A stretch of 64,000 nt of DNA from Candidatus Latescibacterota bacterium (GTDB taxonomy: Bacteria > Latescibacterota > CBDEFO01), in assembly GCA_965237525.1 (NCBI GenBank), contig CBDEFO010000004.1:320001-384000 (forward strand), read 5' to 3'. Shown piece after piece: positions 1 through 64,000 of the stretch (position 1 is the first letter of the stretch; each line of letters starts with the position of its first letter). The position numbers and the translations under genes are program-made. The notes under the pieces were generated by a model. That model had not been told where the DNA came from. It saw only the letters and a program-made list of their open reading frames with translations, and did no database searches.

Positions 1-2
1 TG

Positions 3-3000
3 CTCTACAAGGATAGGTTTCGGGATAAAGAATACAAATCCCAGGACTCGGTAGTCGACTTGAGAGTCTTTGTAGATGACCAGAATCAGCAGAATGACGC
101 CGAGGACCGGGCTATCGATGGACTTGCTTACTTTGATCTGAACAACCGTGAAGAGACGGCTACAAATTTCCACAGAGGAAAATTCCACGAGATAGACCCT
201 AATGACTACTTCCTGGACCCCAGGCTGGGATACATAATTCTGAACAGGCCCGTAAGAGATTACCACGTTGTAGCCGTGACCTACGAGACGAACAGGGGAG
301 ACTCCTTTGGAGACGTGGACAGGCCTGCCACGGTGGGAGAAGAACTTACGTTAAAACTGATAAAGGCCAAAAATCAGAGACCGTTCCCGGGTCAGGAGAC
401 AACCTGGGAACTTGAGTGGAAAAACGTCTACAACCTTGGAGGGAGGAGGATAAACCTCGAAGGATTCGACCTCAGGATATTCAAGGACCTCCCTGGGGAC
501 GATCCCGATGACTCGCAAAACGGCGTTCCCTACATAAAGATTTTAGGATTAGACCTTAAGGATAGAGATAACAACGCTCAATCTGACAATCTTGTAGACC
601 TCGGGGAGATACAGATAGGCAACTTCCGTTTTGTCCCGATAGACCTCGAAAGAGGAGAATTGGTATTCCCTGACCTTCAGCCTTTTGCTCCCTTAAACTC
701 CGATTGGGCAAGGGATAACGGTCTTGATATACCGCCGCTTGAAGAGACGATCCCCCAAATATACGAAAGCCAAGACCGGATAGTCAGACAAAACGCCAGC
801 AGGTACTTTATAGAGGTGGAGGTCCAGGACAGACAGTCCAGCAGGGTCAGCATCAGCTCCTTTGGCATCCTTGAGGGATCTGAGGAGGTCATCCTCAACG
901 GCAGGAGACTTCAAAGGAGAACCGATTACAATATAGACTATTTTTCAGGGGATATTACGTTCTTAACAGACGAAGCGCTCTCCCCCACAGCGGAGGTAGT
1001 GGTCAATTTTGAAGATAGCCCGCTCTTTGCGTTTGCGGCTCAACAAAAGACGCTCATAGGAACCAGAGCTGAGTACAAATTTATGGGCAGGTCGTCCCTT
1101 GGGAGCACCTTCCTCTACAATAACGAAAGATCGATCGACAAGAGAGTGCGAGTTGGTCAAGAGCCTGCAAGAACAATAATCTGGGACACAGATTTGAGGC
1201 TCCGTTTTGAACCTAAGCTTATGACGAGCTTTGTGAACGCTATTCCATTTGTAAAATCGTCGCAGTCTTCAAAACTTGACATATCCGCCGAATTTGCTCA
1301 AAGCCTCCCGAATCCGAACACACTGGGTCAGGCGTTCATAGACGACTTTGAGGGGAGCAGCAGGAAGACAAGCTTTGGAATATTTAGATCTGTATGGACC
1401 CAGGCCAGCCCCCCAGTTGATGATCCACAGCAAATAGAGGACTTCAAATCTAATCAAGGAAGGCTGATATGGTATAATCCCTTTGATAGAATCGATACCA
1501 GGGAGATATGGCCCAACAAGGAAGTCTCAAGCAGGGAGAACAAAACAGATGTCCTGGTGTTGGATTTCGATCCTGAGGGAAAAGCTACCTATCAAGATGC
1601 AGCATCAGGACCGATTGAGGAACGCTGGGGAGGCGTAATGCGGGCTCTCCCTTCAGGAGGCAACGACTTTTCACGATCTAAGTTCATAGAGGTGTGGGTA
1701 AAGGGGGATGACGGGACCCTGAACATAGATTTAGGAGATATATCTGAGGATGTCATTCTCAACAAGATATTGGACACTGAGGACAGAGATATATCCGGGA
1801 TCAGGAATAACGTCCTCGACATAGATGAAGACGTCGGAATAGACGGACTTGCCGATGAAGATGAGCCAGGATACGTACCCGTCTCTAATCCCGATCCCAA
1901 CGGGGATAACTGGCACTACGATTCGGATAGGGACAGCAGAGACAACTACGAACAGATCAACGGAACAGAAGACAGCAAGCACGATTCGGACAGGGGGCTA
2001 ATTCCCGATACAGAAGATATAAACAACAACAGCTTCTTGGACTCAAGGAACGCGTATTATCAATATTCTATCCCGCTTTACACCGATAATACAGCAGATC
2101 CTACTTCATATTTGGTTGAAGGCACATATAGCAACGGCTGGAGACTCTTCAGGGTCCCGCTGTGGGATTCGCCTCAAATAAGGTCCCAAAATGAGGCTAA
2201 GCCCGATTCGACGCGTATAGAATACGTACGTCTTTGGGTGACAGGGGTTGACAGTAGAACAGAGATCTCTATTGCATCCATAGAGATAGCCGGAAACGAA
2301 TGGTTAGAGAGCCAGGGGCTGCTTGGCGATCAAAAGCTTGATGTCTCTATCAAAAGTACAGATCAAAACAAGGACTACATCTCTCCGGTTGAGAAGGAAT
2401 CAAGGCAGGTAGATAGGACAAGCGGCGTCCGAGAAAGGGAACAATCCTTGGTATTGAAGTTTGAAAATATCGCGCCAGGCCAGGAGGTATCAGCAAACAA
2501 GGTCCTCTTCAGAAAGGAAAGTTATACTGAGTACGGTAGACTGAAGATGTTCGTCAACGGACAGGGGGATAGTTTCCTACCCGATACGAGCACTGTTGAA
2601 CTTTTCATCAGGTTCGGAGCCGATACGACAAACTATTACGAATACAGGACGAAGGTATTTTCCGGCGAAGTATGGGACAAAAGGAACGAGATAGACATAG
2701 ACCTTGAGCTCATGTCCGGACTGAAAGGAGACCTCCTGGATGCGCAGGCAGCTGCTCGCGCAGATAGCCAGCATGTACCAACATACATAGATACTACGGT
2801 GGACGGGAAGGTGCACAGAGTCAGGGGAAATCCCGCACTCTCGAACATAAAGCTTTTGACTGTAGGCCTGATCAACAGAGGGACAGAGGATATAACAGGC
2901 GAGGTATGGGTCGATGAACTGCGTCTGGATGACGTCAGACGCGAAAAGGGAACAGCAGCGCGGCTTCAGATAAACGCAGGATTTGCAGATTTTATGGACA

Positions 3001-5015
3001 TAAGCACAAGTCTTAGCTGGCAGGAGGGCAACTTCAGGACGCTGCGGAGCGAACGGGGATCTGGGAGCACTCGGAGGAATATCAATTTCAGAGGCGACGC
3101 AAACCTGGACAGGTTCCTCCCAAACAACTGGGGAGTATCGCTGCCACTTCGAGTATCGTGGAACAACAGTCTTTCGCTTCCGAGATTGAAGCCCGGCTCT
3201 GATGTAGTATTAAGAAACGAGGAAAAGATGGATGAACGGACGGAAAGGACGCGCAAGAACATCAATATATCCTTCCGCAAAAAGGAATCCAAAAATCCGT
3301 TCATCAAGTACACAATAGATCGCGCATCGGCTACGTTCAACAGCACAATCGAGGACGGAATATCGCCCAGAGACTCTACTTTGAATGAATCCCTTTCCGG
3401 GTCGTTTAAATACGATCTATCCCCAAGGAGCGACAGTGGCATAAAACTTTTGGGATGGACATCGGCGTTTCTGCCCGATTTCTTCTCGGAAAGCAAGTTT
3501 CGCTACTTTCCATCTTCGTTCTCCTACTCAAATAAGACAAATAAAAACAAGCGCTTCAGGTCAACTGTAGATCAAAACCGTCAGAACAGAAGAGAGACAA
3601 AGGACGATAACTTCATCATGGTAGAAGATTATAGAGCCAAGTTCAATCCGTTTAAGAGCCTGTCGTCCGATTATTCTCTAAACCGTAAGAAGGACCTTGA
3701 GAGGAATCTGGATATAGGGAAATTCAAGTTCGGAGATGAGATAGGAAGATCTCAAAACGGGCACGTTGACTTGAAACTGGACTTGATAAAGTGGCTCAGC
3801 CAGTACTACAGCTATAACGCCAGATACAAGGAAAATAACGATCCGAAGACAAGGCGTGGAGGGCAGTCCGGAAGGGATATAAACAACGAAAATTCCATCT
3901 CTGGAAAGTTCACACTCCAGCTTCCTTCCTTTTTTAAAGCGATAGGCAATATCAAAAAGAAATCCAAAGATAAGGGAAAAGGCACCCTCTCAAAAGAAGA
4001 AGATAAGAAAGGAAAGGTATCCCCAGCAAGCATCGAAAGAACTTCTGCGGGAAACGGGACATCTCTTTTGGATCTGATAGCGGGATTAGGAGAAAAATTG
4101 AGTCCCGTAAGCGGCAGTTACACTAGGAAGAGAAGCTTTAGAAAGTTCGGTCTTAAAGACCGCCCAAGCCTGTCCTATCAGTTGGGATTCACAGAGGACC
4201 CGAAAGTGGAGAGCGCAAATCTTTCCGGAGTATCTCAGAGTGACTCCAAGACGATTTCGGACAGGATAAACGCCAACAGCGGAGTTAAACTCTTCTCAGG
4301 AATAAGCGTAAAGACAGACTACTTATACGACAGGAGCGTATCAGACATAGCCAACAGAGAGCCGAGACACACCAAGAAGGTTACCTTTCCTTCTTTAAGC
4401 AGCAGGTGGAACGGTTTAGCGAAGATGCCCCTTTTAAAGCGTGTTGCCAAAAGCTCCAATTTGGATTTTAAGTATAAAAGGGTTAATTCATGGAACGGAG
4501 ACGGAGGCCTGGATATAGATAAACTGAGAGGGAAGACAGCAACTTCTGACTTTTCTCCTCTCTTTGCATGGACTACAAGGTGGAAAAATAAGCTCAGAAC
4601 GACGCTCAAAAGCACGAATAGCCGGTCTTTTAGGACGGACTTTACCGGCGGGAGGGAAAGGGGTAGCACAGTGACTACCAAAAATTCGTCGGACTTCTCT
4701 TTGGACTATTCGATCAGTACCTCCAGGGGAATACCCTTCTTCGGGAAAAAGGTAAAATTAAAAAGCGATGTGGACATGACGCTCAAGTTCACAAAGAGTC
4801 GAACTAAGGAGGAAAACAAAGCGCCGTCATCTAAGGTATCTATTCCCAGGAGGGATCAGAACAGCTGGACGCTTGTGTTCAATTCCAGTTACAAGTTCAG
4901 TCGAAAGCTGACTGGGGGATCCAAGATAGAAGTCGGAAACACGTTTAATAATATCAGTAAAACGACTCGGAAGATTAGAGAGCTAGGATTCTGGGCTGAG
5001 ATAAGATTTGACTAA
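3..5015 (+). CDS. sprA: SprA-family outer-membrane beta-barrel (T9SS translocon/cell surface protein SprA), 5' truncated by window edge
   Basis: Frame open from nt 3. Motifs WELEWKNVYNLG, IDDFEG, LIWYN, WGGVMR, PDTEDIN, GEVWVDELRL. C-terminal beta-strands end in ...AEIRFD. Confidence 0.9.
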   Translation, partial: LYKDRFRDKEYKSQDSVVDLRVFVDDQNQQNDAEDRAIDGLAYFDLNNREETATNFHRGKFHEIDPNDYFLDPRLGYIILNRPVRDYHVVAVTYETNRGDSFGDVDRPATVGEELTLKLIKAKNQRPFPGQETTWELEWKNVYNLGGRRINLEGFDLRIFKDLPGDDPDDSQNGVPYIKILGLDLKDRDNNAQSDNLVDLGEIQIGNFRFVPIDLERGELVFPDLQPFAPLNSDWARDNGLDIPPLEETIPQIYESQDRIVRQNASRYFIEVEVQDRQSSRVSISSFGILEGSEEVILNGRRLQRRTDYNIDYFSGDITFLTDEALSPTAEVVVNFEDSPLFAFAAQQKTLIGTRAEYKFMGRSSLGSTFLYNNERSIDKRVRVGQEPARTIIWDTDLRLRFEPKLMTSFVNAIPFVKSSQSSKLDISAEFAQSLPNPNTLGQAFIDDFEGSSRKTSFGIFRSVWTQASPPVDDPQQIEDFKSNQGRLIWYNPFDRIDTREIWPNKEVSSRENKTDVLVLDFDPEGKATYQDAASGPIEERWGGVMRALPSGGNDFSRSKFIEVWVKGDDGTLNIDLGDISEDVILNKILDTEDRDISGIRNNVLDIDEDVGIDGLADEDEPGYVPVSNPDPNGDNWHYDSDRDSRDNYEQINGTEDSKHDSDRGLIPDTEDINNNSFLDSRNAYYQYSIPLYTDNTADPTSYLVEGTYSNGWRLFRVPLWDSPQIRSQNEAKPDSTRIEYVRLWVTGVDSRTEISIASIEIAGNEWLESQGLLGDQKLDVSIKSTDQNKDYISPVEKESRQVDRTSGVREREQSLVLKFENIAPGQEVSANKVLFRKESYTEYGRLKMFVNGQGDSFLPDTSTVELFIRFGADTTNYYEYRTKVFSGEVWDKRNEIDIDLELMSGLKGDLLDAQAAARADSQHVPTYIDTTVDGKVHRVRGNPALSNIKLLTVGLINRGTEDITGEVWVDELRLDDVRREKGTAARLQINAGFADFMDISTSLSWQEGNFRTLRSERGSGSTRRNINFRGDANLDRFLPNNWGVSLPLRVSWNNSLSLPRLKPGSDVVLRNEEKMDERTERTRKNINISFRKKESKNPFIKYTIDRASATFNSTIEDGISPRDSTLNESLSGSFKYDLSPRSDSGIKLLGWTSAFLPDFFSESKFRYFPSSFSYSNKTNKNKRFRSTVDQNRQNRRETKDDNFIMVEDYRAKFNPFKSLSSDYSLNRKKDLERNLDIGKFKFGDEIGRSQNGHVDLKLDLIKWLSQYYSYNARYKENNDPKTRRGGQSGRDINNENSISGKFTLQLPSFFKAIGNIKKKSKDKGKGTLSKEEDKKGKVSPASIERTSAGNGTSLLDLIAGLGEKLSPVSGSYTRKRSFRKFGLKDRPSLSYQLGFTEDPKVESANLSGVSQSDSKTISDRINANSGVKLFSGISVKTDYLYDRSVSDIANREPRHTKKVTFPSLSSRWNGLAKMPLLKRVAKSSNLDFKYKRVNSWNGDGGLDIDKLRGKTATSDFSPLFAWTTRWKNKLRTTLKSTNSRSFRTDFTGGRERGSTVTTKNSSDFSLDYSISTSRGIPFFGKKVKLKSDVDMTLKFTKSRTKEENKAPSSKVSIPRRDQNSWTLVFNSSYKFSRKLTGGSKIEVGNTFNNISKTTRKIRELGFWAEIRFD

Positions 5016-5030
5016 GTCAGCAGATAGTAG

Positions 5031-5053
5031 GTAGGGGCGAGGTTACCTCGCCC
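5031..5053 (+). repeat. GTAG-type REP GTAGGGGCGAGGTTACCTCGCCC (representative copy)
   Basis: Related copies at 14433-14457 and 58826-58849. Confidence 0.75.
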
Positions 5054-5160
5054 AATAGATAGGGGATTCCTTCGGTGTTTCACCCTTTGCAATGACTAAG
5101 GTCACAGCCAGACAATGTCATAGCGAGGCGGCGTGGCCGCTTTGCTGGGAAGGCAGCTTG

Positions 5161-5183
5161 CCCCCGATAGATTCAATCGGGGG
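5161..5183. repeat. REP-like palindrome CCCCCGATAGATTCAATCGGGGG (representative copy)
   Basis: Further copies near 20444, 28777, 33358, 42100, 49542 and 57776, all intergenic. Confidence 0.9.
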
Positions 5184-5252
5184 CTTGCCACGAAGTGGGC
5201 AAAGGAATCTCGTAGACGATGGCATTACAAGCCAAAGTTAAGGAGAAAAACT

Positions 5253-6200
5253 GTGGCTAAGGCTAAAGGAGCAACCGGAATTCATATCTGCGGCGGGACG
5301 CTCAGAATGATGGAGATACAGAAGCAAAAGGAGGCAACAGTCTTGATGGGGCTGGGATATTCTCAATTGCCATCGGACTTTAATCCACCGGATATTATGG
5401 ACGATAGAATAAAGACACAGATAGCAGAAGCTATATCTTCGATGTCCGCGACGCATCACATAGATACATCCAGGTGTGTGGTTTCAATAGATGGGAGCTT
5501 CATAACGTTGAAGAAGGCTCCGCTGGAGGGGAAAGGCAAACATCTGGAGGAACAGGTGAGGTGGGAGATGGAGCAGTCGCTGACTTCGGGCGTAGAAGAT
5601 TATATAATAGACTTCTACGACGCAGGTGCAGATGGTTTCCTTGTCGGAGTAAGAACAGAAGTGATAGATACTTATATTGACTTATGTTCCAAGGCCGGCG
5701 TCAAGCTAAAAGCGGCGGATATAGATCCGTTTGCCCTATTCAACCTGGCAGAAGTGATAACCCTCTTTAACGAGGATAAGTTAGGAGTTGTGATCTCCGT
5801 TGAATCGAAAGTGGCAAACTTTGCCGCGTTTAAGGGCGTCAGTCCTGTAGCAGCGGGAATAATAGATATGAAGGGGAAAAACGGTGAAGATCACACAGAA
5901 CCGGAAAACTTTCTGGCAAGGAGGATCAAAAGAGCCGTTACGTCTTCCTATATCGACGATGAAGAGGGGCAGCCGCAGAGGCCACATATTGACGAAGTGG
6001 CATTAGGAGGAGATAAAGGCAGGGAAGACAGATTAATTCAAGCTGTGGAAGCGCATTTGGGAGTCACACCACAGATCTTAGACCCATTCGGGGGATTAGA
6101 TGTGTCGTCCCTCCCCGAGGATGATCAATACCTCTTGGACAGAGGCGACGTCTTTTGTATTTGCGCTGGATTAGCGTACAGGGGGCTCCAGGAAAAATGA
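5253..6200 (+). CDS. pilM: PilM-like actin-fold type IV pilus assembly protein
   Basis: GTG start after AGGAG. QVRWEMEQ, DYIIDF and ADIDPFALFNL motifs, VALGG, C-terminal ICAGLAYRG. Confidence 0.75.
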   Translation: MAKAKGATGIHICGGTLRMMEIQKQKEATVLMGLGYSQLPSDFNPPDIMDDRIKTQIAEAISSMSATHHIDTSRCVVSIDGSFITLKKAPLEGKGKHLEEQVRWEMEQSLTSGVEDYIIDFYDAGADGFLVGVRTEVIDTYIDLCSKAGVKLKAADIDPFALFNLAEVITLFNEDKLGVVISVESKVANFAAFKGVSPVAAGIIDMKGKNGEDHTEPENFLARRIKRAVTSSYIDDEEGQPQRPHIDEVALGGDKGREDRLIQAVEAHLGVTPQILDPFGGLDVSSLPEDDQYLLDRGDVFCICAGLAYRGLQEK

Positions 6201-7189
6201 TCAGGATAAACCTTCTTCAAAAGAAGCCCCCAAAGACGGGCGGAGGCAAAAGCTTTATCCCCTTACTCACAGCAGTTGTGGTAGTAGCGGCATTAGGCAG
6301 CGGAGGTTATTATTTTAGGTCAGAGCTTAAGGGTGAGATACGCTTGATAGCCGCGACCGCCAAAGGGATACTTAAGAAGAAATCAGTGACAAAACATCCG
6401 ACAGCGGCAATCCCAGAGACTTCCAAAGAGGGAGTGCCAGCTGTAGTAAAGGAGAGGACAGTCGAGACACCACAACCGTCCCGAAAAGCGGAAGAACGTC
6501 CACAGCCAAAGGTCGATACGGATATAGCCGTCAAGGGATCAGAGCCCCAAAAAGAGTCGCAGGCGACGCTCGCCATCCAAGAACTTTTCAGAGGGAAAGA
6601 CGTATGTCTGGAGGTTCTTGTGAAGGTCAAGGGGGCGCTGGTGTTCCCGCTGGTTCAGATTAATTCGGTAACTGTTAATTACACAGGAGATTACTTTATC
6701 CAGGGATCTTCCCCTGCATCCCAGAATGCAAAAGAACTCTTGGCTTCCTTAAAAAAGGAATTCCCGCATCACAGTGCACAGATATCGGTGCCAAAGGGGA
6801 CGCACAGGGGTGCTTTGAACTTTTCGATCTGGGGGTCCGCATCTTTGATACCCGAACCGGAAAGATATTCGGAAGATCACTCTTTGACAGTGGCCGGTTT
6901 CGTTTCCCTGGACAAGGCGATTCAGAAAAAGGGCGCAGAGATAGGTCTGAACTTCACTGGTGCAGAGATCACAAGATCCCCGCAGAGTTACGTTCCTAAA
7001 CTCGAAAAGAGACTGTGGGCTAGTGGGAGCTACGATCAGGCAAGCGAGTTTTTCGACTACCTGAGGCAAACACAGCCTAAACAGATGAGACTATCCTACG
7101 CCGCGCTTACCCCCTCTGAGATGCACGGTAATGTATCAATAGCGGTGACTCTGGATTTTTATATGAGGGAAGGGGCAATCGGTATGTGA
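6197..7189 (+). CDS. PilN/PilO-like membrane-anchored assembly protein
   Basis: ATGA overlap with pilM. MIRINLL (PilN INLL motif), one TM helix, Pro/Glu-rich linker, C-terminal ferredoxin-like GSYDQ..F pattern. Confidence 0.6.
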   Translation: MIRINLLQKKPPKTGGGKSFIPLLTAVVVVAALGSGGYYFRSELKGEIRLIAATAKGILKKKSVTKHPTAAIPETSKEGVPAVVKERTVETPQPSRKAEERPQPKVDTDIAVKGSEPQKESQATLAIQELFRGKDVCLEVLVKVKGALVFPLVQINSVTVNYTGDYFIQGSSPASQNAKELLASLKKEFPHHSAQISVPKGTHRGALNFSIWGSASLIPEPERYSEDHSLTVAGFVSLDKAIQKKGAEIGLNFTGAEITRSPQSYVPKLEKRLWASGSYDQASEFFDYLRQTQPKQMRLSYAALTPSEMHGNVSIAVTLDFYMREGAIGM

Positions 7190-7278
7190 GCCGGGCTGCG
7201 TCGGAACGTCATGCACCCTGTAGACTCAGTAGTTGGGCACATTGGTCATAGGTGGCAAGCCAGTTGGAGGCGCCGACT

Positions 7279-7429
7279 ATATTAAGACACTTCACACTTG
7301 AATATTGGATAGATGATGGCTGGTACGTCGGTAAGCTTAAGGAGGTGCCGGGCGTATTTAGCCAGGGGGAAACACCTTGAAGAAAATATCAAAGATGCCT
7401 ATCGTTTGATGATGTCAGAGGAAATGTAG
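7279..7429 (+). pseudogene. hicB: HicB-family antitoxin remnant
   Basis: After GGAGG the start reads ATA. Translates FTLEYWIDDGWYVGKLKEVPGVFSQGET, then a small frameshifting deletion before LEENIKDAYRLMM. Confidence 0.75.
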
Positions 7430-7578
7430 CCAAACGAAGATCTGATTTAGACTGCAATAATAGCTGTGCTTGCCACCTTTGTTGGGAAGTATAATTCAAA
7501 TTCGGTATAAGGGACGTGGCGAATCTAATGGGGTATGCCTGTCGCGCAGGACGAGAATCTCAACTTGGGGGAGAACAT

Positions 7579-9384
7579 ATGATACAGTCTGACCATGGCG
7601 ATTCAAGGGATGCCAGCAATCAATCTGATCTCACCTCAACAACGGATAAGACGATAGAGGATCACCAATCATCCGTAGCAATCAATGAGGAACAAACTGC
7701 AGACGGGCCCGGTTCGTTAAACGATTCTGAGGAACCGGAATCTACAGTTGATCTGTCCTGTAAACCTAAGACCACCAAGCGGCGGCGACGCAGACATCCC
7801 AGCCGAGAATCTGCCGAGCAGCGACTACAGGGGCGTCGGGGCTTGTGCAGGCAGATCACCGATATCGCTCCAGGTATGTTAAAAACATCCAAGTTGCGAA
7901 TCCTTGGACAATACCTTGACTCCACGAAAGGTCTAGATGACGGTGCCTTGACCGCTCAGCTTAAGTCGGACGCAAAGAAGATCGCTTCGAAGGATCGAAT
8001 TCTCCAGATACTTGATGATATTGATCCGGATGTCAATCGGCGAACACTCAAGAAAATTATGTTGTTCAGTGTCTTGCTACAGGAGGAAACATATAGCCTT
8101 GAGGAGACCCGCCTTGAAGAGAAGGTTATCGAATACGAAAAGTCGATCGTCAAACGGTCAAAGACACTGGATTTCTTCGATCCCCAAAAGCACGACCTAT
8201 CTCGATGGCACCAATATGACACTTATCGAATCGTGCTTGAGACGGCGTGGCGAAACCGTGATGATATCTCTACTGACGAAGCAAACCTGCTTCGTATCCT
8301 TCGTGAACATCTAAACATCGCAATGGAAGAGCACTGGCTTATCGAAGCACACATCAAGCGATTTCCAAAAGCCAAGGGCGCACTTCATACCCGAGACGAT
8401 GTTCACGAGGCCCGCAAGCAACTCCAGCGAGAATCATTGCTTTGGAGCTACCGAGACGAGAACAAGCGGTACATTGATGTTATTCCTGCCGAGGTGGTAG
8501 ATGTTCTGCGATACGAGGTGATTCATCTTGAACTGCAACGCACGAATTATCGCCGAATACTCCATCACGATAGCATCAAAATCGCCGATCTCAGGAAATT
8601 ATTGATCTCGCGAGGCATGGATCGCTACGGCAATAAATCTGAGTTAATTGACAGAATCATTAATAGCGACATCCGGCCCAGCTCTGTTCTTTCCGATCTC
8701 GACAGACCAAAGCTTTCAGAGATGTGTCGTCAGGTCGGCCTAAAGAGCTCTGACAATAAATCTGATCTAATTAGTCGTCTTATTGATTTCTACGACGATC
8801 TGACTTTTGAAGAACGTACCACACGCGATGAGCGCGAGGAGTGGTACAATAACTATGAGATTCTTGCGGCGAGACAGTACTCAGATCTCAGGGCGAAGAA
8901 ACAAATCACAAAAGACCTTGAAATAGAGCATCAATTTGAACAGGCAACGGATTTTCTTTTTGAAGTCAAGCTTAGTGTATCTATAGATAAGGAACGCAAG
9001 GGTACGCAGGCTGATGGCCGTATTGAGCTAGAAGATCGTCAGACGATTCTCTGGGACTGCAAGTCGGCCGAGAAGAAGATTAATCTTCAAGATTATCTTG
9101 AGGATCAGTTCGATGGCTACCTTCGGCATGAGCGAGAGCAAGGCTTCCGACCTCTGGTGTTCATCGTCATTGCACCCACTTTCAGCCGACAATCTCTTAA
9201 GCTAGCTTACCAATACAAAGCTCAGACAAACTGGGACGTAGCGTTAGTAACCGCTGAGGCACTCAAGTATCTGGCAGAAAGTTGGTCTGCTCTTGAGCCG
9301 AACAAGCCGTTCCCTGTCCAGCTTCTGAACCGAACTGAAATCATTGACAAGGAAAAGGCTGATTTCCTCATGAGTCTCGCATAG
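7579..9384 (+). CDS. Multi-domain protein: TerB-like helix bundle, two SAP-like DNA-binding motifs, C-terminal PD-(D/E)XK nuclease-like domain
   Basis: ATG after GGGGAG. Motifs YRIVLETAW..DISTDEANLLRILREHLNI, IKIADLRKLL..GNKSELIDRI, LSEMCRQVGLKSSDNKSDLISRL, QADGRI..ILWDCKS. Confidence 0.65.
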   Translation: MIQSDHGDSRDASNQSDLTSTTDKTIEDHQSSVAINEEQTADGPGSLNDSEEPESTVDLSCKPKTTKRRRRRHPSRESAEQRLQGRRGLCRQITDIAPGMLKTSKLRILGQYLDSTKGLDDGALTAQLKSDAKKIASKDRILQILDDIDPDVNRRTLKKIMLFSVLLQEETYSLEETRLEEKVIEYEKSIVKRSKTLDFFDPQKHDLSRWHQYDTYRIVLETAWRNRDDISTDEANLLRILREHLNIAMEEHWLIEAHIKRFPKAKGALHTRDDVHEARKQLQRESLLWSYRDENKRYIDVIPAEVVDVLRYEVIHLELQRTNYRRILHHDSIKIADLRKLLISRGMDRYGNKSELIDRIINSDIRPSSVLSDLDRPKLSEMCRQVGLKSSDNKSDLISRLIDFYDDLTFEERTTRDEREEWYNNYEILAARQYSDLRAKKQITKDLEIEHQFEQATDFLFEVKLSVSIDKERKGTQADGRIELEDRQTILWDCKSAEKKINLQDYLEDQFDGYLRHEREQGFRPLVFIVIAPTFSRQSLKLAYQYKAQTNWDVALVTAEALKYLAESWSALEPNKPFPVQLLNRTEIIDKEKADFLMSLA

Positions 9385-9503
9385 GACTGCCCACGAAGAT
9401 CCGACTTGAACTCCACTACCAGCTCTATGTGCCACTTCAATTGGGCAGTGTGTAATTATAAGTTGCCGCTTTCAATATCAACTACCGTAAAAGGAGCTGC
9501 ACT

Positions 9504-9746
9504 ATGAATGAAACACAGTATTTCCTTGAGATATACGGTTCGGATAGTGCTGATCCTCTGGTAGGATTTCAATCATCAACTCCTTTCATGGCTATCGAGC
9601 GCGGTTCTCTCCTTCATACAGGAATGTGGGATGATACCAGCTCACAGGGCAATTAGCTTAGAGTTGTAACTGTGAAACATCTAATCTGGGAATTAAGCCA
9701 TGTTAGCCACAAGATAATGATATACACTGAATCCGTAGAAACATAG
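9504..9746 (+). pseudogene. Small hypothetical cassette-type gene with in-frame TAG at 9654-9656
   Basis: AAGGAG then ATG. The frame reads MNETQYFLEIYG..SQGN*LRVVTVKHLIWE..VET* and ends just before the attC-like site. Confidence 0.6.
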
Positions 9747-9783
9747 CACAAGCACGATATGGATAAGTTAGCATCAGCCAGTA

Positions 9784-9841
9784 TCCTAACAAATCGCCGC
9801 AGTGGGCGTTGTACTCGCGCCCGTGAGCTTCGTCGTTAGGC
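9784..9841 (+). other. attC-like integron cassette recombination site (58 bp)
   Basis: TCCTAAC (R'') and GTTAGGC (R') with complementary cores, 5/6-nt spacers and an inner GGGCG/CGCCC stem. Lies between two co-oriented small ORFs. Confidence 0.7.
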
Positions 9842-9909
9842 TGTAAGGCGGCAATTGAACGAAGGACACTTACCAAATGGAACCCTGATTATTCAGGAGG
9901 AAGATAGCC

Positions 9910-10152
9910 ATGCTAACGAGATACATAAAGGCAGCTATACAGCACGCCCATTACGAGATACTACCAGATGAAGGCGAGTACTACGGAGAGATTCCAGAAT
10001 GTAACGGCGTGTACGCCACTGCCGACAATCTCGAAAATTGTCGGGAAGAACTCGAAGAAGTGCTCGAAGAGTGGATTCTATTTCGGGTTTATAGAAATCT
10101 ATCCCTACCTGTTATCGACGGCATCGAATTGACTATCAAGGAAGTAGCGTAG
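9910..10152 (+). CDS. hicB: HicB-family antitoxin
   Basis: YYGEIPECNGVYATADNLENCREELEEVLEEW, typical of the HicB partial RNase H fold. RBS AGGAGG. Confidence 0.85.
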   Translation: MLTRYIKAAIQHAHYEILPDEGEYYGEIPECNGVYATADNLENCREELEEVLEEWILFRVYRNLSLPVIDGIELTIKEVA

Positions 10153-10369
10153 TGCCCATGTTGGACCGATTAAGCGCAGGGATCTGATCCGTTATTCGAG
10201 ACTCTTGGGCTTTGAAGGTCCCTATTCCGGTGGTAAACATCAATTTATGGCAAAAGGTGATATTACCTTACGAATGCCTAACCCACATCAAGGGGATATT
10301 GGTAAGGATTTATTGAGCAGAATATTACGACAAGCCCAGATCAGTAAGGATGAGTGGGAAAGACTATAA
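10152..10369 (+). pseudogene. hicA: HicA-family toxin, frameshifted near the start
   Basis: GPIKRRDLIRY..GFEGPYSGGKHQFM..PNPHQGDIG..LLSRILRQA is out of frame with the GTG at 10152 (span 218 nt, one base short). Confidence 0.8.
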
Positions 10370-10379
10370 GGCTTTGAGT

Positions 10380-10447
10380 GCTTAACAACTCGCTGAAACT
10401 GACATTTTCCTCTGCACTTTGCTCCGATCGCCCGCGGTCAGGTTACC
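10380..10447 (+). other. Degenerate/truncated attC-like site
   Basis: GCTTAAC-aactc-GCTGAAA-CTGAC follows the hicA stop and pairs with a downstream GTCAG. No intact R' box. Confidence 0.45.
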
Positions 10448-10468
10448 ATACTGTCTACTTTTTTGAGC

Positions 10469-11539
10469 CTATAGACCTATTCCCTCGACTTCAATTCTTC
10501 CAGGTTCCCCCAATTCTCCGTCTACTTTGAACTTTAGGGGCAGAAACTGCTCTACAACCCAGATATTGGTTAACAGATGCCGTGTAATCTTCGACGTAGT
10601 AAAACTGGAACAGCCATTTGCAAGAGCTATCCAGGGGATGAGTTGATCCGAAAGATGAGGGTCTAAAGCTCTACCTGTGTCGTAGTGTTGTAAGAATTGA
10701 TCTATCGTCTCATCAGCCACCCGTTCAGCCCGCTTTCCTCTTTCGCCCAGTGAACTGAAGCCGCACACAGCACCTTCAAACTCCGCTATCAACTTAACGA
10801 AAGTCCCTTTACCCACAGACGGTACCTCCATAGCGTCCATACCCGCGTCTAAGCCCTTATCCTTCAACCTCCTTTCGACCTGCTCCTTTTGACGATGCGC
10901 TATATTCATAGGAAGATTCGAGACGGCGGATATTCCCCTGATTCGCATAAGGTTACCCCTTTCCACAAAATCTATCCCTCTCAGGGAGTCCGCAGGCTGG
11001 ATGTCGCACTCGACTATGCCGCCCCCCCGCGGATACCACCCCCACCTTGCTATCGCTATTTTTGCTTTGAACCCCATCCACTCCGCCGAAGGCAGAAAGA
11101 CATCCCTTATGTAGTCAATCGGAGGTGCCCACCTTGTGTGAGTGCCCCCTTTCAAGACGATATGCGAAGCGGCGTCCGCAAAATTCAAGATCGGAGCTAA
11201 AGATTGAAATATCATGCCTGTCGAGCCTGCGCTTTCTCTTACTTCTGACACATCAAACTCATACCTTCCGGCTTCTGTATCGCCCGGGAACAGACAGACC
11301 CTCTGGGAGAACAACTCCGCCCCCTCTAATTTCCCATTGCATACACGAGCTACAGCGCGCACTCCCGTAAGATGCTGAGCCATAAGCCCCGGCTTTTTTC
11401 GGCCGGCTCTTATCTTTGTGACCTCAACTGGTCGCCCCAATATAGCCGAAAGAGAAAAGGCAGTCCTCAGGATCTGCCCTCCGCCCTCCCCGTACGATCC
11501 ATCTATACGCAGAAGCTGTCCCCTGGACACTAGTATCAC
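10469..11539 (-). CDS. rtcA: RNA 3'-terminal phosphate cyclase
   Basis: IDGSYGEGGGQILRT, PGLMAQHL, GGT, YPRGGG, HLSDQL (catalytic His), HLLTN. Confidence 0.95.
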   Translation of the reverse strand: MILVSRGQLLRIDGSYGEGGGQILRTAFSLSAILGRPVEVTKIRAGRKKPGLMAQHLTGVRAVARVCNGKLEGAELFSQRVCLFPGDTEAGRYEFDVSEVRESAGSTGMIFQSLAPILNFADAASHIVLKGGTHTRWAPPIDYIRDVFLPSAEWMGFKAKIAIARWGWYPRGGGIVECDIQPADSLRGIDFVERGNLMRIRGISAVSNLPMNIAHRQKEQVERRLKDKGLDAGMDAMEVPSVGKGTFVKLIAEFEGAVCGFSSLGERGKRAERVADETIDQFLQHYDTGRALDPHLSDQLIPWIALANGCSSFTTSKITRHLLTNIWVVEQFLPLKFKVDGELGEPGRIEVEGIGL

Positions 11540-11620
11540 CTCTTAGATCAGTAGTCATCAAACAGTAGACAGGGCTGCCGTTCCCATCCCTACCACAAGC
11601 CTTCAACAGCACACCCCAGA

Positions 11621-11649
11621 AATCTACTATTCCACAGTCCCAACGTCAA
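11621..11649 (-). promoter_or_regulatory. Sigma70-type promoter for rtcA
   Basis: TTGACG-N17-TAGATT on the minus strand. Confidence 0.55.
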
Positions 11650-11676
11650 GCGCAATCCCAAGTTTTGGCTTTATCC

Positions 11677-11705
11677 TTGACAAAGAAGCACTTTTGTTCT
11701 AAATT
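11677..11705 (+). promoter_or_regulatory. Sigma70-type promoter, divergent from rtcA
   Basis: TTGACA-N17-TAAATT. Confidence 0.55.
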
Positions 11706-11740
11706 AGATTTACAACGGTCCCTAAGAGAGCAATAAGACA

Positions 11741-12175
11741 ATGTCAAAATGCTCTTTGATCTTAATACGCGAAACTCCTGAACAGTTGACGGGGAGCGGA
11801 TGCTGCGGCAAATTGGAAGGTGACACGGTATGGCAGGGGGGAAACTGCGTGTTTGAAGACAGCAGAAAGGGACAGGAGATTATGGGGGATCTCTACATGA
11901 AAATCAAAGAAGAGATCGGCATAGATCATCTAGATATTACATATGTAGACCCCAGGAATCAGCTATATCTTATACCCAAGCTCCTCGGGGACGTTCTGAA
12001 ATTCAGACCTCCCCTAAGAGACGCATTAAAGACTATGTTTATGGTCTTTCCTGTTCCCGCTGTCATCTTAAACGGTAGGATCATCTCGGATCCGACATTG
12101 GGCTCGTCATATAACCTGGAGGACATCACTTCAACTTTCAATAGAGTTAGAGAGGTTCTAAAGCAGCCGATATAG
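11741..12175 (+). CDS. Hypothetical protein, possibly thioredoxin-like fold with GSGCCG motif
   Basis: ORF downstream of a promoter. GSGCCG, YVDPRN and PAVILNGR motifs. Confidence 0.6.
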   Translation: MSKCSLILIRETPEQLTGSGCCGKLEGDTVWQGGNCVFEDSRKGQEIMGDLYMKIKEEIGIDHLDITYVDPRNQLYLIPKLLGDVLKFRPPLRDALKTMFMVFPVPAVILNGRIISDPTLGSSYNLEDITSTFNRVREVLKQPI

Positions 12176-12253
12176 TCTCAAATCAGCAGCGCGATGGTAG
12201 GAACCCCCCCAAACGCGAAGAACTTTTTGGGGAAAAAAGAAAGGGATTAGGAT

Positions 12254-13282
12254 TTGTTAGCAAACATACTCGTAAAGCCAGGCCACATAGAGCTAAGAGA
12301 AGTGGAGACACCCAAGCCGGGCTCCGGAGAAGTCGTGGTGAAGATAAAATCCGCTCTGACCTGTGGGACTGACCTTAAAGCCTTTAAAAGAGGCCATCCC
12401 AAGATGCCTATGCCCACGCTCTTTGGACACGAATTTTCAGGCGACATCTATGAAGCAGGGAACGGAGTAAACGGCTTCAAGGTGGGAGATCAGATAATGG
12501 CAGTTCATTCGGCTCCCTGTTTAGAGTGCCACTACTGCAAGATTGGATTGGAAAACCTCTGCGAGACGATAATGACGACCAAAGCCGTGGGAGCCTATGC
12601 AGAGTACATAAAAGTTCCGGAGCGCGTTGTAAAACACACAATGTTTGAAAAGCCTGACCATCTCTCATATGCTGAATCAGCTATGGTAGAACCCCTCGCT
12701 TGCGTCGTCAACGGCATAGACCAGGTTGAAATAAACCGGGACGATACAGTTCTTATCATAGGTGCAGGCGCCATCGGACTGATGCACATTATGGTGTCAA
12801 AGATTCTGGGTGCAAAGAGGATAATAGTCTCAGGCAGGAGGAAACTCCGTCTTAAGCTTGCAAAGGAACTCGGAGCAGACGAAGTCATAGACGCCGCCGT
12901 GGAAAATCCCGTCAAAAGGGTGATGGAACTTACAGATAAAATGGGAGCCGAGCTCGTCTTTGAATGTACAGGGCAACTTTCAGTGTGGGAAGAGTCTATC
13001 CACATGGTCTCAAAGGGCGGCACAGTAGTCCTCTTCGGAGGATGTCCCAAGGGAACAACAGTCTCCTTCGATACAACCAGACTCCACTACGATCAGATCA
13101 CCCTCAAGGGCGCCTTTCACTATACAAGAGCTGCTGTTAAGAAGGCCGCCGGGTATTTAGTGGAGAAGAGACTCGACGTCCAGAAACTCATCACGGACGA
13201 ACTACCTTTTACAGAGTTGAATAAGGCATTTCAGCTTTTGATGGAGGGCGAATCTGTTAAATTCGCCCTGACCACCTTATAA
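12254..13282 (+). CDS. Zn-dependent alcohol/polyol dehydrogenase (MDR)
   Basis: CGTD, GHE, CxxCxxCx7C, GAGAIG. Confidence 0.9.
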   Translation: MLANILVKPGHIELREVETPKPGSGEVVVKIKSALTCGTDLKAFKRGHPKMPMPTLFGHEFSGDIYEAGNGVNGFKVGDQIMAVHSAPCLECHYCKIGLENLCETIMTTKAVGAYAEYIKVPERVVKHTMFEKPDHLSYAESAMVEPLACVVNGIDQVEINRDDTVLIIGAGAIGLMHIMVSKILGAKRIIVSGRRKLRLKLAKELGADEVIDAAVENPVKRVMELTDKMGAELVFECTGQLSVWEESIHMVSKGGTVVLFGGCPKGTTVSFDTTRLHYDQITLKGAFHYTRAAVKKAAGYLVEKRLDVQKLITDELPFTELNKAFQLLMEGESVKFALTTL

Positions 13283-13391
13283 GTAGAAAGCAAACAGTAG
13301 CCCTTGATCCCCAATAACATCAATTGTGGACTCAATCGAGGGCAGACAGTGCATCGCTTGCCATTCCTGACTATAGTTAAATATCTCATAG

Positions 13392-14414
13392 ATGAAAGCA
13401 GCCGTAGTCCACAGCTTCAGTGACGTAAGGATAGAGGAAATAGACATACCCAAAATCGGTCCTGGGGACGCACTTGTAAAGATGAAAGCCTGCGGGATAT
13501 GCAGCGGCGATGTGACGCCATGGTACATCAACCGCAAGGCTCCTGTAGTCCTGGGACACGAACCTGCAGGCGTCATAGACGAAGTTGGGGAGCACGTCCA
13601 GAACTTCAAGGAGGGGGACAGGGTCTTCATCCATCATCACGCCCCCTGTTTGAATTGCAGGCACTGTATGCGGGGCAACTTCTCTATGTGCAGAACGTGG
13701 AGAAGATCCCATATAGTCCCAGGCGGGATTGCAGAATATGTCAAAGTCCCCGAGATAAATCTTCAAAATGATACAATTAAGCTGCCAGATAGCCTCTCCT
13801 TTGAAGATGGAGCACTGATAGAACCCACAGCCTGCTCTGTCAAAGCCTTAAAAAGAGCCAAGGTGCAAAAGGGCGATACCGTCCTGGTTATAGGCCTGGG
13901 TTTTATGGGTCAGTTGAACGTCATCCTCTCAAGATACTACGGAGCAGATAGAGTTATCGCCGCCGATTTAGTACCCTTCAGACTCGAAAGCGCAGTCCAG
14001 TTCGGAGCCGACCACGCCGTTGACGTATCCAAAGACAACCTCAAAGACAAAATGCAAGAATACACAGATGGGATAATGGCAGACGTGGTCATAGTCGGGC
14101 CTGGGAGCATCTCGGCTATAGAATCAGGGATCGAATGCGCAGGCTTTGGGAGCACGGTTGTCCTTTTCACCCCAACACCGGAAGGAGAGATTCTCAATAT
14201 CGAACCGTACCATCTCTATTTCAACGAGATAAACCTTATATGCAGTTACTCCTGCGGACCTGACGATACCAGATCTGCCCTCCACATAATAGAGAAAGGC
14301 ATAGTCCCCACCCAGAAGCTCATCACCCATCGCTATCCTATCGAACAGACACAACAAGCTTACAGGAAGACCTCCGAGGCCAAGGATTCTCTCAAGACGC
14401 TTATTTTATTGTAA
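13392..14414 (+). CDS. Zn-dependent alcohol/polyol dehydrogenase (MDR)
   Basis: GICSGD, GHE, CxxCxxCx7C, GLGFMG. Confidence 0.9.
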   Translation: MKAAVVHSFSDVRIEEIDIPKIGPGDALVKMKACGICSGDVTPWYINRKAPVVLGHEPAGVIDEVGEHVQNFKEGDRVFIHHHAPCLNCRHCMRGNFSMCRTWRRSHIVPGGIAEYVKVPEINLQNDTIKLPDSLSFEDGALIEPTACSVKALKRAKVQKGDTVLVIGLGFMGQLNVILSRYYGADRVIAADLVPFRLESAVQFGADHAVDVSKDNLKDKMQEYTDGIMADVVIVGPGSISAIESGIECAGFGSTVVLFTPTPEGEILNIEPYHLYFNEINLICSYSCGPDDTRSALHIIEKGIVPTQKLITHRYPIEQTQQAYRKTSEAKDSLKTLILL

Positions 14415-14457
14415 TTGCAATAACAGATAAATGTAGGGGCGAGGTAAGCTCGCCCCC

Positions 14458-14850
14458 ATGAAAACGACAGACAAGACCATGGGAGTAACACACAGATTCA
14501 AAGGCGAAAGCGGAAAGTTCGACTGGGAGGACGTTCGCCGTGAGCCTTACACAGGAGACGGCGCAGTTGGAGGAACTAAGCTCTCCATCATAGGCCCGCA
14601 AGAGGGAGCTCATAACTTTACCTTCCGATATTACGAAGTAGAACCCGGCGGGCGGACTTCCTTCGACCGACATACGCACGACCACGGGGTTCTCATAGTT
14701 AAAGGAAAAGCGAGGGTCCTTATAGGCGGAGAAAAAAAGAGGTCGGATTCGGAGATGTAATCTATATCGGCCCCAACGAGCCACACCAGTTTGAGAGCAT
14801 CGGCGATGAGGCCTTAGGGTTTTTCTGCGTCGCCTCACCCAAAGAAGTAG
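14458..14850 (+). pseudogene. Cupin-domain protein split by a -1 frameshift at an A7 run (14732-14738)
   Basis: Motif 1 (EPGG..HTHDHGV) is in frame 0. Motif 2 (GDVIYIGPNEPHQF) is in the -1 frame. 3' end approximate. Confidence 0.75.
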
Positions 14851-15006
14851 ACAGTAGACAGGAATTCCCCCTTCCCCCTAAACCGTTATTGCGATCGATA
14901 GCGACCCGGTCAGGACTTCCAACTCCGAAGGAGAGGCGAAGCGGAATCTATCTCCGTTAGACTGCCTTTCCTTCCTCTATTTTGTACTTTATAGAAAGAT
15001 ACAAAG

Positions 15007-15819
15007 ATGAACGATAAAGAAGAATTCTTGAATTTGGCAGTAGAAACAGCCCTAAAAGCCGGAGGGCTGCTCATAGACTATCTGGGGAACATTGAGTGTG
15101 TAGAGGACAAAGGCGTCGGAGATCTGGTAACCGAGGCCGATAGAGACTCGGAGTCCCTCGTAGTTGAAGCTATCAAAAAGGCATTACCCGATCACGGTAT
15201 AGTCGGCGAAGAGGGGAGCGGATTTAACCTAAATTCGGAATACTGCTGGCTGATTGACCCTTTAGACGCCACGTTCAACTACGCCCACGGATTTCCGATC
15301 TTCGACGTATCGATAGGGCTGCTGAAGGACGGCGTACCAGTAGTGGGCGCTGTGTACGATCCACTAAGGGACAAAATGTTTTGCGCATCTGATGGCAACG
15401 GAGCATATCTCAATGAAGATTTGCTTCAGGTAAGCGATACTCCGAAGTTAACGCCGACAGCTCTTTTTGCCGTCTCCACGGCAATAGTGGAAAATGAACT
15501 GATGCCCGGAACGGTTAAGTACATGCAGAAGATATTCTCAAACGGCTCAAAGTGCAGGTCCATAGGCTGCGCCGCTTTGAGCCTGTGCTACACAGCAGAA
15601 GGGGTATTCGACGGATATATAGATATGGACATCAAGGCGTGGGACATAGCGGCTTCGGGCCTTATCCTCCTGGAGGCGGGAGGCGAATTCACATATCTTT
15701 CAGGCGAACCTGTGTTTCCTCTTAAGGGAGAGCCGAAGACCTACTCAAACCTGCGAATGAACCTCTTAGGAACAAACGGAAAAATTCACGGACAGATCCT
15801 TGAGTCAATGGGCAAATAG
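15007..15819 (+). CDS. suhB: Inositol monophosphatase family protein
   Basis: DLVTEAD, GEE, WLIDPLDATFNY, AWDIAA. Confidence 0.9.
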   Translation: MNDKEEFLNLAVETALKAGGLLIDYLGNIECVEDKGVGDLVTEADRDSESLVVEAIKKALPDHGIVGEEGSGFNLNSEYCWLIDPLDATFNYAHGFPIFDVSIGLLKDGVPVVGAVYDPLRDKMFCASDGNGAYLNEDLLQVSDTPKLTPTALFAVSTAIVENELMPGTVKYMQKIFSNGSKCRSIGCAALSLCYTAEGVFDGYIDMDIKAWDIAASGLILLEAGGEFTYLSGEPVFPLKGEPKTYSNLRMNLLGTNGKIHGQILESMGK

Positions 15820-15902
15820 CCAGTAGGTAGTGGAATTGGCCTTGACGAAATAAGCTCCTTTAGTACATTTCTCACAAAATCTCTCAAAATCTCGGATAGA
15901 AC

Positions 15903-15930
15903 GCCCGTCAGACATGGCGGGCTTTTTCTT
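15903..15930 (+). terminator. Intrinsic terminator
   Basis: GCCCGTCA-GACA-TGGCGGGC followed by TTTTTCTT. Confidence 0.75.
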
Positions 15931-16281
15931 TGGTTATTTACCAGACTACCTACTTTAGTAACAGGAGTCAGTACGGGCAAACCCATGTGTTAACCCAATC
16001 AGGGCAGAGACGCGGGTTTGACCCTACTCTTTGCTATCTACTTGATTACGCGTATGCTTCCACAACAGTTCAATATTACACATACATAAGAGTTATAGTG
16101 TTCACAAAATGGAGAATAATCGATCAGATGTCAAGATGTATTTGCAGGAAGCTCTGCTAAGGTAATGGACCGTCAAATTTATTTGACAAGAGAGACAAAA
16201 TCGAGTACCTTGGAGGTAACAAACAACTGACAAAACATCACACTCAACCTAGTTTCACAGGTAAAATCAAAGGAGCGGAGC

Positions 16282-17865
16282 ATGCCACAACCACGCATGA
16301 TGTTCTATCACGACGCACGTCACTCTCTAATCTATATGTACGAGCCGCCGATGCAGAAAGAGGAGTGCGAGGCCGCTGTCAATGAATTAGTCGGCACGCC
16401 GATAGAGGCCATAATGTTCTGCCTGGGAGATGGGCGCACCGTACTCCACGACACTAAAGTAGGTGAGTTATGGGGCCATAATGTGGATAAATGGTCACAT
16501 CTGATCTTCCACCGGGCCCACCGAAACGCTGTAGACTTGATCGAAGCAAGCTACGATCCGCTGCGCATCGTCTGCGACCGCGCTCATCAAAAGGGTATGC
16601 TGATCTACCCTACCCTACTGGTGCAGCAGGGCAGCGGCCAGCGCGGTCAGGATACGCGCGGATCGGACTTTCGCTTTGACAATAAACACTTGGAGATCGG
16701 TGCCAAAGGCGACCTCGATCCTAACCTTCCCGGATTGGACTGCCTGGATTTTAAGCATAAGGAGGTGCAGGAAGAGCGCTTTGCATTGATCGAGGAGACA
16801 CTCACTAACTACCCTGTGGATGGCTTTGAATTGCAGCTGAACTATCAACCCTATTACTTTCATCCGAAAGAGGTAGAAGCAGGCTGTAAGATCATGACAG
16901 AGTGGATCGGGCGCGTTTATGAGGCGTTGAAAAAGAGCGGCTCTGAGCGCGAGCTGGCGATCCGCATCCCATTCAGCATCGAGGGATGTTTATCTGTAGG
17001 TCTTGACGTGTGCGAATGGATCAAAGAGGGTATTGTGGGCGTCCTGATCGGCCAGGCATTTTCAGTCCCGGAACTGCTCGATCAACTGACCGATTTCACC
17101 CCTTTAGTGGAAGCAGCAAAAGGTACAAAGTGCCGTATTCACGCCGCCATCCAAAGCCATGTGGACTCCGATCGCCTGGGCGATGCGACTATCGAGATGA
17201 TCCGCGCCGCTGCATGCAATTACTGGGATCAGGGCATCGACGGACTATACCTGGCGCATTGGTTCAACAACTGGCCGTACGGGGCATCCTTCTATGAAAA
17301 ACTACGTGAGCTGCCCCATCCTGATGTCATGGGCGTCAAGGATAAACACTATTACGTCCTCACCGAAACGGGTAGAAACCCACAACCAGCTGGAGAACCG
17401 GGGACAACCAGACAGCTCCCCCGTAACCTGGAGGAGAACAAACCTGTTGAGATAGATATACAAATCAGCGATGACCTGCGGCGCTGGGACAGAGTCGGTC
17501 GCGTGCATGAAGTACTCCTGCGCGTGCGGATTATGAACACCACTGAGATCGACCAGTTGCGCTTCGAGCTCAACGGAGTAGAATTTCCCGATAGGCTTCT
17601 GCGCAAGATCAACCAGATATACAGGATGCATGCGCCGCGGTATCGCACTGGCTCAGACTACTGGTTCGTCTATAAGCTGGATCGGGAGCACTGGCCTCTA
17701 AAGGGAACTAACACCCTCAAGGTGACACTCTTAAAGCGGGATCCAGAGGTGACACCTCAGATATATATTCGCGATGTGGAGTTGGAAATCAAATATCTGA
17801 TGGGCAAGAACTTTCATCGAGGCCAGGATCCGGATCTTGGTCCGTACGAGCACAGTGGCTTATAG
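16282..17865 (+). CDS. Hypothetical TIM-barrel protein, GHL10/DUF187 glycoside-hydrolase-like
   Basis: RBS AAGGAG. LDFKHKEV..YPVDGFELQ and GIDGLYL motifs. Upstream TTGACA-N17-TACCTT at 16183-16211. Confidence 0.6.
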   Translation: MPQPRMMFYHDARHSLIYMYEPPMQKEECEAAVNELVGTPIEAIMFCLGDGRTVLHDTKVGELWGHNVDKWSHLIFHRAHRNAVDLIEASYDPLRIVCDRAHQKGMLIYPTLLVQQGSGQRGQDTRGSDFRFDNKHLEIGAKGDLDPNLPGLDCLDFKHKEVQEERFALIEETLTNYPVDGFELQLNYQPYYFHPKEVEAGCKIMTEWIGRVYEALKKSGSERELAIRIPFSIEGCLSVGLDVCEWIKEGIVGVLIGQAFSVPELLDQLTDFTPLVEAAKGTKCRIHAAIQSHVDSDRLGDATIEMIRAAACNYWDQGIDGLYLAHWFNNWPYGASFYEKLRELPHPDVMGVKDKHYYVLTETGRNPQPAGEPGTTRQLPRNLEENKPVEIDIQISDDLRRWDRVGRVHEVLLRVRIMNTTEIDQLRFELNGVEFPDRLLRKINQIYRMHAPRYRTGSDYWFVYKLDREHWPLKGTNTLKVTLLKRDPEVTPQIYIRDVELEIKYLMGKNFHRGQDPDLGPYEHSGL

Positions 17866-17903
17866 ACCTGCAGACAGCAAAGCAAGAAAGGTAAGAGCGA
17901 ACA

Positions 17904-17933
17904 GTCAGGGCAGACCTATGCGTCTGCCCTGAC
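17904..17933. repeat. Perfect 12-bp-arm palindrome (REP-like or terminator)
   Basis: GTCAGGGCAGAC-ctatgc-GTCTGCCCTGAC. Related GGGCAGAC-type sequences near 15975-16025 and 44911. Confidence 0.7.
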
Positions 17934-18049
17934 CAATGTGTCAAGCATGAAAATACGGATGTCGGGACAACCACTGGCTGGCTTGTTTCCACATCTCCCG
18001 TGCACTGCCCATGGGTTCGGCGTTACTTTTATACGCTTTTGTATTTATA

Positions 18050-18078
18050 TTGACAATGTATGACCTGTGGCGTATAAT
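18050..18078 (+). promoter_or_regulatory. Perfect consensus sigma70 promoter
   Basis: TTGACA-N17-TATAAT. Confidence 0.85.
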
Positions 18079-18112
18079 GTGTTATTAACGTTTTGCTTAC
18101 CCGGAGACAATA

Positions 18113-18259
18113 ATGTTCGGAGACCTAGACAAGCTGAGACAGAATCCCAAACTCAAAAGGCATAAATACGAGTGGTTGATAATCCTTGCCATTGCCGTAG
18201 CCATCGCTCTTATAGGCGGAGGTCTGTTTGATCTTATTATGTGGTTTTCAAAGCAGTAG
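18113..18259 (+). CDS. 48-aa single-pass small membrane protein (absent from the ORF track)
   Basis: GGAG RBS. MFGDLDKLRQNPKLKRHKYEWLIILAIAVAIALIGGGLFDLIMWFSKQ: basic N-terminus, then a hydrophobic helix. Confidence 0.7.
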   Translation: MFGDLDKLRQNPKLKRHKYEWLIILAIAVAIALIGGGLFDLIMWFSKQ

Positions 18260-18279
18260 AGCAGAAAGGAAGATTAATA

Positions 18280-19375
18280 ATGAACGGCAAGGCAGCTATA
18301 TTCACAAAGGCGCGCGCGCCCTTCGAAATAAGAGAATATCCCGTGCCGGACGTAGGAGCCGACGCTATAGTAGTGGTACTTTCGATGTCGAACATCTGCG
18401 GTTCGGATCTTCACTTCTGGAAGGGGCGCGGACCTGGCATACCCCAGGGCATAAATCAGATTTTAGGCCACGAAATGGTCGGCACAATTTACGCCCTGGG
18501 GAAAAATGTGAAGACTGACGATCTGGGACAACCCCTCAAGGAGGGAGACAGGATCGTCTATTCCTATTTCAGATCCTGCGGACAATGTCCAGTATGTCTT
18601 ACCGGAGGACCGGCGTGTCCCAACAGATACAGGGATTGGATAGGGGTCCCAGCAGACGAGTTTCCGCACTTCAACGGCGCATACTGGGGAATATTACTAT
18701 ATGGAGCCGGGACATTGGGTCTTCAAGGTGCCCGACGAACTTCCCGATCAAGTGGTCTCGCCCCTGAACTGCGCTCTTTGCGAGTCGATATATGGTATGA
18801 ATCAAATAGGGATCACCCTGGAGGATACAGTAGTGATACAGGGTGCCGGCGGCTTGGGACTCTACGCCTCCTCTATAGCCAAGGAGATGGGCGCAGGACA
18901 GGTTATCGTTCTGGACAGGTTAGAGGACAGATTGAACTTGGCAAAAGAGTTCGGCGCGGACAGTGTTGTAAATGTAATAGAAACTAATAGGGAGCAGAGG
19001 ATGGAATTGGTGCACGATCTGACAAGAGGAGCCGGTGCCGACGTTGTCGCGGAGTTCACAGGGGTCCCACAGGTAATAGACGAGGGGCTTAAACTGCTCA
19101 GATTCGGGGGAAGGTATCTCTGGATAGGCAACATAAACGTCGGCTTCAAGACAAAGTTAGATCCGGCGCTGGTAGTCAGGCCGAACAGGACCATAAAGGG
19201 CATCACAGCTTACGAAAAGTGGGTCATGCCGAGGGCCTTGGATTTCCTTGTCAGGGCAAAGGATAAGTACCCCTTCCATAAGATCATCTCCCATAAGTTC
19301 AGATTTGACCAGATCAACGAAGCGTTTCGATTTGCAGACGATGGCAGGGCTATCAGAGTTGCGTTAGAATTTTAA
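18280..19375 (+). pseudogene. Zn-dependent dehydrogenase (MDR) with a +1 frameshift near 18685
   Basis: N-half CGSD/GHE/CxxCxxC and C-half GAGGLG lie in different frames. Removing one base gives GAYGEYYYMEPG. Confidence 0.85.
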
Positions 19376-19506
19376 GGTGACCCCAATAATGCGGCGTTAG
19401 CACTGCGTGTATTGCAACCAGCCCTTTCCGGGGGTATTTGAGGAGCAAGCGATAACAAAGCGCGAAGCGCACGAAGAACATTTGGGGCAGAAGGGAGACT
19501 AACAAT

Positions 19507-20346
19507 ATGTCCATAGTAGTTGACGCTCACCTTCACGTATGGGACGAGTTCGCATCAGCGGGCAGACCGGCTCTATCCTCTTTTCCCGGTCAGTTCTGCG
19601 TGCACTCTGAGGCCTCCGCCGAACTTCTTCTGGACTACATGGATGAAGCCGATGTCGACAAAGCGGTGCTTGTTCAGCCCGTGTACTACGGCGCCGACAA
19701 TACTTACCTATCTTCAGTGTTGAAGCGATTTCCGGGAAAATTCGCAGGTGTATGCGTCGTTCATCCCTGGGACAGAGACGCCCCAGATCGATTAGAATAC
19801 TGGGTCGAGGAGAACAACATAAGGGGAATAAGACTCCGACCAGCAGTGCCAGAGGAAAAAGTATGGTTTAATCACAAGGACACATATCCACTGTGGGAAA
19901 GGGCACAAAAGTTGAACGTGCCAGTATGCGTGCTCTTGGGTCCCCACCCTCTGGATATAGTGGAGGAAATGGCCGTACGATTTGAGGGCGTAAGATTGGT
20001 TCTGGATCACATGGCCTATCCGAACGTAGAAGAGAAAACATCAGGGAAGCGCTTCCAAAAGCTTCTGAGCCTTTCAGATCTTCCCAACGTATATATCAAG
20101 ATATCGGGTTTCGGATGGTATTCCAAGGAGCGGTATCCCTACAGCGATACGCACGAGATTATAAAGGTTGTGCGGGATGAGTTCGGCGCCAAAAGGATGC
20201 TCTGGGGGACCGACTTCCCGCACGTCCTTGTCAAGTGCGGCTACATCAGGAATCTCAACTTCATAAGAAGGGAACTTGCATTCCTGTCGGACGAAGATAA
20301 GGAACATATATTGGGCGCGACTGCGATGAGCCTATGGGAGTTCTGA
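19507..20346 (+). CDS. Amidohydrolase_2 family (sugar lactonase-like)
   Basis: VDAHLHVW, AVLVQ, GIRL, LDHMA, WGTDFP. Confidence 0.85.
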   Translation: MSIVVDAHLHVWDEFASAGRPALSSFPGQFCVHSEASAELLLDYMDEADVDKAVLVQPVYYGADNTYLSSVLKRFPGKFAGVCVVHPWDRDAPDRLEYWVEENNIRGIRLRPAVPEEKVWFNHKDTYPLWERAQKLNVPVCVLLGPHPLDIVEEMAVRFEGVRLVLDHMAYPNVEEKTSGKRFQKLLSLSDLPNVYIKISGFGWYSKERYPYSDTHEIIKVVRDEFGAKRMLWGTDFPHVLVKCGYIRNLNFIRRELAFLSDEDKEHILGATAMSLWEF

Positions 20347-20515
20347 AAGGCAGCAGAGAGGATACATAAGTAGAAAGCAGGGGTAGACAGTAAACCAGGG
20401 GCTGCCGCCCATCCCTTGAGATTGGTTCGCTCCCCCCGATTGACCCCCGATAGATTCAATCGGGGACAATCTCTAAGGAAGGGAAGACGGTATTCTGTCT
20501 ACGGCCTGCTTCTTT

Positions 20516-21754
20516 ATGGAATCGTCTATTGGGGAATTTGTAAAAGGAAAGAATTTGAAAAGTAGGGTTATGATTGTAGCAGGCGAGGCGTCAGGTGACC
20601 TCCACGGGAGCGGCCTTGTGGGCGAACTTAAGAGAATATCCCCGGATATAGAGATTTTCGGCATAGGAGGCCCCAGGATGGAGGCTGAAGGTGTGAAATT
20701 ACACTATCGTTCAGAGGACATGGCGTTTATGGGATTGGTAGAAGTGATGCGCCATATTCCCTTTGTCCTGAGAGCTCTATCAGATATGCGGAGACTCTTG
20801 CAGGATAAAAAGCCAGATCTTTTGATACTCATAGACTATGCCGGATTTAACCTGAAACTGGCCAATATAGCGCGCAAGAAAGGGATACCTGTGTTGTACT
20901 ACATCCTTCCCAAAGTCTGGGCCTGGGGAGGATGGAGAATCCCTAAGATAGTACAGGTTACTTCCAAAATAGCGGCGGTCTTTCCCTTTGAGCCGGCAAT
21001 CTTCAACGGGCGTGGAGGCGGCGCAGAATTTGTCGGCCATCCCCTGTTAGAAGTAGTAAAGTGCGAATCCACAAAGGCACAATTTCTCTACGACATCGGA
21101 GCCTCCACACGGAGTGGTAGCACCATCATAATCGGCGTCCTTCCCGGAAGCAGAAGACATGAGATCGAGCGCATATTCCCGATTATGCTTGAGGCGTTGA
21201 AAAGTATAGGTGAAAACCTCCAGAATATTCGTGCTCTTGTAGGATGCCTTGACGAGATAGAACCCTCCCTCTACGAGGATATTGCCGCAAAGGAAGAAGT
21301 ACAGGTCAAGTTGCTAAAGGGCAGGACGTACGATCTGATGAGACATTCTGATCTGCTCCTTGTGGGATCCGGAACGGCGACGCTTGAGGCAGCTATTCTG
21401 GGAACACCTATGATTATAATTTACAGTATGTCTTATTTATCCTATATTGTTGCAAAGTTATTTGTGAAAATTCCGCATGTGGGATTGCCGAACATAATCG
21501 CTGGCAAAGAGATAGTCCCAGAGTTTATTCAAAGGGCCGCCGATAGCCAAAGAATAGCTTCCGAATCTATCAGTATCCTCAAAGATAGCAAAAGATATGA
21601 AAAAGTGCGTAGAGACTTGAGCGAAGTTAAAGATAAATTAGGCGGCCCTGGAGCTTCCGTACTAACCGCAGAGATGGCAGCCGACATGATTGGAGTTAAA
21701 AGCAGTAGAGAGGGAGCCGTATTATTAACCGATTCGAAGCGATCGCAAGATTAG
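20516..21754 (+). CDS. lpxB: Lipid-A-disaccharide synthase
   Basis: VAGEASGDLHG, IDYAGFN, VWAW, FVGHPL, LPGSR, SGTATLE, LPNII. True start may be a few codons downstream. Confidence 0.95.
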   Translation: MESSIGEFVKGKNLKSRVMIVAGEASGDLHGSGLVGELKRISPDIEIFGIGGPRMEAEGVKLHYRSEDMAFMGLVEVMRHIPFVLRALSDMRRLLQDKKPDLLILIDYAGFNLKLANIARKKGIPVLYYILPKVWAWGGWRIPKIVQVTSKIAAVFPFEPAIFNGRGGGAEFVGHPLLEVVKCESTKAQFLYDIGASTRSGSTIIIGVLPGSRRHEIERIFPIMLEALKSIGENLQNIRALVGCLDEIEPSLYEDIAAKEEVQVKLLKGRTYDLMRHSDLLLVGSGTATLEAAILGTPMIIIYSMSYLSYIVAKLFVKIPHVGLPNIIAGKEIVPEFIQRAADSQRIASESISILKDSKRYEKVRRDLSEVKDKLGGPGASVLTAEMAADMIGVKSSREGAVLLTDSKRSQD

Positions 21755-21762
21755 ACAGTAGA

Positions 21763-23020
21763 GGTTATTTATCAAATGAAATCGGTGCACTTCTCTTTCG
21801 ATCTTTGATTGATCTTGAATGATAGGTTTTCGACAATCTTTGGTTTCTGTTCTTTTTCAAAATGGATGTATAATTGTTCTTCTTTTAGGTTCCATTCAGC
21901 CAGGACAAAGTAGTTGGTGTAAGAGGAGGGAAGAGATACTTTCTCATTTAGGACATCGATAAAGGCTTTATCTGTCTGTTCTGTGTCCTGTTTGACTTGT
22001 CTGATAAAATAGGTCTTGGGAATGAAATCTTTCTCGTTTGACTTCTCTTGCTTAGGTGGACGGTAGCCGGTGTATCTCTGTGATGAAAGATTAAACCATT
22101 CTAACTTCTGATCAACTTCTTGTAAGCTTTTGAACTGAATTCTGTTCCAGAACTTCCTTGAAAATACAGAATTGTTGCCTTCTATAGATGCTTGAGAAAA
22201 GGGCCTTCTGGGAACGGCAAATATCGGAATCACTTGATTTTTCAAGAGAAACTGCATTGCTTTGCTGACATTCCTTTTACCTGAAACACTGCCAATAGTC
22301 GCCGAGCAATTGTCCACCTTAACGAAATCTGGTTTTTCAAACCTGTCAAAGAAAGACTGACACTTCTCGATAAAGTTAGTTGCTGTTTGACCGTCAACCC
22401 GCCGAAAATACCTTAACTTAGGCTCTTTCTTAAAGGAAAATCCAACGAAGTTGACCGGCTCAGTTCTGCCGGTAAGATACTTTTTACCAATAAAGTCTGA
22501 TTCTAGGACTCTGCCTCCTGAAAGATAGTAAATGGTATACTCTGGATAACAAAGATAACGAGATGCACCCTTGTTTTTACCTTTCTTCCTTCTCTGGGAA
22601 AGTCCTAAATCTGAAAGCATTCTGCCGATAGTCGGCAACGACGGAGGAGGGGTGCTAGAATATCGATTCCTCCATTCTTGTTCAATAACAGTGGCTCCTG
22701 AATAGAACTGATAAGGATCGTCCTCTAAGCTATGGTAAATCTCTTTGATTCTCTGTTCGTCAACTTTAGCCAATTTTCGCCTTTTTCCTTTTGGCCAACC
22801 CCGATTATCCATGGCAAAATCCTGATCCAGAGATTTAGTCCAAGCCGTAACGAAATCATTGGAAACTCTCGCTTGTTTGATAACTTCTCGCTTTGACATT
22901 TCTTTCTTAAAATACATCTCGTTGACTTCTTGTCTTAATACGGCCAATCTCTCTTTGTCCATAGGACTCCGTAGATTAAAGTTAAGACAATCAACTCAAC
23001 TTAATCTACTAATACTCTAA
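21763..23020 (-). mobile_element. IS element A, copy 1 (rve/DDE), left end truncated by IS1182-like insertion
   Basis: Near-identical to 38347-39648. Right TIR intact at 21763; the terminal 44 bp of the left end are missing. Confidence 0.9.
21772..22962 (-). CDS. 396-aa DDE transposase (HTH plus integrase core, IS481/IS3-like)
   Basis: PSLPTIGRML HTH-like segment. Acidic triad in VLESDF / KVDN / SIEGNN. Present in three copies. Confidence 0.8.
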   Translation of the reverse strand: MDKERLAVLRQEVNEMYFKKEMSKREVIKQARVSNDFVTAWTKSLDQDFAMDNRGWPKGKRRKLAKVDEQRIKEIYHSLEDDPYQFYSGATVIEQEWRNRYSSTPPPSLPTIGRMLSDLGLSQRRKKGKNKGASRYLCYPEYTIYYLSGGRVLESDFIGKKYLTGRTEPVNFVGFSFKKEPKLRYFRRVDGQTATNFIEKCQSFFDRFEKPDFVKVDNCSATIGSVSGKRNVSKAMQFLLKNQVIPIFAVPRRPFSQASIEGNNSVFSRKFWNRIQFKSLQEVDQKLEWFNLSSQRYTGYRPPKQEKSNEKDFIPKTYFIRQVKQDTEQTDKAFIDVLNEKVSLPSSYTNYFVLAEWNLKEEQLYIHFEKEQKPKIVENLSFKINQRSKEKCTDFI

Positions 23021-24539
23021 AAGCCTTGTGAAAAACCCTTAGATTCAGAAAGTAGTATAGAACAAGCATTGATAAAGCAGCTCCGATGTATTATATTATG
23101 TTATTGATAATATTATACATGGAGGAAACAATGACCCCACAAGAGCAGGAACAGACAAATCCGGTGTTTCACTATTCTCAGATGGAGGATTTAGTTCCCG
23201 AGGATCATATCCTTCGTCAGATTGATGAGGCAGTTGATTTTTCATTTGTACGAGACGTTGTATCAGATTGTTATTGCCCTGACAATGGCAGACCCGGTAT
23301 TGATCCTGAATTAGTTGTTCGAATGATCCTTATTGGCTATCTGTATAATTTGAGTGAGAATCGGCTCTGTCAGGAAGTGGGGATGCATGCGGCATATCGG
23401 TTGTTTTGTCATCAGACATTTGATGATGCGGTTCCGGATAGGAGCACGATCAACAAGCTTCGCAATCACAAGTGGGCATCCAGTGGGTTGTTTGAACGGA
23501 TAATGCGTCAGGTAGTCCAGTGTTGCATAGATGTCGGTGTTGTGAGCGGTAAACACCTTAGTGTCGACGGCACTCAGATACAAGCTGATGCTTCAGTGAA
23601 AAGTATTGAGCCGATAGAACCCCCTTTTTCTCTTGATGATTATCTCAAGGGAATCGGTTTTGAAGGTGATAAGACAAAGGGTAGGTCCGGGCATCCTCAG
23701 GATAAAGACTTTCATGGTGAAAAGTGGACGAACCAAACACACCGTTCGACTACAGACCCCGACGCGCGCTTATACAGCAAATCGAAGGGCAAAGGGGCTT
23801 TTCTCTCGTTTATGGGCCATGATCTGATCGACACAAAAAGCAGAGTAATCCTTGAGACTCAGGGCACGCAGGCGACAGGGACAGCAGAGCCCGAAAGTGC
23901 CCTTAAGATGGTAGATGACCTTGAAACATACACCATGCCCAAAGACATTCAGACACTTAGTGCCGATACCGGTTACGGTTCTGGTAATTTTATCGCTGAT
24001 GTACTTGACCGGGGAATCATACCCCATATTCCTCTGCGAGCCGATGAGAAGATTGAACCGATTCCTACATGGAAAAACAAGACAAATTCAGCACATATTC
24101 AGGCCGAACGGGATAGAAAAGTGCGAGAGGCGAAAGCCAGAAATCATGCACGGTCTATCTCATTAACAGCTGACTACAAACTCTCCCGGAGACTCCGTAA
24201 ACGCAGTGAACATATCTTTGCTGAAGCCAGGCAACAACACGGTATGGGACGAGCCCGTTATAGAGGACCAGCCTCACTGAATGAACAGTTGAATCTTGTT
24301 GCAACAGTACAGAATCTCAAGAGGCTTGTATCTTTCATAAGAAGGGGGAAAGCGTCTATGTGTGCCCTGTCTGTCAAAGACAGTGCATCCTGTTCTTCAA
24401 ACAGCTCCTGTTCCTTGCTGACCAGAACTCTGATAAGACTATTTTGCTTATTCCACAGCAAAACGATACGATATGCTACTCTTTGACCCATAATCGGCGC
24501 TTCAGACGCTGCCTGGGACATAACTATTTCACAAGGCTT
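23021..24539 (+). mobile_element. IS1182-family element, copy 1 (1519 bp)
   Basis: 13-bp TIRs AAGCCTTGTGAAA/TTTCACAAGGCTT, with CTAA on both sides. Confidence 0.9.
23086..24486 (+). CDS. IS1182-family transposase
   Basis: LVPEDHILR, GRPGIDP, PDRSTI, VDGTQI, STTDPDA, ADTGY, RSEHIFAE. Start may be at 23131. Confidence 0.9.
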   Translation: MYYIMLLIILYMEETMTPQEQEQTNPVFHYSQMEDLVPEDHILRQIDEAVDFSFVRDVVSDCYCPDNGRPGIDPELVVRMILIGYLYNLSENRLCQEVGMHAAYRLFCHQTFDDAVPDRSTINKLRNHKWASSGLFERIMRQVVQCCIDVGVVSGKHLSVDGTQIQADASVKSIEPIEPPFSLDDYLKGIGFEGDKTKGRSGHPQDKDFHGEKWTNQTHRSTTDPDARLYSKSKGKGAFLSFMGHDLIDTKSRVILETQGTQATGTAEPESALKMVDDLETYTMPKDIQTLSADTGYGSGNFIADVLDRGIIPHIPLRADEKIEPIPTWKNKTNSAHIQAERDRKVREAKARNHARSISLTADYKLSRRLRKRSEHIFAEARQQHGMGRARYRGPASLNEQLNLVATVQNLKRLVSFIRRGKASMCALSVKDSASCSSNSSCSLLTRTLIRLFCLFHSKTIRYATL

Positions 24540-24825
24540 CTAAAACGCGAAGATAACAGATGTCAAGACATATCTTGTTGGCCCTTCTTGTTCCGTAGAG
24601 CGGACATCTGACGGCTAAAATTCCCATTTTTCAAAATCGAGCTGGACAAAACTATAACTGGAATAGGTAAAGCGATCGAATGCCCCACCGCAGATGTCTT
24701 AGCAAGGAGGAGCTAAGGGTTTATCTGCCGCTGAGGGAGAACAGATGGAATTTGAAGGAGATAATTTAAAGTGCCGGGCTTTAGTATGGTCAACCTTTTG
24801 TCGTTCCGAAAAGGAGGCGGTAATC

Positions 24826-27313
24826 ATGAAGACATTAATCGGAAGTCTCTTTGCATTCAGTATCATAATTGCTGTGTCGGCTGTTGTTTCAGCTAATGAG
24901 CCATCTGGTGGGATCTTTCCCGTTTTTCAGTTTCCCGATAACGCCTTGCCGCAGATAGACGGCGACTTAAGCGATTGGGATTTGGTCCCAGAGAAGTTCT
25001 GGATAACTCTGGAGAACGATTTCAAAAGGAGCGAGGTACTACCGTCAGGAACGCATACTTATCATCCTATCTGGAGAGATTTCGATCTTGCCGATTTCAA
25101 CGTAAAGTGCATCGTAGGCTGGAACGAGGAGACAAACCGTATCTACGTTATGGCTGAAGTAGTGGATGACTATCTGCACAATTCACGTGAAAATGCCTCA
25201 TATTATAACTGGGACGACGACATTAACTTCGTGCTCGATGCCGACCACAGCGGCGGAGAGCTCTTCAAGAACGACTGGAAATACTTACCTCATGAGAATG
25301 ACTGGAAATACTTACCTCGAAAAGAGCAAGAACAGTTGTTCTATACAACTGGCCAGCTTTATACTATGCTTGTACCACCTACTAGACGGCTATTACAGCT
25401 TTATGTACTTTCTGGACGATGGCACCTTCTAATGGCTGACGGATAGAACAGGTGACCTTGCTCCTGATTATCTAAAGACAGGCTGGACACGCAGAGGCGA
25501 AACAGGAGGACCTGGTACTTATACTTATGAGTTTATGGTAACCCCATGGGAGTTCCTGAGTCCTGGCGGTCCTGATTCGAGCACAATAGTAGATCTAGAG
25601 GAGGGAAAGATCATACACGTCGGGTTTCTGTTCAAGGATTACGATACCTCTGAGGCCTACGAGGGGTCGTATGATTCTCCTCCCATGCACGAAGTCTGGC
25701 GCAACGTTGATCTTGCTGCCGACTTCATGCTGTTACCAATTGCGGCCGATCTGAGCACCATCGCGGGCACGGTTAGTAGCTTGTTGAGGGATTACAGAAC
25801 GGGAGTACCACTTCTTAAGGATCTACCCGGGTGGTTTTTCGGACTGCGGTATCTTTTCGGAGTCAGCAGAAAAGATGTAGAACCCTATGGCGGATTGGTT
25901 ATCGAGGCCTACCGAGGCGATCAGCCGGGGGGGAGTGCCCATACCGACGCAGAAGGACAGTACAGTTTGATGTCGATGCCCGGGGAATACACCTTGAGGG
26001 TGCGTGGCGGACAGGGCATGGAGCCGTCGGAGGTGGCAGGACTCACTGTACGTCCGGGGCAGCAGACTAATGCTGATTTTGAAGTGACTCCGATCAAGCT
26101 GCCCAAGATTCTGGAGCGATCTATGGCCGCGTACCAGTCACTCCGCAGCTACCAAGACATGACTACCGTGGAGATACACACAACGAGATCCGGTATGGAC
26201 AACAGGATGACTACACCGATGCAGTTCGCCATCGAACGTCCCAACCGCCTCCGACTTGAAAGCATTGGCATGCGGATGAGAGATATAGCGGTAGTTAGCG
26301 ATGGGATAATGCTGGTGACTTACCAGCGAATGTGGAATCAGTACACGCAGAAGAATGCCCCGGAGAGGCTAACGGCTGATGATAAGACTATTACAGAACA
26401 GACGAGAAGTATGTTCGTACAGAAGCTAATAATGAGCGATGACCCACTCAGAGCCCTGATGGAGGGTGTGGAAGAGGTCGAGAAGGTAGGACACGAAAAA
26501 TTATCTGGCATTCCCACAACCATCGTCGAGCTGACGAAATCACCTCGGTTGCTTCGGACCGGCATGCTGTGGCAATACCAGGGGATCGCTGGGCCAGGAA
26601 TGGATAAGCCAATCAAAGTTCAGCTCTGGATTGGAGAGAAGGACTTCATGATCCGACAGGTTGCCTTCGAGATGGATATTAGACAGATGACCGAGGGAAT
26701 GCCGGAGGAGAGTCGGTCTTGGATGGAAGGGTTGAAGATCGGCTTCAAGGAGCGGCATAATGCCATAGAGATCGATCCAACATTCTCAGAGGAAACTTTC
26801 ATGTTCACTCCGCCTGAGGAGGCCAAGCTCGTCGAACAGTTTGGGCCGGGTGTAGCCAGCAGAGGTATGCCCAGTAGAGACAAGTCGGAGTTTGTCGGCA
26901 AGCCTGCGCCTGATTTTGTGCTGAAGGATATCGACGACAATGAGGTAAAACTGGCAGATTTTGAGGGGAAAGCAATGATCGTGAACTTCTGGGCTACCTG
27001 GTGTGGACCCTGCCGGGAGGAGATCCCCGGCTTCATAGCCCTCCAGTCCCAATATGCCTCCAAGGGATTCACAATGATCGGCATCTCTACCGATAGGAAA
27101 CGCGACGTAGTCCGATCTTTCGCGACCGAGAACAAGATCAACTATCCACTCCTGATGGCGGACGAGAAGGTGCGAGAGGACTACGGGGACATCTCGGCTA
27201 TCCCGACGACCTTTGTGATCGATAAGAAGGGGATCGTGCGCTATACCTACGTTGGGGTGCCGTCGGACAAGCTCATCTTCCAGCAAAAGGTGGAAGAGCT
27301 ATTGGCGGAGTAG
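24826..27313 (+). pseudogene. Secreted multidomain protein (CBM9-like sugar-binding, carboxypeptidase-regulatory-like, LolA/DUF2092-like, TlpA thioredoxin), broken by a frameshift near 25380 and TAA at 25430
   Basis: AAGGAGG RBS and signal peptide; PQIDGDLSDW. The downstream frame is continuous after TAA into the 592-aa ORF, which ends with NFWATWCGPC. Confidence 0.7.
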
Positions 27314-27382
27314 ACTGCTGGCAGTGCTCCGGACTTCGCATTTCGACACCCATTCAGTAAGATAGGAGAAACAGATTCAATA

Positions 27383-28156
27383 ATGTCCAATTTCGACCGC
27401 TTGGTAGAGACCATGGCTCGTTTGAGAGGTGAGGATGGATGTCCCTGGGACAGGGAACAGGATCACGAGACGCTGAAGGCGTACGCGATCGAGGAGACGT
27501 ATGAGCTTATAGAGGCCATAGATAAAAAGGACGATGAAGCGCTTAAGGAGGAGTTAGGCGATTTACTATTGCAGGTCGTCTTCCACGCCCAGATAGCCAG
27601 GGAAGGGGGCAGATTCGATATAGATGACGTGATAGAATATCACGTGGACAAGCTAATCGGCCGCCATCCTCACGTATTTGGAGACCTTAAGGTGGACGGT
27701 GTAAAGGAGGTGATCTCCAACTGGGAGAGGATAAAGGGCAGCGAGAGGAACAAGAAAAAGGGGAAAGCATCAGTTCTGGACGGTGTGCCACCGGGACTCC
27801 CCGCCCTTCTGAAGGCCAGAAGGATACAGGACAAGGTCTCAAGTGTCGGATTTGATTGGGAGAACGTGGACGGGCCCCTCGATAAGTTAAAAGAGGAAAT
27901 CTCGGAACTTAAAGAGGCATATGCCCATAAGGAGCGGGATAAGGTAGAAGAGGAGTTAGGAGACATACTATTTGCGCTTGTGAACGTGTCCAGATTCCTC
28001 AAGGTCTGTCCGGAAGAAGCTTTGAGAAAAACTGTAGACAAGTTTATGGAGCGTTTCAAATATATCGAATCGGAATTAGAAAAGCAGAATAAGGACATAA
28101 ACAAGAGCACGATTGAGGAGATGGATGCTCTTTGGGAGGAAGCTAAGAAAATATAG
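27383..28156 (+). CDS. mazG: Nucleoside triphosphate pyrophosphohydrolase MazG
   Basis: GCPWDREQ, EETYE, EELGDLLLQVVFH, second EELGD. Confidence 0.95.
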   Translation: MSNFDRLVETMARLRGEDGCPWDREQDHETLKAYAIEETYELIEAIDKKDDEALKEELGDLLLQVVFHAQIAREGGRFDIDDVIEYHVDKLIGRHPHVFGDLKVDGVKEVISNWERIKGSERNKKKGKASVLDGVPPGLPALLKARRIQDKVSSVGFDWENVDGPLDKLKEEISELKEAYAHKERDKVEEELGDILFALVNVSRFLKVCPEEALRKTVDKFMERFKYIESELEKQNKDINKSTIEEMDALWEEAKKI

Positions 28157-28241
28157 GAAAAACCATATACTTAGTGACCCAAAAGATTCATCGTGCCTGG
28201 CAACGTTACGCACCAAAGGAGGACGAAATCGGGTACGAACA

Positions 28242-28270
28242 TTGACAATAACGTTTAACCTGCTTAGAAT
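28242..28270 (+). promoter_or_regulatory. Sigma70 promoter
   Basis: TTGACA-N17-TAGAAT. Confidence 0.7.
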
Positions 28271-28373
28271 CATTATAGAAGCAGCTAATACTCCACAAAA
28301 TTTCTTGAATTTCACAAAATTTAAAGTGATAGATCAAGGGCGAGGGTGCCCTGGCTACTGCTTTGGACCCTTC

Positions 28374-28667
28374 ATGCATAAACTCACATTCTACACCTTC
28401 AAACTCCAGGACGGCTTGAACGCCGTAGAAGAAGTTTTGGAAAGGTACGGCGCCGCAGTTCTGGAGATCCAACGGGACGGTTCGAGCGCAACGGTGAAGC
28501 TCCTTATAGACGGAAGAGAGGAAACCGCAATCGTAAAGGAAAAGAACGCTAAGGACCATCCCTTAGCCCGTTTTAAACCTGTATCTGAACTGACCCTGGA
28601 GCTTTCCTATATGAATAGGGACATAGAGAAGGGCCTGAAGCTCAAGCTCTTGAGAGGAGGCGGATAG
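28374..28667 (+). CDS. Hypothetical protein (97 aa)
   Basis: ATG downstream of the promoter; protein-like composition, ends in LLRGGG. Confidence 0.55.
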   Translation: MHKLTFYTFKLQDGLNAVEEVLERYGAAVLEIQRDGSSATVKLLIDGREETAIVKEKNAKDHPLARFKPVSELTLELSYMNRDIEKGLKLKLLRGGG

Positions 28668-28834
28668 CTTGTGGAAGCATTGACCCTTTGTAGTAGAAAG
28701 GGATGGGAGGCGGTGCCGTGTCTACTGTCTACTGTTTGCTGTCTACTGCCTTTCAGGGAGGCGGTGCCCCTATCTACCCCCCGATAGCTTCAATCGGGGG
28801 GTACTGTCGACTAGTGCAGGGAGGCAGATAGCCT

Positions 28835-29308
28835 GTGAATAAGCTAACTCACATAGATGAAAGCGGCGCCGCACGAATGGTGGACGTAACCCATAAAGAT
28901 GTGACCCAAAGAGAAGCCATCGCCGAAGGCGAGATTCTGATGTCCCGAAAGATAATCGAGATGATAGTGGACGGAAAAGCCCCTAAAGGAAACGTCTTAG
29001 AGACGGCCCGGATAGCTGGGATCATGGCGGCAAAGAGGACGTGGGACCTAATCCCGCTCTGTCATCCTCTGGAGATAACGGGCGTGGATGTGAGATTCAA
29101 AGTGGAAGAAGATAGGATAAAAGTCGAGTCCCAGGTATCCGTCCCCGGAAGAACAGGAGTTGAGATGGAGGCCCTAACAGCCGTTTCGGTCGCTCTTTTG
29201 ACCATATACGATATGTGCAAGGCCGTGGATAAGAGGATGGTGATCTCCGACATAAAACTGATGAGAAAATCGGGCGGAAAGAGCGGATCGTTCGTAAGGG
29301 AGGTGTAG
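28835..29308 (+). CDS. moaC: Cyclic pyranopterin monophosphate synthase
   Basis: LTHID..ARMVDV, LIPLCHPL, TGVEMEAL, YDMCKAVD, KSGGKSG. Confidence 0.97.
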   Translation: MNKLTHIDESGAARMVDVTHKDVTQREAIAEGEILMSRKIIEMIVDGKAPKGNVLETARIAGIMAAKRTWDLIPLCHPLEITGVDVRFKVEEDRIKVESQVSVPGRTGVEMEALTAVSVALLTIYDMCKAVDKRMVISDIKLMRKSGGKSGSFVREV

Positions 29309-29313
29309 AAGCG

Positions 29314-29817
29314 ATGATAAAGGTCGGTGTCCTGACTGTAAGTGACAAGAGCGCTGCGGGGGAAAGAGAGGATGAAAGCGGAGCAGCTATAAGAGAAATA
29401 GCGCCCGAGTTCGGCGGAAAGGTGGAGGTCTATCGCATAGTCCCGGACGAAATTGACAAGATAACAGAGGCTTTAGCCACGATGGCAGACGACGACGACA
29501 TGGACGTTATCCTGACCACGGGGGGAACAGGCGTCGCACAGAGAGACGTAACCCCTGAGGCGACAGAATACGTGATCGAAAAGGCGGTCCCGGGTATAGG
29601 CGAAACTCTAAGGGCAAAGAGCCTGAAGATCACTCCCTGGGCTATGCTCTCCAGGATGACCGCAGGGGTCAGAGGAGAGACGCTCATAATTAACCTTCCG
29701 GGGAGTCCCAAGGGCGTAAGAGAGTGTCTAGAATGGCTCCAGGACGTGATCCCTCACGCTGTAGAACTCATCAAAGGCGAAACGGGCGAGCACCAAAGGC
29801 ACGAATCGCATGGTTAG
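29314..29817 (+). CDS. mog: Molybdopterin adenylyltransferase (MogA/MoaB family)
   Basis: LTVSD, TTGGTG..RDVTPEAT, NLPGSP. Confidence 0.9.
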   Translation: MIKVGVLTVSDKSAAGEREDESGAAIREIAPEFGGKVEVYRIVPDEIDKITEALATMADDDDMDVILTTGGTGVAQRDVTPEATEYVIEKAVPGIGETLRAKSLKITPWAMLSRMTAGVRGETLIINLPGSPKGVRECLEWLQDVIPHAVELIKGETGEHQRHESHG

Positions 29818-31864
29818 AACGATTGTAGTGGGCCTAACTCTTCTGGTCTTTATCGGATGTGGAGATAACGCTCCGAAGCCAGCAAAGGATTTTGCCGATC
29901 CCAAGCTGGAGGCGGCGGTACGTGAGGTTGTGGATAAAGCCGAGGGAGAACTCACCCAAGAAGACTTGGCAGGCCTAACAGAGTTAGATTTGGCTGGAAA
30001 GAAGATTACGGCCATGACTGGGATCGAGCAATTGACTCGACTGTCGAAGCTGAATCTGAAGGGCAACCAGATTAGCGATATCTCTGCGCTATCTGGTCTA
30101 ACACGACTGATAGAGCTGGATCTTGGGTTCAACCAGATTAACGACCTTTCTCTGGTATCCGAACTAACACATCTGTCAAGACTGGGTCTGGCGGGCAACC
30201 AGATTAGTGATCTGTCCGTGATATCCAAAATGACTCAACTCACAAAGCTGGATCTGCAGGGCAACGAGATCAGCGACCTTACGCTGCTATCTGAACTGAG
30301 ACAACTGAGAAGATTGTTGCTCGATAGCAATCAAATCAGCGATATATCACCGCTGTCTGCACTAACGCAGCTGACACACCTGGATCTGAGTAGCAATCAG
30401 ATTAGTGATCTATCCCCGCTGGCAGGGCTGACTCAACTGACAAAACTGAGCCTCCGGCGCAACCCAATCAGGGATATGTCTCCACTGGCAGGACTAACGC
30501 AGCTGACACACCTGGATCTGAGTAGCAATCAGATTAGTGATCTATCCCCGCTGGCAGGGCTGACTCAACTGACAAAACTGAGCCTCCGGCGCAACCCAAT
30601 CAGGGATATGTCTCCACTGGCAGGACTGACACAACTCACATTTCTGGCTCTGGGAGACGACTGGATTAGCGATATGTCTCCACTGTCAGGACTGACACAA
30701 CTCACATTTCTGACTCTGGGAAATAACCGGATTAGCGATATATCTCCACTGTCTGAACTGATAGGATTGACAGGGCTGGGGCTGGGAGGAAACCAGATAA
30801 GCGATATATCTCCGTTGTCTGGACTCACACAGCTTACACAACTGGATCTGAGTGTCAACCAGATTAGTGATCTCTCGCCGCTGGCAGAGATGACACAAAT
30901 GACAAAACTGAGCCTCTGGGGCAACCAGATCAGCAATCTATCTCCGTTGCTCGGAATGACTCAACTGACACGGCTGAGTCTGAGGGACAACCCTCTCAGT
31001 CATGTCGCAATCAACGAACACATTCCAGCATTGGAGGCTCGAGGCGTAACAGCGAGATATTCTATAGCTATAACCTTTGCCGATCCCAACTTAGAGAAGG
31101 CAGTACGGAAGGCCTTGCGCAAACCTGAGGGGGTACTGACTCCAAAAGATGTGACAAGGCTAACGGAGTTGTACGCGGATGGCTTGAAGATTGTCGATTT
31201 AACCGGGATCGAGCAGCTGAGTCAATTGTCAGTGCTGTGGCTATTTGCAAACCAAATCAGTGATCTATCTCCATTGTCTGGTCTAACCCAACTGACAGAT
31301 CTGTTGCTGGATCGAAACGAAATCAGCGATCTATCTCCATTGTCTGGTCTAACCCAACTGAGAAAGCTGTTCCTTGATCGAAACCAAATCAGTGATCTAT
31401 CTCCATTGTCTGGTCTAACCCAACTAACAGATCTGTGGCTACGAAGCACCGAGATTAGCGATCTAACTCCGCTATCTGGATTGTCGCGACTCACAAGGCT
31501 ATTGATGGGCGGTAATGAGATTAGTGACCTGTCGCCGCTGGGAGGACTGACACAGCTGACTTTCTTGGGTCTGGATGGCATCCAAATTAGCGATCTATCC
31601 TCGCTTGCTGAAGTGACTCAAGTGACGAAGCTGAGGCTGGCACAAAATCAACTTAGTGATCTGTCTCCCCTAGCTGAACTGACTCGGCTGACAGAGTTGT
31701 ATTTGGACCAAAACCAAATCAGCGATCTATCCCCACTCATTGGACTGACTGAACTAACAAGGCTGTCTCTGTGGGAGAACCCTCTCAGCGATGCCGCTAT
31801 CAATGAGCAGATCCCGGTATTGGAAGCTCAGGGCGTACGGGTGCGACTGACCGGGGACATATAA
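29810..31864 (+). CDS. Internalin-like leucine-rich-repeat lipoprotein
   Basis: Lipobox FIGC. 22-aa LRRs (LxxLxLxxNQISDLSPL). Two capped LRR blocks (FADPxLE.. / NPLS..INE.IP.LE). Confidence 0.9.
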   Translation: MVRTIVVGLTLLVFIGCGDNAPKPAKDFADPKLEAAVREVVDKAEGELTQEDLAGLTELDLAGKKITAMTGIEQLTRLSKLNLKGNQISDISALSGLTRLIELDLGFNQINDLSLVSELTHLSRLGLAGNQISDLSVISKMTQLTKLDLQGNEISDLTLLSELRQLRRLLLDSNQISDISPLSALTQLTHLDLSSNQISDLSPLAGLTQLTKLSLRRNPIRDMSPLAGLTQLTHLDLSSNQISDLSPLAGLTQLTKLSLRRNPIRDMSPLAGLTQLTFLALGDDWISDMSPLSGLTQLTFLTLGNNRISDISPLSELIGLTGLGLGGNQISDISPLSGLTQLTQLDLSVNQISDLSPLAEMTQMTKLSLWGNQISNLSPLLGMTQLTRLSLRDNPLSHVAINEHIPALEARGVTARYSIAITFADPNLEKAVRKALRKPEGVLTPKDVTRLTELYADGLKIVDLTGIEQLSQLSVLWLFANQISDLSPLSGLTQLTDLLLDRNEISDLSPLSGLTQLRKLFLDRNQISDLSPLSGLTQLTDLWLRSTEISDLTPLSGLSRLTRLLMGGNEISDLSPLGGLTQLTFLGLDGIQISDLSSLAEVTQVTKLRLAQNQLSDLSPLAELTRLTELYLDQNQISDLSPLIGLTELTRLSLWENPLSDAAINEQIPVLEAQGVRVRLTGDI
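30361..30624 (+). repeat. 132-bp near-perfect tandem duplication (2 LRR units) within the LRR gene
   Basis: ACTAACGCAGCTGACACACCTGGATC.. starts at both 30361 and 30493. Confidence 0.85.
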
Positions 31865-31951
31865 GTGTACAGCGAACTTTCGGCGGCAGGTATGCATGTA
31901 GCTGAATGTAACTGTTTGTATGGAAGCTCATTAAAATAGAAGGGAACACGA

Positions 31952-33304
31952 ATGCAAAGCAAAGAGGAACTGAAGAAGAAAATATGCCAAGCCGTTGACA
32001 GAAAGAGAGGCGATATTATCTCTATAGGTGAAGATATAATGAGAAATCCTGAACTTGGATTCAAGGAGTTTCGGACGGCAAAGCTCGTATCCGGGACTTT
32101 TGACAGTCTGGGAATTCCACACAGAGATGGTCTTGCCATTACGGGCGTCAAGGGGATTTTAGAAGGAAAGAAACCGGGACCTACTGTGGCTTTAATAGGC
32201 GAATTAGATTCCCTCATAGTCCCCGATCACCCTATATCGGACAAAGAGACGGGAGCCGCTCACGCCTGCGGCCACAACGCTCAAATAGCGGGACTTATGG
32301 GCGCTGCTATGGCGATGAGAGATGCCAAAGCCGCCGATTCCCTGTCTGGAAATGTGGTCTTCTTTGCCGTTCCCGCCGAAGAATGCGTGGAAGTGGGGTA
32401 CAGGGCCAGCCTAATAGATGAAGGCAAACTTGCATTTCTGTGCGGAAAGCCTGAGTTGGTGAGATTGGGAGAATTCGACGACATAGATATGGCTATGATG
32501 ATCCACACCAACAGCAATCCCGAGGACAAATTCGCCACGGTAGTCGATTCCTTCAACGGAGCTATAGTCAAATTGGTCAGGTTCACAGGTCGAGCTGCCC
32601 ACGCGGGAGCAGCGCCACACCAGGGAATCAATGCCCTCTACGCCGCCAATGTAGCTCTCTCTGCCATCAACGCACAGAGGGAGACGTTTAAAGACGAGGA
32701 CACTGTACGAGTGCATCCCATAGTAACGCGGGGTGGTGACGTTGTCAGCATCATACCTTCTGATGTGAGGATCGAGACGTACGTCAGAGGTAAAACTAAC
32801 GAGGCGATCTCGGATGCAGACAGAAAGGTGGACAGAGCCTTAAGAGCAGGCGCGATGGCTTTGGGAGCTAAAGTTGAGATACGGACCCTTGGGGGATTCA
32901 TGCCCTTTGTTAACGATCAGAGTATAAAAGATATCTTCGTGGACAACGCAGCTTCTCTATTTGGAGAGGATGAAGTGACTGAGAGCGGCCACCGCACAGG
33001 CTCAACCGATATGGGAGATATAAGCCATATTATGCCCGCCCTGCATCCCTTCATCGCCGGAGCACAAGGCCCCTTTCACAGCGCAGAGTGGCACATAGCA
33101 GATCACGATCTGGGTTACCTCGCCCCTGCAAAGTCCCTGGCCATGGCGGCTGTTGATCTCCTCTGGGGAAACGCTGAGAACGCAAAGGAGATACTGGATA
33201 AAGCAAAGCCGTCTATTACCAAGGAGCAATATCTCTCCTGCCAAGAGGACATCAGCAGGGTGGAACTCTACGACGGAGTTGCAAACGAGTCGAGAATGGA
33301 GTAG
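31952..33304 (+). CDS. M20D-family amidohydrolase
   Basis: PELGFKE, HACGH, PAEE, GRAAHAG, GSTDMGD. Confidence 0.9.
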   Translation: MQSKEELKKKICQAVDRKRGDIISIGEDIMRNPELGFKEFRTAKLVSGTFDSLGIPHRDGLAITGVKGILEGKKPGPTVALIGELDSLIVPDHPISDKETGAAHACGHNAQIAGLMGAAMAMRDAKAADSLSGNVVFFAVPAEECVEVGYRASLIDEGKLAFLCGKPELVRLGEFDDIDMAMMIHTNSNPEDKFATVVDSFNGAIVKLVRFTGRAAHAGAAPHQGINALYAANVALSAINAQRETFKDEDTVRVHPIVTRGGDVVSIIPSDVRIETYVRGKTNEAISDADRKVDRALRAGAMALGAKVEIRTLGGFMPFVNDQSIKDIFVDNAASLFGEDEVTESGHRTGSTDMGDISHIMPALHPFIAGAQGPFHSAEWHIADHDLGYLAPAKSLAMAAVDLLWGNAENAKEILDKAKPSITKEQYLSCQEDISRVELYDGVANESRME

Positions 33305-33511
33305 GATAGTAGACGACATAGGTGAAGAGGCAGGCCATTTGAGATTGCTTCCCCCCGCCCCCCGATAGAGTCAATCGGGGGCGCCCGCAATGACAGCGGG
33401 AAAATAGCCTGAAGCCAAGCAAGCTCACTGCGAGGGGCAAAGCCCCGAAGCAATCTCAAAGGGGGATGTGCCATTTTACTGTCCACTGCCTGTATAGGTA
33501 TAGAATAAAAG

Positions 33512-35263
33512 ATGAAAATATTTTTCAGAATCTTGAGCTACTTGAAACCCCATTGGCTCTACGTAGGCATCGGAGGCGTCTGTCTCCTTCTTGCCGTCCC
33601 TATGCAGCTTTTCCATCCGTTCGCGTGGAGGTACATTGTGGATGACGTCATAGGCAAGAACAAGGTAGACATGCTCCTTCCTACCATAGGGTTAATGTTG
33701 GTCGTACACCTTGCCTCTATTGTAATTGCAGCGCTGAGGACAAATCTGCTTGAAAAGGTCGGGCAGAAGGTAATACTCGATCTGAGAAATCGGGTCTACC
33801 GTAAACTGCAAAGACAGTCGATTGCCTACTTCAACAACCGGCGGACAGGCGAACTGATGTCCAGGACGATGAGCGACGTGGACGTTCTTCAGGAAGTGAT
33901 AACAAGGGGCACCGACAACGTATTGGTAACGTGGATGATGTTCATAGGTGTCGTCTCGGCCATTATATACATCAACTGGAAGTTAGGTCTGATCGTCCTT
34001 TGTCCACTCCCACTTATAGCATTTCTGACGGTGAAATTCAACCGTAAGGTCAGGACCATCTACAGATCGGCAAGAGAAAAGTTGGGAGATGTCAGCGCCA
34101 AACTGCAGGAAAACCTCTCAGGGAGAGAGGTCGTAAAGGCCTTCGGAAGAGAAGAGGACGAGGCAGAGCAATTTAGGAGCTATACCGATACCTATTACGA
34201 CGAAACCGTTAGGGGCATAAACGCCCGGACGATGTTCTTCCCCGCTGTCAGGTTCGTCGGATTCTGGGGCAACGCGGCGATGATAGGATTCGGGGCGTGG
34301 TTCGTACTTAAAGGTGAGTTCACAATTGGAGGCTTGGTAGCCTACCGAGGTTTCTGGTGGTATCTTTTCGGCCCCATAGACACCTTAGCGTCCATCAACG
34401 ACCTGATCCAAAGGGGAATAGCTGCAGGCAGGAGAATATTTGAAGTGCTGGACGAAGAAGTGGAAATCCAAGACGCTCCAAATGCTGTGGAACTTCATAG
34501 CGTGGAGGGCGAAGTCAGATTCGAGGACGTCTCGTTCAGCTACGACGGCGAAAATCACGTGCTCAAACACATAAGCTTCAGCGCTCTGCCGAGCGAGACT
34601 ATAGCTCTGGCTGGACCCAGCGGCGCGGGCAAAAGCACTATCTTAAATCTGATCCCCCGATTCTACGACCCGACTGGCGGACGCATAACGATAGACGGAC
34701 TAGACATAAAGGACCTGACTCAAAGGAGCTTGAGGAGACACATAGGCATAGTGCTTCAGGAGACGTTTCTGTTCAACGGGACGATTATGGAGAATATTCG
34801 CTACGGGAAACCCGACGCAGGCTACGACGAGGTTGTAAGAGCCGCAGAGGCTGCCAACGCGCACGAATTCATATTGCAGATGCCCGACGGATACGACACA
34901 GAAATAGGCGAAAGGGGCGTCAAGCTGTCGGGCGGACAAAGACAGAGACTGGCAATTGCAAGGGCATTCCTCTCCGATCCGGAGATCCTCATACTGGACG
35001 AAGCCACATCTTCAGTCGAGCCCGAATCGGAGCTCATAATCCAGCATGCCTTGGAAAGACTTATGAAGGGCCGTACGACCTTTCTGACCTCCCACAGACT
35101 ATCTATGGTCAGAAACGCCGATATTATAGTCGTAATAGAAGGCGGGAGGATTATGGAGACAGGAGATCATACCTCCCTCATGGAAGAAGCGGGACTCTAC
35201 TATCGGATGTACACAATGCAGATGGGTCAAGGTTCTGCTTTAGCAGATAGAGTGACGGAGTGA
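33512..35263 (+). CDS. ABC exporter, fused permease/ATPase (MsbA-like)
   Basis: Multiple TM helices, GPSGAGKS, LSGGQRQR, ILDEAT. Confidence 0.92.
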   Translation: MKIFFRILSYLKPHWLYVGIGGVCLLLAVPMQLFHPFAWRYIVDDVIGKNKVDMLLPTIGLMLVVHLASIVIAALRTNLLEKVGQKVILDLRNRVYRKLQRQSIAYFNNRRTGELMSRTMSDVDVLQEVITRGTDNVLVTWMMFIGVVSAIIYINWKLGLIVLCPLPLIAFLTVKFNRKVRTIYRSAREKLGDVSAKLQENLSGREVVKAFGREEDEAEQFRSYTDTYYDETVRGINARTMFFPAVRFVGFWGNAAMIGFGAWFVLKGEFTIGGLVAYRGFWWYLFGPIDTLASINDLIQRGIAAGRRIFEVLDEEVEIQDAPNAVELHSVEGEVRFEDVSFSYDGENHVLKHISFSALPSETIALAGPSGAGKSTILNLIPRFYDPTGGRITIDGLDIKDLTQRSLRRHIGIVLQETFLFNGTIMENIRYGKPDAGYDEVVRAAEAANAHEFILQMPDGYDTEIGERGVKLSGGQRQRLAIARAFLSDPEILILDEATSSVEPESELIIQHALERLMKGRTTFLTSHRLSMVRNADIIVVIEGGRIMETGDHTSLMEEAGLYYRMYTMQMGQGSALADRVTE

Positions 35264-35341
35264 TCTAAATCAGGTGAGGGCCGAGAAGATATCCATCTCG
35301 GCTCTTGCCTTCATCTTTCATAGATAACAGGAACTTTAACG

Positions 35342-36370
35342 ATGAAGGCAGTAAGGAAATTATCTACAGGATATGGAAATGTAGACCTGTGCGACATCCC
35401 GGGGCCGGACTGCGGTCCTTCTCAAGTCGTGATAAAAGTTATGGCAGGAGGAGTCTGCGGCACAGATATACACATCTTCCACGGAGGCTACAGCTTTAAC
35501 CCCCCTGTCACTTTAGGACATGAATTCTCCGGCGAAGTAGTCGAAAAAGGGAAGCACGTAGATCGTGCCAAGATAGGCGACCGTGTCACGGTAAATCCGT
35601 CCGCGATGGGAGTGTGCGGAAAGTGCAGATACTGCCAAAAAGGACACTACTTTATGTGTGCGAAGCGATCCTCCGTAGGGAGCAAGACCGACGGAGGGTT
35701 TGCTGAGTACTGTGTTGTCGAGCAGGATCTCATCTATCGTCTTCCCCATAATGTCCCTTGGGAAGCTGGAGCCTTGTGCGAACCTTTGGCCTGCTGTGTT
35801 CAGGCTGTGACCGAGCTTACACAGGTTTCACCCCTCGATACAGTCTTAATATCTGGCCCGGGACCCATAGGTCTCATCTGCCTGACTCTGGTCAAATTAA
35901 CCGGGGCAAAGACCATAGTCTGCGGCACGTCCGAGGACAAAGAGCGGCTGAAGTTCGCCGAAAAGTTCGGAGCAGACGTAACCGTAACTGTAAACTCCCA
36001 GAACCTGAAGGAGATAACACTGGATATAACTGACGGATACGGCGCGGACGTGGCTTTGGAGTGCGCGGGTGTGGGGCCATCTGTAAATCAGTGTTTAGAC
36101 TGCCTCGCCCCTGAGGGAAGGTACACTCAGATAGGCGTAATAGATGAGCCTGTGGAAGTGGATTTCGGGCTGATCACTTACAAACAGTTGAAGGTGCAGG
36201 GCACAATAGGTCAGATGTGGAGCACCTGGGAAAAGACTATAAAGATGCTGTCAGAGGGAACTATAGATATGAATCGCTTTATCACAGCAGGTGTTCCCCT
36301 TGAGGATTGGGAAAAGGCCTTCAAGAACACGGAGGAGAAGAAAGGCCTCAAGAGTGTCCTATGTCCTTAA
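35342..36370 (+). CDS. Zn-dependent sorbitol/iditol dehydrogenase-like (MDR)
   Basis: CGTD, GHE, CxxCxxCx7C, GPGPIG. Confidence 0.9.
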   Translation: MKAVRKLSTGYGNVDLCDIPGPDCGPSQVVIKVMAGGVCGTDIHIFHGGYSFNPPVTLGHEFSGEVVEKGKHVDRAKIGDRVTVNPSAMGVCGKCRYCQKGHYFMCAKRSSVGSKTDGGFAEYCVVEQDLIYRLPHNVPWEAGALCEPLACCVQAVTELTQVSPLDTVLISGPGPIGLICLTLVKLTGAKTIVCGTSEDKERLKFAEKFGADVTVTVNSQNLKEITLDITDGYGADVALECAGVGPSVNQCLDCLAPEGRYTQIGVIDEPVEVDFGLITYKQLKVQGTIGQMWSTWEKTIKMLSEGTIDMNRFITAGVPLEDWEKAFKNTEEKKGLKSVLCP

Positions 36371-36569
36371 GGAGAGTAGACAGTAGAACAGACATTCTGT
36401 CTAGTTAGACAGCATATAGGGATTCCCCCTGCTCTCCCCTGACCGAGATTGCTTTTTCCTTAGTCATTGCGAGGAGTGAAACCCCGACCCCGTCAGGAGT
36501 TGCGAAGCAGAACCAATCTCATGGGAGAGGAAGAGGTGCCTCTATCTACAGCTTAAGAAGGGAAGGTAC

Positions 36570-37520
36570 ATGCCTCTCTTTTTGACTGAAAGCGACGTCG
36601 ATGACCTATTGACTATGGAGGAGACTATTGACGCAGTTGAGGAAGTCTTCAAAGAGCAGGGACAGGGCAAGGTCGCCAATACGCCCAGATGGAGGACTAC
36701 CGGACGGGGAGAAATGCTGCACATTATGGCCGCGTCAGTCCAAAAGTTCGGGTACATCGGATATAAGGCATATACTACATTCAAAAGCGGAGTAGAATTT
36801 CTCTTTATGCTGCACGACATAGAGACAGGAAGGCTTCTTGCAGTCATGGAAGCAGGGAGACTTGGGCAATTAAGGACCGGAGCCGCATCAGGCGTGGCCA
36901 CAAGATATATGGCAAGGGAAAATGCCACGACCCTTGGGATGTTCGGAACAGGATATCAGGCCCAGACGCAGATTGAAGCTATATGCCAGGTCAGAGATAT
37001 TCAGTTGGTGAAGGTCTACGGGAGAGACGAAGAGCGCAGAAAGAAGTTCTGTTCCATGATGCAGGATAGACTCAAAGTGGAGATGAAGCCAGTCAAGGCG
37101 CCTGAAGATGTGGTGGGAGATGTTGACATCATCACGACCATGACCACATCGCAAGAGCCGCTCTTCGACGGAAAATTGGTAGAACCCGGAGTCCACATAA
37201 ACGCCGCCGGATCTAACTTTATCATAAGGCGCGAGATTGACGATGAGGCAGTGAGAAGGAGTGATATCATAGTTGCGGACTCGAAAGATCAGGCGAGAAT
37301 AGAATCGGGCGATCTTGTATTTCCCATAAACAAGGGCATCATCTACTGGGAGCAGGTCTACGAATTGGGACAGATCGTGGCAGGTCAGATTAACGCACGC
37401 TCCGATGAGGAGGCAATCACGCTCTTTGCATCGCAGGGGATCGCCGTAGAAGATGTAGCCGCCGCATCGGTGGCGTATCGAAAGGCCAAAGAGCAACATA
37501 GAGGAGTAGAGATACTCTGA
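36570..37520 (+). CDS. Ornithine cyclodeaminase/mu-crystallin family
   Basis: LRTGAASGVAT, GTGYQA, HINAAGS, SQGIAVEDV. Confidence 0.9.
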   Translation: MPLFLTESDVDDLLTMEETIDAVEEVFKEQGQGKVANTPRWRTTGRGEMLHIMAASVQKFGYIGYKAYTTFKSGVEFLFMLHDIETGRLLAVMEAGRLGQLRTGAASGVATRYMARENATTLGMFGTGYQAQTQIEAICQVRDIQLVKVYGRDEERRKKFCSMMQDRLKVEMKPVKAPEDVVGDVDIITTMTTSQEPLFDGKLVEPGVHINAAGSNFIIRREIDDEAVRRSDIIVADSKDQARIESGDLVFPINKGIIYWEQVYELGQIVAGQINARSDEEAITLFASQGIAVEDVAAASVAYRKAKEQHRGVEIL

Positions 37521-37855
37521 TTCTTAAAGACATCTTCTTATAGACATCGCAAGCCGCATTGTCCCACAACAAACAAAGTAGCTTCATCATGCAAAGACAA
37601 GTCGTCGTTGAAGTGCTGGCTTTGGGGCTTATAACGGCTGTAGAGGCATCGGCTGTGGCAGGCCATATTCTGTGAAAAGCGATGATGCCGAAAGTTGCAG
37701 GTGCAGTCCTGGGGGAGTGCCCCTCTCAATCACCCAAAGCCCAAGCCGGGCAATGTCATTGCGAGTCCCCTAAATTGTCAGTGCGAGCCAAACGAAGCGA
37801 TCTCAATTCCTGCCCTATCAATCAGATGTTTTTCGCCTATCTTCGCCTATTTCAC

Positions 37856-37884
37856 TTGACTTTTGGCTCGTATTATCATATACT
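37856..37884 (+). promoter_or_regulatory. Sigma70 promoter of the nuo genes
   Basis: TTGACT-N17-TATACT, ~80 bp upstream of nuoA. Confidence 0.65.
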
Positions 37885-37964
37885 TCTAACTCTAAGTCGA
37901 CATTGTATAGTGCATCCTCTTTGGAGATTAACTCGTCTGTAAGTTAGTGTATATATAACAGTTT

Positions 37965-38330
37965 ATGCCAAGTGACTATCTTCCTATACTTCTGCTTTTG
38001 ATGATAGCTGTCGGCCTTGCCGCTGCTATTCTGCTGACCAGCTATCTTTTCGGACCCAGGAAAAGCGACAGTATTAAGCTTTCACCTTACGAATCAGGCG
38101 TTCCTCCTGTTGGCGATGCAAGGCTCAGATTCTCGGTGAAATTTTATTTTATCGCCATAATATTTATCATATTCGATATAGAAGTGGTCTTTCTATATCC
38201 CTGGGCGGTAGTTTTCAGAAAACTGCTGCCTCAGGGACCATTTATATTTATAGAGATGGCGGCTTTTATCGGCGTACTCTTCATCGGCTTTTTGTACGTA
38301 TGGAGAAAAGGTGGATTGGACTGGGATTAA
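37965..38330 (+). CDS. nuoA: NADH-quinone oxidoreductase subunit A
   Basis: PYESG, FIIFDIEVVFLYPW, KGGLDW. Confidence 0.95.
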   Translation: MPSDYLPILLLLMIAVGLAAAILLTSYLFGPRKSDSIKLSPYESGVPPVGDARLRFSVKFYFIAIIFIIFDIEVVFLYPWAVVFRKLLPQGPFIFIEMAAFIGVLFIGFLYVWRKGGLDWD

Positions 38331-38346
38331 GTAAGTAGACAGTAGT

Positions 38347-39648
38347 GGTTGAATATCAAATGAAATCGGTGCACCTAATTTGATCTTTGTTTAGAGTATT
38401 AGTAGATTAAGTTGAGTTGATTGTCTTAACTTTAATCTACGGAGTCCTATGGACAAAGAGAGATTGGCCGTATTAAGACAAGAAGTCAACGAGATGTATT
38501 TTAAGAAAGAAATGTCAAAGCGAGAAGTTATCAAACAAGCGAGAGTTTCCAATGATTTCGTTACGGCTTGGACTAAATCTCTGGATCAGGATTTTGCCAT
38601 GGATAATCGGGGTTGGCCAAAAGGAAAAAGGCAAAAATTGGCTAAAGTTGACGAACAGAGAATCAAAGAGATTTACCATAGCTTAGAGGACGATCCTTAT
38701 CAGTTCTATTCAGGAGCCACTGTTATTGAACAAGAATGGAGGAATCGATATTCTAGCACCCCTCCTCCGTCGTTGCCGACTATCGGCAGAATGCTTTCAG
38801 ATTTAGGACTTTCCCAGAGAAGGAAGAAAGGTAAAAACAAGGGTGCATCTCGTTATCTTTGTTATCCAGAGTATACCATTTACTATCTTTCAGGAGGCAG
38901 AGTCCTAGAATCAGACTTTATTGGTAAAAAGTATCTTACCGGCAGAACTGAGCCGGTCAACTTCGTTGGATTTTCCTTTAAGAAAGAGCCTAAGTTAAGG
39001 TATTTTCGGCGGGTTGACGGTCAAACAGCAACTAACTTTATCGAGAAGTGTCAGTCTTTCTTTGACAGGTTTGAAAAACCAGATTTCGTTAAGGTGGACA
39101 ATTGCTCGGCGACTATTGGCAGTGTTTCAGGTAAAAGGAATGTCAGCAAAGCAATGCAGTTTCTCTTGAAAAATCAAGTGATTCCGATATTTGCCGTTCC
39201 CAGAAGGCCCTTTTCTCAAGCATCTATAGAAGGCAACAATTCTGTATTTTCAAGGAAGTTCTGGAACAGAATTCAGTTCAAAAGCTTACAAGAAGTTGAT
39301 CAGAAGTTAGAATGGTTTAATCTTTCATCACAGAGATACACCGGCTACCGTCCACCTAAGCAAGAGAAGTCAAACGAGAAAGATTTCATTCCCAAGACCT
39401 ATTTTATCAGACAAGTCAAACAGGACACAGAACAGACAGATAAAGCCTTTATCGATGTCCTAAATGAGAAAGTATCTCTTCCCTCCTCTTACACCAACTA
39501 CTTTGTCCTGGCTGAATGGAACCTAAAAGAAGAACAATTATACATCCATTTTGAAAAAGAACAGAAACCAAAGATTGTCGAAAACCTATCATTCAAGATC
39601 AATCAAAGATCGAAAGAGAAGTGCACCGATTTCATTTGATAAATAACC
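38347..39648 (+). mobile_element. IS element A, copy 2 (1302 bp, complete, 6-bp TSD AGTAGT)
   Basis: Imperfect TIRs GGTTgaaTATCAAATGAAATCGGTGCAC / GTGCACCGATTTCATTTGATAaatAACC. AGTAGT at 38341-38346 and 39649-39654. Confidence 0.92.
38449..39639 (+). CDS. 396-aa DDE transposase
   Basis: One aa different from copy 1. The stop codon lies inside the right TIR. Confidence 0.8.
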   Translation: MDKERLAVLRQEVNEMYFKKEMSKREVIKQARVSNDFVTAWTKSLDQDFAMDNRGWPKGKRQKLAKVDEQRIKEIYHSLEDDPYQFYSGATVIEQEWRNRYSSTPPPSLPTIGRMLSDLGLSQRRKKGKNKGASRYLCYPEYTIYYLSGGRVLESDFIGKKYLTGRTEPVNFVGFSFKKEPKLRYFRRVDGQTATNFIEKCQSFFDRFEKPDFVKVDNCSATIGSVSGKRNVSKAMQFLLKNQVIPIFAVPRRPFSQASIEGNNSVFSRKFWNRIQFKSLQEVDQKLEWFNLSSQRYTGYRPPKQEKSNEKDFIPKTYFIRQVKQDTEQTDKAFIDVLNEKVSLPSSYTNYFVLAEWNLKEEQLYIHFEKEQKPKIVENLSFKINQRSKEKCTDFI

Positions 39649-39734
39649 AGTAGTCAGTAGACGGGGCACCGCCTCCCTTCCCTGTATGCTGTCTCCCGAT
39701 GCTTAGTTTTCCTTAGTTCTGTCCAAGAAATGCT

Positions 39735-41477
39735 ATGGGCGACGATACATCAGCTATAGATAAGATAAACTCCCGATTTTCCGGCGCTCTGATTGAAGTC
39801 GAAGATTTCAGGGATGAGACCACGTTAAACATAAAAAAACAGAGATCCTTCGACCTCCTCAAATTCCTCAAGGAAGACCCCGACCTTCAGTATGACTATC
39901 TAGTGGACCTCTCCTGCGTAGACTACCTCGCGATGGACAGACATCCAAGGTTCTCCGTGGTCTATCATCTCTACTCCTACAAAACAGGACAGAGGCTCAG
40001 AGTTAAAGTTCCCGTTGAAGAATCTGACCCCACTCTTGACTCAGTTTTGCCTATATGGATGGGGGCAATCTGGACTGAAAGGGAAGTCTATGACATGTTC
40101 GGGATCAAGTTCAATGGACATCCGGACTTAAGAAGGATACTGATGCCCTCAGACTTTGAGGGCTATCCTCTAAGAAAGGACTATCCCTTAAGAGGCAGGG
40201 GGGAAAGGGACAGGATAGGCAATCCCGATCCCGGATTTGAGGAGATCTCAATGTCCACAGTCGAAAAAATAGCAGGCGAATCGGAGAACGAAGGCGACAG
40301 GCTCTCCGGTGAGAGGATGGTGTTGAACTTCGGACCGCAGCATCCGGCCACCCATGGGACTTTGAGGCTCGTCCTCGAACTGGACGGCGAAAGGGTGGTC
40401 AACGTTATACCCGACATAGGCTACCTCCACACGGGGTTCGAAAAGCTCGGCGAAAACCTCGACTACAACCAGTTCATCACCTTGACGGACAGGATGAACT
40501 ACATGTCTCCCCTATCCAATAACATCGGATATGCGATAGCTGTGGAGAAACTCTTGGGCATCGAGGTGCCCAAAAGAGCCCAATACATCAGAGTCATCCT
40601 CTATGAACTTTCCAGAATATCCGATCACGTAGTATGGCTCGGAACGGCGGCTCTGGATCTGGGGGCGTTTACGGCCTTTCTGTGGGCCTTCAAAGAGAGA
40701 GAAAAGCTCTACGATATCTTTGATGCCGTTACAGGCACGAGGCTGACCACAAGCTATACGAGAGTCGGAGGGCTATTTGAGGACGTCCCTGAGAACTTCA
40801 AGGATATGGTCGAAGACTTCACAAGACACTTTCCGAAGAGACTCAAAGATATAGATGACCTTTTGACCAAAAATAGAATATGGATCGACAGGACAAAGGG
40901 CATAGGCGTAATCTCAGCCGAAGACGCAATATCCTACAGCCTTACAGGACCCATTCTCAGAGGATCGGGCGTTGAATGGGATATAAGAAAAGCCGAACCC
41001 TATTCTTCTTACGAGGAATTTGAATTTGAGATCCCCACAGGCGACAACGGCGACGCCTACGACCGCTACCTTGTCAGGATGGAGGAGATGATCCAGAGCA
41101 ACAACATAGTAAAACAGGCTATGGAGAATCTACCCGACGGACCAGTCAAAGTACCGGACGCGAAAGTCATACTCCCCGAAAAGGATGAGGTCTATAACAG
41201 GATGGAATCGCTCATTCACCACTTCAAACTTATAATGACAGGGCACGGGATAGAGCCCCCCAAAGCTGAGATCTACTCCAGCACGGAATCTCCCAACGGC
41301 GAACTCGGGTTCTACATAGTCAGCGACGGGAGCGGATTCCCCTACAGAGTAAGAGTAAGACCCCCGTCCTTTATCAACTATCAAGCCTTCCCTCATATGA
41401 TCAAAGGACATATGTACTCAGACATCGTGGCTGTCCTTGGGAGTCTCAACATCATCGCAGGAGAGCTCGATAGATGA
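39735..41477 (+). CDS. nuoCD: NADH-quinone oxidoreductase fused subunit C/D
   Basis: EREVYDMFGI..GHPDLRRIL (C); NFGPQHPATHG, GYLHTGFEK, GELDR (D). Confidence 0.95.
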   Translation: MGDDTSAIDKINSRFSGALIEVEDFRDETTLNIKKQRSFDLLKFLKEDPDLQYDYLVDLSCVDYLAMDRHPRFSVVYHLYSYKTGQRLRVKVPVEESDPTLDSVLPIWMGAIWTEREVYDMFGIKFNGHPDLRRILMPSDFEGYPLRKDYPLRGRGERDRIGNPDPGFEEISMSTVEKIAGESENEGDRLSGERMVLNFGPQHPATHGTLRLVLELDGERVVNVIPDIGYLHTGFEKLGENLDYNQFITLTDRMNYMSPLSNNIGYAIAVEKLLGIEVPKRAQYIRVILYELSRISDHVVWLGTAALDLGAFTAFLWAFKEREKLYDIFDAVTGTRLTTSYTRVGGLFEDVPENFKDMVEDFTRHFPKRLKDIDDLLTKNRIWIDRTKGIGVISAEDAISYSLTGPILRGSGVEWDIRKAEPYSSYEEFEFEIPTGDNGDAYDRYLVRMEEMIQSNNIVKQAMENLPDGPVKVPDAKVILPEKDEVYNRMESLIHHFKLIMTGHGIEPPKAEIYSSTESPNGELGFYIVSDGSGFPYRVRVRPPSFINYQAFPHMIKGHMYSDIVAVLGSLNIIAGELDR

Positions 41478-41959
41478 TGCAGAACAGAGTGGATATCTCC
41501 AAGGAAGCTGAGGAATATCTGCAAAAGATAATATCCAGATACCCCGACAAACAGGCCGCTATGATCCCCGTCCTCCATGTTGTGCAAAATGAAATGGGTG
41601 GCTACCTTACCGTAGACACTCAAAAGTACGTCGCCGATCTTTTAGAGATACCTCCTGTGAGGGTCGCTGCGGTGGTGAGCTTCTATCCTATGCTTAAAAC
41701 GAAGCCCGTGGGTAAATATCATATAAGAGTGTGCAGCACATTAAGCTGTGCGCTTACAGGATCGAGGACATTAGTTCAACATCTGAAAGAGAAACTCAGA
41801 GTGGAGATCAGTGAGGTGACTGGTGATAAGAGGTTCTCGATAGAAAAAGTGGAATGCCTTGCCTCCTGCGGGACCGCCCCGGTGATGCTGGTAAACGAAG
41901 ACCTGTACCAGAATCTGACGGACGAGAACGTGGACGGGATTCTGGATAAATTGGAATGA
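41474..41959 (+). CDS. nuoE: NADH-quinone oxidoreductase subunit E
   Basis: CxxxxC ... CLASC [2Fe-2S] ligands. Confidence 0.92.
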   Translation: MMQNRVDISKEAEEYLQKIISRYPDKQAAMIPVLHVVQNEMGGYLTVDTQKYVADLLEIPPVRVAAVVSFYPMLKTKPVGKYHIRVCSTLSCALTGSRTLVQHLKEKLRVEISEVTGDKRFSIEKVECLASCGTAPVMLVNEDLYQNLTDENVDGILDKLE

Positions 41960-42179
41960 GAAAGATAGACAGCAAACGCCGAGAGGCAGTCTGACTGAGA
42001 TTGGTCTGCTCGCAATAGCAGTTCAGGAGAATCGCAATGACATTGTTTTGTTCTCGGCTTCTGTCATTGCGAGGGGCAGACCCCCAAAGCAATCCCCGAC
42101 CCCCGATTGAATCTATCAGGGGTTCAATCGAGGGCAATCTCAAGGGAAGAGAGGCAGTGCGCCCTCCCTACTGGTTACT

Positions 42180-43481
42180 GGTTATTTATCAAATGAAATC
42201 GGTGCACTTCTCTTTCGATCTTTGATTGATCTTGAATGATAGGTTTTCGACAATCTTTGGTTTCTGTTCTTTTTCAAAATGGATGTATAATTGTTCTTCT
42301 TTTAGGTTCCATTCAGCCAGGACAAAGTAGTTGGTGTAAGAGGAGGGAAGAGATACTTTCTCATTTAGGACATCGATAAAGGCTTTATCTGTCTGTTCTG
42401 TGTCCTGTTTGACTTGTCTGATAAAATAGGTCTTGGGAATGAAATCTTTCTCGTTTGACTTCTCTTGCTTAGGTGGACGGTAGCCGGTGTATCTCTGTGA
42501 TGAAAGATTAAACCATTCTAACTTCTGATCAACTTCTTGTAAGCTTTTGAACTGAATTCTGTTCCAGAACTTCCTTGAAAATACAGAATTGTTGCCTTCT
42601 ATAGATGCTTGAGAAAAGGGCCTTCTGGGAACGGCAAATATCGGAATCACTTGATTTTTCAAGAGAAACTGCATTGCTTTGCTGACATTCCTTTTACCTG
42701 AAACACTGCCAATAGTCGCCGAGCAATTGTCCACCTTAACGAAATCTGGTTTTTCAAACCTGTCAAAGAAAGACTGACACTTCTCGATAAAGTTAGTTGC
42801 TGTTTGACCGTCAACCCGCCGAAAATACCTTAACTTAGGCTCTTTCTTAAAGGAAAATCCAACGAAGTTGACCGGCTCAGTTCTGCCGGTAAGATACTTT
42901 TTACCAATAAAGTCTGATTCTAGGACTCTGCCTCCTGAAAGATAGTAAATGGTATACTCTGGATAACAAAGATAACGAGATGCACCCTTGTTTTTACCTT
43001 TCTTCCTTCTCTGGGAAAGTCCTAAATCTGAAAGCATTCTGCCGATAGTCGGCAACGACGGAGGAGGGGTGCTAGAATATCGATTCCTCCATTCTTGTTC
43101 AATAACAGTGGCTCCTGAATAGAACTGATAAGGATCGTCCTCTAAGCTATGGTAAATCTCTTTGATTCTCTGTTCGTCAACTTTAGCCAATTTTCGCCTT
43201 TTTCCTTTTGGCCAACCCCGATTATCCATGGCAAAATCCTGATCCGGAGATTTAGTCCAAGCCGTAACGAAATCATTGGAAACTCTCGCTTGTTTGATAA
43301 CTTCTCGCTTTGACATTTCTTTCTTAAAATACATCTCGTTGACTTCTTGTCTTAATACGGCCAATCTCTCTTTGTCCATAGGACTCCGTAGATTAAAGTT
43401 AAGACAATCAACTCAACTTAATCTACTAATACTCTAAACAAAGATCAAATTAGGTGCACCGATTTCATTTGATATTCAACC
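42180..43481 (-). mobile_element. IS element A, copy 3 (1302 bp, both TIRs, no matching TSD)
   Basis: Same TIRs as copy 2. Flanks GTTACT / GGTAAT. Confidence 0.92.
42189..43379 (-). CDS. 396-aa DDE transposase
   Basis: One aa different from copy 1 (KSPD). Confidence 0.8.
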   Translation of the reverse strand: MDKERLAVLRQEVNEMYFKKEMSKREVIKQARVSNDFVTAWTKSPDQDFAMDNRGWPKGKRRKLAKVDEQRIKEIYHSLEDDPYQFYSGATVIEQEWRNRYSSTPPPSLPTIGRMLSDLGLSQRRKKGKNKGASRYLCYPEYTIYYLSGGRVLESDFIGKKYLTGRTEPVNFVGFSFKKEPKLRYFRRVDGQTATNFIEKCQSFFDRFEKPDFVKVDNCSATIGSVSGKRNVSKAMQFLLKNQVIPIFAVPRRPFSQASIEGNNSVFSRKFWNRIQFKSLQEVDQKLEWFNLSSQRYTGYRPPKQEKSNEKDFIPKTYFIRQVKQDTEQTDKAFIDVLNEKVSLPSSYTNYFVLAEWNLKEEQLYIHFEKEQKPKIVENLSFKINQRSKEKCTDFI

Positions 43482-43500
43482 GGTAATATTTACTTTTTTA

Positions 43501-44808
43501 GTGCATATGCCAGAAAAGAGAATTCTTCTCAAAGATTTTGACGTCCCCAACATACAGGATATAGACGTCTATATAGAGCACGGCGGATACAAAGCCCTCG
43601 AAAAGGCTTTGAGCAAGATGACCCCCGACCAGGTCATAGAGGAAGTGGATAGATCTAAGCTCAAAGGGAGAGGCGGCGCCTGGTTTGCGACCGGCTTAAA
43701 ATGGAATTTTATGCCCAAAGAGCCCAAGGTCCCCTCGTATCTGTGTGTAAATGCGGACGAGAGCGAACCGGGGTCGTTCAAGGACCGAGTCCTTATGGAG
43801 GGCGATCCTCACCTTACTATCGAAGGCTCAATAATCGCATCCTACGCTATGAGGGTCAGCACCTGCTACTACTATATACGCGGGGAGATGTTCAACACGA
43901 TAGAGCTGATAGAAAAGTGCATAGAAGAGGCCTACGAGAGGGGATTTCTCGGCAAGAATATCTTTGACACGGATTACAGCTTGGATATGTACGTCCATCT
44001 CGGAGCAGGGGCGTACATCTGCGGCGAGGAGACGGGGCTTATGGAGTCTTTAGAGGGGAAAAGGCCATACCCACGAATAAAACCCCCATTTCCAGCCCAA
44101 CGGGGCATATTCGGATGTCCCACCACGGTGAACAATGTGATGACTCTGGCCTATGTACCTCACATAGTCAATAACGGAGCAGATTGGTTCAGGGGAATCG
44201 GTGCACAAGAGACGCCAGGGACATCTGTGTTCTGTGTAAGTGGGCATGTAAAGAGACCGGGGATATACGAGCTTGAGATGGGCACTCCTCTAAGGGAGAT
44301 AATCTACGGCTACGCCGGCGGTATAAGGGACGGGCATGAACTGAAAGCTGTCCTGCCTGGGGGATCTTCCTATCCGCCTTTGGGACCCGATGATCTGGAT
44401 GTGGAGATGACGCCGGAGTCCTTTTCGCTGGGTGGTGGGTCTGTGATGAGCCACATCGGGACGGGTGCAGTTATAGTGATGGACGAGACGGTCTGTATGG
44501 TGGACGCTCTTTTGAACATTATGAAGTTTTATGCTCACGAGTCATGCGGTCAGTGTACTCCGTGCAGAGAAGGTGCGCCCTGGATAAGAAACATAGCTGA
44601 GAGAATCGAAAAGGGAAAGGGCCGGATGGAAGATATGGATTTAATAGTCGATGTAGCGGAAAACGTATGCGGATTTATGAAGCTCCCCTTCACAACGGTC
44701 TGCGCTTTCGGAGCGGCGTTTGCCTGGCCTTCGGCTGGATTTATCCTCAAGTTCAAAGACGAGTTCCAAGAGCACGTAAAACTGGGCAAGTGCCCCTTTA
44801 ATAATTAG
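43501..44808 (+). CDS. nuoF: NADH-quinone oxidoreductase subunit F
   Basis: GRGGA, NADESEPG, GAGAYICGEET, ESCGQCTPCREG. Confidence 0.95.
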   Translation: MHMPEKRILLKDFDVPNIQDIDVYIEHGGYKALEKALSKMTPDQVIEEVDRSKLKGRGGAWFATGLKWNFMPKEPKVPSYLCVNADESEPGSFKDRVLMEGDPHLTIEGSIIASYAMRVSTCYYYIRGEMFNTIELIEKCIEEAYERGFLGKNIFDTDYSLDMYVHLGAGAYICGEETGLMESLEGKRPYPRIKPPFPAQRGIFGCPTTVNNVMTLAYVPHIVNNGADWFRGIGAQETPGTSVFCVSGHVKRPGIYELEMGTPLREIIYGYAGGIRDGHELKAVLPGGSSYPPLGPDDLDVEMTPESFSLGGGSVMSHIGTGAVIVMDETVCMVDALLNIMKFYAHESCGQCTPCREGAPWIRNIAERIEKGKGRMEDMDLIVDVAENVCGFMKLPFTTVCAFGAAFAWPSAGFILKFKDEFQEHVKLGKCPFNN

Positions 44809-44961
44809 TCAGGAAACACGGCACATTCTCCCATCCAAGAACAGACAGTAGGTACGAACCGTGTGCGGTGGGTCAGACATTCCTGTCTGACACGCCCGAT
44901 TTATGCATATGTCAGGACAGACACGCGGGCCTACCTGCACAGTGTTTGCGCATTCGGCAAA

Positions 44962-45477
44962 ATGATCAAGGCAATATTTTTCGACTTCGGAGATACATTG
45001 ATGGCCGAGGATGACACCGGCCTATCGATATGGCAAAAGGATGTCTTCTTGAAGGTAGAGGGCGCAGACGAGCTTATCGAATACCTGTCAGGAAGATATA
45101 GACTCGCCCTTGTGACCAACACGATCACATCTCGTGAACCCGATATACAAAGAGCGCTTGAGATAATGGGTTGGAAGGATAAGTTTGAAGCCGTGATAAC
45201 GTCTGTGGACGTAGGTTCTGACAAGCCCCACCCGGGGATATTCCAAGTCGCATTGGATCGCCTTACATTAGAGCCGTCCGAAGTCGTAATGATCGGAGAT
45301 AGGGTGGATACGGACATCGTGGGAGCCAAGCGATACGGCATCAAATGTATATTGCACAGGTGGAACGACCGGTTCCCTATAGACGCTGCTGGCCCCGAAG
45401 CAGAGCCGACGACAAAGGTCACTTCTCTATATGAAGTCCCCAAGGCCTTGAGGCAAATTGAGGAGATGGAACCCTGA
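44962..45477 (+). CDS. HAD-superfamily hydrolase
   Basis: IFFDFGDTL, VTN, KPHP, IGDRVDTD. Confidence 0.88.
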   Translation: MIKAIFFDFGDTLMAEDDTGLSIWQKDVFLKVEGADELIEYLSGRYRLALVTNTITSREPDIQRALEIMGWKDKFEAVITSVDVGSDKPHPGIFQVALDRLTLEPSEVVMIGDRVDTDIVGAKRYGIKCILHRWNDRFPIDAAGPEAEPTTKVTSLYEVPKALRQIEEMEP

Positions 45478-45485
45478 TAATAGAG

Positions 45486-46511
45486 TTGATAATTGTACTC
45501 GTGAAGATAGTAGTAGTGCTGGGAGCTATACTTACTACAGTTGCTTATTTGTCACTTGCCGAACGGAGGATAAGCGGCTTCATGCAGGACAGGCTCGGTC
45601 CCAACAGGGTGGGTCCATTCGGATTATTACAGCCGATTGCCGACGGACTCAAGTTCCTCTTTAAAGAGGACATAATCCCGAATCACGTGGACAGAGTAAT
45701 ATACGTTATGGCTCCTGCGGTGGTCTTGATCCCCGCTCTTATAACATTTGCCGTCATACCTTTCGGGGATACTCTCCCCCTGCTCGGAAGAGACATAAAG
45801 CTTCAAATCGCCGATATAAACGTAGGCATTCTCTATATACTGGCTATCACCTCGCTGGGAGTCTATGGGATCGTGCTGGGAGGATGGGCGTCCAACAACA
45901 AATATTCCCTTTTGGGCGGGCTGCGTGCTTCTGCGCAGATGATAAGCTATGAGCTTGCCCTGGGGCTTTCTATAGTTGGCGTCCTTATGATGACGGGGTC
46001 TTTGAGGCTCAATGACGTGGTGGAATTCCAATCGGGGTATTGGGGCCTCATCCCGAAATGGAACGTCTTGACACAACCTTTGGGTTTTGTGCTGTTTATG
46101 ATCGCAGCGTTCGCCGAGACTAATAGATTGCCCTTTGACCTCGCTGAAGCGGAGCAGGAGCTCGTGGCAGGATATCACACTGAGTACAGCAGCATGAAGT
46201 TCACTATGTTCTATATGGCCGAATACGCAAATATGGTCACATCATCTGCCCTTATAGTCACACTCTTCTTTGGAGGGTGGAACGTGCCCTGGATCATATC
46301 CCCTGACTCGACATCACTTCTGCCAAGCATTCTGAAGCTCTTGTCATTCGTAATCAAAACAGGATTCTTTCTTTTCCTGTTTATCTGGGTGCGGTGGACG
46401 CTGCCCAGATTTAGATACGACCAGTTGATGCACCTTGGATGGAAAGTATTTCTTCCGCTGGCTCTGCTTAATATATTTGTGACGGGAACCGTCATAATGT
46501 TGATCTCGTAA
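45486..46511 (+). CDS. nuoH: NADH-quinone oxidoreductase subunit H
   Basis: ERRI..QDRLGPNRVG, QPIADGLK, ETNRLPFDL, PRFRYDQLM. Start uncertain (CTG 45474 or TTG 45486). Confidence 0.95.
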   Translation: MIIVLVKIVVVLGAILTTVAYLSLAERRISGFMQDRLGPNRVGPFGLLQPIADGLKFLFKEDIIPNHVDRVIYVMAPAVVLIPALITFAVIPFGDTLPLLGRDIKLQIADINVGILYILAITSLGVYGIVLGGWASNNKYSLLGGLRASAQMISYELALGLSIVGVLMMTGSLRLNDVVEFQSGYWGLIPKWNVLTQPLGFVLFMIAAFAETNRLPFDLAEAEQELVAGYHTEYSSMKFTMFYMAEYANMVTSSALIVTLFFGGWNVPWIISPDSTSLLPSILKLLSFVIKTGFFLFLFIWVRWTLPRFRYDQLMHLGWKVFLPLALLNIFVTGTVIMLIS

Positions 46512-46513
46512 AG

Positions 46514-47263
46514 GTGATGGAAACACTTCTTTTTTTCATCTTCGCAACGATAGCCCTCATTTCCGCCCTTTTTGTCGTAATATTCCGAAATCCCCTATAC
46601 AGCGCCCTTTCATTAGTTGTGACCTTCTTTTTTATGGCGGGATTGTTTCTGCTTTTAGGGGCAGAGCTAATAGCGGCTGTGCAGGTCCTTGTCTACGCCG
46701 GGGCGATAATGGTGCTCTTTCTATTTGTTATCATGCTCCTCAATTTAGGTCGTCCAGACGCAGGCAGAGAAAGACTCAAATACGGTTCCTTGGTCGGAAT
46801 AGGACTCGCCGTCCTTTTAATAGCCGAATTCCGGAGCGTCGCACAATGGGCGTCGCCCCTAGAAGATCTGGAGACTACGATTCCTCCTTCGGAGATCGGA
46901 CAAGAGCTCATGTCTTTGAGCCCCGATGTTCCTTTCAACGAGGCCCTTACGATAATAGAGAAGGTAGCAAGCATTCCAATCACTGATCCTAAAGCTCGTA
47001 CTACTCCCATAGGAATAGAGATAGAGAATCTCCCCTGGGCGCGTGCTCTTCAACTGATCGTCAACGCCAACAATCTGATATTTGTACGGTGGGAAAACTA
47101 TATCGAGATAACAGGAATCGGAACGGCTGAAACTATGGGCAAGCTCCTCTTTACGGACTATCTACTGCCGTTCGAGGTGGCATCCATGATCCTGCTGGTA
47201 GCACTCATCGGAGCTGTAGTCCTTGCAAAGCGCGAGCGCCCATCGGGGAAGGAGGTAAAATGA
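46514..47263 (+). CDS. nuoJ: NADH-quinone oxidoreductase subunit J with a ~70-aa inserted domain
   Basis: [20 protein letters not shown] and [20 protein letters not shown]. 249 aa. Confidence 0.92.
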
Positions 47264-47562
47264 TACCGCTTTCCTATTATCTTCTCCTTTCAGGCGTGCT
47301 CTTTTCAATTGGAGTAATCGGTGTCCTAACGAGAAGAAACGCAATAGTAATATTTATGTGTGTGGAGTTGATGTTGAACTCAGCAAATTTGGCCTTTATA
47401 GCGTTTTCTAAATATCTGAACTCACCTTCTGGACAGGTCTTTGTATTCTTTATAATGACCGTCGCAGCCGCAGAAGTGGCCGTCGGACTCGCCATTATTA
47501 TAGCTATATATAGAAATAAAGAGACGGTAAACGTGGATAAGATAAATCTGATGAAATGGTAA
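47260..47562 (+). CDS. nuoK: NADH-quinone oxidoreductase subunit K
   Basis: [21 protein letters not shown]. Confidence 0.96.
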
Positions 47563-47566
47563 AACA

Positions 47567-47622
47567 AGTAGACAGCAAACAGTAGACAGGGGCACCTCCT
47601 CCCTTCCCTGTATTCTGTCTAC
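47567..47622. repeat. AGTAGAC-heptamer intergenic repeat element (representative copy)
   Basis: AGTAGACAG..AGTAGACAGGGGCACC.CCTCCCTTCCCTGTAT.CTGTCTACT. Relatives near 11550, 14846, 20370, 28700-28830, 36376, 39649, 42140, 53135-53283, 54724 and 59418. Confidence 0.85.
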
Positions 47623-47641
47623 TATTTAAGGGTAGCGTGAG

Positions 47642-49516
47642 ATGACCTTAATCCTATTGATAATCTTATTTCCCCTATCTGGCGTTCTTATAAACGGACT
47701 CTTCGGGAGTAAACTCAGGGAAAAGAGCGCGTATATTGCCAACGTAGCCATCGGCCTCTCCTGGGTCTGTTCAATTCTAGCCTTTCTTGACGTGATTAAA
47801 GGAAAAGGCGTTGATAACGATCTCTATAGTTGGATAGCTGCAGGCGGCTTTGAAGCCACAGTCGGATTCAAGCTGGACGAGCTTTCGGCCATAATGATCC
47901 TTGTGGTTACCACTGTGAGTTTATGCATACACATCTATTCGATAGGCTACATGCGCGGGGACAGGGGATACGCAAGATACTTTACATATCTGAATCTGTT
48001 TGTCTTTTCGATGCTCGTTTTAGTGCTTGCCAACAACTACCTTTTGATGTTCGTGGGATGGGAGGCTGTAGGACTCTGTTCGTATCTGCTCATAGGATTT
48101 TGGTACGAGAAAAAGTCCGCCTCCGACGCGGGCAAAAAGGCATTTATAGTCAACAGGATCGGCGACTTCGGTTTTATTCTTGGGCTCTTTTTGATATTTA
48201 TGCACCTCGGGACGCTGAAATTCGTGGACGTCTTTTCCACAGCTCCGACGGAACTCTCACAAGGAGTTGCCACTGCCATAACTCTGCTACTCTTTATGGG
48301 CGCAGTCGGCAAGTCGGCTCAGTTTCCGCTTTACGTATGGCTGCCCGATGCGATGGAAGGTCCAACGCCCGTAAGTTCGCTCATACACGCCGCCACGATG
48401 GTCACAGCGGGAGTCTATATGGTCGCCCGTTCTTACGTCCTGTATGAACTGGCGCCCTTGTCTATGGAAGTAGTGGCCCTAATAGGCGCATTCACCGCGA
48501 TATTCGCAGCGACTATCGCTCTGACAAGTAATGACATAAAGAGGATCTTGGCCTACTCCACGGTCAGCCAATTGGGGTATATGTTCATCGCTGTGGGGAT
48601 AGGAGCATACTCCGTCGGGATATTCCACCTTATGACGCACGCCTTTTTCAAGGGACTCATGTTCCTGACAGCAGGAAGCGTGATGCACGCTATGTCGGAC
48701 GAACTGGACATGAGAAAGATGGGCGGCCTCTATTCAAAGATGAAGATTACAGCCTGGACTTTCATAATAGGTGCGCTTGCGATCTCGGGGATTCCTCCCT
48801 TGAGCGGATTCTGGAGCAAGGACGAGATCCTATCGAAGGCGTACTCCACAGGCAATATAGTGATATGGGTGATAGGTGCGGCTACAGCGTTTCTCACAGC
48901 GTTGTACATGTTCCGCCTCATATTTATAACCTTCTTCGGAGCGTCCAGAGTAGAACCTGAGGTTGAACCACACGTCCACGAGTCGCCTCGTATTATGACA
49001 ATCCCTCTCGTCATTCTCGCTATATTTTCGGTCACAGCCGGATGGGTTGGAATCGGAGAACACAGCCCATTTCACAGTTTTCTCGGAAGGGCAATAGAAC
49101 CTCGAGTCGAAGTTGAAGCTCAATTAGCCACACTTTCTGAAGGGGCACTTATTGCAATATCGGTTCTCCTTGCACTTGCGGGAATAGGTCTGGCATACAT
49201 AATCTATATCAAACGCTATATCAAGCCGGAGGAGATCGCCGATAGAGCGGGAGATCTGTATAGCCTTGTGGCCAACAAATACTATGTGGACGAGATATAC
49301 GATGCGCTCATCATCGCTCCTTTCAGGGGACTTGCGACCTTCCTTGCTAATGCATTCGACGTGTGGATAATAGACGGCATCGTGGATGGAGTTGGTCTCT
49401 TTGTAAGAGGCTCCAGCGCTGTCCTGAGGCGAATGCAGTCGGGCTATATACAAAACTACGCCCTCGCCGTGGTCCTGGGAACAGTCGTAATGCTCGGATA
49501 CTACTTTCTGAGGTAG
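47642..49516 (+). CDS. nuoL: NADH-quinone oxidoreductase subunit L
   Basis: GKSAQFPL..WLPDAMEGPTPVS, HAFFK, SKDEIL. Confidence 0.96.
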   Translation: MTLILLIILFPLSGVLINGLFGSKLREKSAYIANVAIGLSWVCSILAFLDVIKGKGVDNDLYSWIAAGGFEATVGFKLDELSAIMILVVTTVSLCIHIYSIGYMRGDRGYARYFTYLNLFVFSMLVLVLANNYLLMFVGWEAVGLCSYLLIGFWYEKKSASDAGKKAFIVNRIGDFGFILGLFLIFMHLGTLKFVDVFSTAPTELSQGVATAITLLLFMGAVGKSAQFPLYVWLPDAMEGPTPVSSLIHAATMVTAGVYMVARSYVLYELAPLSMEVVALIGAFTAIFAATIALTSNDIKRILAYSTVSQLGYMFIAVGIGAYSVGIFHLMTHAFFKGLMFLTAGSVMHAMSDELDMRKMGGLYSKMKITAWTFIIGALAISGIPPLSGFWSKDEILSKAYSTGNIVIWVIGAATAFLTALYMFRLIFITFFGASRVEPEVEPHVHESPRIMTIPLVILAIFSVTAGWVGIGEHSPFHSFLGRAIEPRVEVEAQLATLSEGALIAISVLLALAGIGLAYIIYIKRYIKPEEIADRAGDLYSLVANKYYVDEIYDALIIAPFRGLATFLANAFDVWIIDGIVDGVGLFVRGSSAVLRRMQSGYIQNYALAVVLGTVVMLGYYFLR

Positions 49517-49823
49517 GTAGGGCATAACAGGCATACACTAGCCCCCGATAGATTCAATCGGGGGCAGAAAGTTGGGAGAAATGAGAATACCTCTAAAAGT
49601 TGCTATCTTCCTAAGTAACGTGTCTTTTGTGTATAGCTCCTGTCTATGCACAGGAATCATCTAAATACACGCTCGATGACGTGAGGGAGAAGTTGAGGGA
49701 TATGGACAAACGCATAGATGAGCGTCTAACCGCACTGGAAGAACGCATGGTCAGCCTAGAATCGAGGAGCTCAAACCTTGAAGGGGGATTAGCACAGATT
49801 GAAAAAAGAGTGGATGATATTAG

Positions 49824-51342
49824 AAGCCTTGTGAAATAGTTATGTCCCAGGCAGCGTGTGAAGCGCCGATTATGGGTCAAAGAGTAGCATATCGTATCGT
49901 TTTGCTGTGGAATAAGCAAAATAGTCTTATCAGAGTTCTGGTCAGCAAGGAACAGGAGCTGTTTGAAGAACAGGATGCACTGTCTTTGACAGACAGGGCA
50001 CACATAGACGCTTTCCCCCTTCTTATGAAAGATACAAGCCTCTTGAGATTCTGTACTGTTGCAACAAGATTCAACTGTTCATTCAGTGAGGCTGGTCCTC
50101 TATAACGGGCTCGTCCCATACCGTGTTGTTGCCTGGCTTCAGCAAAGATATGTTCACTGCGTTTACGGAGTCTCCGGGAGAGTTTGTAGTCAGCTGTTAA
50201 TGAGATAGACCGTGCATGATTTCTGGCTTTCGCCTCTCGCACTTTTCTATCCCGTTCGGCCTGAATATGTGCTGGATTTGTCTTGTTTTTCCATGTAGGA
50301 ATCGGTTCAATCTTCTCATCGGCTCGCAGAGGAATATGGGGTATGATTCCCCGGTCAAGTACATCAGCGATAAAATTACCAGAACCGTAACCGGTATCGG
50401 CACTAAGTGTCTGAATGTCTTTGGGCATGGTGTATGTTTCAAGGTCATCTACCATCTTAAGGGCACTTTCGGGCTCTGCTGTCCCTGTCGCCTGCGTGCC
50501 CTGAGTCTCAAGGATTACTCTGCTTTTTGTGTCGATCAGATCATGGCCCATAAACGAGAGAAAAGCCCCTTTGCCCTTCGATTTGCTGTATAAGCGCGCG
50601 TCGGGGTCTGTAGTCGAACGGTGTGTTTGGTTCGTCCACTTTTCACCATGAAAGTCTTTATCCTGAGGATGCCCGGACCTACCCTTTGTCTTATCACCTT
50701 CAAAACCGATTCCCTTGAGATAATCATCAAGAGAAACAGGGGGTTCTATCGGCTCAATACTTTTCACTGAAGCATCAGCTTGTATCTGAGTGCCGTCGAC
50801 ACTAAGGTGTTTACCGCTCACAAGACCGACATCTATGCAACACTGGACTACCTGACGCATTATCCGTTCAAACAACCCACTGGATGCCCACTTGTGATTG
50901 CGAAGCTTGTTGATCGTGCTCCTATCCGGAACCGCATCATCAAATGTCTGATGACAAAACAACCGATATGCCGCATGCATCCCCACTTCCTGACAGAGCC
51001 GATTCTCACTCAAATTATACAGATAGCCAATAAGGATCATTCGAACAACTAATTCAGGATCAATACCGGGTCTGCCATTGTCAGGGCAATAACAATCTGA
51101 TACAACGTCTCGTACAAATGAAAAATCAACTGCCTCATCAATCTGACGAAGGATATGATCCTCGGGAACTAAATCCTCCATCTGAAAATAGTGAAACATC
51201 GGATTTGTCTGTTCCTGCTTTTGTGGGGTCATTGTTTCCTCCATGTATAATATTATCAATAACATAATATAATACATCGGAGCTGCTTTATCAATGCTTG
51301 TTTTATACTATTTTCTGAATCTAAGGGTTTTTCACAAGGCTT
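49824..51342 (-). mobile_element. IS1182-family element, copy 2 (1519 bp, TSD TTAG)
   Basis: Same 13-bp TIRs. TTAG at 49820-49823 and 51343-51346. Confidence 0.92.
49877..51277 (-). CDS. IS1182-family transposase
   Basis: Near-identical to 23086-24486. Confidence 0.9.
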   Translation of the reverse strand: MYYIMLLIILYMEETMTPQKQEQTNPMFHYFQMEDLVPEDHILRQIDEAVDFSFVRDVVSDCYCPDNGRPGIDPELVVRMILIGYLYNLSENRLCQEVGMHAAYRLFCHQTFDDAVPDRSTINKLRNHKWASSGLFERIMRQVVQCCIDVGLVSGKHLSVDGTQIQADASVKSIEPIEPPVSLDDYLKGIGFEGDKTKGRSGHPQDKDFHGEKWTNQTHRSTTDPDARLYSKSKGKGAFLSFMGHDLIDTKSRVILETQGTQATGTAEPESALKMVDDLETYTMPKDIQTLSADTGYGSGNFIADVLDRGIIPHIPLRADEKIEPIPTWKNKTNPAHIQAERDRKVREAKARNHARSISLTADYKLSRRLRKRSEHIFAEARQQHGMGRARYRGPASLNEQLNLVATVQNLKRLVSFIRRGKASMCALSVKDSASCSSNSSCSLLTRTLIRLFCLFHSKTIRYATL

Positions 51343-51557
51343 TTAGTTCGACTATGATGGGGCTTTTCGGAGGATTAGGTGTCCTATTTTAGCTATAACT
51401 TTTAACATCCCCAGAAACGTCAAAGAAGCCGGATCTCAAGAGAATCTCAAAGAGGAGTTTAGGAGTCAATTTTAGCTACGAAGAGAATAGGTAAAACAGG
51501 TTGCGTATAGAGAAGAAGCCCTCGAAAGGAAGTTATCAGAAGAAAGAGAATAGATAA

Positions 51558-53117
51558 ATGGAATTTCCGATACTGACATTCGTCATATTCTTTCCCCTTG
51601 CAGGAGCTATTATATTAGCCCTTTTGAAGGCTGAAAACGCAGGGGCCATAAAGTTGCTCGCCCTCACCTTTTCAACAGTTGAGTTTATCGGATCGCTGTA
51701 TCTGTTCTTCAAATTCGATCCCGACACACACCTCATGCAGTTCGTCCAGAAGTCCGAATGGATAGGAGAACTCGGCATCAACTATTACCTCGGCATAGAT
51801 GGAATAAGCCTTTTTTTGGTCCTTATAACTACATTTCTCGCACCTATATGCATTCTGGCATCGTGGACGGCTATACAGAGGAGCACAAGGGGCTTCTTCG
51901 CCTCACTTCTGCTTTTAGAGGCGGGGATGCTCGGCGTCTTTTGCGCCTTAGACATGTTCTTATTCTTCGTCTTCTGGGAGGCGATGCTTCTCCCTATGTA
52001 CTTTATCATAGGGATCTGGGGACACGAAAGGAGAATCTACGCGGCTATGAAGTTCGTGCTCTTCACGATGGCGGGAAGCGCCCTAATGTTGGTCGCTATC
52101 CTTGCGCTCTATTTTGCAAATCACACGGCTACAGGGCAATACACATTCGACCTTTTGAGTCTCTACGCCACGCCCCTTTCAAAGAACGCCCAGTACTGGC
52201 TCTTTCTGGCCTTTGCACTGGCTTTTGCCATCAAAGTTCCCCTATTTCCTCTGCATACATGGCTTCCTGACGCCCATGTGGAGGCTCCGACAGCCGGAAG
52301 CGTAATACTGGCGGGGGTGTTGCTGAAGATGGGGACTTATGGGTTTATAAGATTCTGTCTACCACTCTTTCCCGAAGCGTCTTTTTACTTTACGCCGTTG
52401 ATATGTGTCCTTTCTCTCATCGGCATAATCTATGGGGCACTCGTGGCAATGATGCAAAAGGACCTCAAAAAGTTGGTTGCGTATTCGAGCGTCAGCCACC
52501 TGGGGTTTGTGACGTTAGGGATATTTGCCTTCACGCCTGAGGGGATGTCAGGCGGGATACTTCAGATGATAAATCACGGCTTGAGCACAGGTGCGCTATT
52601 TTTGATCGTCGGCATGATCTACAATAGAAGACACACCAGACTGATCTCGGAGTTCGGCGGACTCTCAAGGCAGATGCCGATATTTGCCGCCTTCTTTTTG
52701 ATATTTACGCTGTCTTCGATAGGGCTCCCCGGACTCAACGGCTTTGTCGGGGAGTTCCTTATTCTCTTGGGGACGTTCGTCTCAGCGAACGACGGAGCAA
52801 TCGTATACGCCGTCATCGCCACGTCGGGAGTCATATTCGCTGCTGTCTATATGCTCTGGATGTTCCAGAGAGTTATGCTCGGAGGGATCACAAAGGATGA
52901 GAACAGGAGATTGAAAGACGTCAACATAAGAGAAATATTTGTGCTTGCTCCCATAGTCCTCTTTATCATATTCATAGGGGTCTATCCCAGACCGTTCTTG
53001 AGCAAAATGGAGCGCTCTGTGGAGCACGTTCTATACCAGGTCAGGATAGAAAAGAGTGCCTATGCGGACTATAGAGACCCGATTAAGGACACGGTTTCAA
53101 GTATCGGATCGAAATGA
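51558..53117 (+). CDS. nuoM: NADH-quinone oxidoreductase subunit M
   Basis: KVPLFPLHTWLPDAHVEAPT, LLKMG, GLPGLNGFVGE. Confidence 0.96.
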   Translation: MEFPILTFVIFFPLAGAIILALLKAENAGAIKLLALTFSTVEFIGSLYLFFKFDPDTHLMQFVQKSEWIGELGINYYLGIDGISLFLVLITTFLAPICILASWTAIQRSTRGFFASLLLLEAGMLGVFCALDMFLFFVFWEAMLLPMYFIIGIWGHERRIYAAMKFVLFTMAGSALMLVAILALYFANHTATGQYTFDLLSLYATPLSKNAQYWLFLAFALAFAIKVPLFPLHTWLPDAHVEAPTAGSVILAGVLLKMGTYGFIRFCLPLFPEASFYFTPLICVLSLIGIIYGALVAMMQKDLKKLVAYSSVSHLGFVTLGIFAFTPEGMSGGILQMINHGLSTGALFLIVGMIYNRRHTRLISEFGGLSRQMPIFAAFFLIFTLSSIGLPGLNGFVGEFLILLGTFVSANDGAIVYAVIATSGVIFAAVYMLWMFQRVMLGGITKDENRRLKDVNIREIFVLAPIVLFIIFIGVYPRPFLSKMERSVEHVLYQVRIEKSAYADYRDPIKDTVSSIGSK

Positions 53118-54712
53118 TTATAGAGATCCAAAATAGTAGACAGCATACAGGGAGATTGCTTCGGGGTGAACCCCCTCGCAATGACAAAAGGGAGAGGTCA
53201 TTGCGAGGGGGTTCACCCCGAAGCAATCTCAAGAGAGGGGAAAGGCGGTGCCCCTGTCTACTGTCTACTGTCTACTGTCTACTTGTCCTTGCTGTACTTG
53301 CTCTGATCCTCCCCGTGGCGTGTGGGGCGAGCAGTGGCCAGGGGCAAGATCACACTGGAGCTGTACTCGGAAAGGTCTTGCCGCTGTGGTCTCTTATTCC
53401 CTTTGTCGGCTTACTTCTTTCTATCGCTATCTTTCCCCTTGCGGCTCCGATATTCTGGCATCATCATTTCGGAAAGATCTCCGCCGCGTGGGCTTTGATT
53501 TTTGCCATTCCCTTTACGGCTGCTTACGGAGGTGAAGCTCTGCGCGAAATACTGCATATATACATAATCGATTACATACCCTTTATTATACTCTTGTGGG
53601 TGCTCTTTACGGTCTCCGGCGGGATACTTGTGAGCGGTACTCTAAAGGGGACTCCCATCGTCAACACGACGATTCTGCTCATAGGCACAACAATAGCGTC
53701 CTGGGTAGGCACTACAGGGGCGTCAATGCTCCTTATCAGGCCTCTTATAAGGGCTAACGAACACAGAAGGAGCAAGTTGCACATTGTGGTATTCTTCATA
53801 TTCCTAGTCAGCAACATAGGAGGATCGTTGACTCCACTGGGAGATCCACCCCTATTCCTGGGATTTCTCCACGGGGTCGGCTTTTTCTGGACTTTCAACT
53901 TATTCCCGCACATGGCGTTCGTCAGTATCGTGCTTATGATATTGTTTTATATAATTGACAGTGTTCTATATGCACGCGAAAGACCTAATCCAACGGATGC
54001 AGAAGTAGAAGAACAAATCGAGAAGAAACCTCTGAGAATCGAGGGTCTTCACAACCTTATATTCCTTTTGGGAGTGATAGGTGGAGTCTTGATGAGCGGC
54101 CTGTGGAGACCCGGGGCTGTGACTCTGGCGGGAGTCCACGTGGAAATCCAGAATATCACAAGGGACATGACGCTGATAGTTATGGGGCTTTTATCTCTTT
54201 GGTTCACATCGAAAGAACTCAGAGTCGCCAATGGATTTACGTGGTTCCCCATAAAAGAGGTGGCGTATCTATTTGCCGGCATATTCATGTGCATAATCCC
54301 CGCTCTTGCCATATTAAAGGCTGGGACAGAGGGAGCACTGGGGTCTCTTATACAGGCGGTTAAAGAACCGTGGCACTACTTCTGGATTACGGGGATACTT
54401 TCAAGCTTCCTGGATAATGCGCCCACCTACTTGACGTTCTTGAACACAGCTCTGGGAAACTTCTTTCCCGGACTTCCTGAACTTGAGGCTGTGCATCTGC
54501 TCATTGAACGGCAGGAGATATACCTCAAAGCTATATCTGCAGGTGCGGTCTTTATGGGAGCAACCAGTTATATCGGGAACGCTCCGAACTTTATGGTTAG
54601 ATCCATCGCAGAGGAGAACGGAATAAAGATGCCGAGCTTCTTCGGATATATGATCTACTCCGTCATGATTTTGATGCCCCTGTTTGTGGTAGTTACATTC
54701 GTCTTTTTCTAA
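53114..54712 (+). CDS. Sodium:proton antiporter-like (IT superfamily) membrane protein with a repeat-derived N-terminus
   Basis: GTTGASMLLIRP, SNIGGSLTPLGDPPLFLGF, SSFLDNAPTY, YIGNAPNFMV. Confidence 0.85.
   Translation: MIIEIQNSRQHTGRLLRGEPPRNDKRERSLRGGSPRSNLKRGERRCPCLLSTVYCLLVLAVLALILPVACGASSGQGQDHTGAVLGKVLPLWSLIPFVGLLLSIAIFPLAAPIFWHHHFGKISAAWALIFAIPFTAAYGGEALREILHIYIIDYIPFIILLWVLFTVSGGILVSGTLKGTPIVNTTILLIGTTIASWVGTTGASMLLIRPLIRANEHRRSKLHIVVFFIFLVSNIGGSLTPLGDPPLFLGFLHGVGFFWTFNLFPHMAFVSIVLMILFYIIDSVLYARERPNPTDAEVEEQIEKKPLRIEGLHNLIFLLGVIGGVLMSGLWRPGAVTLAGVHVEIQNITRDMTLIVMGLLSLWFTSKELRVANGFTWFPIKEVAYLFAGIFMCIIPALAILKAGTEGALGSLIQAVKEPWHYFWITGILSSFLDNAPTYLTFLNTALGNFFPGLPELEAVHLLIERQEIYLKAISAGAVFMGATSYIGNAPNFMVRSIAEENGIKMPSFFGYMIYSVMILMPLFVVVTFVFF
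53152..53230. repeat. Perfect 34-bp-arm inverted repeat (GAGATTGCTTCG..CGCAATGAC family)
   Basis: Arms 53152-53185 and 53197-53230. Degenerate relatives near 5064-5130, 33341-33457, 36445-36520, 37755-37804 and 41997-42140. Confidence 0.9.
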
Positions 54713-54774
54713 GGAAAGCAAAAAGTAGGTAGTAGGCAGGGGGCGGATGTGCCCTGTCTACTGTCTACTTGTTT

Positions 54775-56223
54775 ATGGATGCCTCCATACCGGACATGAA
54801 CTGGACGATCATCTCGCCCGCACTGATAGTTACGGGCACGGCTCTTGTGGCGATGATCGCAGATATGATCTCTCCGAGGGGCAGCAAGGCGGCCCTGCTC
54901 AGTTTTGTAGGGATTATGTTGGCTATCTTTCAGTCCATCAGACTGTGGGGGAGTCGGGACATATCCTTCAGCAATATGGTCGCTCTGGACAACTACACCA
55001 TCTTCTTCAATATCATATTCCTCATCGGTACGGCACTTACTATTGGGATTTCCCTCACCTACGTCAAGAGGGAAAAGATAGACAGAGCAGAATATTACAT
55101 CCTTCTGCTTTTGGCAACGGTCGGGATGATGTTGTTAGCTGCGGGGACGGATTTGATCATGATCTTCTTAGGACTTGAACTTTTGTCCATTTCTCAGTAT
55201 ATTCTAGCAGGGTTCATGAGGCGCGAACCTGCCTCCAACGAGTCAGCACTGAAATACTTTCTTTTGGGCGCCTTTGCCACAGGATTCTTATTATACGGAA
55301 TGGCGCTTGTCTACGGCGGGTGCGGGACTACAAACCTTGGGGGCATAACCGATTACATATCGAGCACTACGGCGGCAGAATCCCCGCTCCTTTTAGTTGG
55401 AGGCCTTTTGATCCTCGTCGGCCTGGGCTTCAAGATAGCCCTCGTGCCGTTTCACATGTGGGTTCCGGATGTCTATGAGGGCGCTCCCACGGCGATCACG
55501 GCTTTTATATCCGCAGGCCCTAAAGCCGCAGGATTCGCCGCCCTTTTGAGGGTCTTTGTGCTCACGTTCGAGGTGATGCAAGGTGAGTGGATCGCGATAG
55601 TGTGGGTCATCGCCGCATTGACAATGACCGTGGGAAATGTAATAGCCATATCGCAGAACAATATAAAAAGGATGTTGGCTTATTCGAGCATCGCCCACGC
55701 AGGATATGCTTTGGTAGCGCTCGTGGCGTCGGGGGAGGAGGGCGTTTCAAGTCTTATCTTCTACCTTTTAGTCTATACGCTTATGAATATAGGGGCGTTC
55801 GGAATCCTGATAATGATGGGAAGAGAAGGAGCAGAGAACCTCACCTTTGACTCGTATTCGGGTCTCGGATTTAAACGCCCCGTGGTCGCCCTTTTGATGA
55901 CCCTTTTTATGATGTCGCTTGCGGGATTTCCTCCGACAGCAGGATTTATAGGGAAGTTCTATATCTTCAGAGCGGCAATAAAGGCAGGATTTACAGGACT
56001 GGTCATCGTCGCTGTTGTAAATAGCGTTATCTCAGTTTACTACTACCTGAGAGTTGTGGTAGTAATGTATATGAGAGAACCTGAGGAAGTTCCGATTTCT
56101 CAATCTTCTCCGGCTCTCTTATCATTGACCCTTGCGCTTTGTGCCCTCGGAGTAATCGGAATGGGCATTATGCCCTCGCGGCTTTTGGAATTAGCCGTAC
56201 AGTCCGCCCTGTCTATTATGTAG
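54775..56223 (+). CDS. nuoN: NADH-quinone oxidoreductase subunit N
   Basis: ESALKYFLLG, FKIALVPFHMWVPDVYEGAP, KRMLAYSSIAH. Confidence 0.96.
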   Translation: MDASIPDMNWTIISPALIVTGTALVAMIADMISPRGSKAALLSFVGIMLAIFQSIRLWGSRDISFSNMVALDNYTIFFNIIFLIGTALTIGISLTYVKREKIDRAEYYILLLLATVGMMLLAAGTDLIMIFLGLELLSISQYILAGFMRREPASNESALKYFLLGAFATGFLLYGMALVYGGCGTTNLGGITDYISSTTAAESPLLLVGGLLILVGLGFKIALVPFHMWVPDVYEGAPTAITAFISAGPKAAGFAALLRVFVLTFEVMQGEWIAIVWVIAALTMTVGNVIAISQNNIKRMLAYSSIAHAGYALVALVASGEEGVSSLIFYLLVYTLMNIGAFGILIMMGREGAENLTFDSYSGLGFKRPVVALLMTLFMMSLAGFPPTAGFIGKFYIFRAAIKAGFTGLVIVAVVNSVISVYYYLRVVVVMYMREPEEVPISQSSPALLSLTLALCALGVIGMGIMPSRLLELAVQSALSIM

Positions 56224-56231
56224 GGTGAAGG

Positions 56232-56480
56232 ATGAACATAGATCAAAAGGGAGGATGGAGATTAGCGGGCGAACTTAGTGTTATAGGTCTGACGTTAGTC
56301 CTCTCCACAGCTATAGGATATTTCCTCGGCGCATGGGTAGGCGAAAGTTTGGGAAGTAAAACCTGGGGAGGATTTATCGGAGCGATCCTGGGGATCGCCG
56401 CAGGATTTATGCAGATGTTCAAGACGTTTAAGAAGTACCTGGAAGAATTAGATGCACAGAATAAGGATAAAGGGACATAA
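56232..56480 (+). CDS. AtpZ/AtpI-family ATP synthase accessory protein
   Basis: Two TM helices with G..IG..LG pattern, at the head of the atp genes. Confidence 0.75.
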   Translation: MNIDQKGGWRLAGELSVIGLTLVLSTAIGYFLGAWVGESLGSKTWGGFIGAILGIAAGFMQMFKTFKKYLEELDAQNKDKGT

Positions 56481-56901
56481 GGACTTCAAGCCCTTGGAAA
56501 TAGATGAGAACTTCCTTCTGAGGGTCTATCGGACGTCAATTTGGGTGGGGATATTTGCCTTTTTGTGGATATGGATTTACTTAGGACAAAGGGTGGCTTT
56601 AAGCTTCATCATAGGTGCGGCTGTGAGTCTAATATTTCTAAGGACTCTGGAATACGCAGTTAAAAAATACATAACTCCTCAAAAGAAAAAACCTAAACCG
56701 ATGATCCTCATAACAGCGTTGATTAAATTTCCTCTCCTGATGGTGCTTTTCTACTTTCTTGTAAAAGCAGAATGGCCGAACTTAGCGGCTTTGGTTGTGG
56801 GATTAGGATTGGTGCAGGCTATCATAATACTCAAAGCCTTCGGAATAGTACTTGTAAACGCAGTGAATTCGAGACCGATGAATAAGGAGAGATGTCCTTG
56901 A
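56452..56901 (+). CDS. atpI: ATP synthase protein I
   Basis: Four TM helices, immediately before atpB. True start may be ~56494. Confidence 0.7.
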   Translation: MHRIRIKGHKDFKPLEIDENFLLRVYRTSIWVGIFAFLWIWIYLGQRVALSFIIGAAVSLIFLRTLEYAVKKYITPQKKKPKPMILITALIKFPLLMVLFYFLVKAEWPNLAALVVGLGLVQAIIILKAFGIVLVNAVNSRPMNKERCP

Positions 56902-57740
56902 ATATCAACAAGATCCTGTTTGTTATCCTCATAGCTATATCCGTAGTGACGGCGACAACCCCACTTTGGGCTGCCGAAGCTGAAGGACGTCACGAGGAAG
57001 AAGGCCACGAACACCATCACTCCTGGCTCCATATACTCAACAGGGGTCCTATAGCGGAAATATCAGAGAATCTGAAAGAACAACACGACCTCATACCGAA
57101 CACATATTTTATGATCCTGGTGATCGGCATTTTCGTTATACTGGCTACGAGGAACCTCAAGCCCCTTCCGGCAGGGAAGCTCCAGAACTTTATGGAGATG
57201 GTAGTCGGCGGGCTTATGGATTTCTTCACGGACATAGTAGGTGAACGCGGGAGAAAGTACACGCCCTTTATGGGATCGTTCTTCATCTTCATACTATGCC
57301 TTAATATATTAGGGCTCGTACCAGGATTCCAATCTCCCACAGCGGACTTGAATACCACACTTGCCATGGCCCTGGTCGCAATCTCAGGAGTTCAGGTCAT
57401 AGCCATAAAGGAGCTCGGTTTTATCCCATATATCAAGCACTTTCTGGGAGAACCTATGTGGCTCGGTCCCCTTATGTTTCCTCTGCACCTTATAGGAGAA
57501 CTTGCGAAAATTATGTCCCTTTCCATCCGACTATTTGGAAATATCTTTGGTGAGGACACGATAATAATCGTCCTTGCAACTCTTGCGGTAACTTTCTTGC
57601 CTATGTGGCTACCTGTCCCTTTCCAACTGCCCATGATGCTTTTTGGACTTTTCACAAGTTTAATACAGGCTTTAGTCTTTTCACTTTTGACAGCGATATA
57701 TCTTGCCACCTTTATAAGCGAACATCACGAGGAACACTAA
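56892..57740 (+). CDS. atpB: F0 subunit a with signal-like and His-rich N-terminus
   Basis: SPTADLN, SLSIRLFGN, IQALVFSLL. Confidence 0.95.
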   Translation: MSLNINKILFVILIAISVVTATTPLWAAEAEGRHEEEGHEHHHSWLHILNRGPIAEISENLKEQHDLIPNTYFMILVIGIFVILATRNLKPLPAGKLQNFMEMVVGGLMDFFTDIVGERGRKYTPFMGSFFIFILCLNILGLVPGFQSPTADLNTTLAMALVAISGVQVIAIKELGFIPYIKHFLGEPMWLGPLMFPLHLIGELAKIMSLSIRLFGNIFGEDTIIIVLATLAVTFLPMWLPVPFQLPMMLFGLFTSLIQALVFSLLTAIYLATFISEHHEEH

Positions 57741-57904
57741 GAACATTCATTGCACAGGGATAGAAAGGAGGCATGCCCCGATAGATTCAATCGGGAACGT
57801 TATAGTAACTCAAAGCCAACTTTGAGGTATTCGAACCTCATTTGTAATGAAATATGTAGGAATCCAATGTACATCACCAAACTTTTCAAATCAGGGAGGG
57901 AAAG

Positions 57905-58186
57905 ATGCTCTACTTTGCAGTCTTAGCGTTCGCAGTGGGACTGGGACTTCCGATAGCTGTTCTTGCAGCGTCAACAGCCCAGGGAAGGGCCACCTCGACA
58001 GCGTTGGAAGGGATAGCTCGACAACCTGAGGCGGCAGGAAGGATTCAGCTTGCGATGATCATCGGATTGGCTCTGATAGAGTCACTTGTCATCTACTCGC
58101 TTTTGATGTTCTTCCTCCTGCAGGATCGACTGCCGAGCTATGAACAGGTTATAGAGATCATCAAAGCCACGGCTGCAGGAGGATGA
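57905..58186 (+). CDS. atpE: F0 subunit c
   Basis: [18 protein letters not shown]. Confidence 0.95.
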
Positions 58187-58273
58187 TCTGCAAGGCATCC
58201 GAGCCAACGTTGAAGCTGGTGTGATAGGGCAGAGTTGTAAGTTTTGCCCCATCGAACCCGGGGAGGGCAATTA

Positions 58274-58792
58274 GTGGAAGATTTATTTCACAACTTGGGA
58301 ATAGATCCCAGAGCTATAATCATCCAAGCTGCGGGCTTTTTGATAGTTTTCTTGATACTGTGGAAGTACGCCTTCGGGAAGGTGGGAGAACTTTTGCAAA
58401 ACCGCCAAAGCGGAGTCTTGGAAAGAACCCACAAGCTGGAAGAGGACCAGGCTGAGTTGGAAAGGCTTCAATCCGAAGTTCAGCGGCGTCTGGAGGACAT
58501 GGAGTCAGAGTCCAGGGTCAGAATGCAGGAGATAATAGAAAGAGCTGAGTCCGAAAGAGATAAGATGCTGGAAGAGGCTCGCCAGAAGGCAGAAAGTGAA
58601 TTGGAGCGAAATCGACGGGAGATAGAGCGAGATCAAGATACCGCTCTTCGGGAGATAAAAGGTACCGTAGCGGACCTTGCGATAACCGCCGCCGAGAGAA
58701 TTCTCGACGAGGAACTCGATGCAGATAGACACAAAAAGATGCTGGACTCTCTTATAGAGGGCATGCCCGAAGACAATTCACAACAACCCTGA
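58274..58792 (+). CDS. atpF: F0 subunit b
   Basis: GTG after GGAGG; TM helix plus coiled coil. Confidence 0.9.
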   Translation: MEDLFHNLGIDPRAIIIQAAGFLIVFLILWKYAFGKVGELLQNRQSGVLERTHKLEEDQAELERLQSEVQRRLEDMESESRVRMQEIIERAESERDKMLEEARQKAESELERNRREIERDQDTALREIKGTVADLAITAAERILDEELDADRHKKMLDSLIEGMPEDNSQQP

Positions 58793-58876
58793 ATATATGT
58801 CCCCCAAAAGGTCGCATGTGATAAAGTAGGAGCGAGATTACCTCGTCCTGCAGGGAATAGAAGGAGGCTTTTACAG

Positions 58877-59413
58877 GTGACTATGGCGAAGGTTGCGCGC
58901 CGCTACGCCCAAGCTTTCTTAGACGCGGCAGCGGAAAGAGGAATTCTTGAAGAGGTCAGATCAGATGCAGAGGGACTCCTGCAACTTTTGGAGGACTCAG
59001 ACGACTTTCAAAGCTTCCTCAAGAATCCTATTATAGAGACAAGATTCAAAAGACAGACCTTTCAGGAGCTATTCGAAGACAAGCTTAATCGGATCACGCT
59101 CAACTTCTTGTGCATCTTGGCTGATCAAGACCGGGAGAGCTTACTCAAGGAGATATTGCAGGAGTCACTGAGGCTTTTCGATGAGCGCGAAGGCATAATC
59201 GCCGCCGAAGTTAAGAGCGCAGTGGAGCTGACGGAAGAACAGAAGGAGCGCCTCGAAGAGAAGCTATCGATCTACTCCGGCAAAAAGGTCCGTGCCGAAG
59301 TGTCTGTAGAACCGTCTTTAAAGGGAGGATTCGTAGTCAACCTGCAGGACACCGTAATAGATGCGAGTTTGGCAAAACAACTTGAACTTATGAAAATGAA
59401 AATGATCGGATAA
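58877..59413 (+). CDS. atpH: F1 subunit delta
   Basis: VARRYAQA, SLKGG, IDASL. Confidence 0.93.
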   Translation: MTMAKVARRYAQAFLDAAAERGILEEVRSDAEGLLQLLEDSDDFQSFLKNPIIETRFKRQTFQELFEDKLNRITLNFLCILADQDRESLLKEILQESLRLFDEREGIIAAEVKSAVELTEEQKERLEEKLSIYSGKKVRAEVSVEPSLKGGFVVNLQDTVIDASLAKQLELMKMKMIG

Positions 59414-59491
59414 AAGAAGTAGATGGCATACAGGGAGGGGAGAAGTGCTCTGCCTACTGTCTACTGTCCATTTTTTAAGGAGGTTCTGTAA

Positions 59492-61024
59492 GTGGCTATA
59501 AGAAGTCTGGACGTAAGACCCGACGAAGTCTCCAATATATTAAAGAAGAATATTTTGGAGTTCGATAAGGAAGTTGATGTCTACGATTCAGGGACTGTCC
59601 TTCAGGTGGGAGACGGCATCGCTCGTCTGCACGGACTTGCCAACGTTATGGCAAGCGAACTTGTGGAGTTCCCGGACGGCACTATGGGAATGGTGCTCAA
59701 CTTAGAGGAGGATAATGTCGGCTGTGTAATCTTCGGCGAGGATATACACATCAAGGAGGGCGACACTGTAAAGCGAACAGGCAGAATCGTCCAGATCCCG
59801 GTGGGCGAAGAGATGCTCGGAAGAGTCGTCAATCCCCTGGGAGAGCCTATAGACGGGAAAGGCGCGATTGAGGCTAAGGACTATTTACCAGTCGAACGCA
59901 AAGCCCTCGGAGTCGTCCAACGTCAGCCGGTGGTCCAGCCTGTCCAGACAGGGCTTAAAGCAATAGACAGTATGACTCCGATCGGAAGGGGTCAAAGGGA
60001 ACTTATAATCGGCGATAGACAGACGGGAAAGACCGCCATAATAATTGACACTATCATAAACCAAAAAAGCGAAGATGTATTCTGCATATATGTCGCCATC
60101 GGACAGAAGGCATCTTCGGTTGCAAAGGTCGCAAAGACGCTGGATGATCACGGTGCGATGGACTATACCATAATCATCTCAGCGTCGGCTAATCAGCCCG
60201 CACCTTTGCAGTTCTTAGCCCCCTATTCGGGTGCCACGATGGGAGAATACTTCAGGGACAGCGGAAGGCACGCCCTTGTAGCTTACGATGACCTTACAAA
60301 ACACGCCTGGGCCTATCGCCAGATGTCTCTGCTTCTGAGGAGACCTCCCGGAAGGGAAGCGTATCCTGGAGACGTCTTCTATCTTCACTCGCGGCTTTTG
60401 GAAAGGGCAGCCAAACTCAGCGACGACCTGGAGGGCGGATCACTGACGGCTCTGCCCGTGATCGAGACGCAGGAGGGAGATGTTTCCACGTACATCCCTA
60501 CCAACGTCATCTCGATTACGGACGGGCAGATATATCTGGAGCCTGACCTCTTCTACTCGGGCGTCAGGCCCGCCATAAACGTCGGCATTTCAGTCTCCCG
60601 AGTTGGGGGCAACGCCCAGATAAAGGCCTTCAGACAGGTAGCGGGAAGGCTGCGGCTCGACCTTGCCAGATTCAGAGAGGTAGAAGCATTCTCCCAGTTC
60701 GGCTCAGATCTGGACAGCGCCACACAGGCGCAGTTAAACAGAGGACAGAAGCTCGTTGAAATCCTCAAGCAAGATCAGTACGTCCCCATGTCTGTAGAAA
60801 AGCAGGTCGTAGCGGTCTTCGCCGGAAACCAAGGCTATCTGGACGACATACCGCTCGAAGAGGTCAAGCGTTTTGAGGCCGAATTCCTCCAATTTATGGA
60901 CGAAAACAAGCGTGACATATTAGACGAAATAGTCGAAAGGAAAGAGATCACGGACGAAAACGAGGAAAAGCTGAGAGCAGCCATTGAGGAGTTTAAAGAG
61001 AAGTTCCGAGTGCATCCAGCTTAA
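59492..61024 (+). CDS. atpA: F1 subunit alpha
   Basis: [20 protein letters not shown]. Confidence 0.98.
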
Positions 61025-61048
61025 TCCCTATCTTCTGGAGAGGTCACA

Positions 61049-61915
61049 ATGCCCAACCTTCGCGCCATAAGGAGACGCATAATGAGCGTGCAGAACATCC
61101 AGCAGGTCACAAATGCGATGAGGATGGTCGCCGCCGCCAGGATGAGAAGGGCGCAGGAGAGGATGTTTGCAGCGCGCCCGTACTCCGGCAAGATAGATAC
61201 GCTCCTTAGACACCTGATATCCAGAGTCAAGACATCCGAGCATCCTCTTTTGGTAGAGCGCCCTCCCGAAAGGCCCGAAAGGATATGCCTTGTCGTGGTC
61301 ACGGCCGACAGGGGGCTCTGCGGAAGCTTCAACAGCAATTTGATAAGACGAGCTGCAACTCATATAGAAGAATACGGCGCTGCGAAGGTGAGCCTCATCT
61401 GCGTGGGGAGAAGGGGAAGAGACTATTTCACAAGAAGGGACTACGAAATCATAGGAGAGCACGTCAACATCTTCAACAACCTCGAATTTTCACACGCAGA
61501 GGCTGTAGTCGAAGAGGTAATTCCCCTCTACTCCGAGTCCCAATACGACAGAATAGATATCGTCTACAACGAGTTCAAATCCGTCATACAGCAGAACATA
61601 GTCGCCCAACAATATCTGCCCATAGTTCCCGAAGAACCTGTAGGCGACGAGCTTTTCATAGACTATCTATATGAGCCGTCCAAAGACGAAATTCTCGAAA
61701 GTCTACTGCCGCTGCATCTCAACGTCCAGATGTGGCAGGTGCTCCTGGAATCCAACGCGGCAGAGCAGGCGGCAAGGATGACCGCGATGGAGAACGCCAC
61801 CAAGAACGCCGGTGAACTGATAGATGAACTCACACTTTTCAGGAATAAGGTCAGACAGACGTCCATCACGATGGAGTTAGCCGACATCGTGGGAGGCGCT
61901 GAGGCGCTCTCGTAG
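61049..61915 (+). CDS. atpG: F1 subunit gamma
   Basis: DRGLCGSFN, ARMTAMENAT, RQTSIT. Confidence 0.97.
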   Translation: MPNLRAIRRRIMSVQNIQQVTNAMRMVAAARMRRAQERMFAARPYSGKIDTLLRHLISRVKTSEHPLLVERPPERPERICLVVVTADRGLCGSFNSNLIRRAATHIEEYGAAKVSLICVGRRGRDYFTRRDYEIIGEHVNIFNNLEFSHAEAVVEEVIPLYSESQYDRIDIVYNEFKSVIQQNIVAQQYLPIVPEEPVGDELFIDYLYEPSKDEILESLLPLHLNVQMWQVLLESNAAEQAARMTAMENATKNAGELIDELTLFRNKVRQTSITMELADIVGGAEALS

Positions 61916-62136
61916 GGACAGACTTATGTCTGAAATCAATAAGGCGTTATGAAATCTGGCGGAACATCCACTGCGAATTGCAAGTCTTACTGTCAGTCAG
62001 CAGAAGCAAGAGGACATTTGAGAAAGCTCAACAAATCTAAAGTCTGTAAAGGTAACAGAACTTTACATATTGGAAAATTGACTATATAGAACCAATAGAA
62101 AGGAGGGTGGCTCTCCTCTGATACTTGTCCCCATGA

Positions 62137-63585
<1,449 letters not shown>

Positions 63586-63588
63586 ACT

Positions 63589-63993
63589 ATGTCCTTCAAG
63601 CTCGAAATAGTGACACCAGAGCGCATCCTCTTCTCAGGCGATGTCGAGGCATTGAGGGCCCCGGGCACGGAGGGGGACTTTGAGATCTTAACTGGACATA
63701 TTCCCCTCCTTTCGTCCTTGAGGACTGGTGAGATCAGTTTTAGGGAAAATGGAAAAGATAGGAGATACGCCGCTATTTCGAGCGGCTTTGCTGAGGTTCT
63801 CAGAACTGGTGTCACAGTCCTTGCCCAGACAGCGGAATTCTCCGATGAAATAGATGCCGAGCGCGCAGAGGCCGCAAGGGCAAGGGCAAGGGAGCGTATC
63901 AGAGTAAAAGATCCAGGAATCGACATCCCCCGCGCCGAATCCGCTTTGGAGAGAACCCTTAACCGGTTAAGAGTGGCTGCAAGAGGATATTGA
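63589..63993 (+). CDS. atpC: F1 subunit epsilon
   Basis: LEIVTPE, ILTGHIP, SGFAEV. Confidence 0.96.
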   Translation: MSFKLEIVTPERILFSGDVEALRAPGTEGDFEILTGHIPLLSSLRTGEISFRENGKDRRYAAISSGFAEVLRTGVTVLAQTAEFSDEIDAERAEAARARARERIRVKDPGIDIPRAESALERTLNRLRVAARGY

Positions 63994-64000
63994 CCCTGTC

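Follow-up and report, generated by a model that had tools for sequence, protein, structure and literature searches.

We consider it probable that the window, by which we mean the whole stretch of 64,000 nucleotides analysed here, carries a recently expanded single-gene DDE insertion sequence (IS) with GGTT ends, related to IS481 and IS21, that makes a 6-bp duplication at targets of the form TA-N5-TA-N5-TA. In this reading, tandem heptamers with a TA are frequent sites, likely as a by-product of the target preference and of survival outside genes, and the element likely moves through a circle with a target-like junction. The evidence comes from the ends, the duplication length, the target consensus, the share of insertions in arrays, the absence of a detectable repeat effect beyond the consensus, the conservation of these features across a family, and altered duplications at sites whose empty form is known. 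The element is real, and its link to heptamer repeats is real but derivative.

The element and its copies

Copy 2 in the window is complete and 1302 bp long, starts with GGTT and ends with AACC. Its left and right 28-bp inverted repeats are identical at 25 of 28 positions. The features referred to below are:

38347..39648, plus strand: complete IS copy 2, 1302 bp (from the sequence and the genome-wide comparison)
38347..38374, plus strand: left inverted repeat of copy 2, 28 bp, starting GGTT
39621..39648, minus strand: right inverted repeat of copy 2, 28 bp
In the right repeat, 7 bp from the end: outward TTGATA hexamer, read by eye; the promoter scan did not call it
38449..39639, plus strand: 396-aa transposase ORF of copy 2, predicted HTH-HTH-RNase H core-beta-barrel
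38341..38346, plus strand: target duplication AGTAGT, left copy, 6 bp
39649..39654, plus strand: target duplication AGTAGT, right copy, 6 bp
38334..38340, plus strand: AGTAGAC unit 3 bp after the nuoA stop, giving the upstream TA of the target
39649..39695, plus strand: AGTAGTC-AGTAGAC units and GGG...CCC repeat module
42180..43481, minus strand: complete IS copy 3, between nuoE and nuoF
42174..42179, plus strand: copy 3 flank GTTACT; base 5 unlike the empty site
43482..43487, plus strand: copy 3 flank GGTAAT; base 2 unlike the empty site
21763..23020, minus strand: IS copy 1 minus its first 44 bp; transposase ORF 21772-22962 intact
21752..21762, plus strand: heptamer-type flank of copy 1
23021..24539, strand not given: IS1182/IS5-like element; 466-aa transposase 23086-24486; 4-bp YTAR duplication
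Elsewhere in the host genome, decayed right-end remnants: C8:1336076-1336344, C8:1566019-1566205, C8:34903-35345, C3:106719-106992, C4:430427-430499

The first-pass annotation had described the ends of copy 2 and its perfect AGTAGT duplication correctly. Excising the copy together with one AGTAGT gives AGTAGAC-AGTAGTC-AGTAGAC-GGGGCACC, 3 bp past the nuoA stop codon, and so restores the heptamer units as claimed. It had also counted three 1302-bp copies, all of them in AGTAGAC repeats. The length holds for copies 2 and 3 but not for copy 1, which has lost its first 44 bp and with them the left inverted repeat; an IS1182/IS5-like element occupies that place. As for the repeats, copy 2 lies within them and copy 1 has a heptamer-type flank, adjoining TAGACAGTAGA as described; copy 3 does adjoin CCCTACTGGTTACT, but it is outside both AGTAGAC masks and its flanks GTTACT and GGTAAT form no perfect duplication. 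Copies 2 and 3 lie between nuoA and nuoCD and between nuoE and nuoF with all genes intact, so two copies did enter the nuo run without gene damage, and the three transposases compared differ by the 1–2 aa that had been reported. A promoter scan across copy 2 gave 3 sites against 3.0 expected, none of them at the element ends.

A relative of the same genus (G001) is 96–98% identical to the host over the nuo region and contains only remnants of this IS and no intact copy. Its empty site for copy 1 has a TTAG target of the IS1182/IS5-like element 2 bp from the target of the focal IS, and the left end of copy 1 was therefore likely deleted between two TTAG sites. In the nuo run itself (window 37965-41477), nuoA is followed by a fused nuoCD with no nuoB between them, likewise in G001, and two Oxidored_q6 (NuoB-type) genes are found elsewhere on contig C8. 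A second IS1182/IS5-like ORF is present at 49877-51277 of the window.

The host genome (Candidatus Latescibacterota; G000) contains 49 copies of the focal IS with both ends and 3 lone right ends. Inserts of ≈1.52 kb, one or two per copy, are present in 5 of the 49; in several copies the IS1182/IS5-like element sits at a TTAG close to position 45 of the focal IS, giving nested units of 2825 and 4348 bp. The 44 uninterrupted copies vary at 31 columns with mosaic SNP patterns, and recombination between copies thus occurs. SNP lineages were tried as a means of tying imperfect copies to donors and dropped, the mosaic haplotypes being uninformative. Copy 49 (C8:2012184-2013483) has five private changes in columns 1269-1277, outside the 28-bp repeat, and its right end matches left-end positions 8-46 at 97% by BLAST, which suggests conversion between its own two ends. 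The decayed right ends listed above, at 70–86% identity and some with NNTANN flanks, are by their sequence remnants of older variants, from earlier waves of the IS family.

Orthologous stretches of the two genomes are 93–98% identical, yet the genomes are heavily rearranged, and in G001 a different element, IS481/IS3-like, has expanded (at least 15 identical matches). Depth ratios over window 41600-44100 point to widely differing copy numbers of this IS in related strains, about 9 in run X18, 25–40 in X1 and X16, and more than 60 in X15, although contig depth is not the same as copy number.

Target preference and the host heptamer repeats

Target duplications are exactly 6 bp in 28 of the 49 copies, and none of the 49 has one of 4, 5 or 7–10 bp. 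The target is a spaced palindrome, TA-N5-TA-N5-TA, with TA at the centre of the duplication, A four positions before it and T four positions after it; the outermost bases, T before the outer A and A after the outer T, are weaker. Left flanks have T at −4 (49/49), A at −3 (48/49), A at −10 (46/49) and T at −11 (37/49), and right flanks have T3 and A4 (50/52 each), T10 (44/52) and A11 (27/52). Copies outside the repeats (n = 32) obey the same rule (A−10 in 30/32, T10 in 25/32). With this spacing any tandem heptamer that contains TA fits the target.

The host is rich in such heptamers. Tandem units that deviate from AGTAGAC at no more than one position make up 221 arrays, as against 18–21 in two base shuffles. 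The 12-mer AGTAGACAGTAG occurs 138 times in the host and 124 times in G001, and 39 other genomes from the phylum have it 0–1 times each. The units often run into a GGG...CCC stem and an inverted run, although hairpin folding of four repeat modules from the window was weak (z −0.05 to −2.1). The module at the site of copy 2 is missing at the orthologous G001 junction, and the repeat itself is therefore labile. Dispersed heptamer repeats have been described in several phyla (PMC4679880, in the excerpts used). We do not call the array a REP, since no Y1_Tnp/RAYT match was found in either genome and neither GTAGAC nor a heptamer was found in the main text of the GTAG-REP paper. Besides the heptamer arrays, intergenic mosaics of other repeat modules were seen at window 42085-42179 and 17866-17990, made up of a CCCCGAT...ATCGGGG stem, GTCATTGCGAG...GCAATC and GGGCAGAC...GTCTGCCC.

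Insertions in AGTAGAC arrays numbered 12 of 49 with a first mask, and 15 (strict) or 17 (lenient) of 49 on a reconstructed genome, far above chance for arrays that cover 0.12–0.29% of positions. The raw odds of array sites were 131-fold over other TA sites. We fitted a conditional-logit model to 226,370 TA sites and 41 simple insertions, with the genome background included and 8 rearranged or deleted junctions excluded. Target preference alone predicted 23–27% of insertions in arrays, with 12/41 observed; an extra repeat term of 1.35–1.7-fold was not significant (p 0.33–0.58), and the intergenic term was about 2-fold. When the model was trained on non-repeat sites only, 19–23% were predicted in arrays against the same 12/41 (p 0.07–0.22). 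With a plain weight matrix built on 27 sites outside the repeats, the prediction was 6–11%, or 13–24% among intergenic sites, as against 15–17/49 observed; this leaves an apparent 2-fold array excess that the conditional logit with background removes. A true but modest array preference of up to 2-fold may exist and is compatible with 41 sites. The link to the arrays is thus likely a matter of the target consensus, a by-product of the TA rule, and not of homing to one repeat.

The same spacing is seen in relatives of the element. We examined 87 family loci (6 of 8 and 80 from two locus sets, and 1 from viral contigs), which include metagenomic loci, near-duplicates and short-read contigs, so that two flanks may stem from different copies. 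Their distinct flanks (70 left, 68 right) show the TA spacing of the host element. Period-7 arrays were present in 19 of 134 family half-sites versus 0.2 in column shuffles (maximum 3) and consist of many unrelated units, while no arrays were found in these half-sites at periods 5, 6, 8 or 9.

The first-pass annotation had proposed that the host repeat serves the element as a safe harbour into which it homes. For this to hold, the transposase or a host repeat-binding protein would recognise the AGTAGAC array or its hairpin module, as might be suspected from 15–17 of 49 insertions in so small a part of the genome, from a repeat term whose point estimate is above 1 in every fit, and from the REP-targeting ISs already described (PMC1525189, in the excerpts used). 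Yet 32–34 of the 49 copies lie elsewhere, 8 of them well inside ORFs (at least 95 nt from both ends of an ORF predicted with a simple purpose-made gene finder), array insertions occur in both orientations relative to the repeat, the repeat term is not significant, and relatives use unrelated heptamers, for instance TTAGAAA-, GGTAGTC-, AGTACTG- and ACTAGGC-type units. We find true repeat homing quite improbable. The enrichment that would go with it is there over all copies but is largely explained by the modelled target preference, and the short target consensus that had been named as the counter-explanation largely accounts for the sites. What survives is the heptamer link as such, because the consensus has a 7-bp period, and this link recurs across the family.

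A broader version is that the spaced target evolved as an adaptation to common intergenic TA-heptamer arrays as a class and is no accident. The 7-bp TA spacing is kept at 50–70% protein identity, the 19 of 134 half-sites in period-7 arrays fit such a history, and heptamer repeats are dispersed in several phyla (PMC4679880, as above); on the other hand, the element's own end junction has the same spacing, which explains it without selection, and most family flanks are not arrays. We regard this adaptation as possible but rather unlikely. That the IS itself makes the arrays as insertion-excision footprints, each a 6-bp duplication plus one terminal base, seems extremely unlikely. The host unit does read as AGTAGA followed by C, and the decayed older relatives in both genomes leave room for an ancient origin, but G001 has no intact copy and nevertheless nearly as many matches to the 12-mer as the host, and many family heptamers end neither in C nor in G.

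Imperfect duplications and the proposed pathway

The two copies of the duplication differ at 21 of the 49 sites. Eight of these were set aside as rearranged or deleted, three of them without TA on one side. Sites 3 and 7 show a reciprocal flank swap, the left flank of site 18 joins the right flank of site 24 in G001, and site 41 is not contiguous; going by these junctions, they are rearrangements. The G001 empty sites at sites 1, 13, 16 and 23 point to simple insertions with an element-proximal base changed. At site 16 the empty sequence is AGTAGG and the left copy AGTAGA, and at site 1, inside a gene, the right copy is changed at base 1. Site 13 is copy 3 of the window, for which G001 has an empty ATTAAT (plus strand) where the copies read GTTACT and GGTAAT; run X18 joins across this copy skipping 1308 = 1302 + 6 bases, and both odd junctions are present in contigs of runs X15 and X16. 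At site 23, the G001 codons for D-Y-V-I are kept only by a combination of left bases 1–4 and right bases 5–6 (hand reading).

Counted manually, polarised changes were proximal in 8 cases and distal in 2. The distal base is also unlike G001 at sites 17 and 18/24, and sites 6, 31 and 35 are ambiguous. Sites 21, 22 and 45 had no usable G001 orthologue, and the imperfect sites 3, 7, 19, 25, 26 and 36 no resolved empty site. Synteny from repeat positions was tried and given up because of its noise: of the first 20 regions predicted in G001, most missed their sites.

Pairs with bases 1–4 equal and 5–6 different numbered 6 against 1.8 for random hybrids (p 0.003). In the family set the count for this one-sided class was 10 as compared with 5.9 (p 0.06); of 69 pairs, 36 are unlike on both sides, a pattern to be expected from chimeric short-read contigs. 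At the 13 non-rearranged host sites, none of the 20 differing positions falls in the central TA (hand count; (2/3)^20 = 3e-4), a figure conditional on setting aside the three sites without TA. The predicted donor 6-mer was found as a perfect duplication in 3 of 5 two-sided cases, with 44% expected by chance, and thus lends no support. Missing repair genes were considered as a cause and rejected, since open frames for MutS and a Pol I 5'-nuclease domain are present. Sites 6 (C3:248286) and 38 (C8:792009) share 10 identical bases in their left flanks, and site 6 has about 9 extra bases at the left flank relative to G001. From the sequence, this possibly reflects a longer carried donor flank, or else chance (≈0.1–0.25 such pairs expected, by estimate).

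The effect is not special to the focal IS, as an unrelated IS1182-like element shows imperfect duplications too. This element is present as 133 complete copies of 1519 bp with a 466-aa protein and a 4-bp YTAR duplication, and 33 of the 133 pairs are imperfect; for four of these the G001 site is contiguous, and the proximal base is changed in the same way. Among its imperfect duplications the proximal base tends to be C on the right and G on the left (23 vs 7, counts not independent). The cause therefore likely lies in repair or recombination shared within this host.

We think it likely that the imperfect duplications are donor bases retained in repair. A serious rival and a real possibility, though we give it less than even weight, is that existing copies underwent gene conversion or crossing-over that ran 1–2 bases into similar flanks. 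Recombination of this kind fits the mosaic SNPs, the reciprocal swap at sites 3 and 7, the continuity of the left flank of site 18 with the right flank of site 24 in G001, and the G/C-biased effect in the IS1182-like element, again with its dependent counts of 23 and 7. It would, however, require strands to re-anneal over 2–4 bp of homologous flank at sites outside the repeats, for example 1 and 23. Errors of assembly polishing, or else error-prone gap filling, might be suspected as well. Polishing errors are expected at repeat boundaries, and the changes do cluster there. Either is nevertheless very improbable, given that contigs of X15 and X16 span both junctions of copy 3 with no listed difference (one site, and X15 may be the source sample) and that the central TA is spared at the 13 non-rearranged sites to the conditional degree given above.

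We propose a pathway in which the transposase itself would read the outer A/T pair 4 bp beyond the duplication together with the central TA; direct reading is suggested because no IstB or other helper gene is present. One end would then attack 6 bp beyond the other end, and replication would release a circle. The circle junction would be TAACC-NNTANN-GGTT, in which the TAs are spaced as in the target. Ends joined over a 6-bp spacer and sharing the target pattern would suit a copy-out/paste-in route with a donor-flank spacer, which has been described for ISCth4 and IS1202 members (PMC7780238, bioRxiv 2022.12.17.520857, both in excerpt). After integration the 5' ends would still carry donor bases, which could pair within the 6-nt gaps by way of TA. 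These bases might sometimes escape removal, be ligated into the gaps and then be fixed by mismatch repair or replication, and the outcome would be duplications that are unlike next to the element but keep the central TA. No end-to-end circle joint was seen in the contigs of four runs, and contigs drop rare forms.

A bolder version, which we put forward only as an unlikely one, is that this is a widespread IS family, as yet undescribed, with a DDE transposase that recognises a 16-bp spaced palindrome resembling the joined ends of its own element. It would hence be a general parasite of bacterial heptamer repeats, and the circle would integrate as a quasi site-specific exchange over a 6-bp overlap that leaves donor "coupling" bases.

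Transposase, wider family and relation to known systems

The first-pass annotation called the protein an rve/DDE transposase of 396 aa. The size and the DDE character stand, with D156, D217 and E261 invariant in 36 homologues, but the match to Pfam rve_3 is weak (E 0.07). NCBIfam gave IS481 at 43.6 bits (NF033577, cut-off 224) and IS21 at 32.1 bits (cut-off 160); IS481 is the best NCBIfam match for the query and for most of 27 homologues, which reach at most 79 bits against its profile. The AlphaFold model (pLDDT 82.5) predicts two helical domains, an RNase H core and a C-terminal beta-barrel. Its best Foldseek match is IstA (E 3e-11, 16% identity, TM 0.31), followed by TnsB, and a PDB sequence search gave no match at E 1. 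The structure library behind Foldseek may contain no IS481 structure. The nearest sampled proteins are IS481 members of 380–395 aa (E 4e-13 to 1e-11). A single ORF fills the 1302 bp and the relatives are 1087–1376 bp long, with no IstB.

Homologous proteins number 855 at E ≤ 0.001 (90% cluster level), with bacterial and archaeal labels, and form 517 clusters at 50% identity. The best 120 of the 855, the query's own cluster aside, have 61–74% identity and are nearly all unnamed; homologue labels are hypothetical or unnamed, with one "transposase". An inverted-repeat pair was found in 80 of the 87 family loci, spanning 1283–1376 bp except for one of 1087 bp. The relatives start with GGTT at 80/80 left and 78/80 right ends (consensus GGTTA..TGCCAAATGAAA). 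One family locus lay in viral contigs, and tblastn at E 0.01 gave no match in 72,556 plasmids.

In quick unrooted trees, 27 family rows fell on one side of a branch from 16 IS481-like and 9–10 IS21 rows, with SH-aLRT 99 without one long truncated IS21 row and 63 with it; the IS481-like and IS21 rows all came from the host phylum, and weak alignment led to the removal of 8 of 34 candidate loci. The family is, from its sequences, an apparently unclassified IS481/IS21-related group that we file under neither and that would work like a helper-free element of the IS481/IS21 type. The suggestion of an unclassified IS group is upheld by scores below both cut-offs, GGTT instead of TGT ends, the absence of IstB and a branch of its own in the quick tree, a comparison made with NCBIfam profiles and host-phylum rows. 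Titles and abstracts, mostly from open journals, mentioned no IS group with GGTT ends and this target, nor donor bases in the duplications of a DDE IS. The literature compared included PMC10045372, bioRxiv 2022.12.17.520857, PMC7780238, PMC4679880, PMC3733652, PMC10122671 and PMC1525189; the supplementary tables on IS1202 could bear on classification.

An abundant IS group that annotation pipelines call hypothetical is now defined by its ends, size, duplication and target rule. With a single gene, no IstB and a 16-bp spaced target, its transposase offers a compact model of how sequence directs the choice of target. A periodic consensus can give rise to "repeat targeting", and this is a control that other claims of repeat homing should pass. 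The imperfect duplications, if donor-derived, would be a record of the fate of donor flanks in gap repair, and donor-to-target paths would be traceable in genomes.

IS481 elements have a single ORF, ≈1.3 kb and mostly 6-bp duplications (PMC10045372, in part). The focal IS resembles them in these respects (here with 28/49 exact) and in its HTH and integrase-type DDE core. However, IS481 ends begin with TGT (bioRxiv 2022.12.17.520857, in part), as also seen in the sampled IS481 elements L177, L180 and L181, while the ends here are GGTT, the score is 43.6 bits against a cut-off of 224, and the family has its own branch in the quick tree. IstA has an HTH-HTH-DDE-beta-barrel layout, and IS21 needs IstB for integration (PMC10122671, in part). 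The predicted layout here is the same, IstA is the top Foldseek match of the model, and the D217–E261 spacing of 44 is close to the ≈47 of three sampled IstA. Unlike IS21, whose ends are multiply repeated with a terminal CA, the focal IS has no IstB, one 28-bp repeat per end and GGTT..AACC without terminal CA, and it scores ≈32 bits against 160.

IS1202 is IS481-related, with 5–6-bp duplications, circles with a spacer from one donor flank, and site-selective members (bioRxiv 2022.12.17.520857, in part). The relation to IS481, the duplication class of 5–6 bp and the site selectivity are shared. IS1202 is further characterised by TGT ends, an extra DD motif, Q at E+7, a helical C-terminus and xrs targets, whereas the focal IS has GGTT ends, S268 at E+7 and a beta-rich C-terminus.

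REP-targeting ISs, among them IS1397 and IS621, share with the focal IS the insertion into a host intergenic repeat family. ISPsy8, ISPa11, ISPpu9/10 and ISRm19/22 likewise insert into host intergenic repeats (PMC1525189, in part). In contrast to these, only a third of the copies here are in the repeat, which is a tandem heptamer; the association is a consequence of a spaced consensus, and neither genome has a Y1/RAYT match.

Tn916 differs in its enzyme, a tyrosine recombinase that makes no target duplication, from the DDE element described here with its 28 of 49 exact duplications. Its coupling sequences are donor bases that pass through a 6-bp heteroduplex, and in this outcome, donor-site bases beside the element at its new site, the two systems would be alike.
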